Made by a program: the position numbers and the translations under genes | Shown: positions 1 to 64,000 of the stretch, piece after piece | Layout of the letters: every line of letters begins with the position of its first letter | How positions within the stretch are numbered: the first letter of the stretch is position 1 | NCBI GenBank assembly: GCA_965285935.1 | Contig: OZ260661.1 | Coordinates: 121,334,001 to 121,398,000 of the forward strand | Direction of reading: 5' to 3' | From: Ophelia neglecta | Lineage: Eukaryota | DNA length: 64,000 nt | Notes under the pieces: model-generated | The model's input: only the letters and a program-made list of their open reading frames with translations | Told to the model about the DNA's origin: nothing | The model's database searches: none

Positions 1-2469
1 AGCCCCTGGGTTAGAGTCCTAATGGGGGTGACTGGTCACTAATCTCTCAGTGAGTCATCCTCCCTCCTTAGGGCAGGCCAATACAAGACCCATTGCTCAC
101 ATAATGTAGAAGGAAATAACAGAGAAATAATACAATCAACTAATACAAGCAGGCCAGCTGGCCGGCAGTGCCACACCTAATCTGGGGCCGGCTTCAAACA
201 GATAACCAATCCTGTAATTGGTGGTGTGGTGTAATCATTACATTACACCTGTTCAGATTTGATAAAAAGGAAAATAACCCTGATCAAAGAATTGTCATTT
301 GGAGACATTTAATTTCGGCAGGCACCTGAGTAAATAGTGACCAGTTTTTTCTTAACTCAAGCAAATTGTAATTCTAAGAACTTCATTTTATTATCAATCA
401 AAGGATAATTCATTACGAATTGAGAATGTGTCTAGTTTAAATGAATAAAGAACTGTATTTGCTCTTTAATTCAATATTTACATGGACTTTGATGGAAGGT
501 GAACCTACAAGCTGTCACATTGCATCAGAGATCTCAGTCACTCAGCTACACCCCAGGTGTAGTCTGGTCATTGATCAGCTGTTAAAAGGCTAGACCTTGT
601 TATTGTAAGTAATTAACTAATATTATGATATCCTGGAAAGTGTTTACATCATTGATATTTAAAAACAAGCCCATCCTTTATATACTTACTGTAGATCATA
701 GAAGGGTCCCCCATACAAATAAAGAGCAAGTGACTGGACAAATGACTATAGTTGTCTATCATGATCTTAAGATATACATACAAGCTACATATAAAGCAAA
801 CCCTGCTACTTAAATGACTGTAAGAATACTTACACGGGCAGTTCGGAAATTAATTGTGCTCAGTATTCATTGGAAAAAAAGCAAATGGAGTCTTTTCACC
901 TCACAGATTAATGAATGTCAACAGAGAGAGCTTGAGACATAAAGCTGAAATTGACAGTTAGATTTAATAGTTAGATTTATCAAACCAATGCTTAGTTGCA
1001 CTAAGTAAGTGACTGACTTTCCACTAGTCAATGACCTGCTCATCACCAGGAGACCGACCTGGTGATGGACCACTTACTAAATGGACTGTCAGGACAAACC
1101 AGCTATGCTATACAGTATACAGTAGGTAAGGATACAGCAGGAAAACAAATGGCATCTGTTTGCTGGTTCAGTTGATATTTGATCAGGCCAAAATGATAGA
1201 ATTGATTGATTTAATTTCCTCCCTTCTTTTAGAGATTTACAAAAAATGAAATGTTACATAATAAAAGCCACTGGTAAACATGTTTCTGCCACAAGTGGTT
1301 CTAATTTGCCAGCAGCTCATTACTGACAGAGACTCACTATATTACTATGCTCTGTCTGTCCTGATCACATGTTTTAGTTCCCTCATTACCACCTCCTAAT
1401 AACCTGCTAAGTGGTAAGCTCCAGGTAGCCTGTAAACTCTGAACACACAAGACAAACATGCATCCTACTTGTCCGAGTTTCATCTCGCCCAATTTGGAGC
1501 TGATGGCACGGTGCATACAAACGGACACATCAATCCAGTCAGCTAGTTCCTCTCCCTTAGCCACATCCGTGGCTTAGACAAATTGTCCAAACTGCCATGT
1601 CGGCTAATAAGTTAAAAGCATTTTCATTTTCCAGAATTATGGGAGGACTAGGGCACCCATGTTCGGATGCTGGAGAAATTTGTCTATGAGCTGATCCATC
1701 TCTTTGCTCATGTAAGACAGAGTTGTGGGAGCTGCATGGCCCTCCATTCATTAGACTAAATCCCGCCTTGGGCATCGCCTAGTGGACTGAGCCCATTACA
1801 CTGCTTTCATTCCTTGCCTTTATTGGGACAGCTCTCCTATGGGGAGCATTTCTCAGGTAGACTGGCTATTCCCAGATATAATTTAATGTCTTATTGGCTT
1901 CTTGAATCTCTTGTATTGCTTTGGAGGAGGCAGACACAGTGGTCCACCTTGACTCCCTTCCCTTGATGGTCTCAGAGAGTCAGCAGAACCTCCCTTGATG
2001 TACACTCCAGGCCTGGACCTACGTCTGAGACCTGCCCACCTAATTTAACCTCACTTTGAGTTCAGAGTATAACTGCCAACCGATATGGGTAGAAATAAAC
2101 CATCACCCCTACGATAAAGGAAAAAGGCTTTTGTTAGCTATTTCCTTGGCTCAATTATGCCACCATAAAAAAACAGAATATGGTGCATATAGATGAAATA
2201 GGAGGGAAAGCCGCCTGGTGATCTTAAAACCTCCACCTGGAGACAATTTCTAGGGCTGTGTTAAAGTTACAACTTCCAGGTTACAAGACGGCCTACTCCC
2301 CATCCATTACAAGGCATCCCCAATCAATGTCGCTATATATAGAGGAGGCTTCCGGCACACACCAGCCTCTCATCAAATTAATCTACCTCCAAAGACCTAT
2401 ATTTTGTAGAGAAAACACTCTCTACTGAAAAACTCCCCCATGCCATCTGTGCAGAATTTAGCCATTAAA

Positions 2470-2760
2470 TAATATGCCTCCGGCCAAAAGCAATATCTTT
2501 AATTTCCTCATCTCGGAGAGAGATTTGTGTGTTGAAGCGACTACATTCACTGTGCTCGGCAATTTTCTGTAGATTTAGTCGGCCCTTCATATCTGGCCAG
2601 GTATAGATTAAGACACGGGCTATGTTTGACGAGTCTCAACATCAATATGTCATTTCAGTTCGCTGCAAATATCATGATCATAAATTTGCAAAAATGTATT
2701 ACCAGTCCTGTAGGGGAGGGTTCCACAGGGATCAATATTGGGGCCATTATGAGCGAATAA
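2470..2760. promoter_or_regulatory. CpG-retaining non-coding island, candidate enhancer
   Basis: About ten CpGs in non-repetitive sequence with no ORF, against a CpG-depleted background. Confidence 0.3.
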
Positions 2761-3068
2761 ATCTAGCATGACAAGTGAAAACTGACATAAAGTCCTGCCA
2801 ATAACAATAATATTGGTATTTTAAAGGAAGCTGACACTGGCAGTCCCATTGCTGGCTCCAATCAAAGCCATTTACAACCACTAACCGTCTGCCTCCGCTT
2901 TATCCAACAACTCATAATTCACATGTACCAAATGTATTTCATTGATCCAAGTGACTGAATGGTATTGTATTAGGAGACAATACGAGAGGAAATGAAGTGA
3001 TATGGTGCCACAGGGCTGCTACAATATGCACTGAAGTCTGAGGCAGAGCCAGAATGACTGTTTTGTCA

Positions 3069-3298
3069 GGCTAACACCCCAAACCCTGACTAGGCACACT
3101 CAACTGCCTTCCCTAACCCAGCCAACCAAGGTTTTGGGCTCCCCACTACCATCCCAGCCACCTTGGAGGAGCCACCAGGGCTAGCCCCCCTAAACCCTGA
3201 CTACTGCACACTCAACCCCCTTCCCTAGCCCAGCCATCCCAGGTCTGGGGCCCCCACTGCTATCCCAGCCACCTTGAGCAGCCACCAGGGCTAACACC
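3069..3298. repeat. Diverged tandem duplication, ~110 bp x2
   Basis: 'ggctaacaccccaaaccctgacta...cccagccaccttg..gagccaccagggcta' occurs twice in tandem. Confidence 0.9.
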
Positions 3299-3705
3299 AC
3301 TCTTTGGTACCCATCTCTCAAAGTCACAATTACATCTCAGCCAATGTCAACTCCAGGAATCGATAGAACTTTTTGTTCAATAAATCCTACAAAGTTCACT
3401 GAGCGTGTAAAACATATTTGAGCACAATGGGTCAATAATATCGCCGGCAGCCGGCCAGGGAGGTGATCTATCACTCAAACAGGACAAATAGATAGATTGA
3501 GGGATTTCTGACAAGTCATATTTGAAGGTTTCTGTGATCCCAGTAGTCACAGAGTCACAAGCCGAAACCCTCTATGCCTTGTGTATACCCTTATGCCTTT
3601 GACTATGTACCCTTCTTTGTATAGTGTATACTCCCTCTCTGTACTCTCTGTAAAACCCCATGTATACCCCCCCCCCCTCATATATCTCTGTTTACCCTTC
3701 ATATA

Positions 3706-4146
3706 CTCCTGTATATCTCCTGTATACCTCCGTATAACCTCTGTATACCTCTGTATAACCCCTGTATACCTCTGTATAACCCCTGTATACCTCCGTACAA
3801 CCCCTGTACAACCCCTGTATAACCCCTGTATACCTCTGCATAACCCCTGTATACCTCTGTATAACCCCTGTATACCTCCGTATAACCCCTGTATACCTCC
3901 GTATAACCCCTGTATATCTGCGTTTTACCCCTGTATACCTCATGTATACCTCATGTATCCCTCCGTATAGCCCCTGTATAACCCCTGTATACCTCAGGAT
4001 AACCCCTGTATACCTCAGTATAACCCCTGTATACCTCCGTATAACCCCTGTATACCTCCGTATAACCCCTGTATACCTCATGTATACCTCATGTATCCCT
4101 CCGTATAGCCCCTGTATAACCCCTGTATACCTCAGGATAACCCCTG
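3706..4146. repeat. Minisatellite, 21-bp unit (cccctgtatacctccgtataa), with a higher-order block repeated 138 bp apart
   Basis: Directly visible. The variant block 'cctcatgtatacctcatgtatccctccgtatagccc' is at 3938 and 4076. It explains ORFs 3581..3970, 3692..4081 and 3942..4151. Confidence 0.97.
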
Positions 4147-5879
4147 GATAGCTTCTGTTAACCCTTGGCTACCTCTGATCTCCCCCCATACACCCACTGT
4201 ATACCCTCCTGTCCCTCCAAACATAGCTCTACCCATGCATACCCCCGTACCCCTTTCATACAAGGCAGCCCTAGGGCATCCAACTCAAATCATAATATCC
4301 ATCCTTATATCAAATAATCCAGTTTTCGAGCCTGTGATGTTAGACATTGTGGGTGGACAGACATGCAATGATTGTGTTGTTGGCCTGTCCATAACTAGGA
4401 CTGTCATGCCTGTTCCTGTCTCCTGGGGCAATGCCAGGCCCCCAAGTCCCAGGCTACAGCATTGGACCCTCTCCAATTGGTCTATTAATGGAAATTAAAT
4501 TTGGTGAATAGTTGTCCAGGGGGGAGCTGGAAATCACATCAGAGCATGTGATGGTGAGCAGGAACCAAGAGTTCTTAGGCCAAGCCTTGGGAACTGGTGA
4601 ATTTCACCCCAACTTCCTGTGGCCATGTGGCCTGATAGCTCCTGATAGGCGAATGATTGGCCAGCGAGCACAAGGCCACCTTCTTGATTGAGTTATTTTG
4701 TATTATAGACCCAATACGCACCGCTTCAATCCCAATCACCCTGGAGAGCTTTCTGCCTCATTGGATAGATATTGTAAACCTAATCTCAGTGAAGATCTAC
4801 TTCAATAAAAGCAGCAAATGAAGGGGACACAGCCCATATCACAGAATACATGCTAGAAAGACCAACCCTAATGGCTTTCCTATTCTTCAATTTCCTGCAT
4901 TTGGAATCAAATGGGCCTTTTTAGTTTTTTATTTTCAAATTTGACAGCAAGTGACTTTGGTGAAATTGCATTGATAGGAAGGCATGCCTAAATAAAGTTC
5001 TTTCCCAGCAGTGGCTGGTGTCCCCGATAAGGAAGTCGACAAAGAAATGTACTCCCCTGGAGCAGGGGGGTTTAATGGCACTTTCCGGTTCAAGAGGATT
5101 CCCGACAGTTCATGCTACTGTACAGAGACAAATTGGAGACATGGCATATTGCTTCCTGGAGATACCACAAACCACTCCTAGTCTCTGCTGCTCAGCCAAC
5201 CCTCATCTCCTTCTGTGCCTGGAAACCAAATACCTTGTCTTCCGCTTTCAAAAGCCATGAGCTGGCTGGCAAGGAGGGTCTAGTGGGTATCTGTTTATGT
5301 GGACTGGTTATTAAGGTGGTACATGCTACAAGCTGTTGATAAGAGAAGGAAAGAATCTGTCATGTTATCTGCCAGCACCATTCACTGCCCTTTTACAAGG
5401 CTGGTACGATAGGGCGGGAGGCCATACAGACAGCTATCTACATGTATTACCCTATGTTGTATATTCCTCTGGCTATTTCACCTCACATCTCACTTATCAT
5501 GGAGTAATACCATCTCTTCTTAGCCCTATACCCTTCACACAATGTCATACTCAGAACAACAACCCATCATTATAATCTTTACATAGCAGAGTCCTCCCCC
5601 AGGAAATGCCATTACAAATCTGTATTTATCATTTCTCTACACACATCAGGATGTATGTGTCTGCGAGCAATGTCTGAATCTAAACAACCTTCACCACTAC
5701 TCTATAAAGAAACCCAATATAAGCATGTAGTTCTCAGAGCCACAATTCCTTGGCTGTAGGGCTTTAAAACATTTGACTCAAACTACATGTGTGTTGAAAA
5801 GTAAACTAAACCATTTTGTTCCACATATTCCACTGGGAACTCAAACAGTGGTTAATACAATCTTTTGTTATTTACTCAC

Positions 5880-5906
5880 CCTTTGTGCAAAAGCAACCAT
5901 TTGCAT
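5880..5906 (-). CDS. Candidate alternative first coding exon MQMVAFAQR, phase-0 donor
   Basis: ATG at 5906, strong donor AGG|GTGAGT, in-frame stop upstream. Confidence 0.25.
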
Positions 5907-6915
5907 CAGCGAAAATTTATATCTTTTAGTTGATTTGATAACCAAAGTGAGTTACATGCCCTGGTATGTGACTTCCCACATGATGGGTTTGGAGGGGGGG
6001 GGGGGGGGGGTACAGGTGGTAATACCTGGCATTCTTAGACAAGTCTCAAGTCTCAGTCACAGATTATCATTCATAAATTTCATCTCAACCACAGAATGTC
6101 AGTTTTTCTTAAGATGAACATGACATCTACCGAGCCTTCTATATCAGTAATTTCTTAGTGTTATCATTTTATAAGAGAAATGGTCCCATCAAAGAGGGAA
6201 AGAGAGAGAGGTCCTCAGTAGGATGGTGGCAAGGGGTCAGCCTGATGAGGAGTGTGGTTACATCTCCGAGGAAGGTGATATGTGTAGACAGAGGGGAACA
6301 CACTATCAGACATAAAATTGGTCTCCGCTGATTCACAGTCCTGGCAAGAATATCTGAGTTTGACATAAATCACAGGAAACTCAAGTCCTGTATCCCTGGG
6401 GTGCCAGTCTTACACTGTCTTACACCTCTGAGGGAAGGCCACACTGCTCCCCTCAGTCCACACAGTGTAAGGAGATCTCCCATGTTACCACCTCAACCCA
6501 GGTAGCAGGGAACCAGTGATAAATTCCTTCCAACTATCCCTTGGTGGGGCAAATATTGCTGATACAAATGGAACTGCCAAAAATGTTATGAAATGTCAGG
6601 AATCTATTTGATGTGGCTCGGCAGGGGGGTCGGTAACCTTCCATTTAGATGGTTAGCCCGTCACTTATAGAGTTTGATCAAATTTAATCCAACTGGATGC
6701 TTATTGATCAAACAGCAGTGCATCATCTCAGAAATGTCAAGTCCTCCCACCCTGGGGAGTCTGCAAAGTCTTTGGGTTTCAAGGGAATGATCTAGAAATT
6801 AAGAAAAGAGGTGTTGGGGTTAGGGGGGAGGGGGGGGGGGTTGGTATGGATTTGGTGGGTTTGCCCTCCCACAACCTTCAAACTTTTAAACATGCCATTT
6901 CTTTGGGGGTATTTC

Positions 6916-7261
6916 ATATAGGGATACTGAGCCCTGCTCATATATAGGGGATCCTAAGCCCTGCTCATATATAGGGGTACTGGGCCCTGCTCATATATAG
7001 GGGGTACTGGGCCCTGCTCATATATAGGGGATCCTAAGCCCTGCTCATATATAGGGGATCCTAAGCCCTGCTCATATATAGGGGATCCTAAGCCCTGCTC
7101 ATATATAGGGGGTACTGGGCCCTGCTCATATATAGGGGATCCTAAGCCCTGCTCATATATAGGGGGTACTGGGCCCTGCTCATATATAGGGGATCCTAAG
7201 CCCTGCTCATATAAAGGGATACTGAGCCCTGCTCATATATAGGGGGTACTGGGCCCTGCTC
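6916..7261. repeat. Minisatellite, ~27-bp unit (gccctgctcatatatagggg+atcctaa or gtactgg), ~13 copies, two interspersed variants
   Basis: Directly visible; unit starts at 6931, 6958, 6984, 7011 and onward. Confidence 0.97.
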
Positions 7262-9928
7262 TAAACTAGGGGGTCCTTAGCTAATACAGCCAATGGATGG
7301 GGGGAAGGAGGAATGGTATGACATGAGCACAAGATCAGCTCATTGACTGACAGTAGATACAAGTCAGGGTGGAATGGAACAACATACAAGTAAAATGTCA
7401 AGTAATCACCACCAGACACAAGCAAGGTCATAGGTAGGGTACAGGTAGGTTATATTCGGGTTATAGGTAGGCCATTAACACATTGCCACTGCTAAATTCT
7501 ACTAAGCTAAATTTTTATACAGAGGTTAATGACATAAACCAAGAAAGATGACAGTACTACTAGACCTCACAAGCTCAGGTCTTGATCAGTGTCAGCATAG
7601 TGCCACACTGATATGGAGCTGGGATCTTCACATTACATGGCTTAGACTGTAGATGTTTCATCATTAATCAAGGTGTGTGTGATCCATGGAGCCTCCACAT
7701 CCCAGACAGACACTACTGGTATACATGTAGTGGGGTCGGTGAGAGACACAGGTAGGGAGGGGCCTGGCCAGATGAACAGCCTGACACCCATCTCTCACCC
7801 CACCCTCTCTGGATAACATGACAAGCAGGTCTGGCAAGGGAGGAACACACACAAACATACACTGAAAGCCGGTAAATGTTCACCACACCAAAAGTTTGCT
7901 ATTTAAGGAACTGCCTTGCTATCATTCAAAGTTTAATGATATAAGCCTTCACCTTGTCTTGTTTATGCTGCAGTTGCCTCAGGTGGTGAACATTTTTGTT
8001 ATTTTAAATTTTACTTGGATGTTTGTGACTGTGGTATATATCTGGAGCTGTTGACGCATGCACACACTTCAATATGACAGTATACCTGGCAGTCACTGTG
8101 GGAATCCACACTAAACCTAGATGTCAATAACTTGGCCTTCAAACTGATTTATATAGCAGCAGAAGTAAAAACTGCTCCCAGCCTCTGCATTTCTAAAAGA
8201 ATCATTATGTAGTAATGAGCGGAAATGAATGTGAGCCTGTATGGACTTGTGTGGGCTGGCCCCTCCTCCAGACCAGGTCCCGGTAGTGTGTGAGTTCTGG
8301 GTAAATTAGAGGTCGTTAGGGGTCTGTAGATAGTGCTATAATGATTTACTATTGTTTTCTGGGGAGACTGGGGCCTTCTCGGGTTGTGGTGGTAGAGCTG
8401 GCAGCCTGTTATCATGTTGTGGTGACATACACCACTAGATGAAGGGCATGTAGCCAGAGAGCAGGGAGAAAACAACACAGGATGAGCTGGTCACTAATTG
8501 TTGACCTTCTAAATGTCACACAACACACGTATCACTCCCTGGGCCAGCTTTTACCCACTTTTTTTCTCTAGTAATATCATTTTTAAGTAACAGAAATTGA
8601 TATCACAACCATTAGCAACCCAATTCAGATCAGCACAACAGCCAATAGGGTCATATTAACTACAAGTCCTTGTACATATAATATAAACTGGTCTACATTG
8701 GGTTTTACATTCTGAGGAAACCATCCTTCGCAGCTCATTCTTTGCCAGCCAATCCCAGATGATGTTACAAGCTGCTGTAATGACCATGTGTCCTGGTATA
8801 TCAATGTGCTATTGTCCTGTTTTTCCAGGTATTTCCAGGTATTTCCTGGTATTGTGACTGAGAGAAGTGTTACCTGTGTTTACATGTGTAGTAGTGTAAC
8901 AGATGTGTGTGATGAGTGACCTGGTGATCATACTATTTACCAGGTAATAACACCAAGCCCAGCTGGCCAGCTGGCCAGCTTTAATTGACCTGATGGCCAC
9001 CACAATATCATCAATGATCAATATTGCTCACCTTTTACTCAGTCTTGAGAACATTTATCAGGTATTTAATACCAGAAATAACAATAATGCTCGTAGTTAT
9101 ACATGTACATCCAGAGTCAAATGATGGCTTCTACACTATAGTCTACATAACACAACCTCTAGAATCAGAAGATGTCTACTATAATAAACTAAAAGTGTCA
9201 CGACTAAATGTTTAGTCCTCTTCAGGCTCTATAGTAATGTGTGTGATGATGAGTACAGCGAGATGGGTACAGTGTGGGGTGGGGCCCTGCAGACAGCCTT
9301 AATGCTATGAGGAGGAGGGTGGTGGCTGGTGAGGGTCACCCTGTTATTACCTTCCTGATAATTGGATTAGAAGATACAGGGTTCAAACCTTGGTCAATAA
9401 TCACAACATGGCTTCATTATACACCCGCTCCCCACACGCCCAGATCAAAGTACAGATTCAATCTCATTTCAAAGGCCAGTAGGTAATATTGTGATGAAAG
9501 CTTATGGTAAAATTAATCTGCCTAACAGGGAGGGGAGCAGAGACAAAGGCCAGGTCCTGACTGAACACCTACCCAGTCTCCATGAAGCTGGTCTTTGAGC
9601 AGCTGATCAGGAGACTACAGAACCATTGGTAACACAATACCACAGCCAGCCGAGATCAATACCAGCATGCAGCACAGCCAAGAGCAGGGACACTCCTCAT
9701 TTAATTAGCACTGTCCACTTCCCCTGAGGTGACCAGTTATATATACAGGGCTGGTGTGGACTATGGGAGACAATGGGTAATGTATACCCAGGGATTATCA
9801 CCTGGCTCAGTAATCACCTGGCTCTGTAGTGACACCTCCCCACTGCTGTATTGTGGATGTACTGTGACTGTACTGTCACCGTGTCATGGCTGTGTTGTGT
9901 ATTGTGGCTATAATGTAACTGCAATATG

Positions 9929-10510
9929 GTGACTGTATAGTGACTGTATAGTGACTGTATTGTGACATGACTGTATTGTGACTTGACTGTATTATGATGT
10001 ATAGTGACTGTATCATGCCTGTATTGTGACCTGACTGTATTGTGATGTATTGTGACGGAATAGTGACTGTATCATGACTGTATTGTGACATGACTATATA
10101 TTGACTGTATTGTGACATGACTGCATTATGACTGTATTGTGTCTTGACTGCATTATGACTGTATTGTGACATGACTGCATTATGACTGTATTGTGGCATG
10201 ACTGCATTATGACTGTATTGTGACATGACTGCATTATGACTGTATTGTGACATGACTGCATTATGACTGTATTGTGTCTTGACTGCATTATGACTGTATT
10301 GTGACATGACTGCATTATGACTGTATTGTGACATGACTGCATTATGACTGTATTGTGACATGACTGCATTATGACTGTATTGTGACATGACTGCATTATG
10401 ACTGTATTGTGTCTTGACTGCATTATGACTGTATTGTGTCTTGACTGTATCATGACTGTATTTTGACATGACTGTGTTATGATGTACAGTGACTGTAAAT
10501 TGACTGTATA
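9929..10510. repeat. Minisatellite, 27-bp unit (tgactgcattatgactgtattgtgaca), with degenerate flanks
   Basis: Homogeneous core at ~10105-10460. It gives the 9-aa periodicity in ORFs 9876..10763 and 10094..10453. Confidence 0.97.
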
Positions 10511-10670
10511 GAGACTGTTTTGTGATTGTATTGTGATGGTAGGTATGAAGGCTAGTGACTATTGATGAGCTACCTGTCTTTTCCACCAAGCACAATGCAG
10601 TCTCATGTCGAGTAAGCAGGAGAGCGGCTTGCCTGTTGAATGCTGCCGACGTCCACAGGAAGCAGCTTAC

Positions 10671-10763
10671 TCTCTTCCCATTCAACAGGCGTCTCCGGAC
10701 TGCTATCAGGCTCTTCCTACCTAACCTGAACCCAGCCACTAATACAGGTGTTTCTTTAAACAT
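10671..10763 (-). CDS. Candidate alternative first coding exon MFKETPVLVAGFRLGRKSLIAVRRRLLNGKR, phase-0 donor
   Basis: ATG at 10763, donor AGA|GTAAGC after 31 codons, CpG-retaining context. An alternative donor CAG|GTAGCT at 10574 would be phase 1. Confidence 0.35.
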
Positions 10764-11801
10764 CTCAGTCTCTTCTCACAATATATCACTCAATGCCAGC
10801 ATCGCCTGCTCTGAACAAAAGACAAACACTTCCCAGCTATCAATAAATAACCACACTTTTAGATGGTAACAAAGGTTTCCAGCCATGGTACTTTTTATGG
10901 CTAAGGTTTTTTCCCTTCACGAAGCTCTCCTTTTAATTCTCAGACAGATTCTCCGGCCTTTCTATCCATTATGAAGGCTCATAGACTCGGAGCAGCTGAA
11001 GCGGACGACTGTTATCACACAGCAAGAACATATAGACAGAGTAGACAAAGTGGGCAAAAAATCTTATAAATACCTGCAACTAAGCATGTCTTGTCCTTAA
11101 ACTGCAGTGAGCTGGGCTTAATACCTGACAATCAGCAGCTTTGTCCCCACTGAGGCTAAAAGCCCTGAGAGTATTAGAAGTCTCCAATACAGACCCGAGT
11201 GTTCTCCTGGATACAAGGAGCAGACAGGCGGGCAGGGCCTCACAGACAATACCTGTAGTTTACAGGCGACAGCCAGTCTGTTGCCAGATGGAGACAATGT
11301 CTCTCAATGTCCAATTAGGAACCTCTAATTAATAACTTGATCTGCTGTTCGGCTGTCAACCTGGCTGAGTCACTCTACCTGGCTCTACCTGTGGGGCGGA
11401 GCTGATCAACTGCAGGGTCCCTGGCTCACTCTGCCTATGGTAGAGTGGGTAAACTGTCCTACCTGTGGACTTGCTCTCTCTGGCTCTACTCTATAGAGGC
11501 AGATCTATAAATAGTCTGAGTGGTCACTCCTACTTTCTATAACTGGCAGGTTGATCTTTCTTACTAAGGGGTACCAAAGTTCCAATATGAAGTCTTGATA
11601 AGATGTGGAGTAGCTGATGAGGTATAAATGGGTTTGTCTCCTACCTACATCCTACCATATCTGTAATCAAGTTCTGATGTTTTAGGTTTATTGGCTCTGT
11701 GTGGCCTGGATTAAATGTCACCAGAACAGCAACTGGATACAGGCAGTGATTTTACATTACAGTTCAACCCAAGTTTACATCTAGAAACAAGCCAGACTCA
11801 C

Positions 11802-11846
11802 CGACTGAAACAAGCCTGATTAATGTCAGGAGATGGGAGCTCCATG
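11802..11846 (-). CDS. Candidate 45-nt exon (MELPSPDINQACFS), or nested 3-nt microexon TCG at 11802-11804
   Basis: Donor TCG|GTGAGT. Two possible acceptors: 'gttccctgtag' (45 nt) and 'ggcttgtttcag' (3 nt). Both lengths preserve frame. Confidence 0.35.
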
Positions 11847-11931
11847 CTACAGGGAACTTGCTATGGTAATGTCTGGTTAATTGTATGCCAGTGATGGGCA
11901 ATAAGAGAAGGCCACCCTGCTGCAGTCACAC

Positions 11932-12148
11932 CTGTCCATCTGGCAGGTAATTTCTCCAGCCAGCCCTGCATGCACGACTTTCTTTAGGTTCACAGGGACT
12001 GAACTTTCTTTGTAGCTGATTTAACTGTTTTGGCTTTGCCTGTGATTTCACACACCCTGGCTCCTTAACCTTGTAACATCTCATTTGCCGATTGCCTGAA
12101 TCAGACCAGCGGGGAAAGCTTTGGTCTTCCGGCTTCTCCGCTGGTTCA
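11932..12148 (-). other. Strong 3' splice site followed by a ~70-codon open frame (EPAEKPEDQSFPRWSDSGNRQMRCYK...); donor uncertain
   Basis: Acceptor 'cttttactccttctccctcctgcag'. Possible donors are AAG|GTTAAG and CAG|GTGTGA, both weak. Confidence 0.3.
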
Positions 12149-14035
12149 CTGCAGGAGGGAGAAGGAGTAAAAGCCTGCTATTTATTCAGGCTTTTAAGCT
12201 GGCCAGAGAAAATGCTGACCTGCACTGCCCTCTTGCACTAGTCATGCCATATGCCAGGGATTTAGGAAGAAATCACAACAGTTTCTGGCTATGACACATC
12301 CCTCTCCAGAGGGAGCTTTGGCCTGTCAAGCCATCACTGCATCTTGGCCAAATGGACTGCCAGAGTAAATCTCCTTTAATTAAGGCAGCTGATATTAAGG
12401 GAGGTATAATGCATTTGATAGCTTTTCACCTAGCCTTGCCAGCAATCATAGCTTACAGATGTATGGTAGAGATAGCACAGGGCTGACCACTGGGGCTCAA
12501 CCCAGGTCTGTCTCCAGGAAGAAGCCATCTCGGAGAGGAGCCAGCCAGTCTCCTGATAATTACAGTCATTAAACCCTGGCTAATCAATAGCCCTCTATAC
12601 ACCCTGATGGCTGTCATTCACCCACCAAATCATTCTATTACCCGCTGAACTCATTACATCATCTTGTAGTACACTTTACTCCTATTTCCATATTCTACTC
12701 CTGGTAATATTCCATAAGGTTTCTCTTTGTGCTGTCTGTTGGTCTGTTCTGGCTCGGCTGCATTGCAGGCAACCCCAAAGTCATTATGTGAAGACCTCTA
12801 ATTACACAGAGCTTGCAATATTCTCTTCAAAGGCCCCTTGTGAGAAATACATTCTTAGATTTGCCAATCACTTTTCCTAGGTTGCTATGGCAACACAGGT
12901 ATTCTGCAGGAGCAGAGGATGATTTGGAAGGCTGGTTAAGTGAAAGGAAAGAAATAGGGCAATAGGGAAACAGGCCACAGCCAGTTATTGTCAACTCACT
13001 GCACAAACATTATGTGGAATGATTCAAACAAAATAGTGATGTAAGTAACATACACATGTACTGCACACAGGGTCCAAGAGGGCAGAAGCTTTGATCAAAT
13101 AGCTTGCTGGATGAATCATTATCGCATGTACATGTGTTTTGAACATGTGTTTTATTGGCTAAATTACAAGGCGCCATCTGCATGATATAGGCAGCACACA
13201 TATGCTACCTGTAATGACCATCACTGACTAAAAGGCAGGAAAAGGAAAAGATCAGGTGACAAAAAGAACCATACAACTCAGTATCAGTTTGACACAGCAT
13301 GCAATACAGGAATTACACAGCTATCTTTACTGATAAAAGAATGAATAAAAACACATTAATGAATGAAAGAGAGCGCTGACAATGCAAGATAGGGTTCCTT
13401 CAAATTGTACAATGTGGTAAATTCAATACAAAATTTACTTTGCACCTGGGAAAAAAACCTGGAAACCGATATGGACAAGTGATATCGGACATAAATCTCC
13501 CAAATGTGTCTGGGATCAGTTGTTCACATCAGCTAACAAGGCACACAGCAAAATTGAATTCACCAGTGACAAACACACTCAAAGATGTGTTCATTAACAT
13601 TTAAATCGGTGGTTAATGGGTGCATTCAGCCCCCTGTAGGCAGACATTAGCCAAGCATTGACTTTTGATAGAAATCCATGGGAATCATTCACAAACAATT
13701 GAAAGAGATGACAATGTTTGGAAGGCATCTGGCCGTTGGGGCCCTGACAAAGCGGGGGACGGCCATGGAGCCGTTGGCGCCCAGGCTTGGCGGCCAGGTT
13801 TGGCCGTGTTTGCTGAGCTGAGGACCATGTTGACCAATCAGCTGACCAAGGCAGGGTAGGGTAAACATGGGACTGGGCCTTACTTGACACTCTCCATGTC
13901 TATGACCATTAATGGTGCTCAGCTATCAATGGCATTATGTCATCACACAGACTCATAATGGTTAGTACACAAATGGCGAGTTTAAGACATTAGTCAAATG
14001 AGCCCTGTGAAAAAGATATATGACGTAAAGTGTAC

Positions 14036-14311
14036 CTGTTCATGGTGGCAATACAGGGGTGTGTCAGCAGTATCCTCTTCAAGTGAGGCCTGGCCACTGT
14101 GATCAGGAAGTGGACCAGGCTGTGGACCAGGCTGTGGACCAGGCTGTGGACCAGGCAATGGACTAGGCTGGGAACCAGACTGGGGACCAGACTGGGGACC
14201 AGGCTGTGGACGGTGTAGGGTATAGGGGGTGTCGGTGAGGTCCCCGTCCTCCTCCTGGCTTGGGTCCTCCTCGCTGGGACCCACTGTGTCTGACTCCTCC
14301 TCATCAGACAT
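14036..14311 (-). CDS. Probable alternative first coding exon, 92 aa, acidic then Pro/Gln/Gly-rich (MSDEEESDTVGPSEEDPSQEEDGD...PQPGPQPG...PLYCHHEQ)
   Basis: ATG with A at -3, in-frame TGA TAA upstream, composition typical of a disordered N-terminus, frame-preserving 12-bp repeat, donor CAG|GTACAC in phase 0. No homology recognised. Confidence 0.55.
14109..14210. repeat. 12-bp tandem repeat (tggaccaggctg), ~8 copies, encoding PQPG on the minus strand
   Basis: Directly visible. Confidence 0.92.
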
Positions 14312-15167
14312 ACTCCTTGGCACAGTCACTCCAATCCTCAAGGAGGTTTCTTATCACGAGCCTCCTACATTCTTATTCATCCCTCAACACAAATACTCTG
14401 CTCCTATACATGTATATCCATCTGTGTTCCCATGCTTGACTATCCAGTGATAGTTTAAGTCCAGCTATTCTCTGAGGCCTGTCCAGTGTGTAGACCTGTG
14501 ATCTTGTCAAGGCCCTGTGCAGAGAGCCCTGTAAGTCTGTGTGTTTGTACCAGAGTGGCCGCCAGCTGATATCTATATGACAACACACTGACACAGGTGA
14601 GATGCTAGTACTACACCGCTACATGTGAGTGCACTGGTCGCTCACCGCCAGCCAACCACATCTCAATGTGTCCTCCATTACCAGCCTGGCATCGCGCACT
14701 CCCCACCTCCAATGACAGTCTAATTTACCACTTCCCACCCTCAACTGGCTTCCTCATTGCTATATCCTATCATTGTAAACCTCCAAGGTATAAAAATAGG
14801 TGAGGGACCCTCCAAGACATCCTCTTGGTGGAGCTTTCCGTTAGAAATAGATCTCAGCTGCCAGGGGCTTCCTCTAAGCTACACTGGCATATTAGTCTGT
14901 CCATTGCCAAGTGTGCAGTGAGAACTGCAGACAACAAATGATGGTATTATCACCGAGAGCAGATTGGTCCTTGACAATAGGGTCCAGTGGAGTGTCCAGG
15001 TTCACTGGAGTGGCCATGCCAGGGGAGAGCCGGCTTGCCTGGTGACAACTCATTCTGTTCATAGAACAATTAACTGTGATGACAAGTTCTGGCAGGGCCC
15101 CTTCACGTCAGAGGCAGTGGTCTGCTGAGAGGCTAGGGAGACTGGCGGGCAGGGTGGCAGAGAGGGT

Positions 15168-15312
15168 GGCCACAAGCTACGACAGGTACAAGGTGTGAGG
15201 GCTCAAGAGCATGGTGTGTGGGGGACTAACAGTCTGTGAGGCTGGTAGGGAGCTAGTAGAGCTCAGGAGCCTGGTGTGTAGGGACCTTAGCCTGTGAGGC
15301 TAGGACAGGTAA
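15168..15312. repeat. Diverged local duplication (gctcaagagcatggtgtgtgggga / gctcaggagcctggtgtgtaggga)
   Basis: Two imperfect copies about 60 bp apart. Confidence 0.6.
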
Positions 15313-16319
15313 GAGGCTGTCTTATGTTGAAGCAGGGTGTAGCACTGGCCTAACTCGCTCAGATAAGTACCTGTCTATGATACAGGAAATAGTTTCTACT
15401 CAGGGCCATATACTATAACACACAAAGCCTCTTAGGCCTACACTCGATGAGAGACAGTTCTAATATTCCTACCACTCGGGAGACCACATTCAGTAAGTGA
15501 GAACAATTCATGTCTTAAGAGACAGATCAAATGCCTCCATGTATTGGTACCACTGGCAGTCACCTGACATTGTGGGTTCATTGGCAGTCTGTGGCAGGGA
15601 CTTGGGGCTGCTGCTGGTAGCTGTCAATATAAATGGTAGGCTTGAAATGATTAAAGCCATGTAATTGTGGGTGACACTCGATTGGAGGGTTCCCGGAGCC
15701 AGCCAGGACGGGAAGTGGTGTCATGCACACACAATCTGAGCAGAAGTGACATCCGTGACCCGATTGGATGGGCCTGCTTCTAGCACAAGGCTGTGGAATT
15801 TCATTTCTCCTGATATGACAAAGCTGACAATATTAACAGGACCCAGAGCTAGCTCGGTAGGGAGGGAGACATTATGGCCAGACTTATTGGACAGATATCC
15901 CTTTAAGCCCTGTTTTTACTAGGAATGTAATCCCTCCAATGATTATAGTCCCGTCAGGGTTTGAACCAGATATCAAATCAATTTCTGCCTGATGCTGGGG
16001 GGATCAAGGAAACTATTTCATTAGATAGATCTTCACCAGAACATCCCTGCAGATCCCAAGACTCGGTCTTAGAAGACGAGGGCCTACAGGCAAAACAATG
16101 TACCTATTTACTGTAAACATATAAAGGGGAATGTTAATCCAATAGAAGGGACCAAGACAGAGAGGTTCTTTTGACTTAGGGAGATTTTAGTTCATATATT
16201 TATAAGACCATACAGATTGTTAATAAAACTATGTCGTGAGTGACCAGCACCAAACCAAATCATTTATACCCACAACAATATTCCTATTTCAACATCTACT
16301 ACATCTACAATTTGACACA

Positions 16320-16800
16320 GCCAATCGCAGCGCTGTGAGCGGTACCACAACTCCACACACACCAAGAGTATTTGAGACAAATTCTCGTAGGACCAAATGA
16401 CAACACGGATGTTTACACGTCCCTCATTACATCTAGAAATGAGTTTGCCTCTTCAATCACCGGCCTGGCCTCCAAATATGCCGGCAAATACCCTGCATGG
16501 CTCTCTATCAATTATGCATACACCAGACCTCCTCACTTGTTTTTGCTGAGCCCTACTCGGTTGGTATCACCTCCCAGTGTTTGCGCTCCAATCAGGTCCT
16601 TCTTCCCTCTCCGTGACGGCCACCATTGCTGCACCGTTCACTGCTACCAAATGGGGCAAAATGTCCCAGGATTTTTGTCAGTAAGCGACATGCTGATGAA
16701 TAAATTACATTGATCAGCATGTGTTAAACGCCAATGATGTCTGTGATTATAAAATCTTAATGCAAGTCTGAAAACAATTCACGGGACAAATTGTTAAAAA
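16320..16800. promoter_or_regulatory. CpG-retaining island with CCAAT boxes, candidate internal promoter or enhancer
   Basis: 'agccaatcgc' at ~16319 and 'ccaatcagg' at ~16588; locally high CpG. Confidence 0.3.
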
Positions 16801-17787
16801 CTACTGAGTGTGGTTCAACTAAACACCACCCAGAGTATCTATGAATTCATGATCAAAGTGTAAGATTTTATAGAAAATTCTAATTTGCCCAGAAGGCTTC
16901 ACATATGGCTTACATATTAAAATTTAGATTTGTTATGAGAAAATAAAGCCTATGTAAGGAGACTTCCTTTTAACCTGTAATCACACTGATGATTTAAATG
17001 CCACTCTCTCACTCACATGCTGTTTATTGTAAGCAGGGAAAACCTGTTTATCTTAGCATTGTGGCATGACTGCCACACTGTCTCCTGGAAGGTAAGAGGC
17101 TAAAATACACAAGGCCACCTCCCAACAATAAAACATCATATGACAAGACCAGACACCACCATAATTACTTCTGACTTGGTCATTTGACTCGACAATGCTG
17201 CCAACATAAAACCAAATTAGTTTAATTTTGCGGTACATTGGTGTTGTTTGGCAGTTCTAATCAGGTATATAGCATATCAGGCTTCTCCTGGGATATTGTA
17301 CACTACGGTATAATAAATAGCCAGGTAGGCCACTGCTACTAATTCATTTTGTAATCTGACCCCTCCGTAGGTAGTAGTGAGGGTATCAAATCACCAGAGC
17401 CTGGTCTAGCCCAACTCAAGGTTCTCTCCAACACCTTACTACACAATGGCTGGGGCAAATTCACTAAAAAACACTCAGGTCCAGCTATCTAATTTTCAGG
17501 ACATTTTTTTAGACGACTATCTGCAGTCCTCTCAACTAACTCCACATGACTGTCACTTCACCTGAGTGCTGGTAGTAATATATATATATATAAGGACCCT
17601 GGACAGCTTGTTGTCAGTCTTTTGGTTCTTATAGTTATTTTTGTGTCTTCCAGTGGGCAAAAATCACACAATCATCGAGTAATTTCTAAGGGCCAAAAAC
17701 TTGTTTGAAATAAAGCTTGACATGACATTATAGAAGCTCACCTTCAGACATAAATTTGGCCCATTGACATCACTTTTGACTGGTAGA

Positions 17788-17847
17788 AGACCTGATAGGA
17801 GATCTGGTAGGAGGTCTGGTAGTAGGTCTGGTAGGATGTCTGGTAGC
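17788..17847. repeat. 12-bp tandem repeat (tctggtaggagg-like), ~5 copies
   Basis: Directly visible. Confidence 0.8.
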
Positions 17848-18117
17848 TAGGGTTTTGTACCTTAGCTAATTAATGTTGTAAGATGTAAGTTATAACTCAA
17901 TTGGTATGACTGTCTGTATATTAACAAGTTCCCACACTTATTATGTAAAGTACATGTAAAGCACACAGAGATCTACAGGTAGCTTATTAGCCAGTCGAGC
18001 TGGGTGTCTGCCCACTGAAGCTGGTGCCTTGTTTACCCTACGGCTACCTCCACACTATTAGGCAGGCCACCAGTCTGCCTGAAGGCAGGTCACACACATC
18101 AAACCAGACAAACTCAC

Positions 18118-18125
18118 CTGGACTC
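18118..18125 (-). other. Candidate 8-nt microexon GAGTCCAG
   Basis: Minus strand reads gctcat-ttttttgctattag|GAGTCCAG|gtgagt. Confidence 0.25.
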
Positions 18126-19668
18126 CTAATAGCAAAAAAATGAGCACTATCTTCACCTGATCATATTATACTAGATGTAATTAATTCTCATTAAATCAAG
18201 ACACAGTCAAATAATTCTGAGAAGGACCAGAGTAAGATGTTTAAACACCAGCCACCAGCTCTCAGGCTATAGACAGTCTCCGACAGACAGGACACTGCCA
18301 CACTGTATTATATTAATGACCAAAAAGTGAATGCTTGGAATTTTAATAGGTGTCATGTCATTAACATAGCTGTAGAGTGTTTAGCAGCAGCTGTGTATGT
18401 CACACCACCCACTTCTTGTCTACCTAACTTCTTATCTTTCTGGGCACAAAGTACTTACTTCATTATTTCTCCATTACAATGTTTTCAAGTTGGCTTAACA
18501 GAGCTAGATATTAAGTTCCAGCACAGACACTCAAAGCTCAGCTATTAAAGCCCATCTTTGTCCTGGCCAGGCAATGACAGGTGTGCAGTTTTTCAGCATA
18601 TATCTGGCACAGGAAGACCAGTAGGTTAGATAATATATTGACATACAAATTACAGAGTATTGCTTTACGGGATGCTAGGCTGACAGCCTGTTATACAGAC
18701 TAACAAGGCCTGATCATGATGAAGATCTACATGGTATACACAGTAACCTCAGCCTAACTAGCTTTACTACCACAGTCCTAGACAATGAATAACATCCAAA
18801 AACATCCTGGACTGGGGAGGATTAAAGCTACAATATCTTATTATTAACATCATTAAGGTGGATCCTTCACACACCAGTATAAATCTGGTATTGGACACAT
18901 ACTAATTACACCATCCAGCCTCCCTGGCAGATTTATTATATGCCACTAGAGTATAATATAGATGCCATTAGATATATAGTTAGCTACATAAGAAGTTATT
19001 GGCCCCAGGCCACCATACTGCATTTGAGATTCATTTTGATGAGCCAGTCCATATGGTTGTCAATGCCTATTTAGTCTCATTTCCACCTTGAGAGCATTTC
19101 CACATCTGACCTCTAATTACAAATCAATGTAATAGCCATACTACAACCCAGTGTATTGCACTGCCATGAGATGGCAGCACTGTGCCTCACAGGACCAGTT
19201 CACAGACTGGGATATTGATGGCAGAGTCTGCGTCTGTCAGAGCACAAAGAAACCTAAAGGAAGTCCGGTGCCCATTAAGCAGCCAAGTCCAGGAATCAAC
19301 AAAGCGTCCACGCCAGAAATCAACACAGCATTCTGACTAATCTTGGCAATTTCACCTGTCATGAACGGAAGCTGGGGAGATCTGGAGGCGCCAGTCGGGC
19401 GTCTGATCAAATGCCGAGCCAAGGATTCCCCTTACAGAGTTTCTTCCTGCCTGGGCCACATGGAGAATGGTCAAAGTCTCCAAGCCGGGAGTGAATCATG
19501 GTTAGGACAGTGTGGCAAGGAGTGATAAGCAGATCTGTAATGACTGCTGGAATCCCAGCCTCCCATCACTTCATTCACCAGCCCAGCTGTAGGCAATATG
19601 AGTAAATTTCTCCTTGATTTGTCTTCTCATCAGTCAGACATTAATCCAGGGGGTCACATACAAGGTTA

Positions 19669-20049
19669 GCTTGGGACCCTCACAGAACACACCATAGAAC
19701 TCAAACACCAGGTTAGCCTGGGACCCTCGCACAACAGGAAATAAAACTAACATACCCTCCTAGAACACAGTCTAGAACTCAAGAGCATGGGACCCTCCCA
19801 CAACAGGACATGGAACTAACATACCCTCCTACAACACAGCCTAGAACTCAGAGCCTGGGACCCTCCCACAACAGGACATAGAACTAACATACCCTCTACA
19901 ACACAGCCTAGAACTCAGAGCCTGGGACCCTCCCACAACAGGACATAGAACTAACATACCCTCTACAACACAGCCTAGAACTCAGAGCCTGGGACCCTCC
20001 CACAACAGGACAATACTAACATACCCTCCTAGAACACAGCCTAGAACTC
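19669..20049. repeat. Minisatellite, 67-bp unit, ~5 copies
   Basis: 'gagcctgggaccctcccacaacaggaca' at 19851, 19918 and 19985, with diverged upstream copies. Confidence 0.95.
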
Positions 20050-23000
20050 GGGCACAAAGTTGGCTTGGGATGGGGCTTCCTACAGCCCAGCCTTGAAAGC
20101 CCTCTTAAGCCTACAACACTGCAGACCTTTCTTCTCACTGATAATATGCTCACAGGGATTATGTATTTAAATACATGAGACCAGTCATCATCATGTCTTT
20201 GAGCACAGAGACAGTCTGACAATTTTGACATAGTTTCACCTGCACCACTCTGTCCTAACGAAGATTCAGGTGACATTTTTTTAGATGTGGGGCACACATT
20301 TGCATCCTCTTATGGCTCCATGGTTACTGTCTGGGTTGGAAGGGGTGAATACTTGTGGTGGGAAATGCTTATTGGAAAGATATTTTCATGATCTTGTTAT
20401 AATTACAGGAGACAGGCGAAGGTTGCTAAGGAGTGTTCAGATATTTATGCTGTATGATTTGGTTATATACCTGGAGGTACACTGCAGGTGGCGGCTGGTG
20501 ATTGTGGCACATATATTGTAATTCTTATAACATATTACTGGGTTATAGACTAGGAGGTGGGGGAGTCTGGTGAGAGGTGTGATCTTTCTATTACATGAGC
20601 TGTTTATAGCCTGGGAGCCAGGGGGAGGCTGGTGATAGTATATGTATCTATACCTACATATATTGTGTGCTTTATATTATATGAGCTGGTTAGTGTTGGG
20701 AAGGAGGTGGGAGGTAGGCACCTGATGAGGCCAGGGCTGATATAGGGTTAATGAGGCTACTAACACAAACATTGGTGTAATTAACCACAGCTAGGCCCAC
20801 CAGACTCAGGGATATCTACCAGCACTTGTACACTGCGATGTCCAGAATGGCTATACCTCCAGACCCTCCCAACAGAATCATTAAAGTCTGGAGATAGCAG
20901 AGCCATGCACAGGTGAACATCACTATTCTAGTAATTTATCACTATTCACTGGATGGTGTGTGCAAGGGGAGTTGTCTGCTAACAAATTTATATCAATGGC
21001 CATCTTCTCAGAGCTTCTAGTACTTTCAAAAGCAGTGTCAACAGCTTCACATAAACTTTTGTCAATAAGACATTTAATAATAACAACTGCTGATAACTTT
21101 ACGTGGTTGGTTGATTATAGAAAAAAATTGCACCTACTGGTGAAAGTTAGAGGCATGTCTGATAGAAGGGAGTCTGCAGGGGCCACAAATGTCACTCTGG
21201 TGGCAAATTAAGCCTCAATGTGACATGTAGTACTGGTGGGAGTATGTAAACTGACCTACCCTGGAAGAGTTAAAGAGAGAGCCATGGTAGAGAGGGATCT
21301 CTGAGAGTTGGGGAGAGTCATGTATGTGTATTAGCAATCAAACAAGGCCTTACCTTACATCAGCTCTCCAGCACTGGCTAATCCACACTTACATATAACC
21401 CACATTGGCCATACAGCTACCTGGGGGCTGTGATTTTCCAGTTTAGTTTACACTCTGGTTAGTACATGTACATGTAAGCAGCCCCCTGTCTGGTACTGCC
21501 ATACAAACCTAGCTATGTGGAGCAGAGATTATTTGGGCTGATTATCCATGGCTAATCAGATAGGGACTAATTGCTGGCTGAGATCATCTGGTGTCAATGA
21601 TGGTGCTGGCTGGCTGGCCACCCCAGGGCTGTGATCTTAGCAGTCTGGGTGGGGGCTCCACCCCAGGGGTTACCCTATATGTTATCCCTACCCCCTCCTG
21701 GGGTGTATATTTGTAAGCCAAGCCCAGAGCCTGAGAGGAGATTCTAGTGAGGCCTGTCTAATGATAATATTGGCTGGACATGTGAGCAGTCCAGTGTTAA
21801 TTGCTGATATCTAAAATGTCTGCAGGCAGGAGACAGATCAAGAAAGACAATGTTAACAAAGTAGTAATGTCTGCAGACAGCTCAGCAGGACCCCAGCAAA
21901 AACTACTAAGATGGAAGACCCCTGGCAGCTAATTATACAGACTTCCAGAATAATACACTGAAAATGGGACGACTGCTATGTATAATGTATTAATGGTTGT
22001 CCAGTAATTAAACAATGGGGAGTGATCATGTTTGCTAGTTAATTGCCATAAAATCCTGTCCCACTTGACATCCATACACCAGGTGTACTCACAACACATG
22101 TCACGGAATACCTGACACACAAACCTGAGAGCAGGGCACACGGGCTCCAGACAGACAGGCTGGGCTCAAGGGCCAGAATGAGCCTTACAAACAGACTGGA
22201 TTACCCACCTCCAGCCATCACACGCTCACACAGCCTCAGGTAGACACTCATGCTAATACAATGTTATCATTGAATGTAGAAAAATAACAGGCACGTCTTT
22301 GTTCTAACCATTCAGGAGTCTGTTGAAAAATACCAGTAAAGTGCAAAAAAAGTCAAAAGAGTAAACTCATCTGGCATGTGTGGAAAAGTACAAACAGTTA
22401 GATAAGCCAGAAATAATATGTCAGAAATATCATAAAAAATGGCAGAAAACTTGGGCCACTTACTATTTTTCTCATGGAAACAATTTCTAGTCAGAATTAC
22501 TTGCCACAAGCTGTTTGAGAGTAAGTATGAGGTATTGCCAAAATTCCTCCCAGGTCCATACGTCTGAGAAACATAAAGGGTACAAATGGAGGATTTACAA
22601 CCTGACCCAGTGGCCTCAGCCTTTGTTGGGGGTCTGTGCCAGTCCAATCACTTCCACAGGAAAAGTAAATTTCTGTCTCTGTCAGATATGAAGTGAACCC
22701 CTTTATTTATGGAGTTTTCTTAAGAAGAGTTTATGTTTTGTTTATGGAACTTTGTCCATGACTATGGATGTCTCTAGGATAATGAATTCTGATAAAAATT
22801 AGGACACACCAATTAGGAAGGATCCTGCAGAGAAAATGAGTGGGTCCCAGACAGAAATGACAGGGAGCTGAGTTGCATGCTGGGATCTGATTGATACTGG
22901 TTCTGTGCAGGAGTAACCTCTATTGTTATACTAATGGTATACTACACATTTGTAATATTTATCCTATTTAGATCAGTTGTTACTTGTTTTCCAGCAGAGC

Positions 23001-23276
23001 ACTTAAAATGTTCAGCCATTCAGTACCAAATCAATTGGAATAAATCTCACTAGTACAGAAGTAATTTATAGTCCAGTGCCTGTGATTGTTGCCCTCGTCT
23101 GCACATTGTTCACACCGGTGTTTCAATATGTATTTCCCTGGTTCAACATGTCCTCCACCTCCACTTCATCTCCGGTATGCCCAGCCATGTTCTACTTGTG
23201 ATTTGCAACCCAAAATAGCTGATTAATTCATTTGCTGATAGTTATTAGGTCTATCACAACATCTAACTCTGACTAT

Positions 23277-24031
23277 AGAGGGAAAACACACAGAAGGAGA
23301 CTGTCAGGAGACAATCTACAAGTACGCAGAGAAAACACACGGACAGAGACTGTCAGGAGACAATCTACAAGTACGCAGAGAAAACAAATGGACAGAGACT
23401 GTCAGGAGACAATCTACAGGTACAGAGAGAAAACACACAGAGGAGACTGGCAAGAGACAATCTACAGGTACAGAGAGAAAACACACAGACAGAGACTGTC
23501 AGGAGACAATCTACAGGTACAGAGAGAAAACACACAGACAGAGACTGTCAGGAGACAATCTACAAGTACGCAGAGAAAACACACAGACAGAGACTGTCAG
23601 GAGACAATCTACAGGTACAGAGAGAAAACAAACGGACAGAGACTGTCAGGAGACAATCTACAAGTACAGAGAGAAAACACACAGACAGAGACTGTCAGGA
23701 GACAATCTACAAGTATGCAGAGAAAACACACAGACAGAGACTGTCAGGAGACAATCTACAGGTACAGAGAGAAAATACACGGACAGAGACTGTCAGGAGA
23801 CAATCTACAGGTACAGAGAGAAAACACACAGACAGAGACTGTCAGGAGACAATCTACAGGTACAGAGAGAAAATACACAGACAGAGACTGTCAGGAGACA
23901 ATCTACAAGTACAGAGAAAACAAACGGACAGAGACTGTCAGGAGACAATCTACAGGTACAGAGAAAACACACTGGCAGGAGACAATCACAGCCAGAGACA
24001 ATCACAGCCAGAGACAATCACAGCCGGAGAT
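23277..24031. repeat. Minisatellite, 49-bp unit x~14, followed by a 16-bp derivative (gagacaatcacagcca) x3
   Basis: Unit is agagactgtcaggagacaatctacaggtacagagagaaaacacacagac. It explains the 294-aa ORF, whose 49-aa period equals three units. Confidence 0.97.
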
Positions 24032-24595
24032 AATCCACATTGCCCTCAACTCCTCCTTATGGAAAGTACAGTTCCGTCATCCCTTTTGCTTGCTTTTCTC
24101 TTATCACCAAGGCTAGGCTTCCTGGAAGTTGTCATGACAACCAAGATTACTAGCGGAACTGAGGGTTCAGGGTCATGCCATGTGCTGGGTAATTCAAATG
24201 TTTGCTTCCCAGTGAGATCATAGAAAAATATACATACACACCTTACAAACACCCATCAGGGCTAAACTCCAGAACAGCTGGAAGCAGTCAAACACTTGCA
24301 GTCAGTCTCTCTAATGTTCTAACTAGACTCACAGTCATGGAAATCACACCAAACAGTCCAGGAGTTTAAACGCAAGTGTGATTGAGAAACACAAATTATA
24401 CATGAATTGCTGTATAATTATGAAATATTAGGATGTTAGTGTAAATCTGTGTTGTGTTGATATTATCAGAACATGATATATTTCCCCGGTTGCCACGTGT
24501 CTTGTTACGTAGTTTAAACCATGATGGAGTATTGTTTGACATTGACCATGCCTAGTGGTGGTGTAGGGCCAGTGCCATGGGTGGCCAGGTACAAT

Positions 24596-24824
24596 AAACA
24601 CTGTGAGGGGTGCTGACTGGGGGCTGATAGGTAAGTCTGGGTTATATACTAAACCATGGCCCTCTTCAAGGGGGGGGGAGGAGGGAGTGAGGGGGGAGGG
24701 GACAAGAACCAGGGTACTAAAAACACTGTGAGGGGTGTTGACAGGGGGGTGCTAGTTATGTCTGGGATACATATACTAAACCACAACCTTCTTCAAGAGG
24801 GGAGGAGGGAGTGAGGGGGGGGGG
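24596..24824. repeat. G-rich tandem duplication, ~125 bp x2
   Basis: 'aaacactgtgaggggtg...tatactaaacca...cttcaag..ggaggagggagtgagggggg' occurs twice. Confidence 0.85.
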
Positions 24825-26167
24825 CAATGGGGGGAGGGTGGCAGGGAGTCAGGTGATAAAAGCAGTCCCACAGCTAGCCCCATGGTAACAGGGGTAGGAC
24901 GCAGAGGGACGGGCAAAAACTACCACAATGTCAGAACCATGGTTGTAACTTGTACAATTTCCTGTGGTCTGCTTTATGTATGCTAGGCCACCCTAGTTAA
25001 GTTTGAAAAAAGCACTGTTCCTGGTAATATCACAGGAATTTTGTTATTTATTGGAAGCCTTGTTATTCGATAAACGTTGCACAAGAGACTTAACGAGGTC
25101 ATTCAACATTAAAAAACAACTTTTCCTCAATTGAAAAGGTATTGTACTTTGCAAGGTACCAACCATACCTGATTCCTGTAGTGTGTATTGTAGGTTGAAC
25201 CAAGCCATTGACTTTTGTCTGTTAAATCTCCCACCCTCCCAGAACCTGTCCAGCACCCCACCTATCACATGCTCCAACCAGCATGACCTTGTATCCCAGG
25301 GCTGGCTGTTACAGTGACATCTTAATCCAAACCTGTTCTTTATAACAGCCTGGATCTCCCTCAGGACTTTTAAACACCTAGAATCTCCCTCTGGACTTGC
25401 CTGTAGTTTTCAGGGGTCAGTCCATCATGTTCATACAGAGAGGAAATCTGACTTGAGGAATTTCTGCCATGCCTCAGAGGTCTGTAGCAGACACGTGCAG
25501 GACACACTGCCTGTACCCTGATTACAAACATAAAGCTGTATGTTCTGAAGGATATCAACCAAAACTTTCTGACATGAAATCAGAATCCCGAGATTCTCTA
25601 TGGCGGGGCAGACCAGCCGTTAGATGTTTGTCAGATTGATCAAAATACTATCAGAGAGAGAGGAAGCAAACGGAGACATCAAACTGACCGCAGATCTCTG
25701 GCGATACATCCAAGACATTCATCATGACTTTATTGGTGTGCTAACACAAGACCCAGTCTAAACAAACCATCTAGGTAGACTGGGTGAGTGACATTTTCAA
25801 GTTTTATGACTCAGACTTGAGGACATTGTTTCTTTGCCCACTTATCATACATATTTAACAGTTACTTGGCAATTCTCACAAATACACTCCAAGCACATAG
25901 CACTGTCATCACACTACCTGCAAACAACACTCTAGTTTTGGGTACAGTTTTTCAGACATTTTTAGGGCTTTGTTGAATGATCCTAGGCAGAGTTGACACC
26001 ATGTATAAGGCTCCAGGACCTGAGACAAAGATCTGAAACAAAGACCTGAGATACATCCTGTAAGGGTGGCTCGACTTCCTAAACATAAATACCCAACTGA
26101 AATCTCCATGAATGTCGTAAATCCACTGGTAAAACTTTGGCAAGGCTTCATCTTCTACACTACTTAC

Positions 26168-26206
26168 ATGAACAGTTCCTCTTCATCTGAGCGGAAAGCT
26201 GACTCA
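26168..26206 (-). CDS. Candidate 39-nt cassette exon (phase 2: ESAFRSDEEELF; phase 1: SQLSAQMKRNCS)
   Basis: Acceptor 'ctttaccaccctcttcccttgtag', purine-rich exon body, donor CAT|GTAAGT. Phase 0 begins with TGA. Confidence 0.45.
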
Positions 26207-27744
26207 CTACAAGGGAAGAGGGTGGTAAAGACCACCAGAGATTCACCAATGATTTAATAGCTAGGCAGCCTAGATCACTGTAGGAAGCCTAGATCACTGG
26301 TACCATTCCATAAAATTGGTCATTTCCCCAATTTCCAGACTAATAGGCAGTAAAGGGGCACTAAGGGTTGAGCTCCGACATGGCCAATTTTCCAACCACA
26401 CGGTGAGGCCCTATTGCCCTGTTTTGGGTGGTGTTTTGGGAGTTGTTTTAGGAGTTGCCTGCTGACTCAGTACCCACTTTATGGTACAATGATGGGCCCT
26501 AGCATTTCCTAAATCACCCATGGCATTTCACAATTTGGTGATGTAGCCCCCCAAAGCTGACAGTTTTCAGAGTAGGAACGGGACTCAACCTATGATTGAT
26601 CTGTAGTGTACAATGCTCTCACCAAACTCTTGTTACTGGGGAGGAGAGATCCAAAAGAGTTAATGAATAACTTTAAAATACCAAGACCATACACCCATAA
26701 ATTTTCATTGGTAGCAAATCATATAAAAAAATGAAGTCTTTTGCTACTTTTAACGACTAATAAACAGTGAAGCTGTGAAGTCTTTGGCAATTTAAAATGA
26801 CATAACTGATGGAATATAAATAATCTACCTGACACTGAAGACAATGCTGAAGGTCGTGAGAATTTATAACACCTGGAAACAATGCTGGCTAAGTATATTT
26901 TGTTTAACATCTAGCCAAATGACTCCAAGTTTGGTCAATTAATCATTTCCCACCAGTCAAATTGAAAAAAAAAGTGATAAAAAACTTGGCTTGGGACTGA
27001 AGATGACACTGGCTGCCTGAGTTCACAAGCTCTGATTGTTTGACAGCGGCTATAGAAAGGATAGCTCCCTTGACTGGCCGGTGGGTTGTGACATGGACTG
27101 GAGGTGTGACATGTGACTGGACAAACTGGACAGACTGGACATGTATACAATGAGAACCTTGACCTGCGGACTACATACCAGAGATGAAGATAACCATCAG
27201 AAGGGCTTGCAAGACACATTATCAAATAGGCAATGGCCAATTCTTCTAGCTGGGTGCCCCTAAATGGAGAATATCACCTCAGCCCTTCCCCTGGACACTG
27301 GGTGTAATTGGGCGACCATTACACATGAATCACTGGGAATCAGGGTGACCATCCAAAGACACTTTGACCAAACATTGTCTACTAACCCATACACACTATA
27401 ATTAATTATTCATCGAAAGTGGCAGTATTTTTTCTGCAGGATTGCCCGACTATCATAAACAATTACGGTTCTTTCATTGGAAGTGTCATTGAGTAGACTG
27501 GGTGTGAGCTGGACTGGTCAATGATATGGCACCATGACCACTTACAGTCTTGGCTAGGAGGTGGTGTTGGATCTCCAATATTAATATCAAGTGTACAATC
27601 ATACAATCAATAAGTGTTATGGCTGCAGGCAGCTGGCCACAGAGCATCTGAGATCACAGAGAGATGATCTAATCCTACCACTGGGGAGCACTGAGCACTC
27701 ACTGCATTGTCTAGTCCTCATGAGCATCTTTAACCAGGCTCAGG

Positions 27745-27898
27745 GCAGGCCAGGGGGGGGGAGGGGCAACCCACAGCATACTCGGGGCAGGGAGGGGGAC
27801 AACCCACAGCATACTCAGGGCGGGGGGGGGGGGAGGGAAAACCCACAGCATACTCAGGGATCTGGGGGGGGGGGGAGGGGGGGGGACAACCCAAAGCA
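27745..27898. repeat. G-run minisatellite (aacccacagcatactcaggg + poly-G) x4, with G-quadruplex potential
   Basis: Directly visible. Confidence 0.9.
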
Positions 27899-29030
27899 CC
27901 TACAACCTGAAGGTCACTATATCAATAATACAGTGTATATGTTTCTTGAATGAAGGATATTGTGGTTTACCAGCCAAACCACTTCATGGTCAGTAGGCCT
28001 AAACTAAACCAACTTTATCTTTCTCCAGTTACATATATCCTGGAGCAGGTGTAACACATAGACCAGCATGCCCTTCTAGTGAGTAGAGATGGCGAGATCA
28101 AAGCCGTGATCAAAGGACTGATGAGGTCGTTTGGTCATAGGATAGCTTATCAAGGGTTATGTAGTATGTCTGCCTGTGGATCTGGTATACAGCCAGGCCA
28201 GACACACCTTTCCAATCACTGTGTTGTGGCATTTAAAAATCATTTCTGACAACAGTAATGCCACTGCCAAGGTTTCTGTATCACAAAACCCCTAGCACCT
28301 TTATGAATCTTAATGGTATTAGTGTCATTTCTGCAATAACAACTGTCTTCAGAGCTATCAGTGTAACGTTAAGTCAGCAGACCTGTCATTTCCTTAACTT
28401 TTTAAATCCTCGGCTCCAAATTATCCTGTGATTGGTGTGCTGACCCCATAAATGCAAACTGCTCGCCAAGTAGACCGTTTATTTTGATTCTAAATATGTG
28501 CCCCCAGGCTACAGCGCACAACTTCAAAGTGAAAGTTTCGTCCATAAAAATCTTCACTGTCACAGGACCTCGGGGCATGTTTCTAACTGTTAGTAGTGGC
28601 TCCATCAAGGATGGGCTTTTGTATCCTTTTGTTCAAGCTTGTAATTGATTCCTGTTGAAACTAAAATGCTCAAATTAATGAAATGCACCTCATTCTGAAT
28701 AAACACCATTGATAGCTGTCAGAGTTTGAACCTGTCTGCGGTAGACAAAATCACAGCTCCAGTCAGAGCATCAGTAATTCAATAACTTGGCTGTTTCGTA
28801 AGTGTTGGGAAAAATCCAATTCTTTCCATGTTTAACAATAGCTTTTAATGTTCTTATTAGAAGGAAAAAGAATCCTCTTGACCTTCCACACCTCAATAAC
28901 AAGCTGTGAACAATCCCAAACATAAACAGGTCTTGTCAAAGTTTTAAAAGGCACTTTACAAAAAATTAAGCAGCTTAAAATTGCTTGTAATCAAATCATG
29001 ATAATTCTGCTATGAGTAGTTCCTGTGTTG

Positions 29031-29065
29031 ACTTACCTAGTATTAGAAAACCCTGACAGTTAATA
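29031..29065 (-). other. Candidate second recursive splice site, TAG|GTAAGT at 29037/29036
   Basis: Minus strand reads 'gggttttctaatactag|gtaagt'. The donor is perfect; the pyrimidine tract is only moderate. Confidence 0.3.
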
Positions 29066-30289
29066 CAGGCCAGCAAACTACAGGTCTTTAGTTAAAGTCA
29101 TTAATAGTTGGCCAGGTGACAAGGGCTTCATCCAAAACTGCACACTAACAAGTAGCATGATGAGATCATTAAGGAAATGGATGTTGGAATGTATGGCACT
29201 AAAGGTGTGCACTGGAGATGGGTATTAGATGGGCCACTTGCATTGCACACTCCCCCAATGGGAGGGCCCCCTGACCACAGGGTACAGGTGAAAACACACC
29301 ACCCCTCCTGGACAACAATATACCTGACCAAATCTAACTGACACCTAGGTAGTCAGCTATACAGCCTCACCAAGCGTGCAGCCTTCTCACCAAACATCAA
29401 AGCTCACCTCCACCATTTATACTCTCACCCCGACACCTCCTACCCAAAGTTACCATTTTCTAGTTCTCAGCCCAATCATAAAAACTTTACAAACTTAATA
29501 CAAATCTTGTTAGACAGAAAATCTCCCTATCATAATGTCTTAAGAAAAGATTGAAGAAGGAATTTGCGGTTAGGTTTTATCTTAACTCACATTGTGGCTA
29601 AGTTTGTTGGAAATAAACATTAAGCATAAGACATCCTTAAGAGTATATTAAAGCAAACACAGGAGGGTGTGAACAAGCCTGACAAATGGATCTCAACGGT
29701 TTTGTTCACCTTACAGAAAGGACGGCAAAAACGTTCAAGTTTTCTGAGGTCAGTTTTTATTCAGACAAACAAATGCTGAATGAGTTTCCTGTGCTGATGA
29801 CAAGAGGGCTATCTTTTGATCTCTGCAGTATGACTACTTTATGTATAGTACCTGTGTTTTAGCCAGACAGAGATGAACCATCAGTGAAGTATCTACCACA
29901 ATCCTGTAGATTTAGACAAGGGTTAGTGTAGAGGGGAGGAGCTGAGCAGTGTTTTTGGTAGACTTGCCTGAGATGTTTGCTTTGGCAGGTGACTGTAGCC
30001 TAACACACATATACAGGTGCTGACTGAAGTGGGGGATTATTACCACAGGAACAATCAGGGTCGACTGCTCATCCCCTTGGAAAACAGAAAAAATCTGAAT
30101 AAAGACCAAAGCAAAGCTTAACATATCAGCCTGAAGCAGGCTCTGTGAACCAGTCCACTAAAACACTGATGGCTGCTGAGTAAGTTTACAGCAGTGCATA
30201 AGGTACACATGTAGTTAATAAGGATGTGGGAAGCTATTGGGAGCACACTGGCTCTCTGCAGCTAACAGTGAGCACATCTGAGTCATGTG

Positions 30290-30608
30290 AGCACATTGGC
30301 AGTTAGCAGCTAACAGAGCACAGTGACTGTTGGCAGCTAACTTTTTCTAACCAAGCATAATGACTGTTAGCAACTAACTGAGCACATTGGCTGTTATCAG
30401 CTAACTGAGCACAATGATTGTTAGCAGCTAACTGAGCACATTGGCTGTTATCAGCTAACTGAGCACAATGACTGTTAGCAGCTAACTGAGCACATTGGCT
30501 GTTATCAGCTAACTGAGCCCAGTGGCTGTTATCAGCTAACTGAGCACAATGACTGTTAGCAGCTAACTGAGCCCAGTGGCTGTTATCAGCTAACTGAGCA
30601 CATTGGCT
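30290..30608. repeat. Minisatellite, 27-bp unit (gcacattggctgttatcagctaactga), ~11 copies
   Basis: Directly visible; explains ORF 30303..30614. Confidence 0.96.
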
Positions 30609-30869
30609 TTCCAAATCCTACTTTGATTGAATGGCCCAGAACTTGCTGTACAAGTCAGCAGTATACTGTAAAGACAGTGCCGTTTAGATCACATCAGATG
30701 ACTTGGCCTATCGCAGGTTTCTGGAGTCTGTTAATCCTGGCCACCCCCTGCCCAGCTTAGTTTGTGAGAAGCTCCATCTGCTCAAAATTTGTGGATAAAT
30801 TTTCATGTTACATGATTGAGTCTGTGCCAATGGGAGATGTTATAAATATATTTGGGTTTTAGGCTTCCG

Positions 30870-31450
30870 AGACTGTCTTGGACTGGAGACTAACTTGGAC
30901 TGCTTGTTTCCATAAACACAGCATACAGCGGTCCTGTATGCCGACAGGTTAACACAGACAGCCACATGTTTCTACGCTACCGAGGCAACATAAACAGCAC
31001 TCACCGAAACACACACCAACTCCTGGAAAAGTTGGTAAATCTTGCCCATCGTCTCTGATCAGATCCTACACGGCACATCTGTTAGATTGCTCTGCCTACT
31101 AGTGTAATCTGCAGCAAATCAACTGCAGTGTAAAAGTATCCCATCCAAAATGAACATTACATCGACATTGCCGGCTAGTTTTTGCTAGTTTTAGTGTTTA
31201 ATGCAGACAACGGAGGTATGGTCATGACTATTAAATGAAGTATCGGAGTTTGGGTGTCAGTTTTCTAATGGCTAGGTGCATGACAAGCCTTGGGGAGCCG
31301 TATATGACAGCCGCCAATTGAGAGTGGATTGCGGTGGGTACATAGGCCCGGGGGTATGTCAGGACCTACCCGACTAGCACTCTCACTAGCGATCTCATAC
31401 CTCTCTCCTGGTGGGGTGGGGGCATGTCAGACACGAGTGCCACCACACAC
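30870..31450. promoter_or_regulatory. CpG-retaining island, candidate internal promoter
   Basis: More than 20 CpGs in ~600 bp, surrounding and upstream (minus strand) of the 31049 ATG. Confidence 0.35.
31005..31049 (-). CDS. Candidate alternative first coding exon MGKIYQLFQELVCVS, phase-0 donor
   Basis: Kozak-like ACGATGG, donor TCG|GTGAGT, inside a CpG-retaining island. An alternative is the 18-nt exon ELVCVS using the acceptor 'cttttccag'. Confidence 0.4.
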
Positions 31451-32159
31451 AAACAATGCCCCTAAACATATATACATGTTCCAGGAAACCCCAGGGCAGG
31501 TTTTAAGTGTTTTGACAAAATATTAATAATCAATGAGACTTTTAAACACTTTATCAATGCGATGTTTACAGCACTCTGGCCATCCCATTTAGAAACCATC
31601 ATACAAATCAACATGAAAAAACTTGACATCTCAATGTTTGAAAGTTTACTATCAGGTTTCCTCCACCAAAAAATAAGCAAAACTGAAGTGGAGTTTTTAT
31701 GGCGTAATTGGTATTCCATAGAGTGTATGGTGAGAGGCGGGATGCTGTTTGCAAGGTGGCCCAAATCTCGGTTTAAGACTGAGGAATCTGCTGCTCTCTT
31801 TATTGGAGGTCTTGGTGATGATAGCCCAGTCTCCAGCCTTCTGTGATTGTCCCTGTCAGGTAAGGCTGAGAGCAGGGTGAAGAAAACCCCGCCTCTTTCA
31901 GACATCTGTCCCTGAGTGGCTACAGGTGTGTGCCAAATACAACAAACAGGTTACTATGGTAACCAAATTTTTCAGCAATTACCCTCAGTGATGCCAGTTG
32001 GGGCATACAAGATCAAGTTTTGGCACAGTATATTCAATGTTTCTGTCTAGTTGGCTGAGAAAGAATTAAATTAACTTCTTGTATAACACAGATACCTTTA
32101 CAAGTCTGGCCATGACAGGCTGGCATACATTATGCTAAGCACACACAATGGAGTAATTT

Positions 32160-33071
32160 GAGCTGTATGTCCTACAGGTAGTGCAGTAGTATACTATAGC
32201 GTGGGCAGGTTTTTACTAAGGTTAACCCAAACAGCCTGGTAGCCTGTTTGATGGGGAGCCCTATGAGCTGGTATGTCCTACAGGTAGTGTGGTAGGTTTT
32301 ACTGAGGTTAACCCACTGATAGTCTGTAGTCAAGGGGAGCCCTATGAGCTGGTATGTCCTACAGGTAGTGTGGTAGGTTTTACTGAGGTTAACCCACTGA
32401 TAGTCTGTTTGATGGGGAGCCCTATGAGCTGGTATGTCCTACAGGTAGTGTGGTAGGTTTTACTGAGGTTAACACACTGATAGCCTGTTTGATGGGGAGC
32501 CCTATGAGCTGGTATGTCCTACAGGTAGTGTGGTAGGTTTTACTGAGCTTAGCCCACTGATAGTCTGTAGTCAATGGGAGCCCTATGAGCTGGTATGTCC
32601 TACAGGTAGTGTGGTAGGTTTTACTGAGGTTAACCCACTGATAGTCTGTTTGATGGGGAGCCCTATGAGCTGGTATGTCCTACAGGTAGTGTGGTAGGTT
32701 TTACTGAGGTTAACACACTGATAGTCTGTTTGATGGGGAGCCCTATGAGCTGGTATGTCCTACAGGTAGTGTGGTAGGTTTTACTGAGGTTAACACACTG
32801 ATAGCCTGTTTGATGGGGAGCCCTATGAGCTGGTATGTCCTACAGGTAGTGTGGTAGGTTTTACTGAGGTTAACACACTGATAGCCTGTTTGATGGGGAG
32901 CCCTATGAGCTGGTATGTCCTACAGGTAGTGTGGTAGGTTTTACTGAGCTTAGCCCACTGATAGTCTGTAGTCAAGGGGAGCCCTATGAGCTGGTATGTC
33001 CTACAGGTAGTGTGGTAGTAGAGAGGGCAGGTTTACTGAGCCAGGTATGCTGTGTGATGGGGAGCTCTATG
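32160..33071. repeat. Minisatellite, 80-81-bp unit, ~11 copies
   Basis: 'cctatgagctggtatgtcctacaggtagtgtggtagg' at 32341, 32421, 32501, 32582, 32662, 32742, 32822 and 32902, with slightly diverged copies at both ends. Confidence 0.98.
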
Positions 33072-35845
33072 ATATAGCCATGACCATCACTTCTTAACAT
33101 CTGTTCACTCTGATCAAACTGATGGTCAACACTATGTGTGTTATAAGCGTTATGGGGCAAGAGGGGGTAGTTAGTGGAATAGGGCTGAGAACAGAGGCGG
33201 CCAGGGCCCCTCACACCTCTGACCTGACATCTGGTAGTGAGATCAGAGTTAGAGAGAGCCATCACCCTACCTATCACCGCTCTCACCTCCACCAGGCTTA
33301 CATTAACTGGTGGAGAAATGTAAGAAACAGCCAGCTCCATAAACTATAATCCACACCATGTGTCTTGTAGGCCACTGATTCGGCACAGCAATCACTTTGA
33401 TTAGTGGATTTGATTTGTGTTTTGATTTGTAGATTTGGTACTGTGCTGATTTTGCTCTTGACAGAAATTCAGAGATATGTACAGTTAGATTTTGTTTATC
33501 AGATATATACATGTATATATGTAAGAGTTGAGGGTTGGCCTGGTTGGTTGTTTAGTATTTACAGGTACTTGATCACCTGTGAGTTGGCTGGTATCAAGGC
33601 CAGTCTGTGATAGTGGTATCAACTCTACAAGATATTCCAATCTAATGTCAGCCTCAACCTTGACTCACCATTACAATATGCACACAACATAATCCAGGTT
33701 TTTTTTTCCAGAACAGAGCTGTTCAATGAACATCTATTTCTAGCTGTGGTTACCCTTCCTACTGCTGAGATCCCTGATCCCTTCCAATCCCTTTCATCCT
33801 TTATCCATTAAAATGCTGATCCCTTGCTGGGCCATGATGCAGTGTGATCTCAAAGCCTTTCAAACTAGCACAATGACTTTTAGGCTGTGATCCCCAGCAT
33901 GCAAATCCTAATGAACTCTGGGAGAAGAAGCAATTCAATTTGTGGCTGTTGATGAGCTAACTTTGTTGGATGATTCAATAGTCATCCATCATGATGCTAA
34001 GCCCGGACAGCTGCGAGATGCACTGCCCCTATGCTCGGAGGCCATTATACAGCAGTCACTGCCAATAACCCGATTGTGACAATGTCATCAACAACCATTA
34101 CGTGTAATTACCACACAGGGGAAATCTCTCCCTTAGACAAATGGAACCACCCTAAAACATCATCACACTCTACAGGCAGCAGTACTGCATGGGTATCAAC
34201 GATTGGAGGCCACCAGGACAAATAGTTTATAGAGAAATCAGTCCAGCATCAGATTATCATCTCAGAGGACACTGTGAGGCAGCAAGGTGCTGGGATTGAG
34301 CCTCCTGAGACAGAGGAGGGAGGGGGCTGAGACCCAGTTAAACTTGTATAAACATCAACTCTATGATGAAGGGCCATCTCTACACACAGTTTATATACAA
34401 ATTTCCGTGACCATCCACAATGTTGTAGTTGAGAGTTTGGTTGCCATGGTGACTGATGAGTGCCGGTTTCCAGGATGATGATGAGATTTCAAGACAGTGG
34501 GAAGCTTGTGATGGTGGTGATGGAGGGAGAGGATGGTGTATGCTAGGGTGGCAGGTGATGGAGAGGGTGGGGTGGTGTATGCTGCTGAGGCATAGATCAC
34601 TGATCACAAGCAGCCTACCTAACCATCATCATCAGACACCAATGTGTGGAGAAGGGGGGGGGGGATACAAGAGGTGGTATATTGGACTTCACCAATGTTC
34701 AGGGAGAGAGTATGAACATCTAAATCTCCTAATGTAACTGCACATACATGCCATTCCTATATATACATGCTTGATTTAGCATAGATCCTCAAACAGGTGT
34801 ACTACACACATATTTCATCTTGTTACTACTTCCATTATGTTTAGTAAGACTTGAAAGCTGGGGCAATTCACTCACTGAAACAGGGAAGCCCCCTGCCTTC
34901 TAGCAGTACACTCCTTTGGTGTGGGTATATATAGGTCCATAGAGCACCTTGATGACCTCTGACACTAGGCTCTCCTCCTAATAAGCTTTCATATGCAGAA
35001 AATGCTGAAAACTGTCACAGCTGCATCTACTAATACTTGTCAAAGGCTTAAGACTTCACAAAACGTGACTAGCCCCGCTTGCCTGCCACTTTCAGTCTTG
35101 TTAACTCTCAATGATATGCCAGTGGAGTATAAAAAGAAAAAAAGGAATCACAGTTTTTTCTGCCACTGACAAAGTCAGTTTAAATGCCAGTTAGATAACT
35201 GAGGAAATGAATTTGTTTTAAATTGTCACTGATGGCATAGTTGTTCTGGAGAGTGCCAGAAAAACAAGATAATTTGGGGCATTGATGGTGTAACAGACTG
35301 ATGGCGGGCATTTCAACCTTGATGTTTATTGGGGGGAGGCAGTTGTCTGTCTGTTTAATGTCCAGACTAAGGTATAGTTATCTGGATCAAAGGGAAGCTG
35401 ACTCTGACTGGGACAGTCTATCTTAGTGATATCTATGGGCTATCTCTGAGGTATCTGGCTATGTGACTGCTGGGCCTAGAGAAGGAGGTTAGGGCCAACC
35501 AGCCCTGCATTACTGCCACCGATGATCAGTCAGCCACACAGTCCTACTCTCTACCAAGATAGTGTCTCTACACACCCAAACCTTACAAACTCCCCTCAAC
35601 CAATACTGCAACAGACACCAAAACTTAGTGCCAACTCACTTTACACGAAAGAGTACACGTCAGCCTCCAGGCAAAAATGGGGCAAAACTTCACTGGAAGT
35701 TGGCAAAAGATTGTCTAGAAGTAGTTTGGCTTTCCTTCGCCCCCCTGTGATTAACACCTACAAGTTAACTGGCTATCAAAGACTCTTGCCTGGTCCTTTA
35801 CACCCTCCACTTTTTACTGAGGGACTAAACTCTATTTTTCCTCAC

Positions 35846-35902
35846 CTTCTTAGAGACCGAACTTCAAAGGCGGAGAATGGATCTATTGAATTGCGCACGC
35901 CC
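35846..35902 (-). CDS. Candidate 57-nt cassette exon (phase 2 only: GVRNSIDPFSAFEVRSLR)
   Basis: Branch point CCTAAC, pyrimidine tract, rare GAG acceptor, donor AAG|GTGAGG, CpG-rich context. Confidence 0.3.
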
Positions 35903-38499
35903 CTCGGAGAATAGACAAGTTAGGATAGAGTACTCTGTCTGACCCGGTGTTTGAGTATCAGAGCCAACCGGGATGATCGCATGACCCCTCACACCTCTTT
36001 TTATTGGACTGACTGATTATTCAATAAACCTGGCCAATTTCAAAGTTTTTGAAGCTCAATAATTACCAAAGAGCCTATGAACGGCACACATCGCTGCTAC
36101 AAGCCAAACAGAAAATACAAGATTTTGTGTAAAGGTACAACAGTGTATATAAACATCTGTGTAAGTAAATAAGTATAACCAATACAAATATGTGGTAGAC
36201 TCCTTGGGCTAAGAGTCTTAATGGCCTTTACCCCTGTCGAGTATATATACAGTGGCTCCTGTCACAGAGAAGTCAGCTACCTGCTGAAATGGAGCATATC
36301 ACCATGAGCTGGGTTTGGTACATGGCTAAACATATATAGGGCTTCACATGGCATAGACTAGATTCCTAAACAAATAATGTTTATAGGTCTTATGACTATT
36401 ATTGCCTGGATGGATAAATAGTTTGCAGAAACCTGGCACAAATGACATCAACGGCACAATGACATGAACCGATAACTTAGCCCTAATATCAACTGCCCTT
36501 TGATCGTAAGGGAAAATAATTAGATCAGGCAAAACATACAAGGAATGCATCAGAATGTTTGTGGAATGGTTTATTGCCCACAAAGACACACTGATTGTTG
36601 AACTGTTGTCTGGCTTCACCACCATTTACCACAAAAAAACCACCAGTGATTCATTAAAGTCAAACTACTCCAATGCATCTAAATACCACCAGAAATCTAT
36701 TGAAGTCAAAGTACCTCAGAGTATCTTAATGCCACCAGTGACCCACTGAAGTCAAAGTACCCCGGTGTAAACGTGATGTTATCCTGCCTTACACGTAGGC
36801 ATGTAGTCAATGGAATTCACCATTGAAGGCTTTAATTAGTAAGCTATAAGCCAATCTAATCAAGTCAGGCTGAAGGACAGTTAGAACCTTGACTTATGGT
36901 TCTCCTCATTGTGCTGTTAAAGGCCAGTTGGTCAGAGACAAGACCCTGGCCTTCAGCTGGTTATAAAGGGGATCTGGCTTAGTTCCTCAGCCAGCTTGGG
37001 GCTGGCGTGGTGGTGGCGGTGAGAGTGAGGGGAGGGTTAAAACCTAGGGCCACCCACTTACTCTCTCCTAGTGAACGGCAGCTGCCATAAACAATAAACC
37101 AGTTTTAATATTTATTTTAATACCTGACCATGGCACTGCATATGTTCTGAAGTCATTCATGACATAAAACATGTAAAAAGTGAAAGTTTCCCAGATAAGC
37201 TTTTTTTTTTCTTCCTATACACTGTGGAGTACTGATGTAGAAGATGCCATACATCACAGATATAATTTAAAGTTCACCTTTGATATAGGGCTGGTAGATG
37301 ACAGATAGGCAGTGACATTATCAAGCCATCTCTACGGAGTGGAGTATTTTTTGGCAATCACCAGTCACCTGAGTAGGACACTTTAGCTGGGGTCATCTTC
37401 TTTGTCTTTCACCTCCATTCACCCCACTTGACTGAGACTTCCCATCAGACGACTAAAGAAAACAAACAGTGCCAAAAAACACACCATGCACTGCTCGTAT
37501 GCAATAGCTTGATATGTGTTATTCATTAAGTCCAAATCGTGTAATGGATCAGAACTCCGCACAGACCACAATACATGTATTAAGTTTCCAGCGGTGCTGA
37601 CCAGGATTATGACGGCTCATATTTCTGGATCTTTCTCTTATTTACACTTGGCCATCTTCCTATTACGGCTTGTCTCTGTTGACATAGCCAGAATAAAAAG
37701 ACACTCAGCCACGTTGAAATAGCATTCTGAAGCCTGAACAAGGTTCCCACAAGGCCATCCAGATTGAATTGGCCACAAAACCCCGGCTAAACAAGCAATC
37801 AACTTCAAAGCGGCACCACCGCTTTCCACCTGACATTGTACTGATACAAAGGGGTTAATTTATAAAAGACCCCATCTAATACACTGGAGACACTAGCTGA
37901 GATTGCAGCAAGGCTAAACACCAGACCAGAAAAACAGCTAACAGCCCTGACTATACTATTGACAAATCAGTTACAGAGCTGGCCGCTGTGTTTAAGGGAG
38001 CTGATTACTAGAAAAACTTGTATTTTTCGACCTCCTAGAGAGCCCCAGTGGGCTGGTAACTCTGCCCTGCTCAGGACCAGTGTACCTTACTTTGGGGCTC
38101 CCTAACAGGGCGGATCCAAGAGGCTAGACAAATGTGGGATCAGCCTACAGAGAGGGGTGTGGCAGGCGGTGGAGTGTCTCTCACTCTTGTCCCTGAGGCT
38201 TTTCAGCTGATCACTTTTTCTACAGTAAGGTGCTGTGGGGGACTTTAAAAAAAAAGAGGTGTCTACTAGCCCCCTGACCATCCCCCCTTCAGTTGCCCCT
38301 GCTAAGCCACACAAAAACAGTTACCAGTTGCCTGTCATGTGTTACATCTGGTTGTGGCTGCAGCTAACAAGAACAACATTCCTGGCTTCTTGGCGACGTG
38401 CTGGGAATAACCTGGAAGCCCTATAACTTACATCAGCCGCAGCATGCAGAAAGTGGAGAAATTACAACCAAACTTTCTTCGTAAATAAAAAGTACCTAC

Positions 38500-38534
38500 C
38501 TTTACTATCACAAAGTCCATGATTCAGCTTCAGC
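38500..38534 (-). CDS. Candidate 35-nt exon containing a start codon (MDFVIVK, ATG at 38520), phase-0 donor
   Basis: Acceptor 'ctactttttcctag', ATCATGG Kozak context, donor AAG|GTAGGT. Confidence 0.4.
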
Positions 38535-38827
38535 CTAGGAAAAAGTAGTCCAAAGGTTTTTTAATTGTTAATCCACAGAAAAGGTAGAATTCTGTTCACA
38601 TTGTTGGCACATTTTGTGATATTCCTTCTGGTTTAAATCCACTCCCACTTCAATAGGTAGGGAGCAAATTTACATGAAAAAAAACCCAACATCTATGGCT
38701 AAATGTTTATCTCTACAGCATTCACAAAAAAAAACAAAGACTACACTTTCAAGTCAGATGTCAGGTGGAGTTCACTGTGGCCACTGAGATGAACCACTTC
38801 TGAATCAATTCTCTACTTTTACTTTAC

Positions 38828-38866
38828 CGGTATCATGAGCTTGGCGAGATCGAAGACTGAAAAATC
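38828..38866 (-). CDS. Candidate 39-nt exon (phase 0: DFSVFDLAKLMIP), or the 3' end of a non-coding first exon
   Basis: Acceptor 'ctttacttgttgccttcttatag', donor CCG|GTAAAG, in a CpG-rich region (38820-39200). Confidence 0.4.
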
Positions 38867-41800
38867 CTATAAGAAGGCAACAAGTAAAGACTTCGACTCC
38901 GCCTTGGTAAATAATCCCGCAAAACTATGAAGCCTATCGTTAGAACAGATAGTAAACTTGTCAGAAGAATCTAAAAGAGGCGCTGAGTGGTCGCTGAATT
39001 CATAAATCCATGAGTTTGTCCGCACAAAGAAAAAGAACTCCTGGGAGTAAGTTAAAAGTGGTGGTGTGGCTGGGAAGCCCTGTATGTGCTGGAGGTGTGT
39101 TTAGCGCACAGAAACTTGGTGTCGGCCCTGCTATGTTCTCTCAACTCTCTCACATGGCCCTGTTATCAGCCACTACACTTGGCTGCCTCGCGCTCCCACA
39201 TATATCCTTCACATAGTGTATAAACACACAGAACAGGAACTGAACTTAAGAATGCAAATAGCCAACATGCGTGCATTCCCATGAAGTATCCAACTTTGTT
39301 TCAGGTGCCCTGTGAAGCTCAAGCCGTGCTTGGTACAAGCTACTTTAGTTGGCTTCTCTTTTACAGGTATTTAAGTTCAATACGATGACATACAGGTGTA
39401 TTATAGTTTTGTAGGTTTTGCCTGGAAGGCTTGCTGTGGTCGCGGTGTGACTGTGGACAGTGAGGCGAGTTTCTGTGTGGTGTGGAATCATGATGAGGCT
39501 ACTGGCCTGGTCCCAGGAGTCTCTACCTTGACTGGCCATACCCCAGTAATGCCCATTGCTGGTTCTACACTGCACAGCAGTGAATGGCAACGAAACAGGG
39601 CCTTTAAACTTAGCTCCAGCCACATTGGTCCAAACATCACACTGACACCTGGTGGACAGTACTGGGGTTAAATTAGGATGCACAACTTGGTATCTGTACT
39701 TGATCTTCATCAAGTCCTTAATTATTGGGCTTTGATTTAAATAGTAGAATTGACCCATGGACTGTCATCAGTTAACATGGCTAGTGGAAGTTGTGAAGGT
39801 TGGACATTCATTCTACCTCTGTGAGTCTGTGTTATGAGGAACTCACTCTGATCAACTGTTGCTGAGTGACACCTGATCCACCTATATCTATCTGAAATAG
39901 CCTGCCTCCTCCAGTCACTACGTTCCCTGGCACAAGTTATCACAGCACTGGTAGTTTAGACACTACTGGGTGGTGAGGATAGGTACCCAAAAGACTGCCA
40001 ACAGGGGGCAGCAGCAACCAACCAGTCCTGCAGGCAGCTTGCCGCTCTATAATTACATCATTACCACTAACCTCATCCTTGGGTCATGCCTCAATCATAT
40101 ACCTGGCACAACGATCAACACAAACAAGAACTGCCATTTACAGCATGTCCCAAGGTCCTTCAGCAAGCTCCCTGGATTCCTCAATAGGAGATTACCAGCC
40201 AGAGAATGGAGACATTTGACATGCATGTGTTAATACACCTCTGCTGCCCTTACCAGACCAGCTAGTGTTGACTCTAAGCCCCTTTCTTTAGTTAGAGGAC
40301 TTTTCTCTCCATTTACACCCAATAACAATGACAATCAGCCTCTATTTACACACATGAGTTCAGCATTAAGGTAAGGCACACCGGTGCCATGGTGATTCTT
40401 ACTGGAAGAGTACAAATATACACCTCCAGCCATCCATTAGATGAAGGTCACTGTCCATCTACAGGACCACCAATCAATCACCTAGGATGACAAATCAGAT
40501 GAGCTCAGCGCCACTTGAGACCATTATATCCTAGGGTGTCGATGGGATCAAAATACTGTGAAAAAAGTTAGGGTCAGGCAGGACAAAAACATAGCCTTAA
40601 AGCACTGGCTTGAAATGAACACTGAGGACTGCTTTTGTTAAGGTGTCCCCACAAGTTTGGCCTGGCTGCCTTATAAACCAGCCTTGTTATTATCAAAATA
40701 TAATAAAGTTCATGAAAGTGATAGCAGTAGATTTGGCCTAATGCTTGAGGAGGGGTCCACCACACACTTGAGTTGTCAGTAATGGACTAGCTAGCAGACA
40801 CATACACTACACTAAAAGGAGGCAGGCTTTGATCTCACCGCCAGGTTTGTCCACAGACTGAAGATTCCTCAAGGCTACCGACACATTCATAGCCATGTCA
40901 CAGGTGAGAGGCCCCAGGATCAGAACTGCTAGAATTATCTATATCAATTTGTCTATAACTGCCAGACATGGTCCTGCCATGGAGAAATCACAGACACACC
41001 CACGAGCTAGTCGAAATCAATGACCCTGGCCAACAGACTTATTACATAAATATTTAATAAAAACTTGTTGGGCAAAAAATGACAAGCTAGTAAATGTGAG
41101 AATAACATGTTATCAGTTATTATCTCAGAAGTAAGACATGGCGACTATGGCGACTTGAGTGAACTGTGTGCAGTTAATTCCTGATGTTTGGCACATAGGT
41201 TACCATGGTGTTTGCTGACAGATGCTCATAAATAGGGTCCAGACCGCAGCAGTCCAAGGCAGGCGTCCTCAGAGGCCCATTGGTCACTGTTTATGATGAC
41301 CTGACACGATATATTTGCCATGGTGTGGCTTTCGAGAAAAACTTGCCGTATAAGGAATCTCCAGGGTAAACATGGTACAGGCTACAGTGCTGGTGCAAAG
41401 GAGTCATCTATGAAATGTGGTGGTAACAAAACAACATGGTTTGAAATGGCATTATCATGATTATAGGGACCATGCAAGCTAAGAAAAGCCATTGGTCAGC
41501 AAATCTCCAAATCCAAGTTAAGAATTAGTCATTGTAAACATTTCAATACTTGTATGAAGTTCTCTGGTGTTAGTGATTGCTTTAGACTCCCCATGCCTAT
41601 ATAGACTCACTCAGTGCCCACGATGATTACAACATTACCTGTCCACTTTGATCCCTCAATCTAAGCCCCCTGAGACAGGTAAGATAATTAGTGTAATTGC
41701 AGGTGACTTCTACCATAACATAGCTGATTACACACAGAAACCTACTGGCAGATCACCTCTCACATTAATCATTGTACACTGGGGTTTTTTTAGTGCCATA

Positions 41801-42154
41801 CCAGTTAACCTAAAGAATGACTTAAAACTAAGAGAAAAAAGAAAGCTATTCTCACATTGTGGGGATAGCTTCAGGTGATTAATGACTTTATATCATATCA
41901 TAGGTGTGTGCTAACCTTCCTGGGTACTATGGAGGTCATGACACAGGTGATAGTGGCTGAGACGTCTAATCTAGTGAGGGAGTGTAGGGAGACCCACGGT
42001 TTTTCCACACCCACCCTATCACTGAGGAGTTACACACCGCCAAGTTGCATGTCACTCAGGCCTTATTCACACTCAGTATCTTGACTTTTAACAATGATCA
42101 CAATACAACAGTCAATTCTCTTCTACTTTACACTAGTAAGTATCTTTCACTCAC

Positions 42155-42190
42155 CTTTGAAAGGCTGGGGTCAACTTGCATGAAGATCAT
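42155..42190 (-). CDS. Candidate first coding exon MIFMQVDPSLSK, phase-0 donor
   Basis: Consensus donor AAG|GTGAGT, with in-frame ATGs upstream. Confidence 0.25.
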
Positions 42191-44199
42191 TACAATGTAT
42201 GCATCAACTGTGAATTCCTTATCTCAGGTATTAAAAAACCAAACTTGAATGGCACTATCTCACAAGTACCCTGAGAATTCCACATGCCGGAGATGGTTTG
42301 CCTTTTAGTGAGAGGACAGGAATATTCTAGAGGACCTGCAGTTCAGAGTTAAATCTCCTGACAACAGTTGTACGCATGAGACTGAATCATGATCAGAGCT
42401 TACACTCAAGTGAAAGAACATCCATTTCTAGATAAATGCAACAGTCTTCTAATACTAGTCAAACAGAGAGAGGATCACAAGCCCTCTCTCAATGTGTCAG
42501 TGCCTCTCCTAGTTAGATCTCAGCCAACAAGATCAGCGTGACTGACAGAGGCACCCAGCAGTCCCTTCATGGTAGTGCACGGTCAGCAAGCACCATTCAG
42601 AATGCAAGAATGCAGCAGCAAGCACCACAAAGAATGCTAGATAGGCTAAGATTGAAAGCAATGACCAGTTGGTCCTCCCAGATAGGGTTTTCCATATTCT
42701 GGGTCCCTGCTCTAAAGAATGTGACCAGGCCAAGCCAAGCTCACATGATTTGACCATAAAGCACCCAGCTCAGTTCAATCCATTGGCCTGTCAGTTATGA
42801 TAGGGTAATAGACCCTAGTCCTGCTGGCTGGCTATCGGTAGCCAGGCTCTGGTTATGGAACGTCTTGGGCCATAAATGTGACAAGCAGTGTCTTTACTTC
42901 ACCCTATCTCTCTCTTCCGATTCACTGAACTCTATAGCTTTTAATCTAAGACAAGAAGAATCCATATATGGTGGGTTTATTTTCTTTTCTTATCAACTGT
43001 CGCACTGGGGCAATGCTGTCTTTTAAAAGTTAAAAGTATGATCGCCACTCAGTTAAGTAAGGAGTCTTATCAAAAAGGCAACAGGCCTCCTTACAAATTC
43101 ACGAGGGGGAAAGATTACATATATAGTTTTCTTGTGACTGCACTCAGACATGGCAGGAATATAGCTATAGTATCACCTAGGGATCTATGTGTTGACTGTG
43201 AAAACAATCAGATATATCAAGGCATGCATTTCATCATCAAAATCAAACACAAATCAAACTACCAGTTTCTGGGAACAACAGACATAGCTTGTTGACTATG
43301 TCTATGTCACCTAAAGACAGGTATTTATGCATGAAATATGTGCTTTGAAATCATGTCCACAATGAGTTGACATCATGGGCAATTAAAATGTCACCATTTA
43401 ACTAAGGTTTTGGGAGGACTCCTTACCGGCCTAGGGCTCCATTCACCACTAGTTGGCCCTCAGAGACAGGTGTCAACCCTTTGTGCTAACTACCAACTTT
43501 AATAGGTTCTCACCTGTAGGTGCTTGCCCTGGGGGATGGCATGTTGACACAAGATCTGGACCCCCTTTTTTCTATCAATCACTGACCCAGAGAGGGTGAG
43601 AGAGGGTGTTACCATGCAGAAGGGAGTTTAAGCCCCCACAGACCCTCCCCCTACCCATATTACAGGGTACACCCATCCCATACTTCCAAGTGAAAGTAGA
43701 CCCTATTTGTCCAAACCCTAGATCCCCCCCCCCCCCCCCGTTTATACACTGGGAATGGAAAAAATACCTCACATCACCATTTGATTGACTTGTGCACTGA
43801 TTCATCGAATTTAATTTTGCCATGTGGTAAAACATTAGAGTGTTTCACACAAAATGCAATAATGTCAGAATTGTTAGTTCTTCGCCAGATACAAGAATCT
43901 CCCCGCCAGAAAAGTCTGATTTACCTGACTGTTGTTTACAACTAAATCAATTAATTACTTCATGTTTTGAAACAAATTATCTATATCTTTTACATTTGCC
44001 TACCTTCAACTGATACACATACAGTATCAACTGAAAGGCCAATTGTCACTTTCATTAAAATCAAGTCTCCCCCAATCACCATTTAATATAATATACCATT
44101 GTTAAGATTGCCTATAGTGATAGAAGGCAGATAAACACTCCTCAGGAGCACTTAAAAGTTAGGTTATTCTATCAAAAAACACTTCGCCTCTCATGTAGT

Positions 44200-44720
44200 C
44201 AATCATGCATGCAATTGTGACTTGAATTCTAATCAGTCACATCGCATTTTGTGACGTTTTACGCCCAAATTCTCAAGGAGTTATCAGACGAGAAATCAAA
44301 AATGGTCTTTTCAGAAGCCACTGCCAACACTCGGCCCAGGCAAGTCATTCGGGCATCCGTGTGATTAAATATTTGACTAAAAATGCGATGGCGAGATGGA
44401 ATGAGATGAAGAGCTAGGCAGCTAATTATACCCCGACTTCCAATGGGCAGACAAACATAGAAAGTTGATTGCGTTTGGCAATACTTTATGATGACTCCAT
44501 TGAAGCTTGAGTCCCCCAAGGAAACGTAGTGATCCACCCCTCTTAGTCATAGCACTGCACAATTACCCACTACCCCCCTCTCGCTGGGCACATCACCCGG
44601 ACATCACCGCCGTCAAGGAGGCCTGCCAATCCCCTCTCTTCCTTGTACATCACTCAGACATCATGGGCCTGCCAGCCAAACAGGGCATGTCACTCAACAG
44701 TCACAAAACACGACTGGCAC
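44200..44720. promoter_or_regulatory. CpG-retaining non-coding island, candidate enhancer
   Basis: Locally high CpG, TAATTA and TGATTAAAT homeodomain-type motifs, no credible ORF. Confidence 0.3.
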
Positions 44721-45693
44721 ATCCAGAGATGACAAAAAATAGGCTAATCTCCTGCCTGATTAATTCAAAGAAATGAATTTTTCAGAGTTTTTTTTTTACT
44801 ATTTTATCTCTTTCTTGCAAGCCTATGCCACTTCAAAGTGTGACCAGACTGTCAATCTTGCCTTATCCATATCTTCATCTTTTGTCTGCAGAGACTTATT
44901 TAAGAATTAAAACTGCATTACACCAAAGCTGGTTTTCTTTTGTTTCCATGCGGACACATTTCAATTGTCTTGTTCTTAATTCTTGATAAAGATGTACTAT
45001 CTACAAAAGTCTGTGGAGTGGCATTAAGCATTGTGCTCCATCCATCACAGCGCATTATGTGGGGATACAACAGTGGAAAATATTGGCTGTGTGACACAAC
45101 CATCATGTCACTATGAGGATTTATGGCAGGCAGCCAGATTACCAGAAATCTCCGAGGGGATTCCTCGCCAAAGCCAAGCCATCCAAGGGGGGACATCCCG
45201 AACAATCCCAACAATCGAGGGTCTTCATGCTAAAATCACATCTATTCATAAGGCACATCAACTAAATCAGCATCCACATTCAATGGGAACAAACCTCAGA
45301 GATGGCAATTTGGAATAATGTGAAAATAGAAGCGGTGTTTTTTGTTTCTATCCTCATTATGGTTCCGCTGGGACCTTTTCATTATTTTACAATTTCCAAC
45401 TGCCATTATTCACCCTGGCTTTCACTGTCTATTCAATTCAGGTCACAACCTCTCTTTCACACATAATTTTACCCATAACCACAAATTTTCTGGAAACAGA
45501 TAAAGATTCAAAGTTCATATCAATCAGTCTAGATCATCCACGGTCCTGACTCTCACAATCCAAACTGTTCCACTGGAAGCACACCATTAACAGCTCATTA
45601 ACAAAGTATCTAGCTACATTTTTCAGGCTGGTTATTGATGTGTGATCAAATATTAATTAAGTATTTAATAATACACATATTTCCAAGACTTAC

Positions 45694-45776
45694 CATTAGA
45701 TTTTGCTGTGTAAATAAGTCTTGTCCAGCCAAACTAGAGGAGACACTCACCTACAAGAGAAAAAACAGAATTAGTC
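45694..45776 (-). other. Recursive splice site (ratchet point) at 45751/45750 with a 57-nt RS-exon (45750-45694)
   Basis: Minus strand reads gactaat-tctgttttttctcttgtag|GTGAGT...CTAATG|gtaagt. The exon is open only in phase 0 (VSVSSSLAGQDLFTQQNLM). Confidence 0.7.
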
Positions 45777-46496
45777 AAGAGTACAATGACAGGCTGGGCA
45801 CCAAGGCTCTTGGGTGGGAATTCATTAACAGTTAAATAGGTAAACTACCAGTAAGATCGTAAAAAGAACATAAAATGTCTGAACAGTGTGCGTTAAGTGC
45901 ATGGCAATTGTTATTGATAAATAATACAGCCACAATACAATATTAAGTAGCGAGGAAGCCATGAATTGTGTCAGGTTTCCCAGCGCGAATGCAGCAGGAG
46001 CAGTACATCCCTTGGTGAAAGCCGGAGTGACGGGCCTCGGCAGATAAAGCCAGGCAACTGTGTGACGGCTCTGACGAGCATGGAACTGACAAACCCCTCA
46101 CAATACACGCATTAGCATTCCTCATGATTTACAGGGTAATTAAAAACCGAGCTTTTTAAAATTTCAGAAGCTTGCACAATCTCTCAGTCGATGCCCATAT
46201 AAAGATGACTTTTATTGCAAGACTGCATGAAAGCGTACATAACTCAACAGCGATATCTGAATGTTGCATACTTTTGCCTGGCATCAGAGTACTTGCACTT
46301 TTTCACCTAGTTTATAGCTTTAATTATCAAATGAGTTAATTGGCCAAGGTGTCGGACATAACAAGTTTTAGCACATCTGCCTCCAGAGAGCAGTGCCTGT
46401 TTTGCCAATTCCATCTCCCCTCATTGTTTATTGATGAAGGCAGACTGTTTATGTGGTGCCGGGAAGGTGTGCAGTCTTGTTGTCACTGCCAGGGCC

Positions 46497-46548
46497 GAGC
46501 CAGCCAGGTATGGGGCCCAGCCAGGTATGGCCCAGCCAGGTATGGGCC
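46497..46548. repeat. Short tandem repeat (ccagccaggtatgg) x3
   Basis: Directly visible. Confidence 0.85.
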
Positions 46549-46614
46549 ACACTGGCCGTGTGAGTTCATAGACTCTAGACATGGTCACAGCCAATAACTA
46601 TAAACCAACCTAGT

Positions 46615-46803
46615 TTCTCCTGATTAAAGGTTTTGCACTGGAGACTGGCTTCTCAGACCATAACAGCCGTACTCACTCCCTGACTAAAGGTACTAGCCAC
46701 TGAAGGCTGGCTCTCAGACCAAAGCCATACTCAACCCCTGTTTAAACTACTATAGCTATGCACTGGAGGATGACCTTTCACATTCACAGCCTTACTCAAC
46801 CCT
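46615..46803. repeat. Diverged ~60-bp tandem repeat x3
   Basis: The pattern 'cactggag..tggct.ctcagacca...agcc.tactca..ccctg' recurs. Confidence 0.65.
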
Positions 46804-49800
46804 AATTCAATTGCCACATTACACCATTTAGCCCTTGGCAACACTCCTGGCATAAGTACACAGAAGAAAAAGCTGAATGGACTCCTAGTCTTACTATTCA
46901 CATGTAAAATACCATGACATCATTCTCATTTAACATACTAAACACAGTTGCTACTTTCCAGAACAGTATATAGCCATGATTTCTTTAAATAGAACAGAAC
47001 CTCCCTAAGACAGCTGTCCGTCACCCTTAAAAAAGCTGGACACAGCTGAAGAGCCTAAGTGCCTGCAAATGAGGAAAGAAAACTACTGCGCAAACAACCT
47101 CAAAGACCTTGATGGCCTCTAAATGAAATAAAATACATATCTACCTACAAGGCAATGGAGCAGTTTTATGCAGGAATGCTTTGATCATTGCCTACTGTAA
47201 CAGAAACCATTATAATCCAAGGAAGGGCAACCAGTAACATGATTTCAGGTCCAAAAGCAATAAAAAATTCCACATCCAATTAGAAGCCTCCAAATGAAAC
47301 TGTCTATTTTGAAGATTTTAATGACATTCAGGACTTGAGATTTCTAAAAAGTCACAGCTAAGAAGACAAGTGACAAGCAGCTCAGAGAGGGAGGAATCAC
47401 ATATGCCACTATAAATGGGACAAACCCTCCCTAAAGTGGTAAAAAGTACCAAAAGACATGGCAACATTCAAGCACCTCTTAAAGGGAAATTAATATGCTC
47501 TGCTACTCTCATTCTTAAAATGTTCTTTCAGGAAATCAACTGTTGCTTACAGTTATTTTATTTTTATTTTTTTCAATAACAAATACATGTTTTTTGCCAT
47601 TCCTTAAATATGTTTTCTATAGTGATTTGTCCCATGGTTGTCCACATCTAATGGACACATCTAATGGATTCTCCTATGGTTGTCCACATACTCCTATGGT
47701 TTTTTCCATGTCTAAAAGATTCCCTGTAGGTTTGTATTTCACCCTAGACAATCCTTCCAGAAACCCCAGAGCCCTTAGCTTGTAGAATATTTCTCTATGT
47801 AGACAGACTATTTTCATACAGCCATTCTTTACTGTGTTTGTGACCTGGTGATAATAGGTACATGATTTAGAAATATGTTACCCTATCAATTATTCTCAGG
47901 TGAGAGCCCATTTTTATCTTATGTCTCATCAATTACTGCAGTTGTTTCCCATTTGCACTTAATATATGTACAACATTTTAACTCCTTATCTTTCAATATT
48001 TCAAGGCAAAGTGTAGAAAAATAAGAATAATAAATGGGGAGAGAAGCGAAATTGTGAAAAGAAACATATATTTCTTGACTAAAAACTATGTTTTGACGCC
48101 AATTTGGGACGTGGTAGAGGTGAGCGTATGAAAGGCAGCAGACTAGCTGAAGAGTGAGAAGGGTTGAGGATCTCCTCGGAGAAAGCTCTCCCAGCTCACT
48201 CCCAGGGAGATATAGCCAAATATCCCAGTGGCTCGGCTAGCCAACTGATGTTATATGATTGTGTGCCTCATTTACCACCCAAGTGAGGCACAACAGAGGT
48301 ACAGAAACCCCGGATGGTCTCCCTGACAGGATTACAAAGGACAACCAGAGGCTGCCTCATCCTCCCCCTTACCTAGCCCCCAGCCAGCTCAACACAATCA
48401 ATTGACTCTGTCAGTTCACATTTCAAGTTTTCTCTGGGTAAATAGCACAAAAATAAGGGAAGAGTTAATAGCTCTATCTGTGCCTATAGGAATAGTGAAG
48501 TGGCAATACACTGATGTAATTCAAATGTTCTTCTGACATCACAGCCTTGTAATCACATCAGGTAAATTGAATTTTTGCCACTAATTAATTTATCAGCTTT
48601 TATTGCTGGTCCTGGTGTTTACCAGTCAATGGAGGGTGTTGAGAAGTGAGTAATTATGATAGATTTGAGGAGGTTTCTTCCCCCAGGAGAAAAGCCACAG
48701 TGAAATGGCTACAAGTGTCTCAGGACAGTAGCCCTTGATCTTACCGCTGATCACAGCCCCCTGATCACAACCCCATGAGCACTGGGTGCTGATGGTGGCA
48801 CCTTCAGGTGTGTTAAATCAATCCATCACCTTCAGGCAGGTAACCCAGTCATTGTGGTAGTACTAAACAGCAGTCAAATTTCACATACAAAAATTACCAT
48901 TTAAAAGAAGGAAAAAAAGAAGTCTGGAATGACACAATCAAATTCCACCTCTGCTTCAGAGCTGAATATCCTAGAAGCCATGCCACGGTAACAGTCTGCT
49001 AAAATGTGACAACAAAATGCATTAGCTCCAGAAAGCTGAACACCCAACTGCTCATTGCTGAGTTATAATTCCCTGGTTATAATATTCACTTTCACAGTAC
49101 TCAAATAATTTCTGAGTTGTTTAAGATGATTCCTGGCCTTCATTGTGAAGGGGGATGGGGGGGGGGTCTGGTTACAGAGGTCACCTATCAATATTCCTGG
49201 ATCATGTAGTACAGTCTTAATGGATTGCTATTACCTCTGGTGTTTCACTAATGTGACAGTAGTCTAGCAGGTCTTCAGAAGAGAGCTAGCAGGATTTTTG
49301 TATCCGACCGAGAGAGAGGTATTGAGTTCTGGTTGTCTTTTGGTGTTTTTTAAGGATGTGCTTTACAGAGCAGTCCGTGTGTCTGTACCAATACCTCTTC
49401 AAATCCCCTAAGAATTCAAACAACAGTGAAGAGAACATGACAACGACCATCAAAGTTGGGTGATTAAAACCAAGTAGGCTTGGATCTTTAGTTCCACAAA
49501 TGCACGATGGCCTCTCAACATGGTTATTATTCCTATCAGCTGGTTCTACAGGTAGTTTACTTTCAGGGACAAAAGTAAAATACTATTCTACAGTGTGTGT
49601 TATTACAGCCCAGCAGAAGATTGCAGTATAGGCAAGGAGTTCAAAGCTCCGCAGTGACCCGATCAAAGGGGCCGCATGACCCTCAAACCATAATAGCCTA
49701 ATTATTATCTGATTACCTACACATGATGGGGTTATTTTTGTTGTACAATTGTTAAAAAGATTGCTGTGAAGTATAGGTTTGTGGGAGATAAACTAATGTC

Positions 49801-51812
49801 AATACTTTGTGGTAATAGAGCTGCTATAGAAAGGTGAGGAGAGTTGATAAGGTTTTCAGGATACCTGTTCAGGTATAAAACACAACTAGGGTTTTCACAT
49901 TACACCGGTCATATAAAATACACCTGGAACTATTCTAACCAGACCTTACCAAATGATAACACCATCCCTGACATCTTGCTGATTATTAAGCCATCAAAAA
50001 GTAAATAGCTTTCATTTGAACTGTTCAAAGAAAACAAGGAGAACATGCCAGAAAGTTTCTCATCAGGTTACATTAGTTGACAAGCACCCTCCATTTAAAG
50101 CTCAGTCAATGTACCCTGTGTGTCGCCTCGGCTCTAAAAATCTAGCTATGATAAGACAGTATTTGAGTTTCACATAGTTTGTTTTGACTTTCTGACACTT
50201 AGGTAGTCTTATCAATCAAACTACAGTCCACTAGAAATGTATCTCTTAACTTCAGAAATAACTAAATGTGATTTTTGTTAACTTTAGAACTAGCCGGCAG
50301 CAGGAGATCTTCCTTCAACTCGGAGATTGGCAGCATATTTGCACATGAATTGCCTTTACAAATGTTGACTTTGATCAGTGAAAAACATCTCTGTTCACCT
50401 TTACTTATCAGCGTTCTGTGAAGTGTTTGACATGTATCATTATCCAAAGTAAACAACAAAGTTTGTTCGACATTTTCTGAGAAATGTTGCAAATTCTACG
50501 ATGGCTCCGAGCACGATGAGAATGGCATATTTGTAATGTTCACACCCTCTAAGTGAGGTCTGTGATCAGGGCTGAGGCCTGGGTGATGACACGCCCAAAG
50601 GTCGAAGGTCTCTACGAAGGTAGAAGGTCAACGGCAGAGGTAAGTAGTAAAGTGATATGGCCAATCTGGGGGGGCTTACATCTAATAGGAGAAAGTGTCT
50701 ACAAAGCATTGTTTGGATGAAAGAGGTGTACCCTCTTGTCTGGCATGAAGTCATACCTTGGGGACAATTGTCTTTATTAACTTGTCCTTGTCAGCCCTGT
50801 CAGCTCACTCTCAAGGGCACTTGCCCCGCTCATGCTAAGTTCTCTATTATAGCACTACCAGTTCAAAGAGTACACCCCCCTGGCCACAGCTATTTCTTTG
50901 GTGGAAATGATCTTGCCAGAAACAACAGTTATTTAGTGTTAATGTAAGCACTTATAGAGGCAGCTCCTTTTCTTTGTCATCACAGGCTTGTTTCTCCATA
51001 TTTTGTATAAAAAAGCTAAGTTTTCCTTAAAAAAAGGCAACAAAAATGTTCAAATATAGATGAAAAAGACTAAAACTATTTAAAAAGTCTACAAAACTTG
51101 CTAGGTTGCTGTCAAACTGTCAAATGAACCATTGCAGTGCCGTTGTACATGTACATAATAGTTTTTACATTTGCATGCCATTTAGAGCAGGCATCTCAAA
51201 TTGATTAATAAACAGTTAACTACTGTAGTTATCCAATTACAGCTCTAAATAACAGTTGGATTTTAATTTTATTGCTCATCATGATATTTATAATGTGATA
51301 ACTCCAGATATGCAGTGTGATGTTGTGTTTTATAGCTTCTCTTTGCTATGAGGTATTAGTAACCATATAAAAATAGGCATCATTAATATCACAGTCGGAC
51401 ACTGGCAAATATCAAATAAAATATATGCAATTTGATCTGCTGGTATTTAATCACTCATCGTGTGATGGTGTGTGGAGATATCAGTGTCTAGTCTCTCCTC
51501 ACTTCTCACCATCCGTCTTGATCATCAACTTAATATATCTAAATTATCTACACCAGACATCAATACCATTTTGATTGGCAGAGACGCTTACAGTCTAATA
51601 TCACCTCACAAATTAATACAGCGAGCTACCCCATCAGCTCAGCAGCACACCCTACCACATAATAAAGGCTCCCACATATGATAAAAAGTGTCAAATTTGG
51701 GAGTTATAATGTTTTATAGGATGGGAAATATAATTGGGCCAAATAGAACCAGCTCTGATGATATCCAAATTATATTTTGGACCTCTACATTTAGTGGACC
51801 AGGTTTACAGCA

Positions 51813-51897
51813 AACTATCATATCATCAAGGTCAACTATCATATCATCAAGGTCAACTATCATATCATCAAGGTCAACTATCATATCATCAAGGTCA
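51813..51897. repeat. Perfect 21-bp tandem repeat x4, generating four TCAAGGTCA motifs
   Basis: aactatcatatcatcaaggtc starts at 51813, 51834, 51855 and 51876. Confidence 0.97.
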
Positions 51898-54499
51898 TTT
51901 GAGTTGGAGACAGTGCTAGAGAAAATCGTAATTCTAGGTGGTAACTGAAAAGTCAATGTCAATTACTCTGCTCCAAACTCACTCAATATTCATCAAGGCT
52001 ACCCAAGCTGTCAGAGCGTTGAGCTGGGAGCAGTAGTATGAAACATATGATACTGACATAGGGATATTAGCCGTGATTGGGGACGATGATGTACAGAATG
52101 GGGTGCAGACGAGAGCAGAGACAGCCAGAATCAACATACCTTCTCTATGGGGAGGTAAAATGATAAAAACACCCTACAGAGTGGGAAATGGTGGGGGAAA
52201 TATGGGGGCAATGGGGCCCAAGTTGTCAGGAGAGAAGTACCTGTCATGCTCCAACCACAGATGGGAGTTGGGAGGGGTGCAACAAATTGATTGAGAATAC
52301 AACACATTGATTAATATGGTCAGGCCACACACCATGAACCACCAGCATGTGCCAACTACACAGCTCATCTATTATCCCAAAATCCCAAAATTACAATAAA
52401 CGCTAGCAGTCCAAACCACAGGGTCAGACCTTTTTTCTGCTCCAGTCAAATCTGGATACAGAGTGTCACAATACACCACCATACCTCCCATGTGTTATGA
52501 CAATGGAGGCAGCCATCTGCAATACCACAAATATTAATAAAAACCATTCTCTTACACATGCTGGTTTTATATTACTGATGGGATAAATCTTCCCCATAAC
52601 AGTGTGGGATGGTGATTCAATACCACAAGGCCCCACCCTGAAAACAAAAAGATCTGAAAAACAATGCAGGAAAAAAATATGATAAATTATTTAATTATTC
52701 ATAGCACTGCTATTTATCAAAAGGCTGCCCAGCTGGTATGCCATGAGTTGTATTCAAATGACTTTCTTATTCCAACTCCTTGGCTGCATAAAAGATGACT
52801 TATGTAAAATCTTGCCCAAGTACAGTGGGACACTGTATACAACAACTGTCATTTCACTTTACCAGGTCTTTGAATTTACTTCTACTACACAAGGGAAAGT
52901 TCGAAGGCCAAGCTTAATAACTTTAAATGGCGAAGTGGCTTCCAATGGTAGAATAATTTATCATAATATTTTATTTTTAACAATTGCAAAGTGGCAATGT
53001 TCAGGACTAAGCAGCTTTATTTGCAAAAAATTCCCTCTTCATTGGTCAGCCGATTTTTCCCATCTGAGCCGGTGGTGAGTTAAAATCTCTCCCCCAAGTA
53101 CAGATGTAGAGTCAAAGTGGGCTGTGATTTCCAATCACCTATGGCCTGCTGTGCAATTGACATTAAACTACAAGTTAAAATGGCACAGATCCCATCCAGA
53201 TCAGTTCTCCATCATCTGATTTCAAATAAACAGGATTGGCTCCACCACATCAAAATAAACCACTCCTACCTAAACCAACACACATACACCAATAGCTATC
53301 TGCTTAAATTCCCTGTATATGTTGTATTCTGACAGGCAGAATGCTGAATATCAAAGCTATAGCCAGGCATGTGGTATATGGAGACAGTAGAATCTCAGGC
53401 TAACATCTCAGACCAATAAACAATGGAGAGATAGCGACTGTCTACAGAACAGATCTGCCTTGTTGTGAGCAGAGTATCATAAAAACAGACATGGCAAATA
53501 TCTATGTCTCCTCCAATATATCACATGCATAAACAAACTGGCTTTACAAATTCCCAACAACTGGTTTTTCTTTAAAGCATGAACAACATGCCTACATACT
53601 ATAATGTAAGTCACATATGCACAGCACTGTAATATCAACCAGTATCTAGTTATACTGAAAAAAAATCAATCCTGCAAACAAATTCTTGGCATAAACATGC
53701 TGAGGCTGGAGAATGGTTGTCCTGACTCCTCTAACTTTGTTACAGTGAAATATATTCTTAATAAAGGCACTCTCTAATTGTTTTGATTTCTTCCACCTGG
53801 TTTATGATATATAAATCTTAACTTGTATTATATAGGAAATCAGCTCACAGCCAGACAGTCAGGTACATCAAAACATCTTAGCACAACATTAAAACATCTC
53901 AGTCCTACATCAAACTGCCTGACACAGTCTTTGTGCTAGCCTGCAGCTAATCAACCTGACAGGACCAGCACACAAATCAACTTATTATGACACTTTCTTT
54001 TTCAAGTGGGGGCTTGTAACTAAAACATTTAATTTATATTTTATACTAAAAATACTATTTTAAACATATTAAATGGTTGTTAATAGAATATGGAAATACC
54101 ACTGGTATTCTCTTGACTAGAGCACAAACTAACCTGTCAACCAATAATAATTAAATATATACACATAAAGTCCTGTTTAATTACTTTACACAAAAAACTC
54201 TTCAGTATAGTTGAAATCCTAGGTGATTTCTAAACATTAAAAAGACTTCACATCTTATCTGAAATCAATCTAAATGAAGATACTGTTTCAAGTTTACAGA
54301 AGTAGTTCAGTATGTGTCATTCTACTGAGAAAAAAACAAGAAAACACGGCTACAATTTCACATTCAGAACGATCAAGATAACATCTAAATTGTACAGATG
54401 CAGTGTAAATATGTTTATAATTAGAACAGTGACAGGTTTCTTTTCATCTTAGCAAAATACGAAGCTTATAAAACATAGAAAAAAACACAGAGCTTACAA

Positions 54500-55400
54500 C
54501 CGCGGGAGAAAGAAGACATTATATCACATTCAGGAGACTGGTTTTTACCCACAAAAAACAGAGAGCTTAAAAATGACACAAGGTGATTGAGACAATTGAG
54601 TTTTAGAGTGTTGGCAGCCTGTCATCTATCTGAATACATGTACAAAACCACCGATACTCGTCTCCATGTAAACCTACTGATACTGGCTCATTCTGGTGGT
54701 CATGGATACATTAAGTGACATCGATAGTTTTTTTTAAATCAGAGAGAGTTAATAGAATTCAATGAGCATGACAATTTCCGTTTACGACCTATGATATGTG
54801 TAGTGAATAGCGAGAATGGCGACAATGAGATACTTGCATGGTTTCTCCTCATGAGTATGGTGAGATCTGATTCCGGGTCTGATTCACATTCGTGAGATCC
54901 ACACGAGAGGTTATTACCCATTGTAAATGACTGATTCTGACAATTCAGATGTAATCCACATTCTATAAAGCACAAAATATATTTGAGGCATCTAAGAAAT
55001 CTCCTTTGTCAGCTCACTGTTCACCCAGTCCTGAGTTAAGAAACAAAAAAACAAAGTTACCAGCATTTTCCATATCAAAATATCGCCGGCAGTTAGCCAC
55101 GAAACAAAAGTTATAAACTCTGGTTATTATTTGCCGGTGATACATTCAGCAAACCGTGTGGATGTTATTCAGATACAGTACACCGACTGCCAACAAAAAA
55201 AGGAGCAGAGGCCGTCCGCCGAGTGTGTGTGCCAAGTGACCGACCTGGCACTGCTCACAAAGGTAATGAGGATGTTTTTAATGTAGGAGCCAGGTAACGA
55301 GGTGCAGCGGGACGGCTGGTCTTCTGTACGTGGTCTGTCCGTGGTCTGTCCGTGGACCACAGGTAGACTGTCAGTGGTGGTGCCGTTATCGGTGGAGCTG
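54500..55400. promoter_or_regulatory. Large CpG-retaining region, candidate promoter or first-exon region
   Basis: Dense CpGs over ~900 bp; contains candidate minus-strand exons. Confidence 0.4.
54834..54921 (-). CDS. Candidate first coding exon MGNNLSCGSHECESDPESDLTILMRRNHA, with an N-acylation-type N-terminus
   Basis: ACAATGG Kozak context, MGxxxS plus Cys7, upstream acceptor 'tattttgtgctttatag' with exon start at 54962. The donor is weak (CAA|GTATCT, phase 1). Confidence 0.3.
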
Positions 55401-55432
55401 GTCCATGTGAGGGCCAGTCTGTCTGAGTATGT
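55259..55432 (-). CDS. Candidate 174-nt phase 0-0 exon (TYSDRLALTWTSSTDNGTTTDSLPVVHGQTTDRPRTEDQPSRCTSLPGSYIKNILITF)
   Basis: Acceptor 'ccttctgtag', donor TTT|GTGAGC, GC/CpG-rich, open frame. Confidence 0.25.
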
Positions 55433-56749
55433 CTACAGAAGGTATATTAGATCTACCTTGGCATTTATCGCCTGATATTTAATGGTCTCTGCCAGGTATC
55501 CCAGCCAGAGGCCACCCTACACCCTCACACCTCCACACAGCCTGTCCTCACTTGCCAATGCCATTGGTAGCCTCACACTGGCTATCCTGTGGCTATTCCA
55601 AGGCCTCCCTGGCTACTTGTGAGATGCTGGGGCTGATATCCATGGCTCTCTGATATCTCCTGTTGCCTTCTTGTCTAGTGATCCTCACAGTGCCTGTAGC
55701 CTCCCTTCTCCACATCATCCATCATCCCTGGAATAGTCCTTTTTGAACTCACAACTCCCTTTTGTCCAGACTCAATAACAAATTACCCAGAAATTTAACC
55801 CGGTAGTGCCACACGCTCCCTAAATATCTGGTGATTTGTATAGATATATCTGTGAGTCCAGGTGTGGCTGTATATCTGGCTGTGTAGTTCTCACCTCAGC
55901 CTGCCACTCATGTTTATAGTATTGTCCATCTCCCAGGTTATACCTCAGTATACCTGACAAGATACCAACAAGACGGAGAGTAAAACACTGATTGCACTAG
56001 GCTCTGGGAATTCACCTGATCTTCTCTTGGGAGACAGCAGGCAACATATGTGCCACCAGCCCTTTACCTCTAATTAAATGTAAACTCCCATCATGCCCCC
56101 TGCTTCCTAGGAACCCTGAACCCATATAAACTATACTACACACTGTACAATCATAACCTGGCAGGCTATAGTACTTCCTGAGTGGGATGCTACAAACAAC
56201 TTCCTATCACTTAAAATACTTCTATCTTCCTAACCTAAACATATCAGAAAAGAATACTGTTTTCTAAATTGATCTATAAAATAACACTTGTCTGGCATTA
56301 ATCAAGGTGCTGAGATTGCTGGTAGGACCCAAGAAATCTGCATCCAGGTTGATTACACTCTGATGCTGGTATAAAGAAAAAATTGGAACTACAACATATA
56401 TTGTTGTGGGTGAGATTTAATGTAGGTTGTCTAATGGCTGCTGTGAGAAGACAGAAATATGCCCCAAGGAGTTAGAATGGTTATTAAACATGTTGTAGTA
56501 GTGAGTGGAACTGGCAAACGCTAGGATCCGGATCCGGGCCAGATGAGGCTATTGTTCCAGGGCTAACCCCTTGCTATTTAGTATATACGTGCAGCCATAA
56601 CAGGAAGTTGGCATATTAGAAAGCTTCTAGAAACTTTCTGAGACAGTTTGAAGAGAGTAAAGAGGGCCTGATCGTCTCCGTACCACATCCTCAGCCAGGG
56701 AGACCTTCCCAGGGTGTCCTGGTCTTGTACAGGAATCTGGGTGATAGCT

Positions 56750-56933
56750 CACATCTACAAGGTACCTCAGAGATGTCAGTAGGGTAACCACCTCTAGAGA
56801 TGCCCTATCATGGTAGCCAGAGATGTCAGTAGGGTCACCTCCACTACAAGTCTCCAGTCAAGGTACCCCAGAGATGTAGGGTCACCTCCTCTACAGGCAC
56901 TGCTCACAAAGCTAATGAGACAGAGATGTCAGT
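56750..56933. repeat. Diverged tandem repeat (cagagatgtcagtagggtcacc), ~4 copies
   Basis: Motif recurs at ~56768, 56818, 56870 and 56921. Confidence 0.7.
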
Positions 56934-59900
56934 AGCGACACATTCTCGAGGGGTCTTCTATCGATGGGACGGTCACCTCCACAATTGTACTCATCATTCC
57001 CAGATTAGATCACTGTATGTTGCGTCCAATGGTACAGACATCCGGACTTGGCAGGACTTTACATATCATACACATGATAAAACATTGTTAATACACTGGA
57101 CCCTCTAACATTAGTCTGTTTGGTTATACTGTAATACCTCTGTGTAATATGTCTGTGCTGTATAACAAGAGACAGAAGACAGGCAGTGATTCCTGTATTC
57201 GTACATTGCCAGTGGAGAAGTACATGAGATTGTTTTCCTTCAGGCAGTCTAGATTCTCTCTAAGGCTTCATTATCAATCACAGGGCTCTTAGCTACCTTG
57301 ATTGCTACATCTACTTCCTTCACTTTTATTGCCGATTGGTAAAAGAAGTGCTTTTCTCTGTAAGAGCCTTTTCTAAGTATGAGCACCTGCTTCAGATATG
57401 TGTTAATCCCTTTCCATCATGCTGCAGCACATCCTGTTATAACATAGACTTCAGACAGGATACAATAGGACATGGGAAGACATATATCCCCTATTATAAA
57501 TATTACAGAAAAGCCTAATCCTTCACTGCTCAACTTTGACATTTACATACCATGTACACCTACCCAAAAGGAAAGTGACTTTCAATACCTGTGTGGACTT
57601 ACAACTTAATACTTTCACCAAATTAATACCTTGAAAATGGCCTAACACATTTGTGTTTGTCATTAGTCAGTATGAAATCTTCATCTATGGCCTCTGCCTT
57701 CTACTCACTCTGTGGGGATTATGGTTATGGGGTGACATGATATGATACAGTGGATGGGGAGGATGGAAAGACATGGGAGTGCAGGTGCAAATCCTACAAT
57801 TTAGAATACTGTCTCAACAGGGTTGGTGGAGGCATGGGGGGGGGGAGGTTGGAATGAGGGGGATGCCCTCCCACAAGGAGGGGGGTACCTTATTTCTGTA
57901 AATATACCAGATTTTCTAGAAGCTTGCTGGTGGGTCTTGTACAAGATAAAGGTGAGTATTGACCCCCTCCCCCTGTATACTCTGTGGCTGTAGCTGTAAT
58001 CATTGTGTGGGAGAGTTCTGCTCCCTGACAGGTGAGGGACAGGCGCCTCACACTGCTACCCAGATTACAAGTCCAATATCAAATATTTGCCCCTATTTGA
58101 TATTGAAAGCCATAGACACTAGGTTGAAGCACGGGTGATGAACCATCAATTAGAAATACCAATAGGATGTGGCAAACCTGGCAAGGAGCTTCATCCCTTC
58201 TCAGGAAACTTGGCACATCAACACTCAAAAAACTGAATTTTTACCTGGATATCTTAACAACCCTATTTGATTGGAAAGGAAACCTTGAGATTTCTCTTAT
58301 TAACATGTAGTGGTGATACCCCAAGGAAACAAGGAGTGCACAGGAGCACATTGATGTGGCTATCTAGCCACAAGATGAAAAATAAACTTCAGGATTGACA
58401 CCTCCATCATATAACATAACCAAACAGATGATAAGAAATAGTTCAGAAATCAAAGCATATTTACAGCACAGTAGCCACATAGCTGAGAAGAAGGAATGCC
58501 CCACAGCAGAGACTGGAGGCCCCCCTAACAGAGAAAGTGGCCCATACACACCTGGTTAGGCTATGATTAATGACAGCAGATTAGCCTGACTAGCAGGCTG
58601 ACCAGCAGGTGACCGGTCAGAGAGGGTATAGTACCTGGAGGTTCCCTGAACCTGACCCAGCCCAGCCTGGTCTGAGGGCGCCCTACTCCAGCGAGATGGC
58701 ATCACTTCCTGACATAAAAGTGTGAGGATCAGTAGAAATATGTAAAGCCAGGGTCAAGTTGTTAACCCTTCCTTTGATCTTACCTGGGGGCTGAGATACA
58801 GGTATGTCATCTCTCCTATCTCTGGCTCTCCCAGCACCAGGCTAGACTCTCTGGGGCAGTGGTCAAAGTACAGAACCGTATACCAGCTGAGGGACTCTCT
58901 GTGAGAGATTATAGCTCAGAATGTCTGAGAGTAATGGCAGGAGTTTTGACATAATAGTGGTATAAAGTGACCGGCTGAGTGGGCTCTTCATTCAGTCTGG
59001 TGCAGAAGAGTGACCACACTTTGACCAAAGGCTGACCACTTGATAGCCACCTGCCCCTCTTATAGCTCTTCTGATATGGCCATCCAGCCTGTCTGCTATG
59101 ACCCTCCACCCTGTCATCAGTCTAACCCTCACCCTGAGATAGCCTGCCATCCCAGAGTATTGGAGATGGATCAGCCCTTTTAACAGTTCATAACCTGACA
59201 TATTCTGATGGATTGGTGAGTAGCAGATTGTCGTCAGATGACAGACATATCAGGGTTATGAGAGGGGGTGTTGTACTATCAGTCAGACAATACCCTGTCC
59301 TTTACAACTCCACCACAGGCCTATTAGATTCCATTTGTCCCTTGACTACTCAAGAGCTTGATGGTTTAGTTCTTCACAAGATGAAAGCTTAGTCAATACA
59401 ACTCTGTAAAAGCCATATTTGAGTATTTGACGTAGCGGCTGTTACAGAGAAGGGTCTAGATATTCATTTCATGACTGGGCTTGGAAGGGTCATACTAACT
59501 ATAGTGATGACAGTACCTTTACTTAAATACAAGGGAGTTCATATTAGTCACCAGCAGAAGCAGTCAAACACGGTTATGATCATCACTGGGGCCGGTGCTT
59601 TCAACTTCAATACTCCCAATAGCTGTCTGAGAACAGGCAAAGTTCACTGTCGGTTATAAATGCCAAAAGCTTGAAAACAAAGTCATCAAAGTTATAGCAT
59701 TTCATGTTGTGCATATCAATGTGATGGTGACAGTAAGTGAAGCTGACAGTGTTATTGCTGGTGTTTTTGCCAGGGTTATTGCTGTGTTTTTCGGTAGTAG
59801 ATCCTTAGATGCCACAGGCTCTGCTACTGCCATATTAGGTGTTGTAATGATATTTAGAAATGGTAATGATAACTATTTATCGTCTGTGCCTGGTCTGTTT

Positions 59901-61269
59901 ACCATACATGAATAACATCACATGTATATGGAATGACAAGTAGGAATATATAAAATCTTAATGACAGTAAATGATGTGAAAATGTTAACATGGTACTCAC
60001 AGGGCGGCATCTGACTGGCAAATGATGAGAAATCTCTGTCCTAATGGCTAACTATCCTCAAACAGTCAAATAGCCAGCCATAAGGCCAGGACACCTCCCA
60101 ACTGTCCTAAACAAACAAACCCGCACACTTGTTAGCCATCCTGCACATCACAGCAGATCAAACCGGGGAGGTGTCCTCCTCCAAAAGCCTCCTCACACCC
60201 CTCAATGTTTCAACATCAATCACACTATCACAAGGTGTAGGAATACTAATCTCATTTGCATGTTGTGTCCAGTTTTGGTCCAGTTTAGCTGTTGTGCAGC
60301 CAGGTGGAGTCTGCTGTTAGACAATGCTCACTCCAGATCTGGCTGTCACAGATAATCACCAGAACAAATATCAGATTGGCACTGGTCATGAAAGGCAAGG
60401 AAACACTTGAGATACTCTCCCCAGTACTGGTACAGACAGTCCTCAGACCCTCAACACCCAATTAAATGGACAATCTCAACTGGCCTTTCTAATATTACTG
60501 TCATTATCACAGTCATGGAATATTGTGAAAAATACCTACTTGTAGTGATGTAAAGCCAGTAAATTCTCATCACCACTGGACATGAGCTTGTCATATAACT
60601 ATCACACAAGTAATGGATGGTACTCCTCAAAAGGGATCATCAATTATCTGATTTGGCAGGAGGCTTGTAATGTTTAATTAATTCATGTAAGAATCGAGAA
60701 AGTGCTTTCTGGTCAGTGGCAGTATTTGCCATGACTCATAGGTGAGGCCCATCCTGGACAGACCCATTGACCAATATCGACATGCAAGTCTCACCAATTA
60801 CCAGGCATTCAAAACACATTCAAAACGATGGGCACAAAAGCACCAATCTGCCTGGTCTAATGGCCATAATGGGGTAAAAACTGACAAAAACTCTTGTTGA
60901 TCATGGCAACAGGCCAGGATGTTTGACCAAACAGAAAAAACCCAGACCAGCCATCTAAAGAGTGAGAGGTAGAAAGACTATACAAGAACCTGGCAGCTGG
61001 GTCGGGCTGGATCAAAGAGAACTTAACAGGCATGGGACAAGCTAATTGTAATGTCTCTTTGTACAGGCGGCCACAGTCCACTGTCCACCGTCACACCACC
61101 TACTACTTGTAATGTCAAAACTCTACACACTACCTGGACAATTTGTAATGTGGACATAAAGACAAAACAGGACAGCTGACTAGGGGGTATGGCAACACTA
61201 GTGACAGTTGTTCAGATGGCAGGTCATAATATTTCATGCTGATCATTTGGTGACAGTTGTGATTTTAAT

Positions 61270-61870
61270 GACCCCAGTTTCGCAAATGGTGATATTCACA
61301 CAAAGGGCCTCATTACAGGAGATTCAGTGGGATTAAAAAAATAATGATAAAAAATGAAAGAAAAACTCCGCCACCACTCCCATTCAATTTTCTGACAGAA
61401 GTTACAGAACAAAGACTGAATATTTCGGCTCCAATTTAAAGTTCACCACTCAGATCAAATTTGCCGAGTTCATTACAATGTATTGCTGCCACAGCCTGTA
61501 ATTTGGGTTTCGCTGCATGACTGTAAAAACATTTCTTTCAATAATCAGTTTATTGTTCCAGACGATCGAGAGGGTTGTGATAGATAATTAGGAGACTCAG
61601 TCAATTGGCCCACCTGCATTGTACACTTAAAGATGGCATGCAACTTCTTGCAAAATAATGACTTCGGCAGTCTCAATGAAAACCTTGCCAATTCCCGACA
61701 AAAGCATGTGTGCGCTGCCCTGTCATTTCTGTCTGCGGTTTCTTTCCAGAGTATAATATTGGAAAATAAACCCTTAAAATTGACGTTAACTATTTCCTTC
61801 CCCGAGTAGATTTAGTGGTAACAGTGCCTTGTCGGTAATTTCAGTCCCTTGAAAGCAGCCACAATAGACG
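61270..61870. promoter_or_regulatory. CpG-retaining non-coding island, candidate enhancer
   Basis: Locally high CpG in AT-rich unique sequence with no ORF. Confidence 0.3.
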
Positions 61871-62221
61871 ACTAGCCACATAAGTTTGATAGTCAGGTGT
61901 TCATTGTCTGCAGGTAAATGAGACTATTAAAGAGCATAAAGAGCATACAGACAACCCTACTCTGCTCACAGTCCCACTCCTAGATAACATCATTGGGAGG
62001 AGGGGGGGGGGGGGGGTCTAGAAGGCTTGGACAGAGGTGGTGTGCTAGAACCAGTCTTAGTGCTACAGCCACTTCACTGTTTTTGCTTTGTCAATTTTGA
62101 GTAGGTGGTGGATCTCTATCTGACTTAAATGGACCCCTGAGGTGGACCATCATTTCCATGCCAGATAGGAGGGTCTACACCAAGGGGTTCTACCATAGAT
62201 GGTGTGGGTCTGGGAGAGAAG

Positions 62222-62436
62222 GCACATCACATGCCCTGTAGCTGCTGTCTCAGGTGATGGGGGATTCTGGGGACCCTATACCCCTCTAACAGCCCCCTCC
62301 CCCATCCTCTGGATCCTCTAGTATCACACATCACATGCCCTATGGCTGCTGTCTGGGTGATGGGGGGGGGGGGAGGGGATTCTGGTGACCCCACTCCCCC
62401 TAACAGCCCCCTCCCCCCATGGAACCTCTAGTGTCA
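62222..62436. repeat. Tandem duplication, ~105 bp x2
   Basis: 'cacatcacatgccct..gctgctgtct..ggtgatgggg..attctgg.gaccc..taacagccccctccccc' occurs twice. Confidence 0.88.
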
Positions 62437-64000
62437 CCTGTAATCAGGTGAGAGATGTAACTAAACACTATCACATCTAGTCCCTCATCAATCCAGGAGG
62501 TGGTTAAAGTTAATATCTGCTGGCTCCTCTGATAATGATAGGGTTAAATCATCAGATAAAACAAATAATGGGCACATCTCACTAAGTTAACTAAGTGAAC
62601 ATGTACTCAGGACATCAAACCACATTAAACAAACACCTTAGTACCCTGGTTGGCACTAATTACAGAGAAAACCAGGAGGCAAGCTTCAAGTATAATGGAA
62701 GTCTATACATAAATAATATGATGCCAGAAAAATCATTACTTAGAGAAAACCATGAAAAATGAACATTAAGAGAACTAAAAAAACTTAATTGCTTTTCTAA
62801 GTAGACATTAATGATACTTATAACATGAACATGAAGTTGTATCAGATAAAATCTTACCATTATTTGACAAAATCTTTTAAATGAATTCAAGCCATGTCAA
62901 GTACACACTTCAAGATACAAAGAAATTAATGTCTCTTAAGTTTATTTACGCTCCAACTTTAGTAATCTAACCACGTCGAAATGTGTAAAATCTTACACGT
63001 AATTTAGCTCTTAGGTCCTGTAAACATGGTAAAACCTGCTACTCATCCAGTTGAACAGGATTCATACTACTTCACTGTGTCAATCCTGGCACTGCACTGG
63101 TTGTCCCATGGGAACTTGTCTGTCAATGTTACAAGGGGAATGGGTACTACACTGCCATTTATATTGTGAAATCAGAAGGGGGTAAGACACAGCCTAGCAC
63201 AGATTAAAGCTGATAATATGGTAATTTATACAGATAGCTGCTGGTTAGATAATCTAATGGAAGCTAAATCAACTTGGTATTGTTAACACTACTTGCCTAA
63301 ACCATTAAAAGGTAATACACTTCTCATTAGGTTTCTGTACCAAGTTAGAACGACTAATAAATGACATATTGCACCATGCCAGATTCCCCTGTGAATCAGA
63401 TCTGAGGAATGTTTGATGTTCTAAGGCAGGCAGCAAGTCTCACTCTCGCTCCTAAAGCAGCTTTTTCTACAGGGGAAAGAACAAAAACAGGTTGCTGGAC
63501 GAAGATAAAAAGTTAGAATTAAAAGGAAGTCAAGCTGAAATCTGTAGGCTGGGGAGTTAAAATAGGCCCGTAAACAATGAGACCAATCACACTGGCCCTG
63601 TAATATCCATACACCCCTTGTCACGCCACAATCATTTTATAGCCTACAAATCTCAAGCACAAGAGCCTAATGAACTCTTTAACATGCGGAAAAATTGAAT
63701 GGCTGTCTGAGGGAAGAAGGCAGGCTTCCAGTAGAGCCAGCCCTGAATGTTACTACTGTTTTATTGCCTCTAATTCATTATCAATTTTCAGCACAAGGAG
63801 GTAATGCAGGGTGATGTTAGGATGCGGGCAGCACATTGCCCAGTGGTAGTTGATGGCTGTAAGGAGAGCCTCCCACAGTTAGACAGGCCTCCCAATCTTA
63901 CTTCATCCCCCTGATCAGCACCACTGAGCCTTGATGATTCATCCCAACCAGAAAACAGGGATGTGAAAAATGAATATGCAGCCATGAATTTCTTGCCTGT

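Follow-up and report, generated by a model that had tools for sequence, protein, structure and literature searches.

Position 45750 on the minus strand of the 64-kb window (the whole 64,000-nucleotide stretch of DNA analysed here) is probably a recursive splice site with a short RS-exon, lying within a PDZRN3-like gene, in the giant intron that interrupts its PDZ1 domain. Its sense position in that intron and its membership in an enriched, same-strand, donor-bearing class of motifs argue that it is most likely a real recursive splice site. The genome holds at least 31 complete modules of this class, each made of a fused acceptor-donor and a mini-exon, and these matter more than the single site at 45750.

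Anatomy of the candidate site

Read on the minus strand, the motifs at the site follow each other as GACTAATTCTGTTTTTTCTCTTGTAG|GTGAGT, 51 further bases and ATG|GTAAGT (Table 1). The original prediction had described a CTAAT branch-point match, an AG-free pyrimidine tract, TAG|GTGAGT and ATG|GTAAGT 57 nt further on, and its reading of these motifs was exact. The putative branch A is at 45771, ~20 nt 5' of the AG on the minus strand. A pyrimidine tract and YAG thus stand directly before GTRAGT, which is the fused acceptor-donor of a ratchet point, and the 57-nt spacing to ATG|GTAAGT agrees with a short RS-exon of about 30-70 nt that has a downstream 5' splice site. Seven AG|GTRAGT junctions occur on the two strands of the 64-kb window, and only the one at 45750 has a good AG-free tract.

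The putative RS-exon begins GTGAGTGTCTCC at window position 45750 on the minus strand. Its frame 0 reads VSVSSSLAGQDLFTQQNLM and is stop-free, and stops occur in both frame 1 and frame 2, in line with the claim of 19 clean codons in phase 0 only. The open 19-codon frame alone is weak evidence, since the chance of finding one is about one in three per frame. The codon-usage score of the 57-nt exon was neutral, at 0.02 bit per codon, on a log-odds measure trained on local genes that is too weak in this genome for ranking exons.

The site region is single copy in the 762-Mb genome, where the site itself is C1:121379750, in sense orientation to the host gene. The region matched no family in Rfam, and a Pfam search of the long ORFs of the 64-kb window returned nothing relevant. 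A search of sequencing runs of any kind for DNA of the site found only three, all DNA-like and from one sample, and no RNA run. A second haplotype of the sequenced animal is ~0.6% divergent, with its nearest variants at 45660 and 45849; it carries no variant in the 89-nt module, where only about 0.5 would be expected.

Table 1. Coordinates of the candidate site, the host gene and related junctions. Positions are those of the window unless another sequence is named.
Feature	Position	Strand	Remark
Branch-point match CTAAT	45774-45770	minus	read directly; fits yUnAy; putative branch function
Polypyrimidine tract, AG-free, 14/16 Y before TAG	45769-45753	minus	read directly
Acceptor AG of candidate ratchet point	45752-45751	minus	joined directly to donor
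Donor GTGAGT of candidate ratchet point	45750-45745	minus	starts right after acceptor AG
Putative RS-exon, 57 nt (19 codons)	45750-45694	minus	last codon ATG
Second donor GTAAGT (ATG|GTAAGT)	45693-45688	minus	would define the RS-exon
Alternative first coding exon (exon 1b), ATG GAC TTT GTG ATA GTA AAG|GTAGGT	38520-38500	minus	MDFVIVK
PDZRN3-like exon 1	C1:121482149-121482862	minus	donor CAG|GTAAAT
PDZRN3-like exon 2, 87 nt	C1:121480727-121480813	minus	encodes PDZ1 start; codon-boundary end TTG|GTAGGC
VNGQDL (VNGQDLSKSS) exon	C1:121327125-121327364	minus	codon-boundary start after TTTTTTCCAG
Six further exon matches	down to last exon at C1:121256230-121258128	minus	
Second candidate ratchet-point module	L013 6381-6460, about C1:121424381-121424460	minus	
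Strict-site cluster, four sites	C8:80339973-80575878 (80.34-80.58 Mb)	minus	
Strict-site cluster, three sites	C9:75580086-75657316 (75.58-75.66 Mb)	plus	
Strict-junction cluster	C2:10649960-10722025	plus	
Strict-junction cluster	C5:14035643-14074736	plus	
Strict-junction cluster	C5:87523602-87580588	minus	

A PDZRN3-like host gene and its giant intron

The window corresponds to C1:121334001-121398000, and we sampled its flanks as alternate 10-kb pieces. A 674-codon minus-strand ORF ending in LSVTTV (L008 2230-4251) forms the final exon of a PDZRN3-like gene; it matches PDZRN3-like proteins of many lophotrochozoans and vertebrates, with E values down to 1e-170. The closest protein homologues of the gene are <60% identical. 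For the gene map, the genome was searched exon by exon with full-length homologues, so that exons were searched singly and not as a joined model. An ORF with RING and zf-TRAF domains in L016 is the first exon of the gene. Its assignment to a TRAF gene was dropped, there being no TRAF-MATH exon nearby. TRAF-type MATH domains are greatly expanded in this genome (137 matches, many of them in tandem on C1 and C9), and Toll-like receptor genes form a cluster at 120-200 kb from the window (flanks L018, L019 and L021).

Exon 2 and the VNGQDL exon are separated by 153.4 kb, and this gap splits the PDZ1 domain. The window lies between these two exons and therefore wholly in the gap, giving a host intron longer than 64 kb with an upper limit of 153 kb. 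The next coding exon located, the VNGQDL exon, begins 52.4 kb downstream of the site, which is in sense orientation, on the minus strand, in a long intron of a host gene predicted from homology. Both the end of exon 2 and the start of the VNGQDL exon are phase-0 boundaries. The host intron being phase 0, the 57-nt exon would stay in frame: its length is divisible by three and it is open in the host reading frame, which bears out the claim that it is frame-preserving. The VNGQDL exon itself opens with AG|GTAAAT (L024 about 1690-1710, minus; C1:121327364), so that a real coding exon starts with a weak donor-like hexamer because of its Val-Asn codons.

One PDZRN3 coding match was found in the window, a short exon encoding MDFVIVK that lies 7.2 kb downstream of the 45750 site. 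The heptapeptide corresponds to the mollusc isoform N-termini MDFIILK|VNG, with a chance expectation of 1.6e-4 for the window strand. In many species, short isoforms that lack the RING domain have a private N-terminus spliced onto the VNGQDL exon, and by homology the MDFVIVK exon is the conserved alternative first coding exon of the short, RING-less PDZRN3 isoform. Its ATG is in good Kozak context. An acceptor-like CTTTTTCCTAG lies at 38546-38536 (minus), 15 nt upstream of that ATG.

The middle exon of PDZ1 (~30 aa, GIFVSRI...DRIIK in homologues) was not found in the window or in the sampled flank pieces by a local profile, three homologue searches, a back-translated pattern and a search with the PDZ_6 family; it probably lies in pieces of the intron flanks outside those sampled. 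Because the short isoforms join the MDFVIVK exon directly to VNGQDL, the missing exon is most likely upstream of the window. The site would then sit in the intron directly 5' of the VNGQDL exon, whose boundary with this intron is phase 0.

The MDFVIVK exon also bears on the suggestion that the 57-nt exon, which ends in ATG, could supply a start codon. The short isoform already has a conserved start of its own in this gene, which would make a start at this ATG unnecessary. The suggestion is thus weakened by the conserved first exon 7.2 kb downstream, and we consider it unlikely that the terminal ATG serves as a start codon.

Two kinds of low-complexity sequence were seen elsewhere in the window. 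At 23223-24220 (plus), all three plus-strand frames are open for ~900 bp; the stretch is T-poor and A-rich, with an AT skew of 0.25, and looks like low-complexity DNA holding no gene. Intronic minisatellite arrays occur at 32175-33032 (minus), 3550-4168, 9817-10775 and 51813-51897; in one, an 80-bp unit recurs about ten times, and another consists of four perfect copies of a 21-bp unit.

We scanned ~104 kb of intron DNA on both strands with relaxed settings, namely AG|GTRAG with a moderate pyrimidine tract. Ten junctions were found. Only two of them, the 45750 site and L013 6438 (C1:121424436), are followed by a GTRAG donor 20-110 nt downstream; these two lie on the sense strand, and their tracts are the best of the ten. 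The second junction reads TTGTAG|GTGAGTGA and is followed by a 50-nt exon, which has a stop in frame 0, and then by CAG|GTAAGA. It is 44.7 kb upstream of the 45750 site on the identical strand, and the two modules would split the 153.4-kb gap into pieces of 56.3, 44.7 and 52.4 kb. The 45750 site is a singleton in the strict genome list, and its partner appears only under the relaxed criteria.

The motif class across the genome

The strict pattern Y10-N-YAG|GTRAGT has 89 matches in 762 Mb, one of which is the 45750 junction (C1:121379745-121379764); the reversed control has 35. The contrast is far stronger for the full module, defined as a strict junction with GTRAG 36-66 nt downstream. Thirty-one such modules were found, the 45750 site among them, against one in the reversed control. 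A GTRAG at a control distance of 136-166 nt follows only 5 of the 89 strict sites, where composition predicts 6.3%, so that the downstream donor present at 31/89 is about six-fold enriched (Fisher p = 1.3e-6, binomial p = 1.3e-15). About seven more sites have exons of 26-35 nt. By these controls, roughly 3-10% of such modules are expected by chance, and the motif class in this genome is clearly non-random. The predicted length of the RS-exon is divisible by three in 18 of the 31 modules (p about 0.004). By eye, many of the 31 modules have a T/C-rich stretch right after GTRAGT.

The strict sites are also clustered. After the removal of two repeat families, obvious paralogues and poly-C tracts, 74 sites were left. 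These form 12 pairs at distances of up to 100 kb, where 0.73 are expected, and 21 pairs at up to 250 kb, where 1.75 are expected. Every clustered pair in this 74-site set is same-strand. Most members of the same-strand clusters on C8, C9, C2 and C5 (Table 1) have a donor 30-66 nt downstream, and these clusters probably represent several ratchet points per long gene. One candidate ratchet point, at C8:80525299-80525374 (minus), has a local tandem duplication of a 21-nt unit that begins with its own GTGAGT.

A control with GTRATG behind a matching acceptor gave 112 matches, and by a tally made by eye over half of the 100 listed are copies of two repeats. The ~42 non-repeat sites among the 100 matches listed form two pairs within 250 kb, one same-strand and one opposite. 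The dispersed repeat families, one with TTTCCCCTCTACAGGTGATG and one with TTTCCTTTCCCTAGGTAATG, account for about 45 places among the matches listed in this control, and such families inflate naive counts of acceptor-like motifs.

Some of the strict sites can be placed in genes. Those at C2:29000259 and C2:29191045 (plus) are just 5' of an Eph-receptor ligand-binding exon at C2:29209429-29209887 (plus), and the one at C5:67743692 (minus) is among the minus-strand PDZ exons of another gene. Ephrin, RYK (WIF) and THOC2 were located in the genome as well, and the strict list holds no site beside any of the three.

These counts bear on whether splice-like motifs have met by chance in this very long intron and the 45750 module is unused. 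The genome is large, 35 strict junctions and one full module turn up even in the reversed control, and an estimate from composition gives about two chance modules per genome; the invariance of the 89-nt module on the second haplotype is uninformative here, with only ~0.5 variants expected. Nevertheless, about 1-3 modules are expected by chance against the 31 observed, a sense position inside a long intron is expected for only a few per cent of chance modules by our estimate, and the same intron contains a second module on the same strand. We therefore regard a chance origin of the module as quite improbable.

Proposed splicing of the 57-nt exon and known recursive systems

From the observed motifs, gene context, orientation, phase and genome-wide non-randomness, we infer use of the site by the spliceosome and the following order of steps. 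In the long, RING-containing isoform, the 57 nt would first be recognised as an exon through the CTAAT/tract/TAG acceptor and the ATG|GTAAGT donor. The upstream coding exon would then be spliced to 45750, removing the first 28-101 kb of the intron. This ligation would set the exon end before GTGAGT and so rebuild a 5' splice site, which would in turn be spliced to the VNGQDL exon 52.4 kb downstream, so that the 57 nt would normally be skipped. The second module, 44.7 kb upstream, would work likewise. Removal of the host intron in steps, as originally proposed, is likely: the giant intron, the orientation, the second module and the genome statistics have been added in its favour, and the use of the site itself is the part that stays with inference.

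The skipping of the 57 nt would depend on the competition between two donors. In homologues, the exon before VNGQDL ends in K, Q or E, and on that pattern the rebuilt site would in many cases read AG|GTGAGT, which would equal or exceed ATG|GTAAGT in strength. As the donor of the RS-exon, ATG|GTAAGT, is about as strong as GTGAGT, skipping would not be guaranteed. Going by the exon order predicted here, inclusion would probably insert 19 residues between DRIIK and VNGQDL, within beta-strand 4 of PDZ1, and it looks harmful to this domain rather than like a designed cassette. No insert comparable to the 57-nt peptide precedes VNGQDL in any of 120 homologues (0/120). The clam locus (L034), which is too distant for a comparison of the junction itself, has one weak AG|GTAAGA junction 2.5 kb upstream of its MDFIILK exon, without a clear downstream donor.

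The 57 nt could instead be an ordinary exon that is expressed and only looks like a donor in its first six bases: either a rare in-frame cassette of the long isoform or an internal 5'-UTR exon, the latter with a promoter further upstream in the intron and a transcript running on into the MDFVIVK exon. A strong acceptor and a strong donor do lie 57 nt apart, ATG|GTAAGT is at least as strong as GTGAGT, and the length divisible by three and the open frame fit a phase-0 intron. In many homologues, moreover, the VNGQDL exon is likewise joined to 5' exons that are isoform-specific, and the acceptor-like CTTTTTCCTAG 15 nt before the exon 1b ATG would suit an upstream non-coding exon. Each of the two versions meets its own difficulty, however, since a cassette in the long isoform would probably interrupt PDZ1, and in a 5'-UTR exon the terminal ATG would open an upstream ORF, out of frame with the MDFVIVK start and overlapping it. 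The peptide is without relatives, and its codon-usage score is neutral. The genome-wide class further argues for selection on the GTRAGT start itself: were such starts accidental, short exons bearing them should number about one per genome (an estimate from assumed round numbers), against the 31 modules found. An ordinary exon at this position seems unlikely to us.

Alternatively, the exon might act as a decoy or quality-control element: by drawing in the splicing machinery it would control the retention of the intron or the disposal of aberrant transcripts, and it would play no part in stepwise intron removal. For vertebrate RS-exons, a role as a binary switch that acts against transcripts from cryptic promoters has been proposed (PMC5126111), and the module is located 7.2 kb upstream of an internal alternative first exon. 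Nothing specific speaks in favour of a decoy here, and because the 57-nt exon has no stop in the relevant frame, its inclusion would not trigger nonsense-mediated decay, which counts against it. We consider a decoy function very improbable.

The original prediction saw in the 57 nt a possible switch between a zero-length exon and a coding cassette. The length divisible by three and the open host frame agree with such a switch, and the unconserved peptide and neutral codon score weigh against it; the idea of a cassette switch is possible but unsupported. A stronger form, in which the RS-exons of this lineage are tuned for frame preservation instead of working as poison exons, with the 18 of 31 lengths divisible by three as its ground, and the 45750 module is a regulated switch that inserts 19 residues into PDZ1, is quite improbable in our judgement. 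If it were true, a win of the downstream donor would change or disable PDZ1 of PDZRN3 with no decay of the mRNA.

Recursive splicing has been demonstrated in flies and vertebrates. Our literature search found no report linking it with PDZRN3, annelids, other spiralians or lophotrochozoans, which agrees with the earlier remark that it is poorly documented outside flies and vertebrates, and the candidate described here thus comes from a lineage for which no report was found. The modules cluster on the same strand in long genes; PDZRN3, an Eph receptor and a multi-PDZ gene are among them. The 31 modules offer sequence-level evidence for the stepwise removal of giant introns in the third great branch of the bilaterians, as well as a concrete list of junctions for testing with RNA. 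In the gene model of PDZRN3 obtained here, PDZ1 is split by a gap of 153 kb, and the RING-less isoform has a conserved first exon inside the gene.

Drosophila ratchet points provide the closest general comparison. They have a tandem acceptor-donor followed by a cryptic RS-exon of ~50 nt and a downstream donor, and competition between the donors decides skipping or inclusion (PMC8605326). Like the sites in Ubx, kuz and Bx (PMC8605326, PMC6110457), the candidate joins a tract and AG to GTRAGT, and its cryptic exon, about 50 nt long, likewise has a donor further downstream. It shares with them a sense position in long introns of long genes, with several sites per intron or gene, and a motif that is enriched genome-wide. 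Fly cryptic RS-exons are generally out of frame (PMC8605326), whereas the 57-nt exon is divisible by three and open in the host frame, as 18 of the 31 modules here are divisible by three. The fly sites are also backed by RNA intermediates and deep conservation, and the candidate here is known from its sequence alone.

The vertebrate RS-sites of Sibley et al. (2015; reviewed in PMC5126111) resemble the candidate in their YAG|GT junction. They share exon definition through a downstream 5' splice site, with competition between the rebuilt donor and that of the RS-exon. Their hosts, too, are long genes, which are largely neural or developmental, and the vertebrate junction consensus is looser than the fly-like consensus of this genome. 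RS-exons repressed by the EJC have been described in vertebrates (PMC6224609). Cryptic RS-exons of vertebrates usually contain premature stops (PMC5126111), as the original prediction had stated for many of them, and the 57-nt exon differs in being stop-free in frame 0.

The nearest counterparts of the 57-nt exon itself are the Ubx microexons mI/mII (m1/m2), which are expressed, frame-preserving RS-exons (PMC8605326). Like them, it is a short exon divisible by three that opens with a donor, one that is functional in Ubx, and re-splicing could remove it, or it could stay in the mRNA as a coding cassette. Ultraconservation and known presence in mRNA set the Ubx microexons apart from the 57-nt exon, which is a prediction and whose inclusion would probably interrupt PDZ1. 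With Ubx m1/m2 as precedent (PMC8605326), RS-exons that are expressed and preserve the frame are not new in kind.
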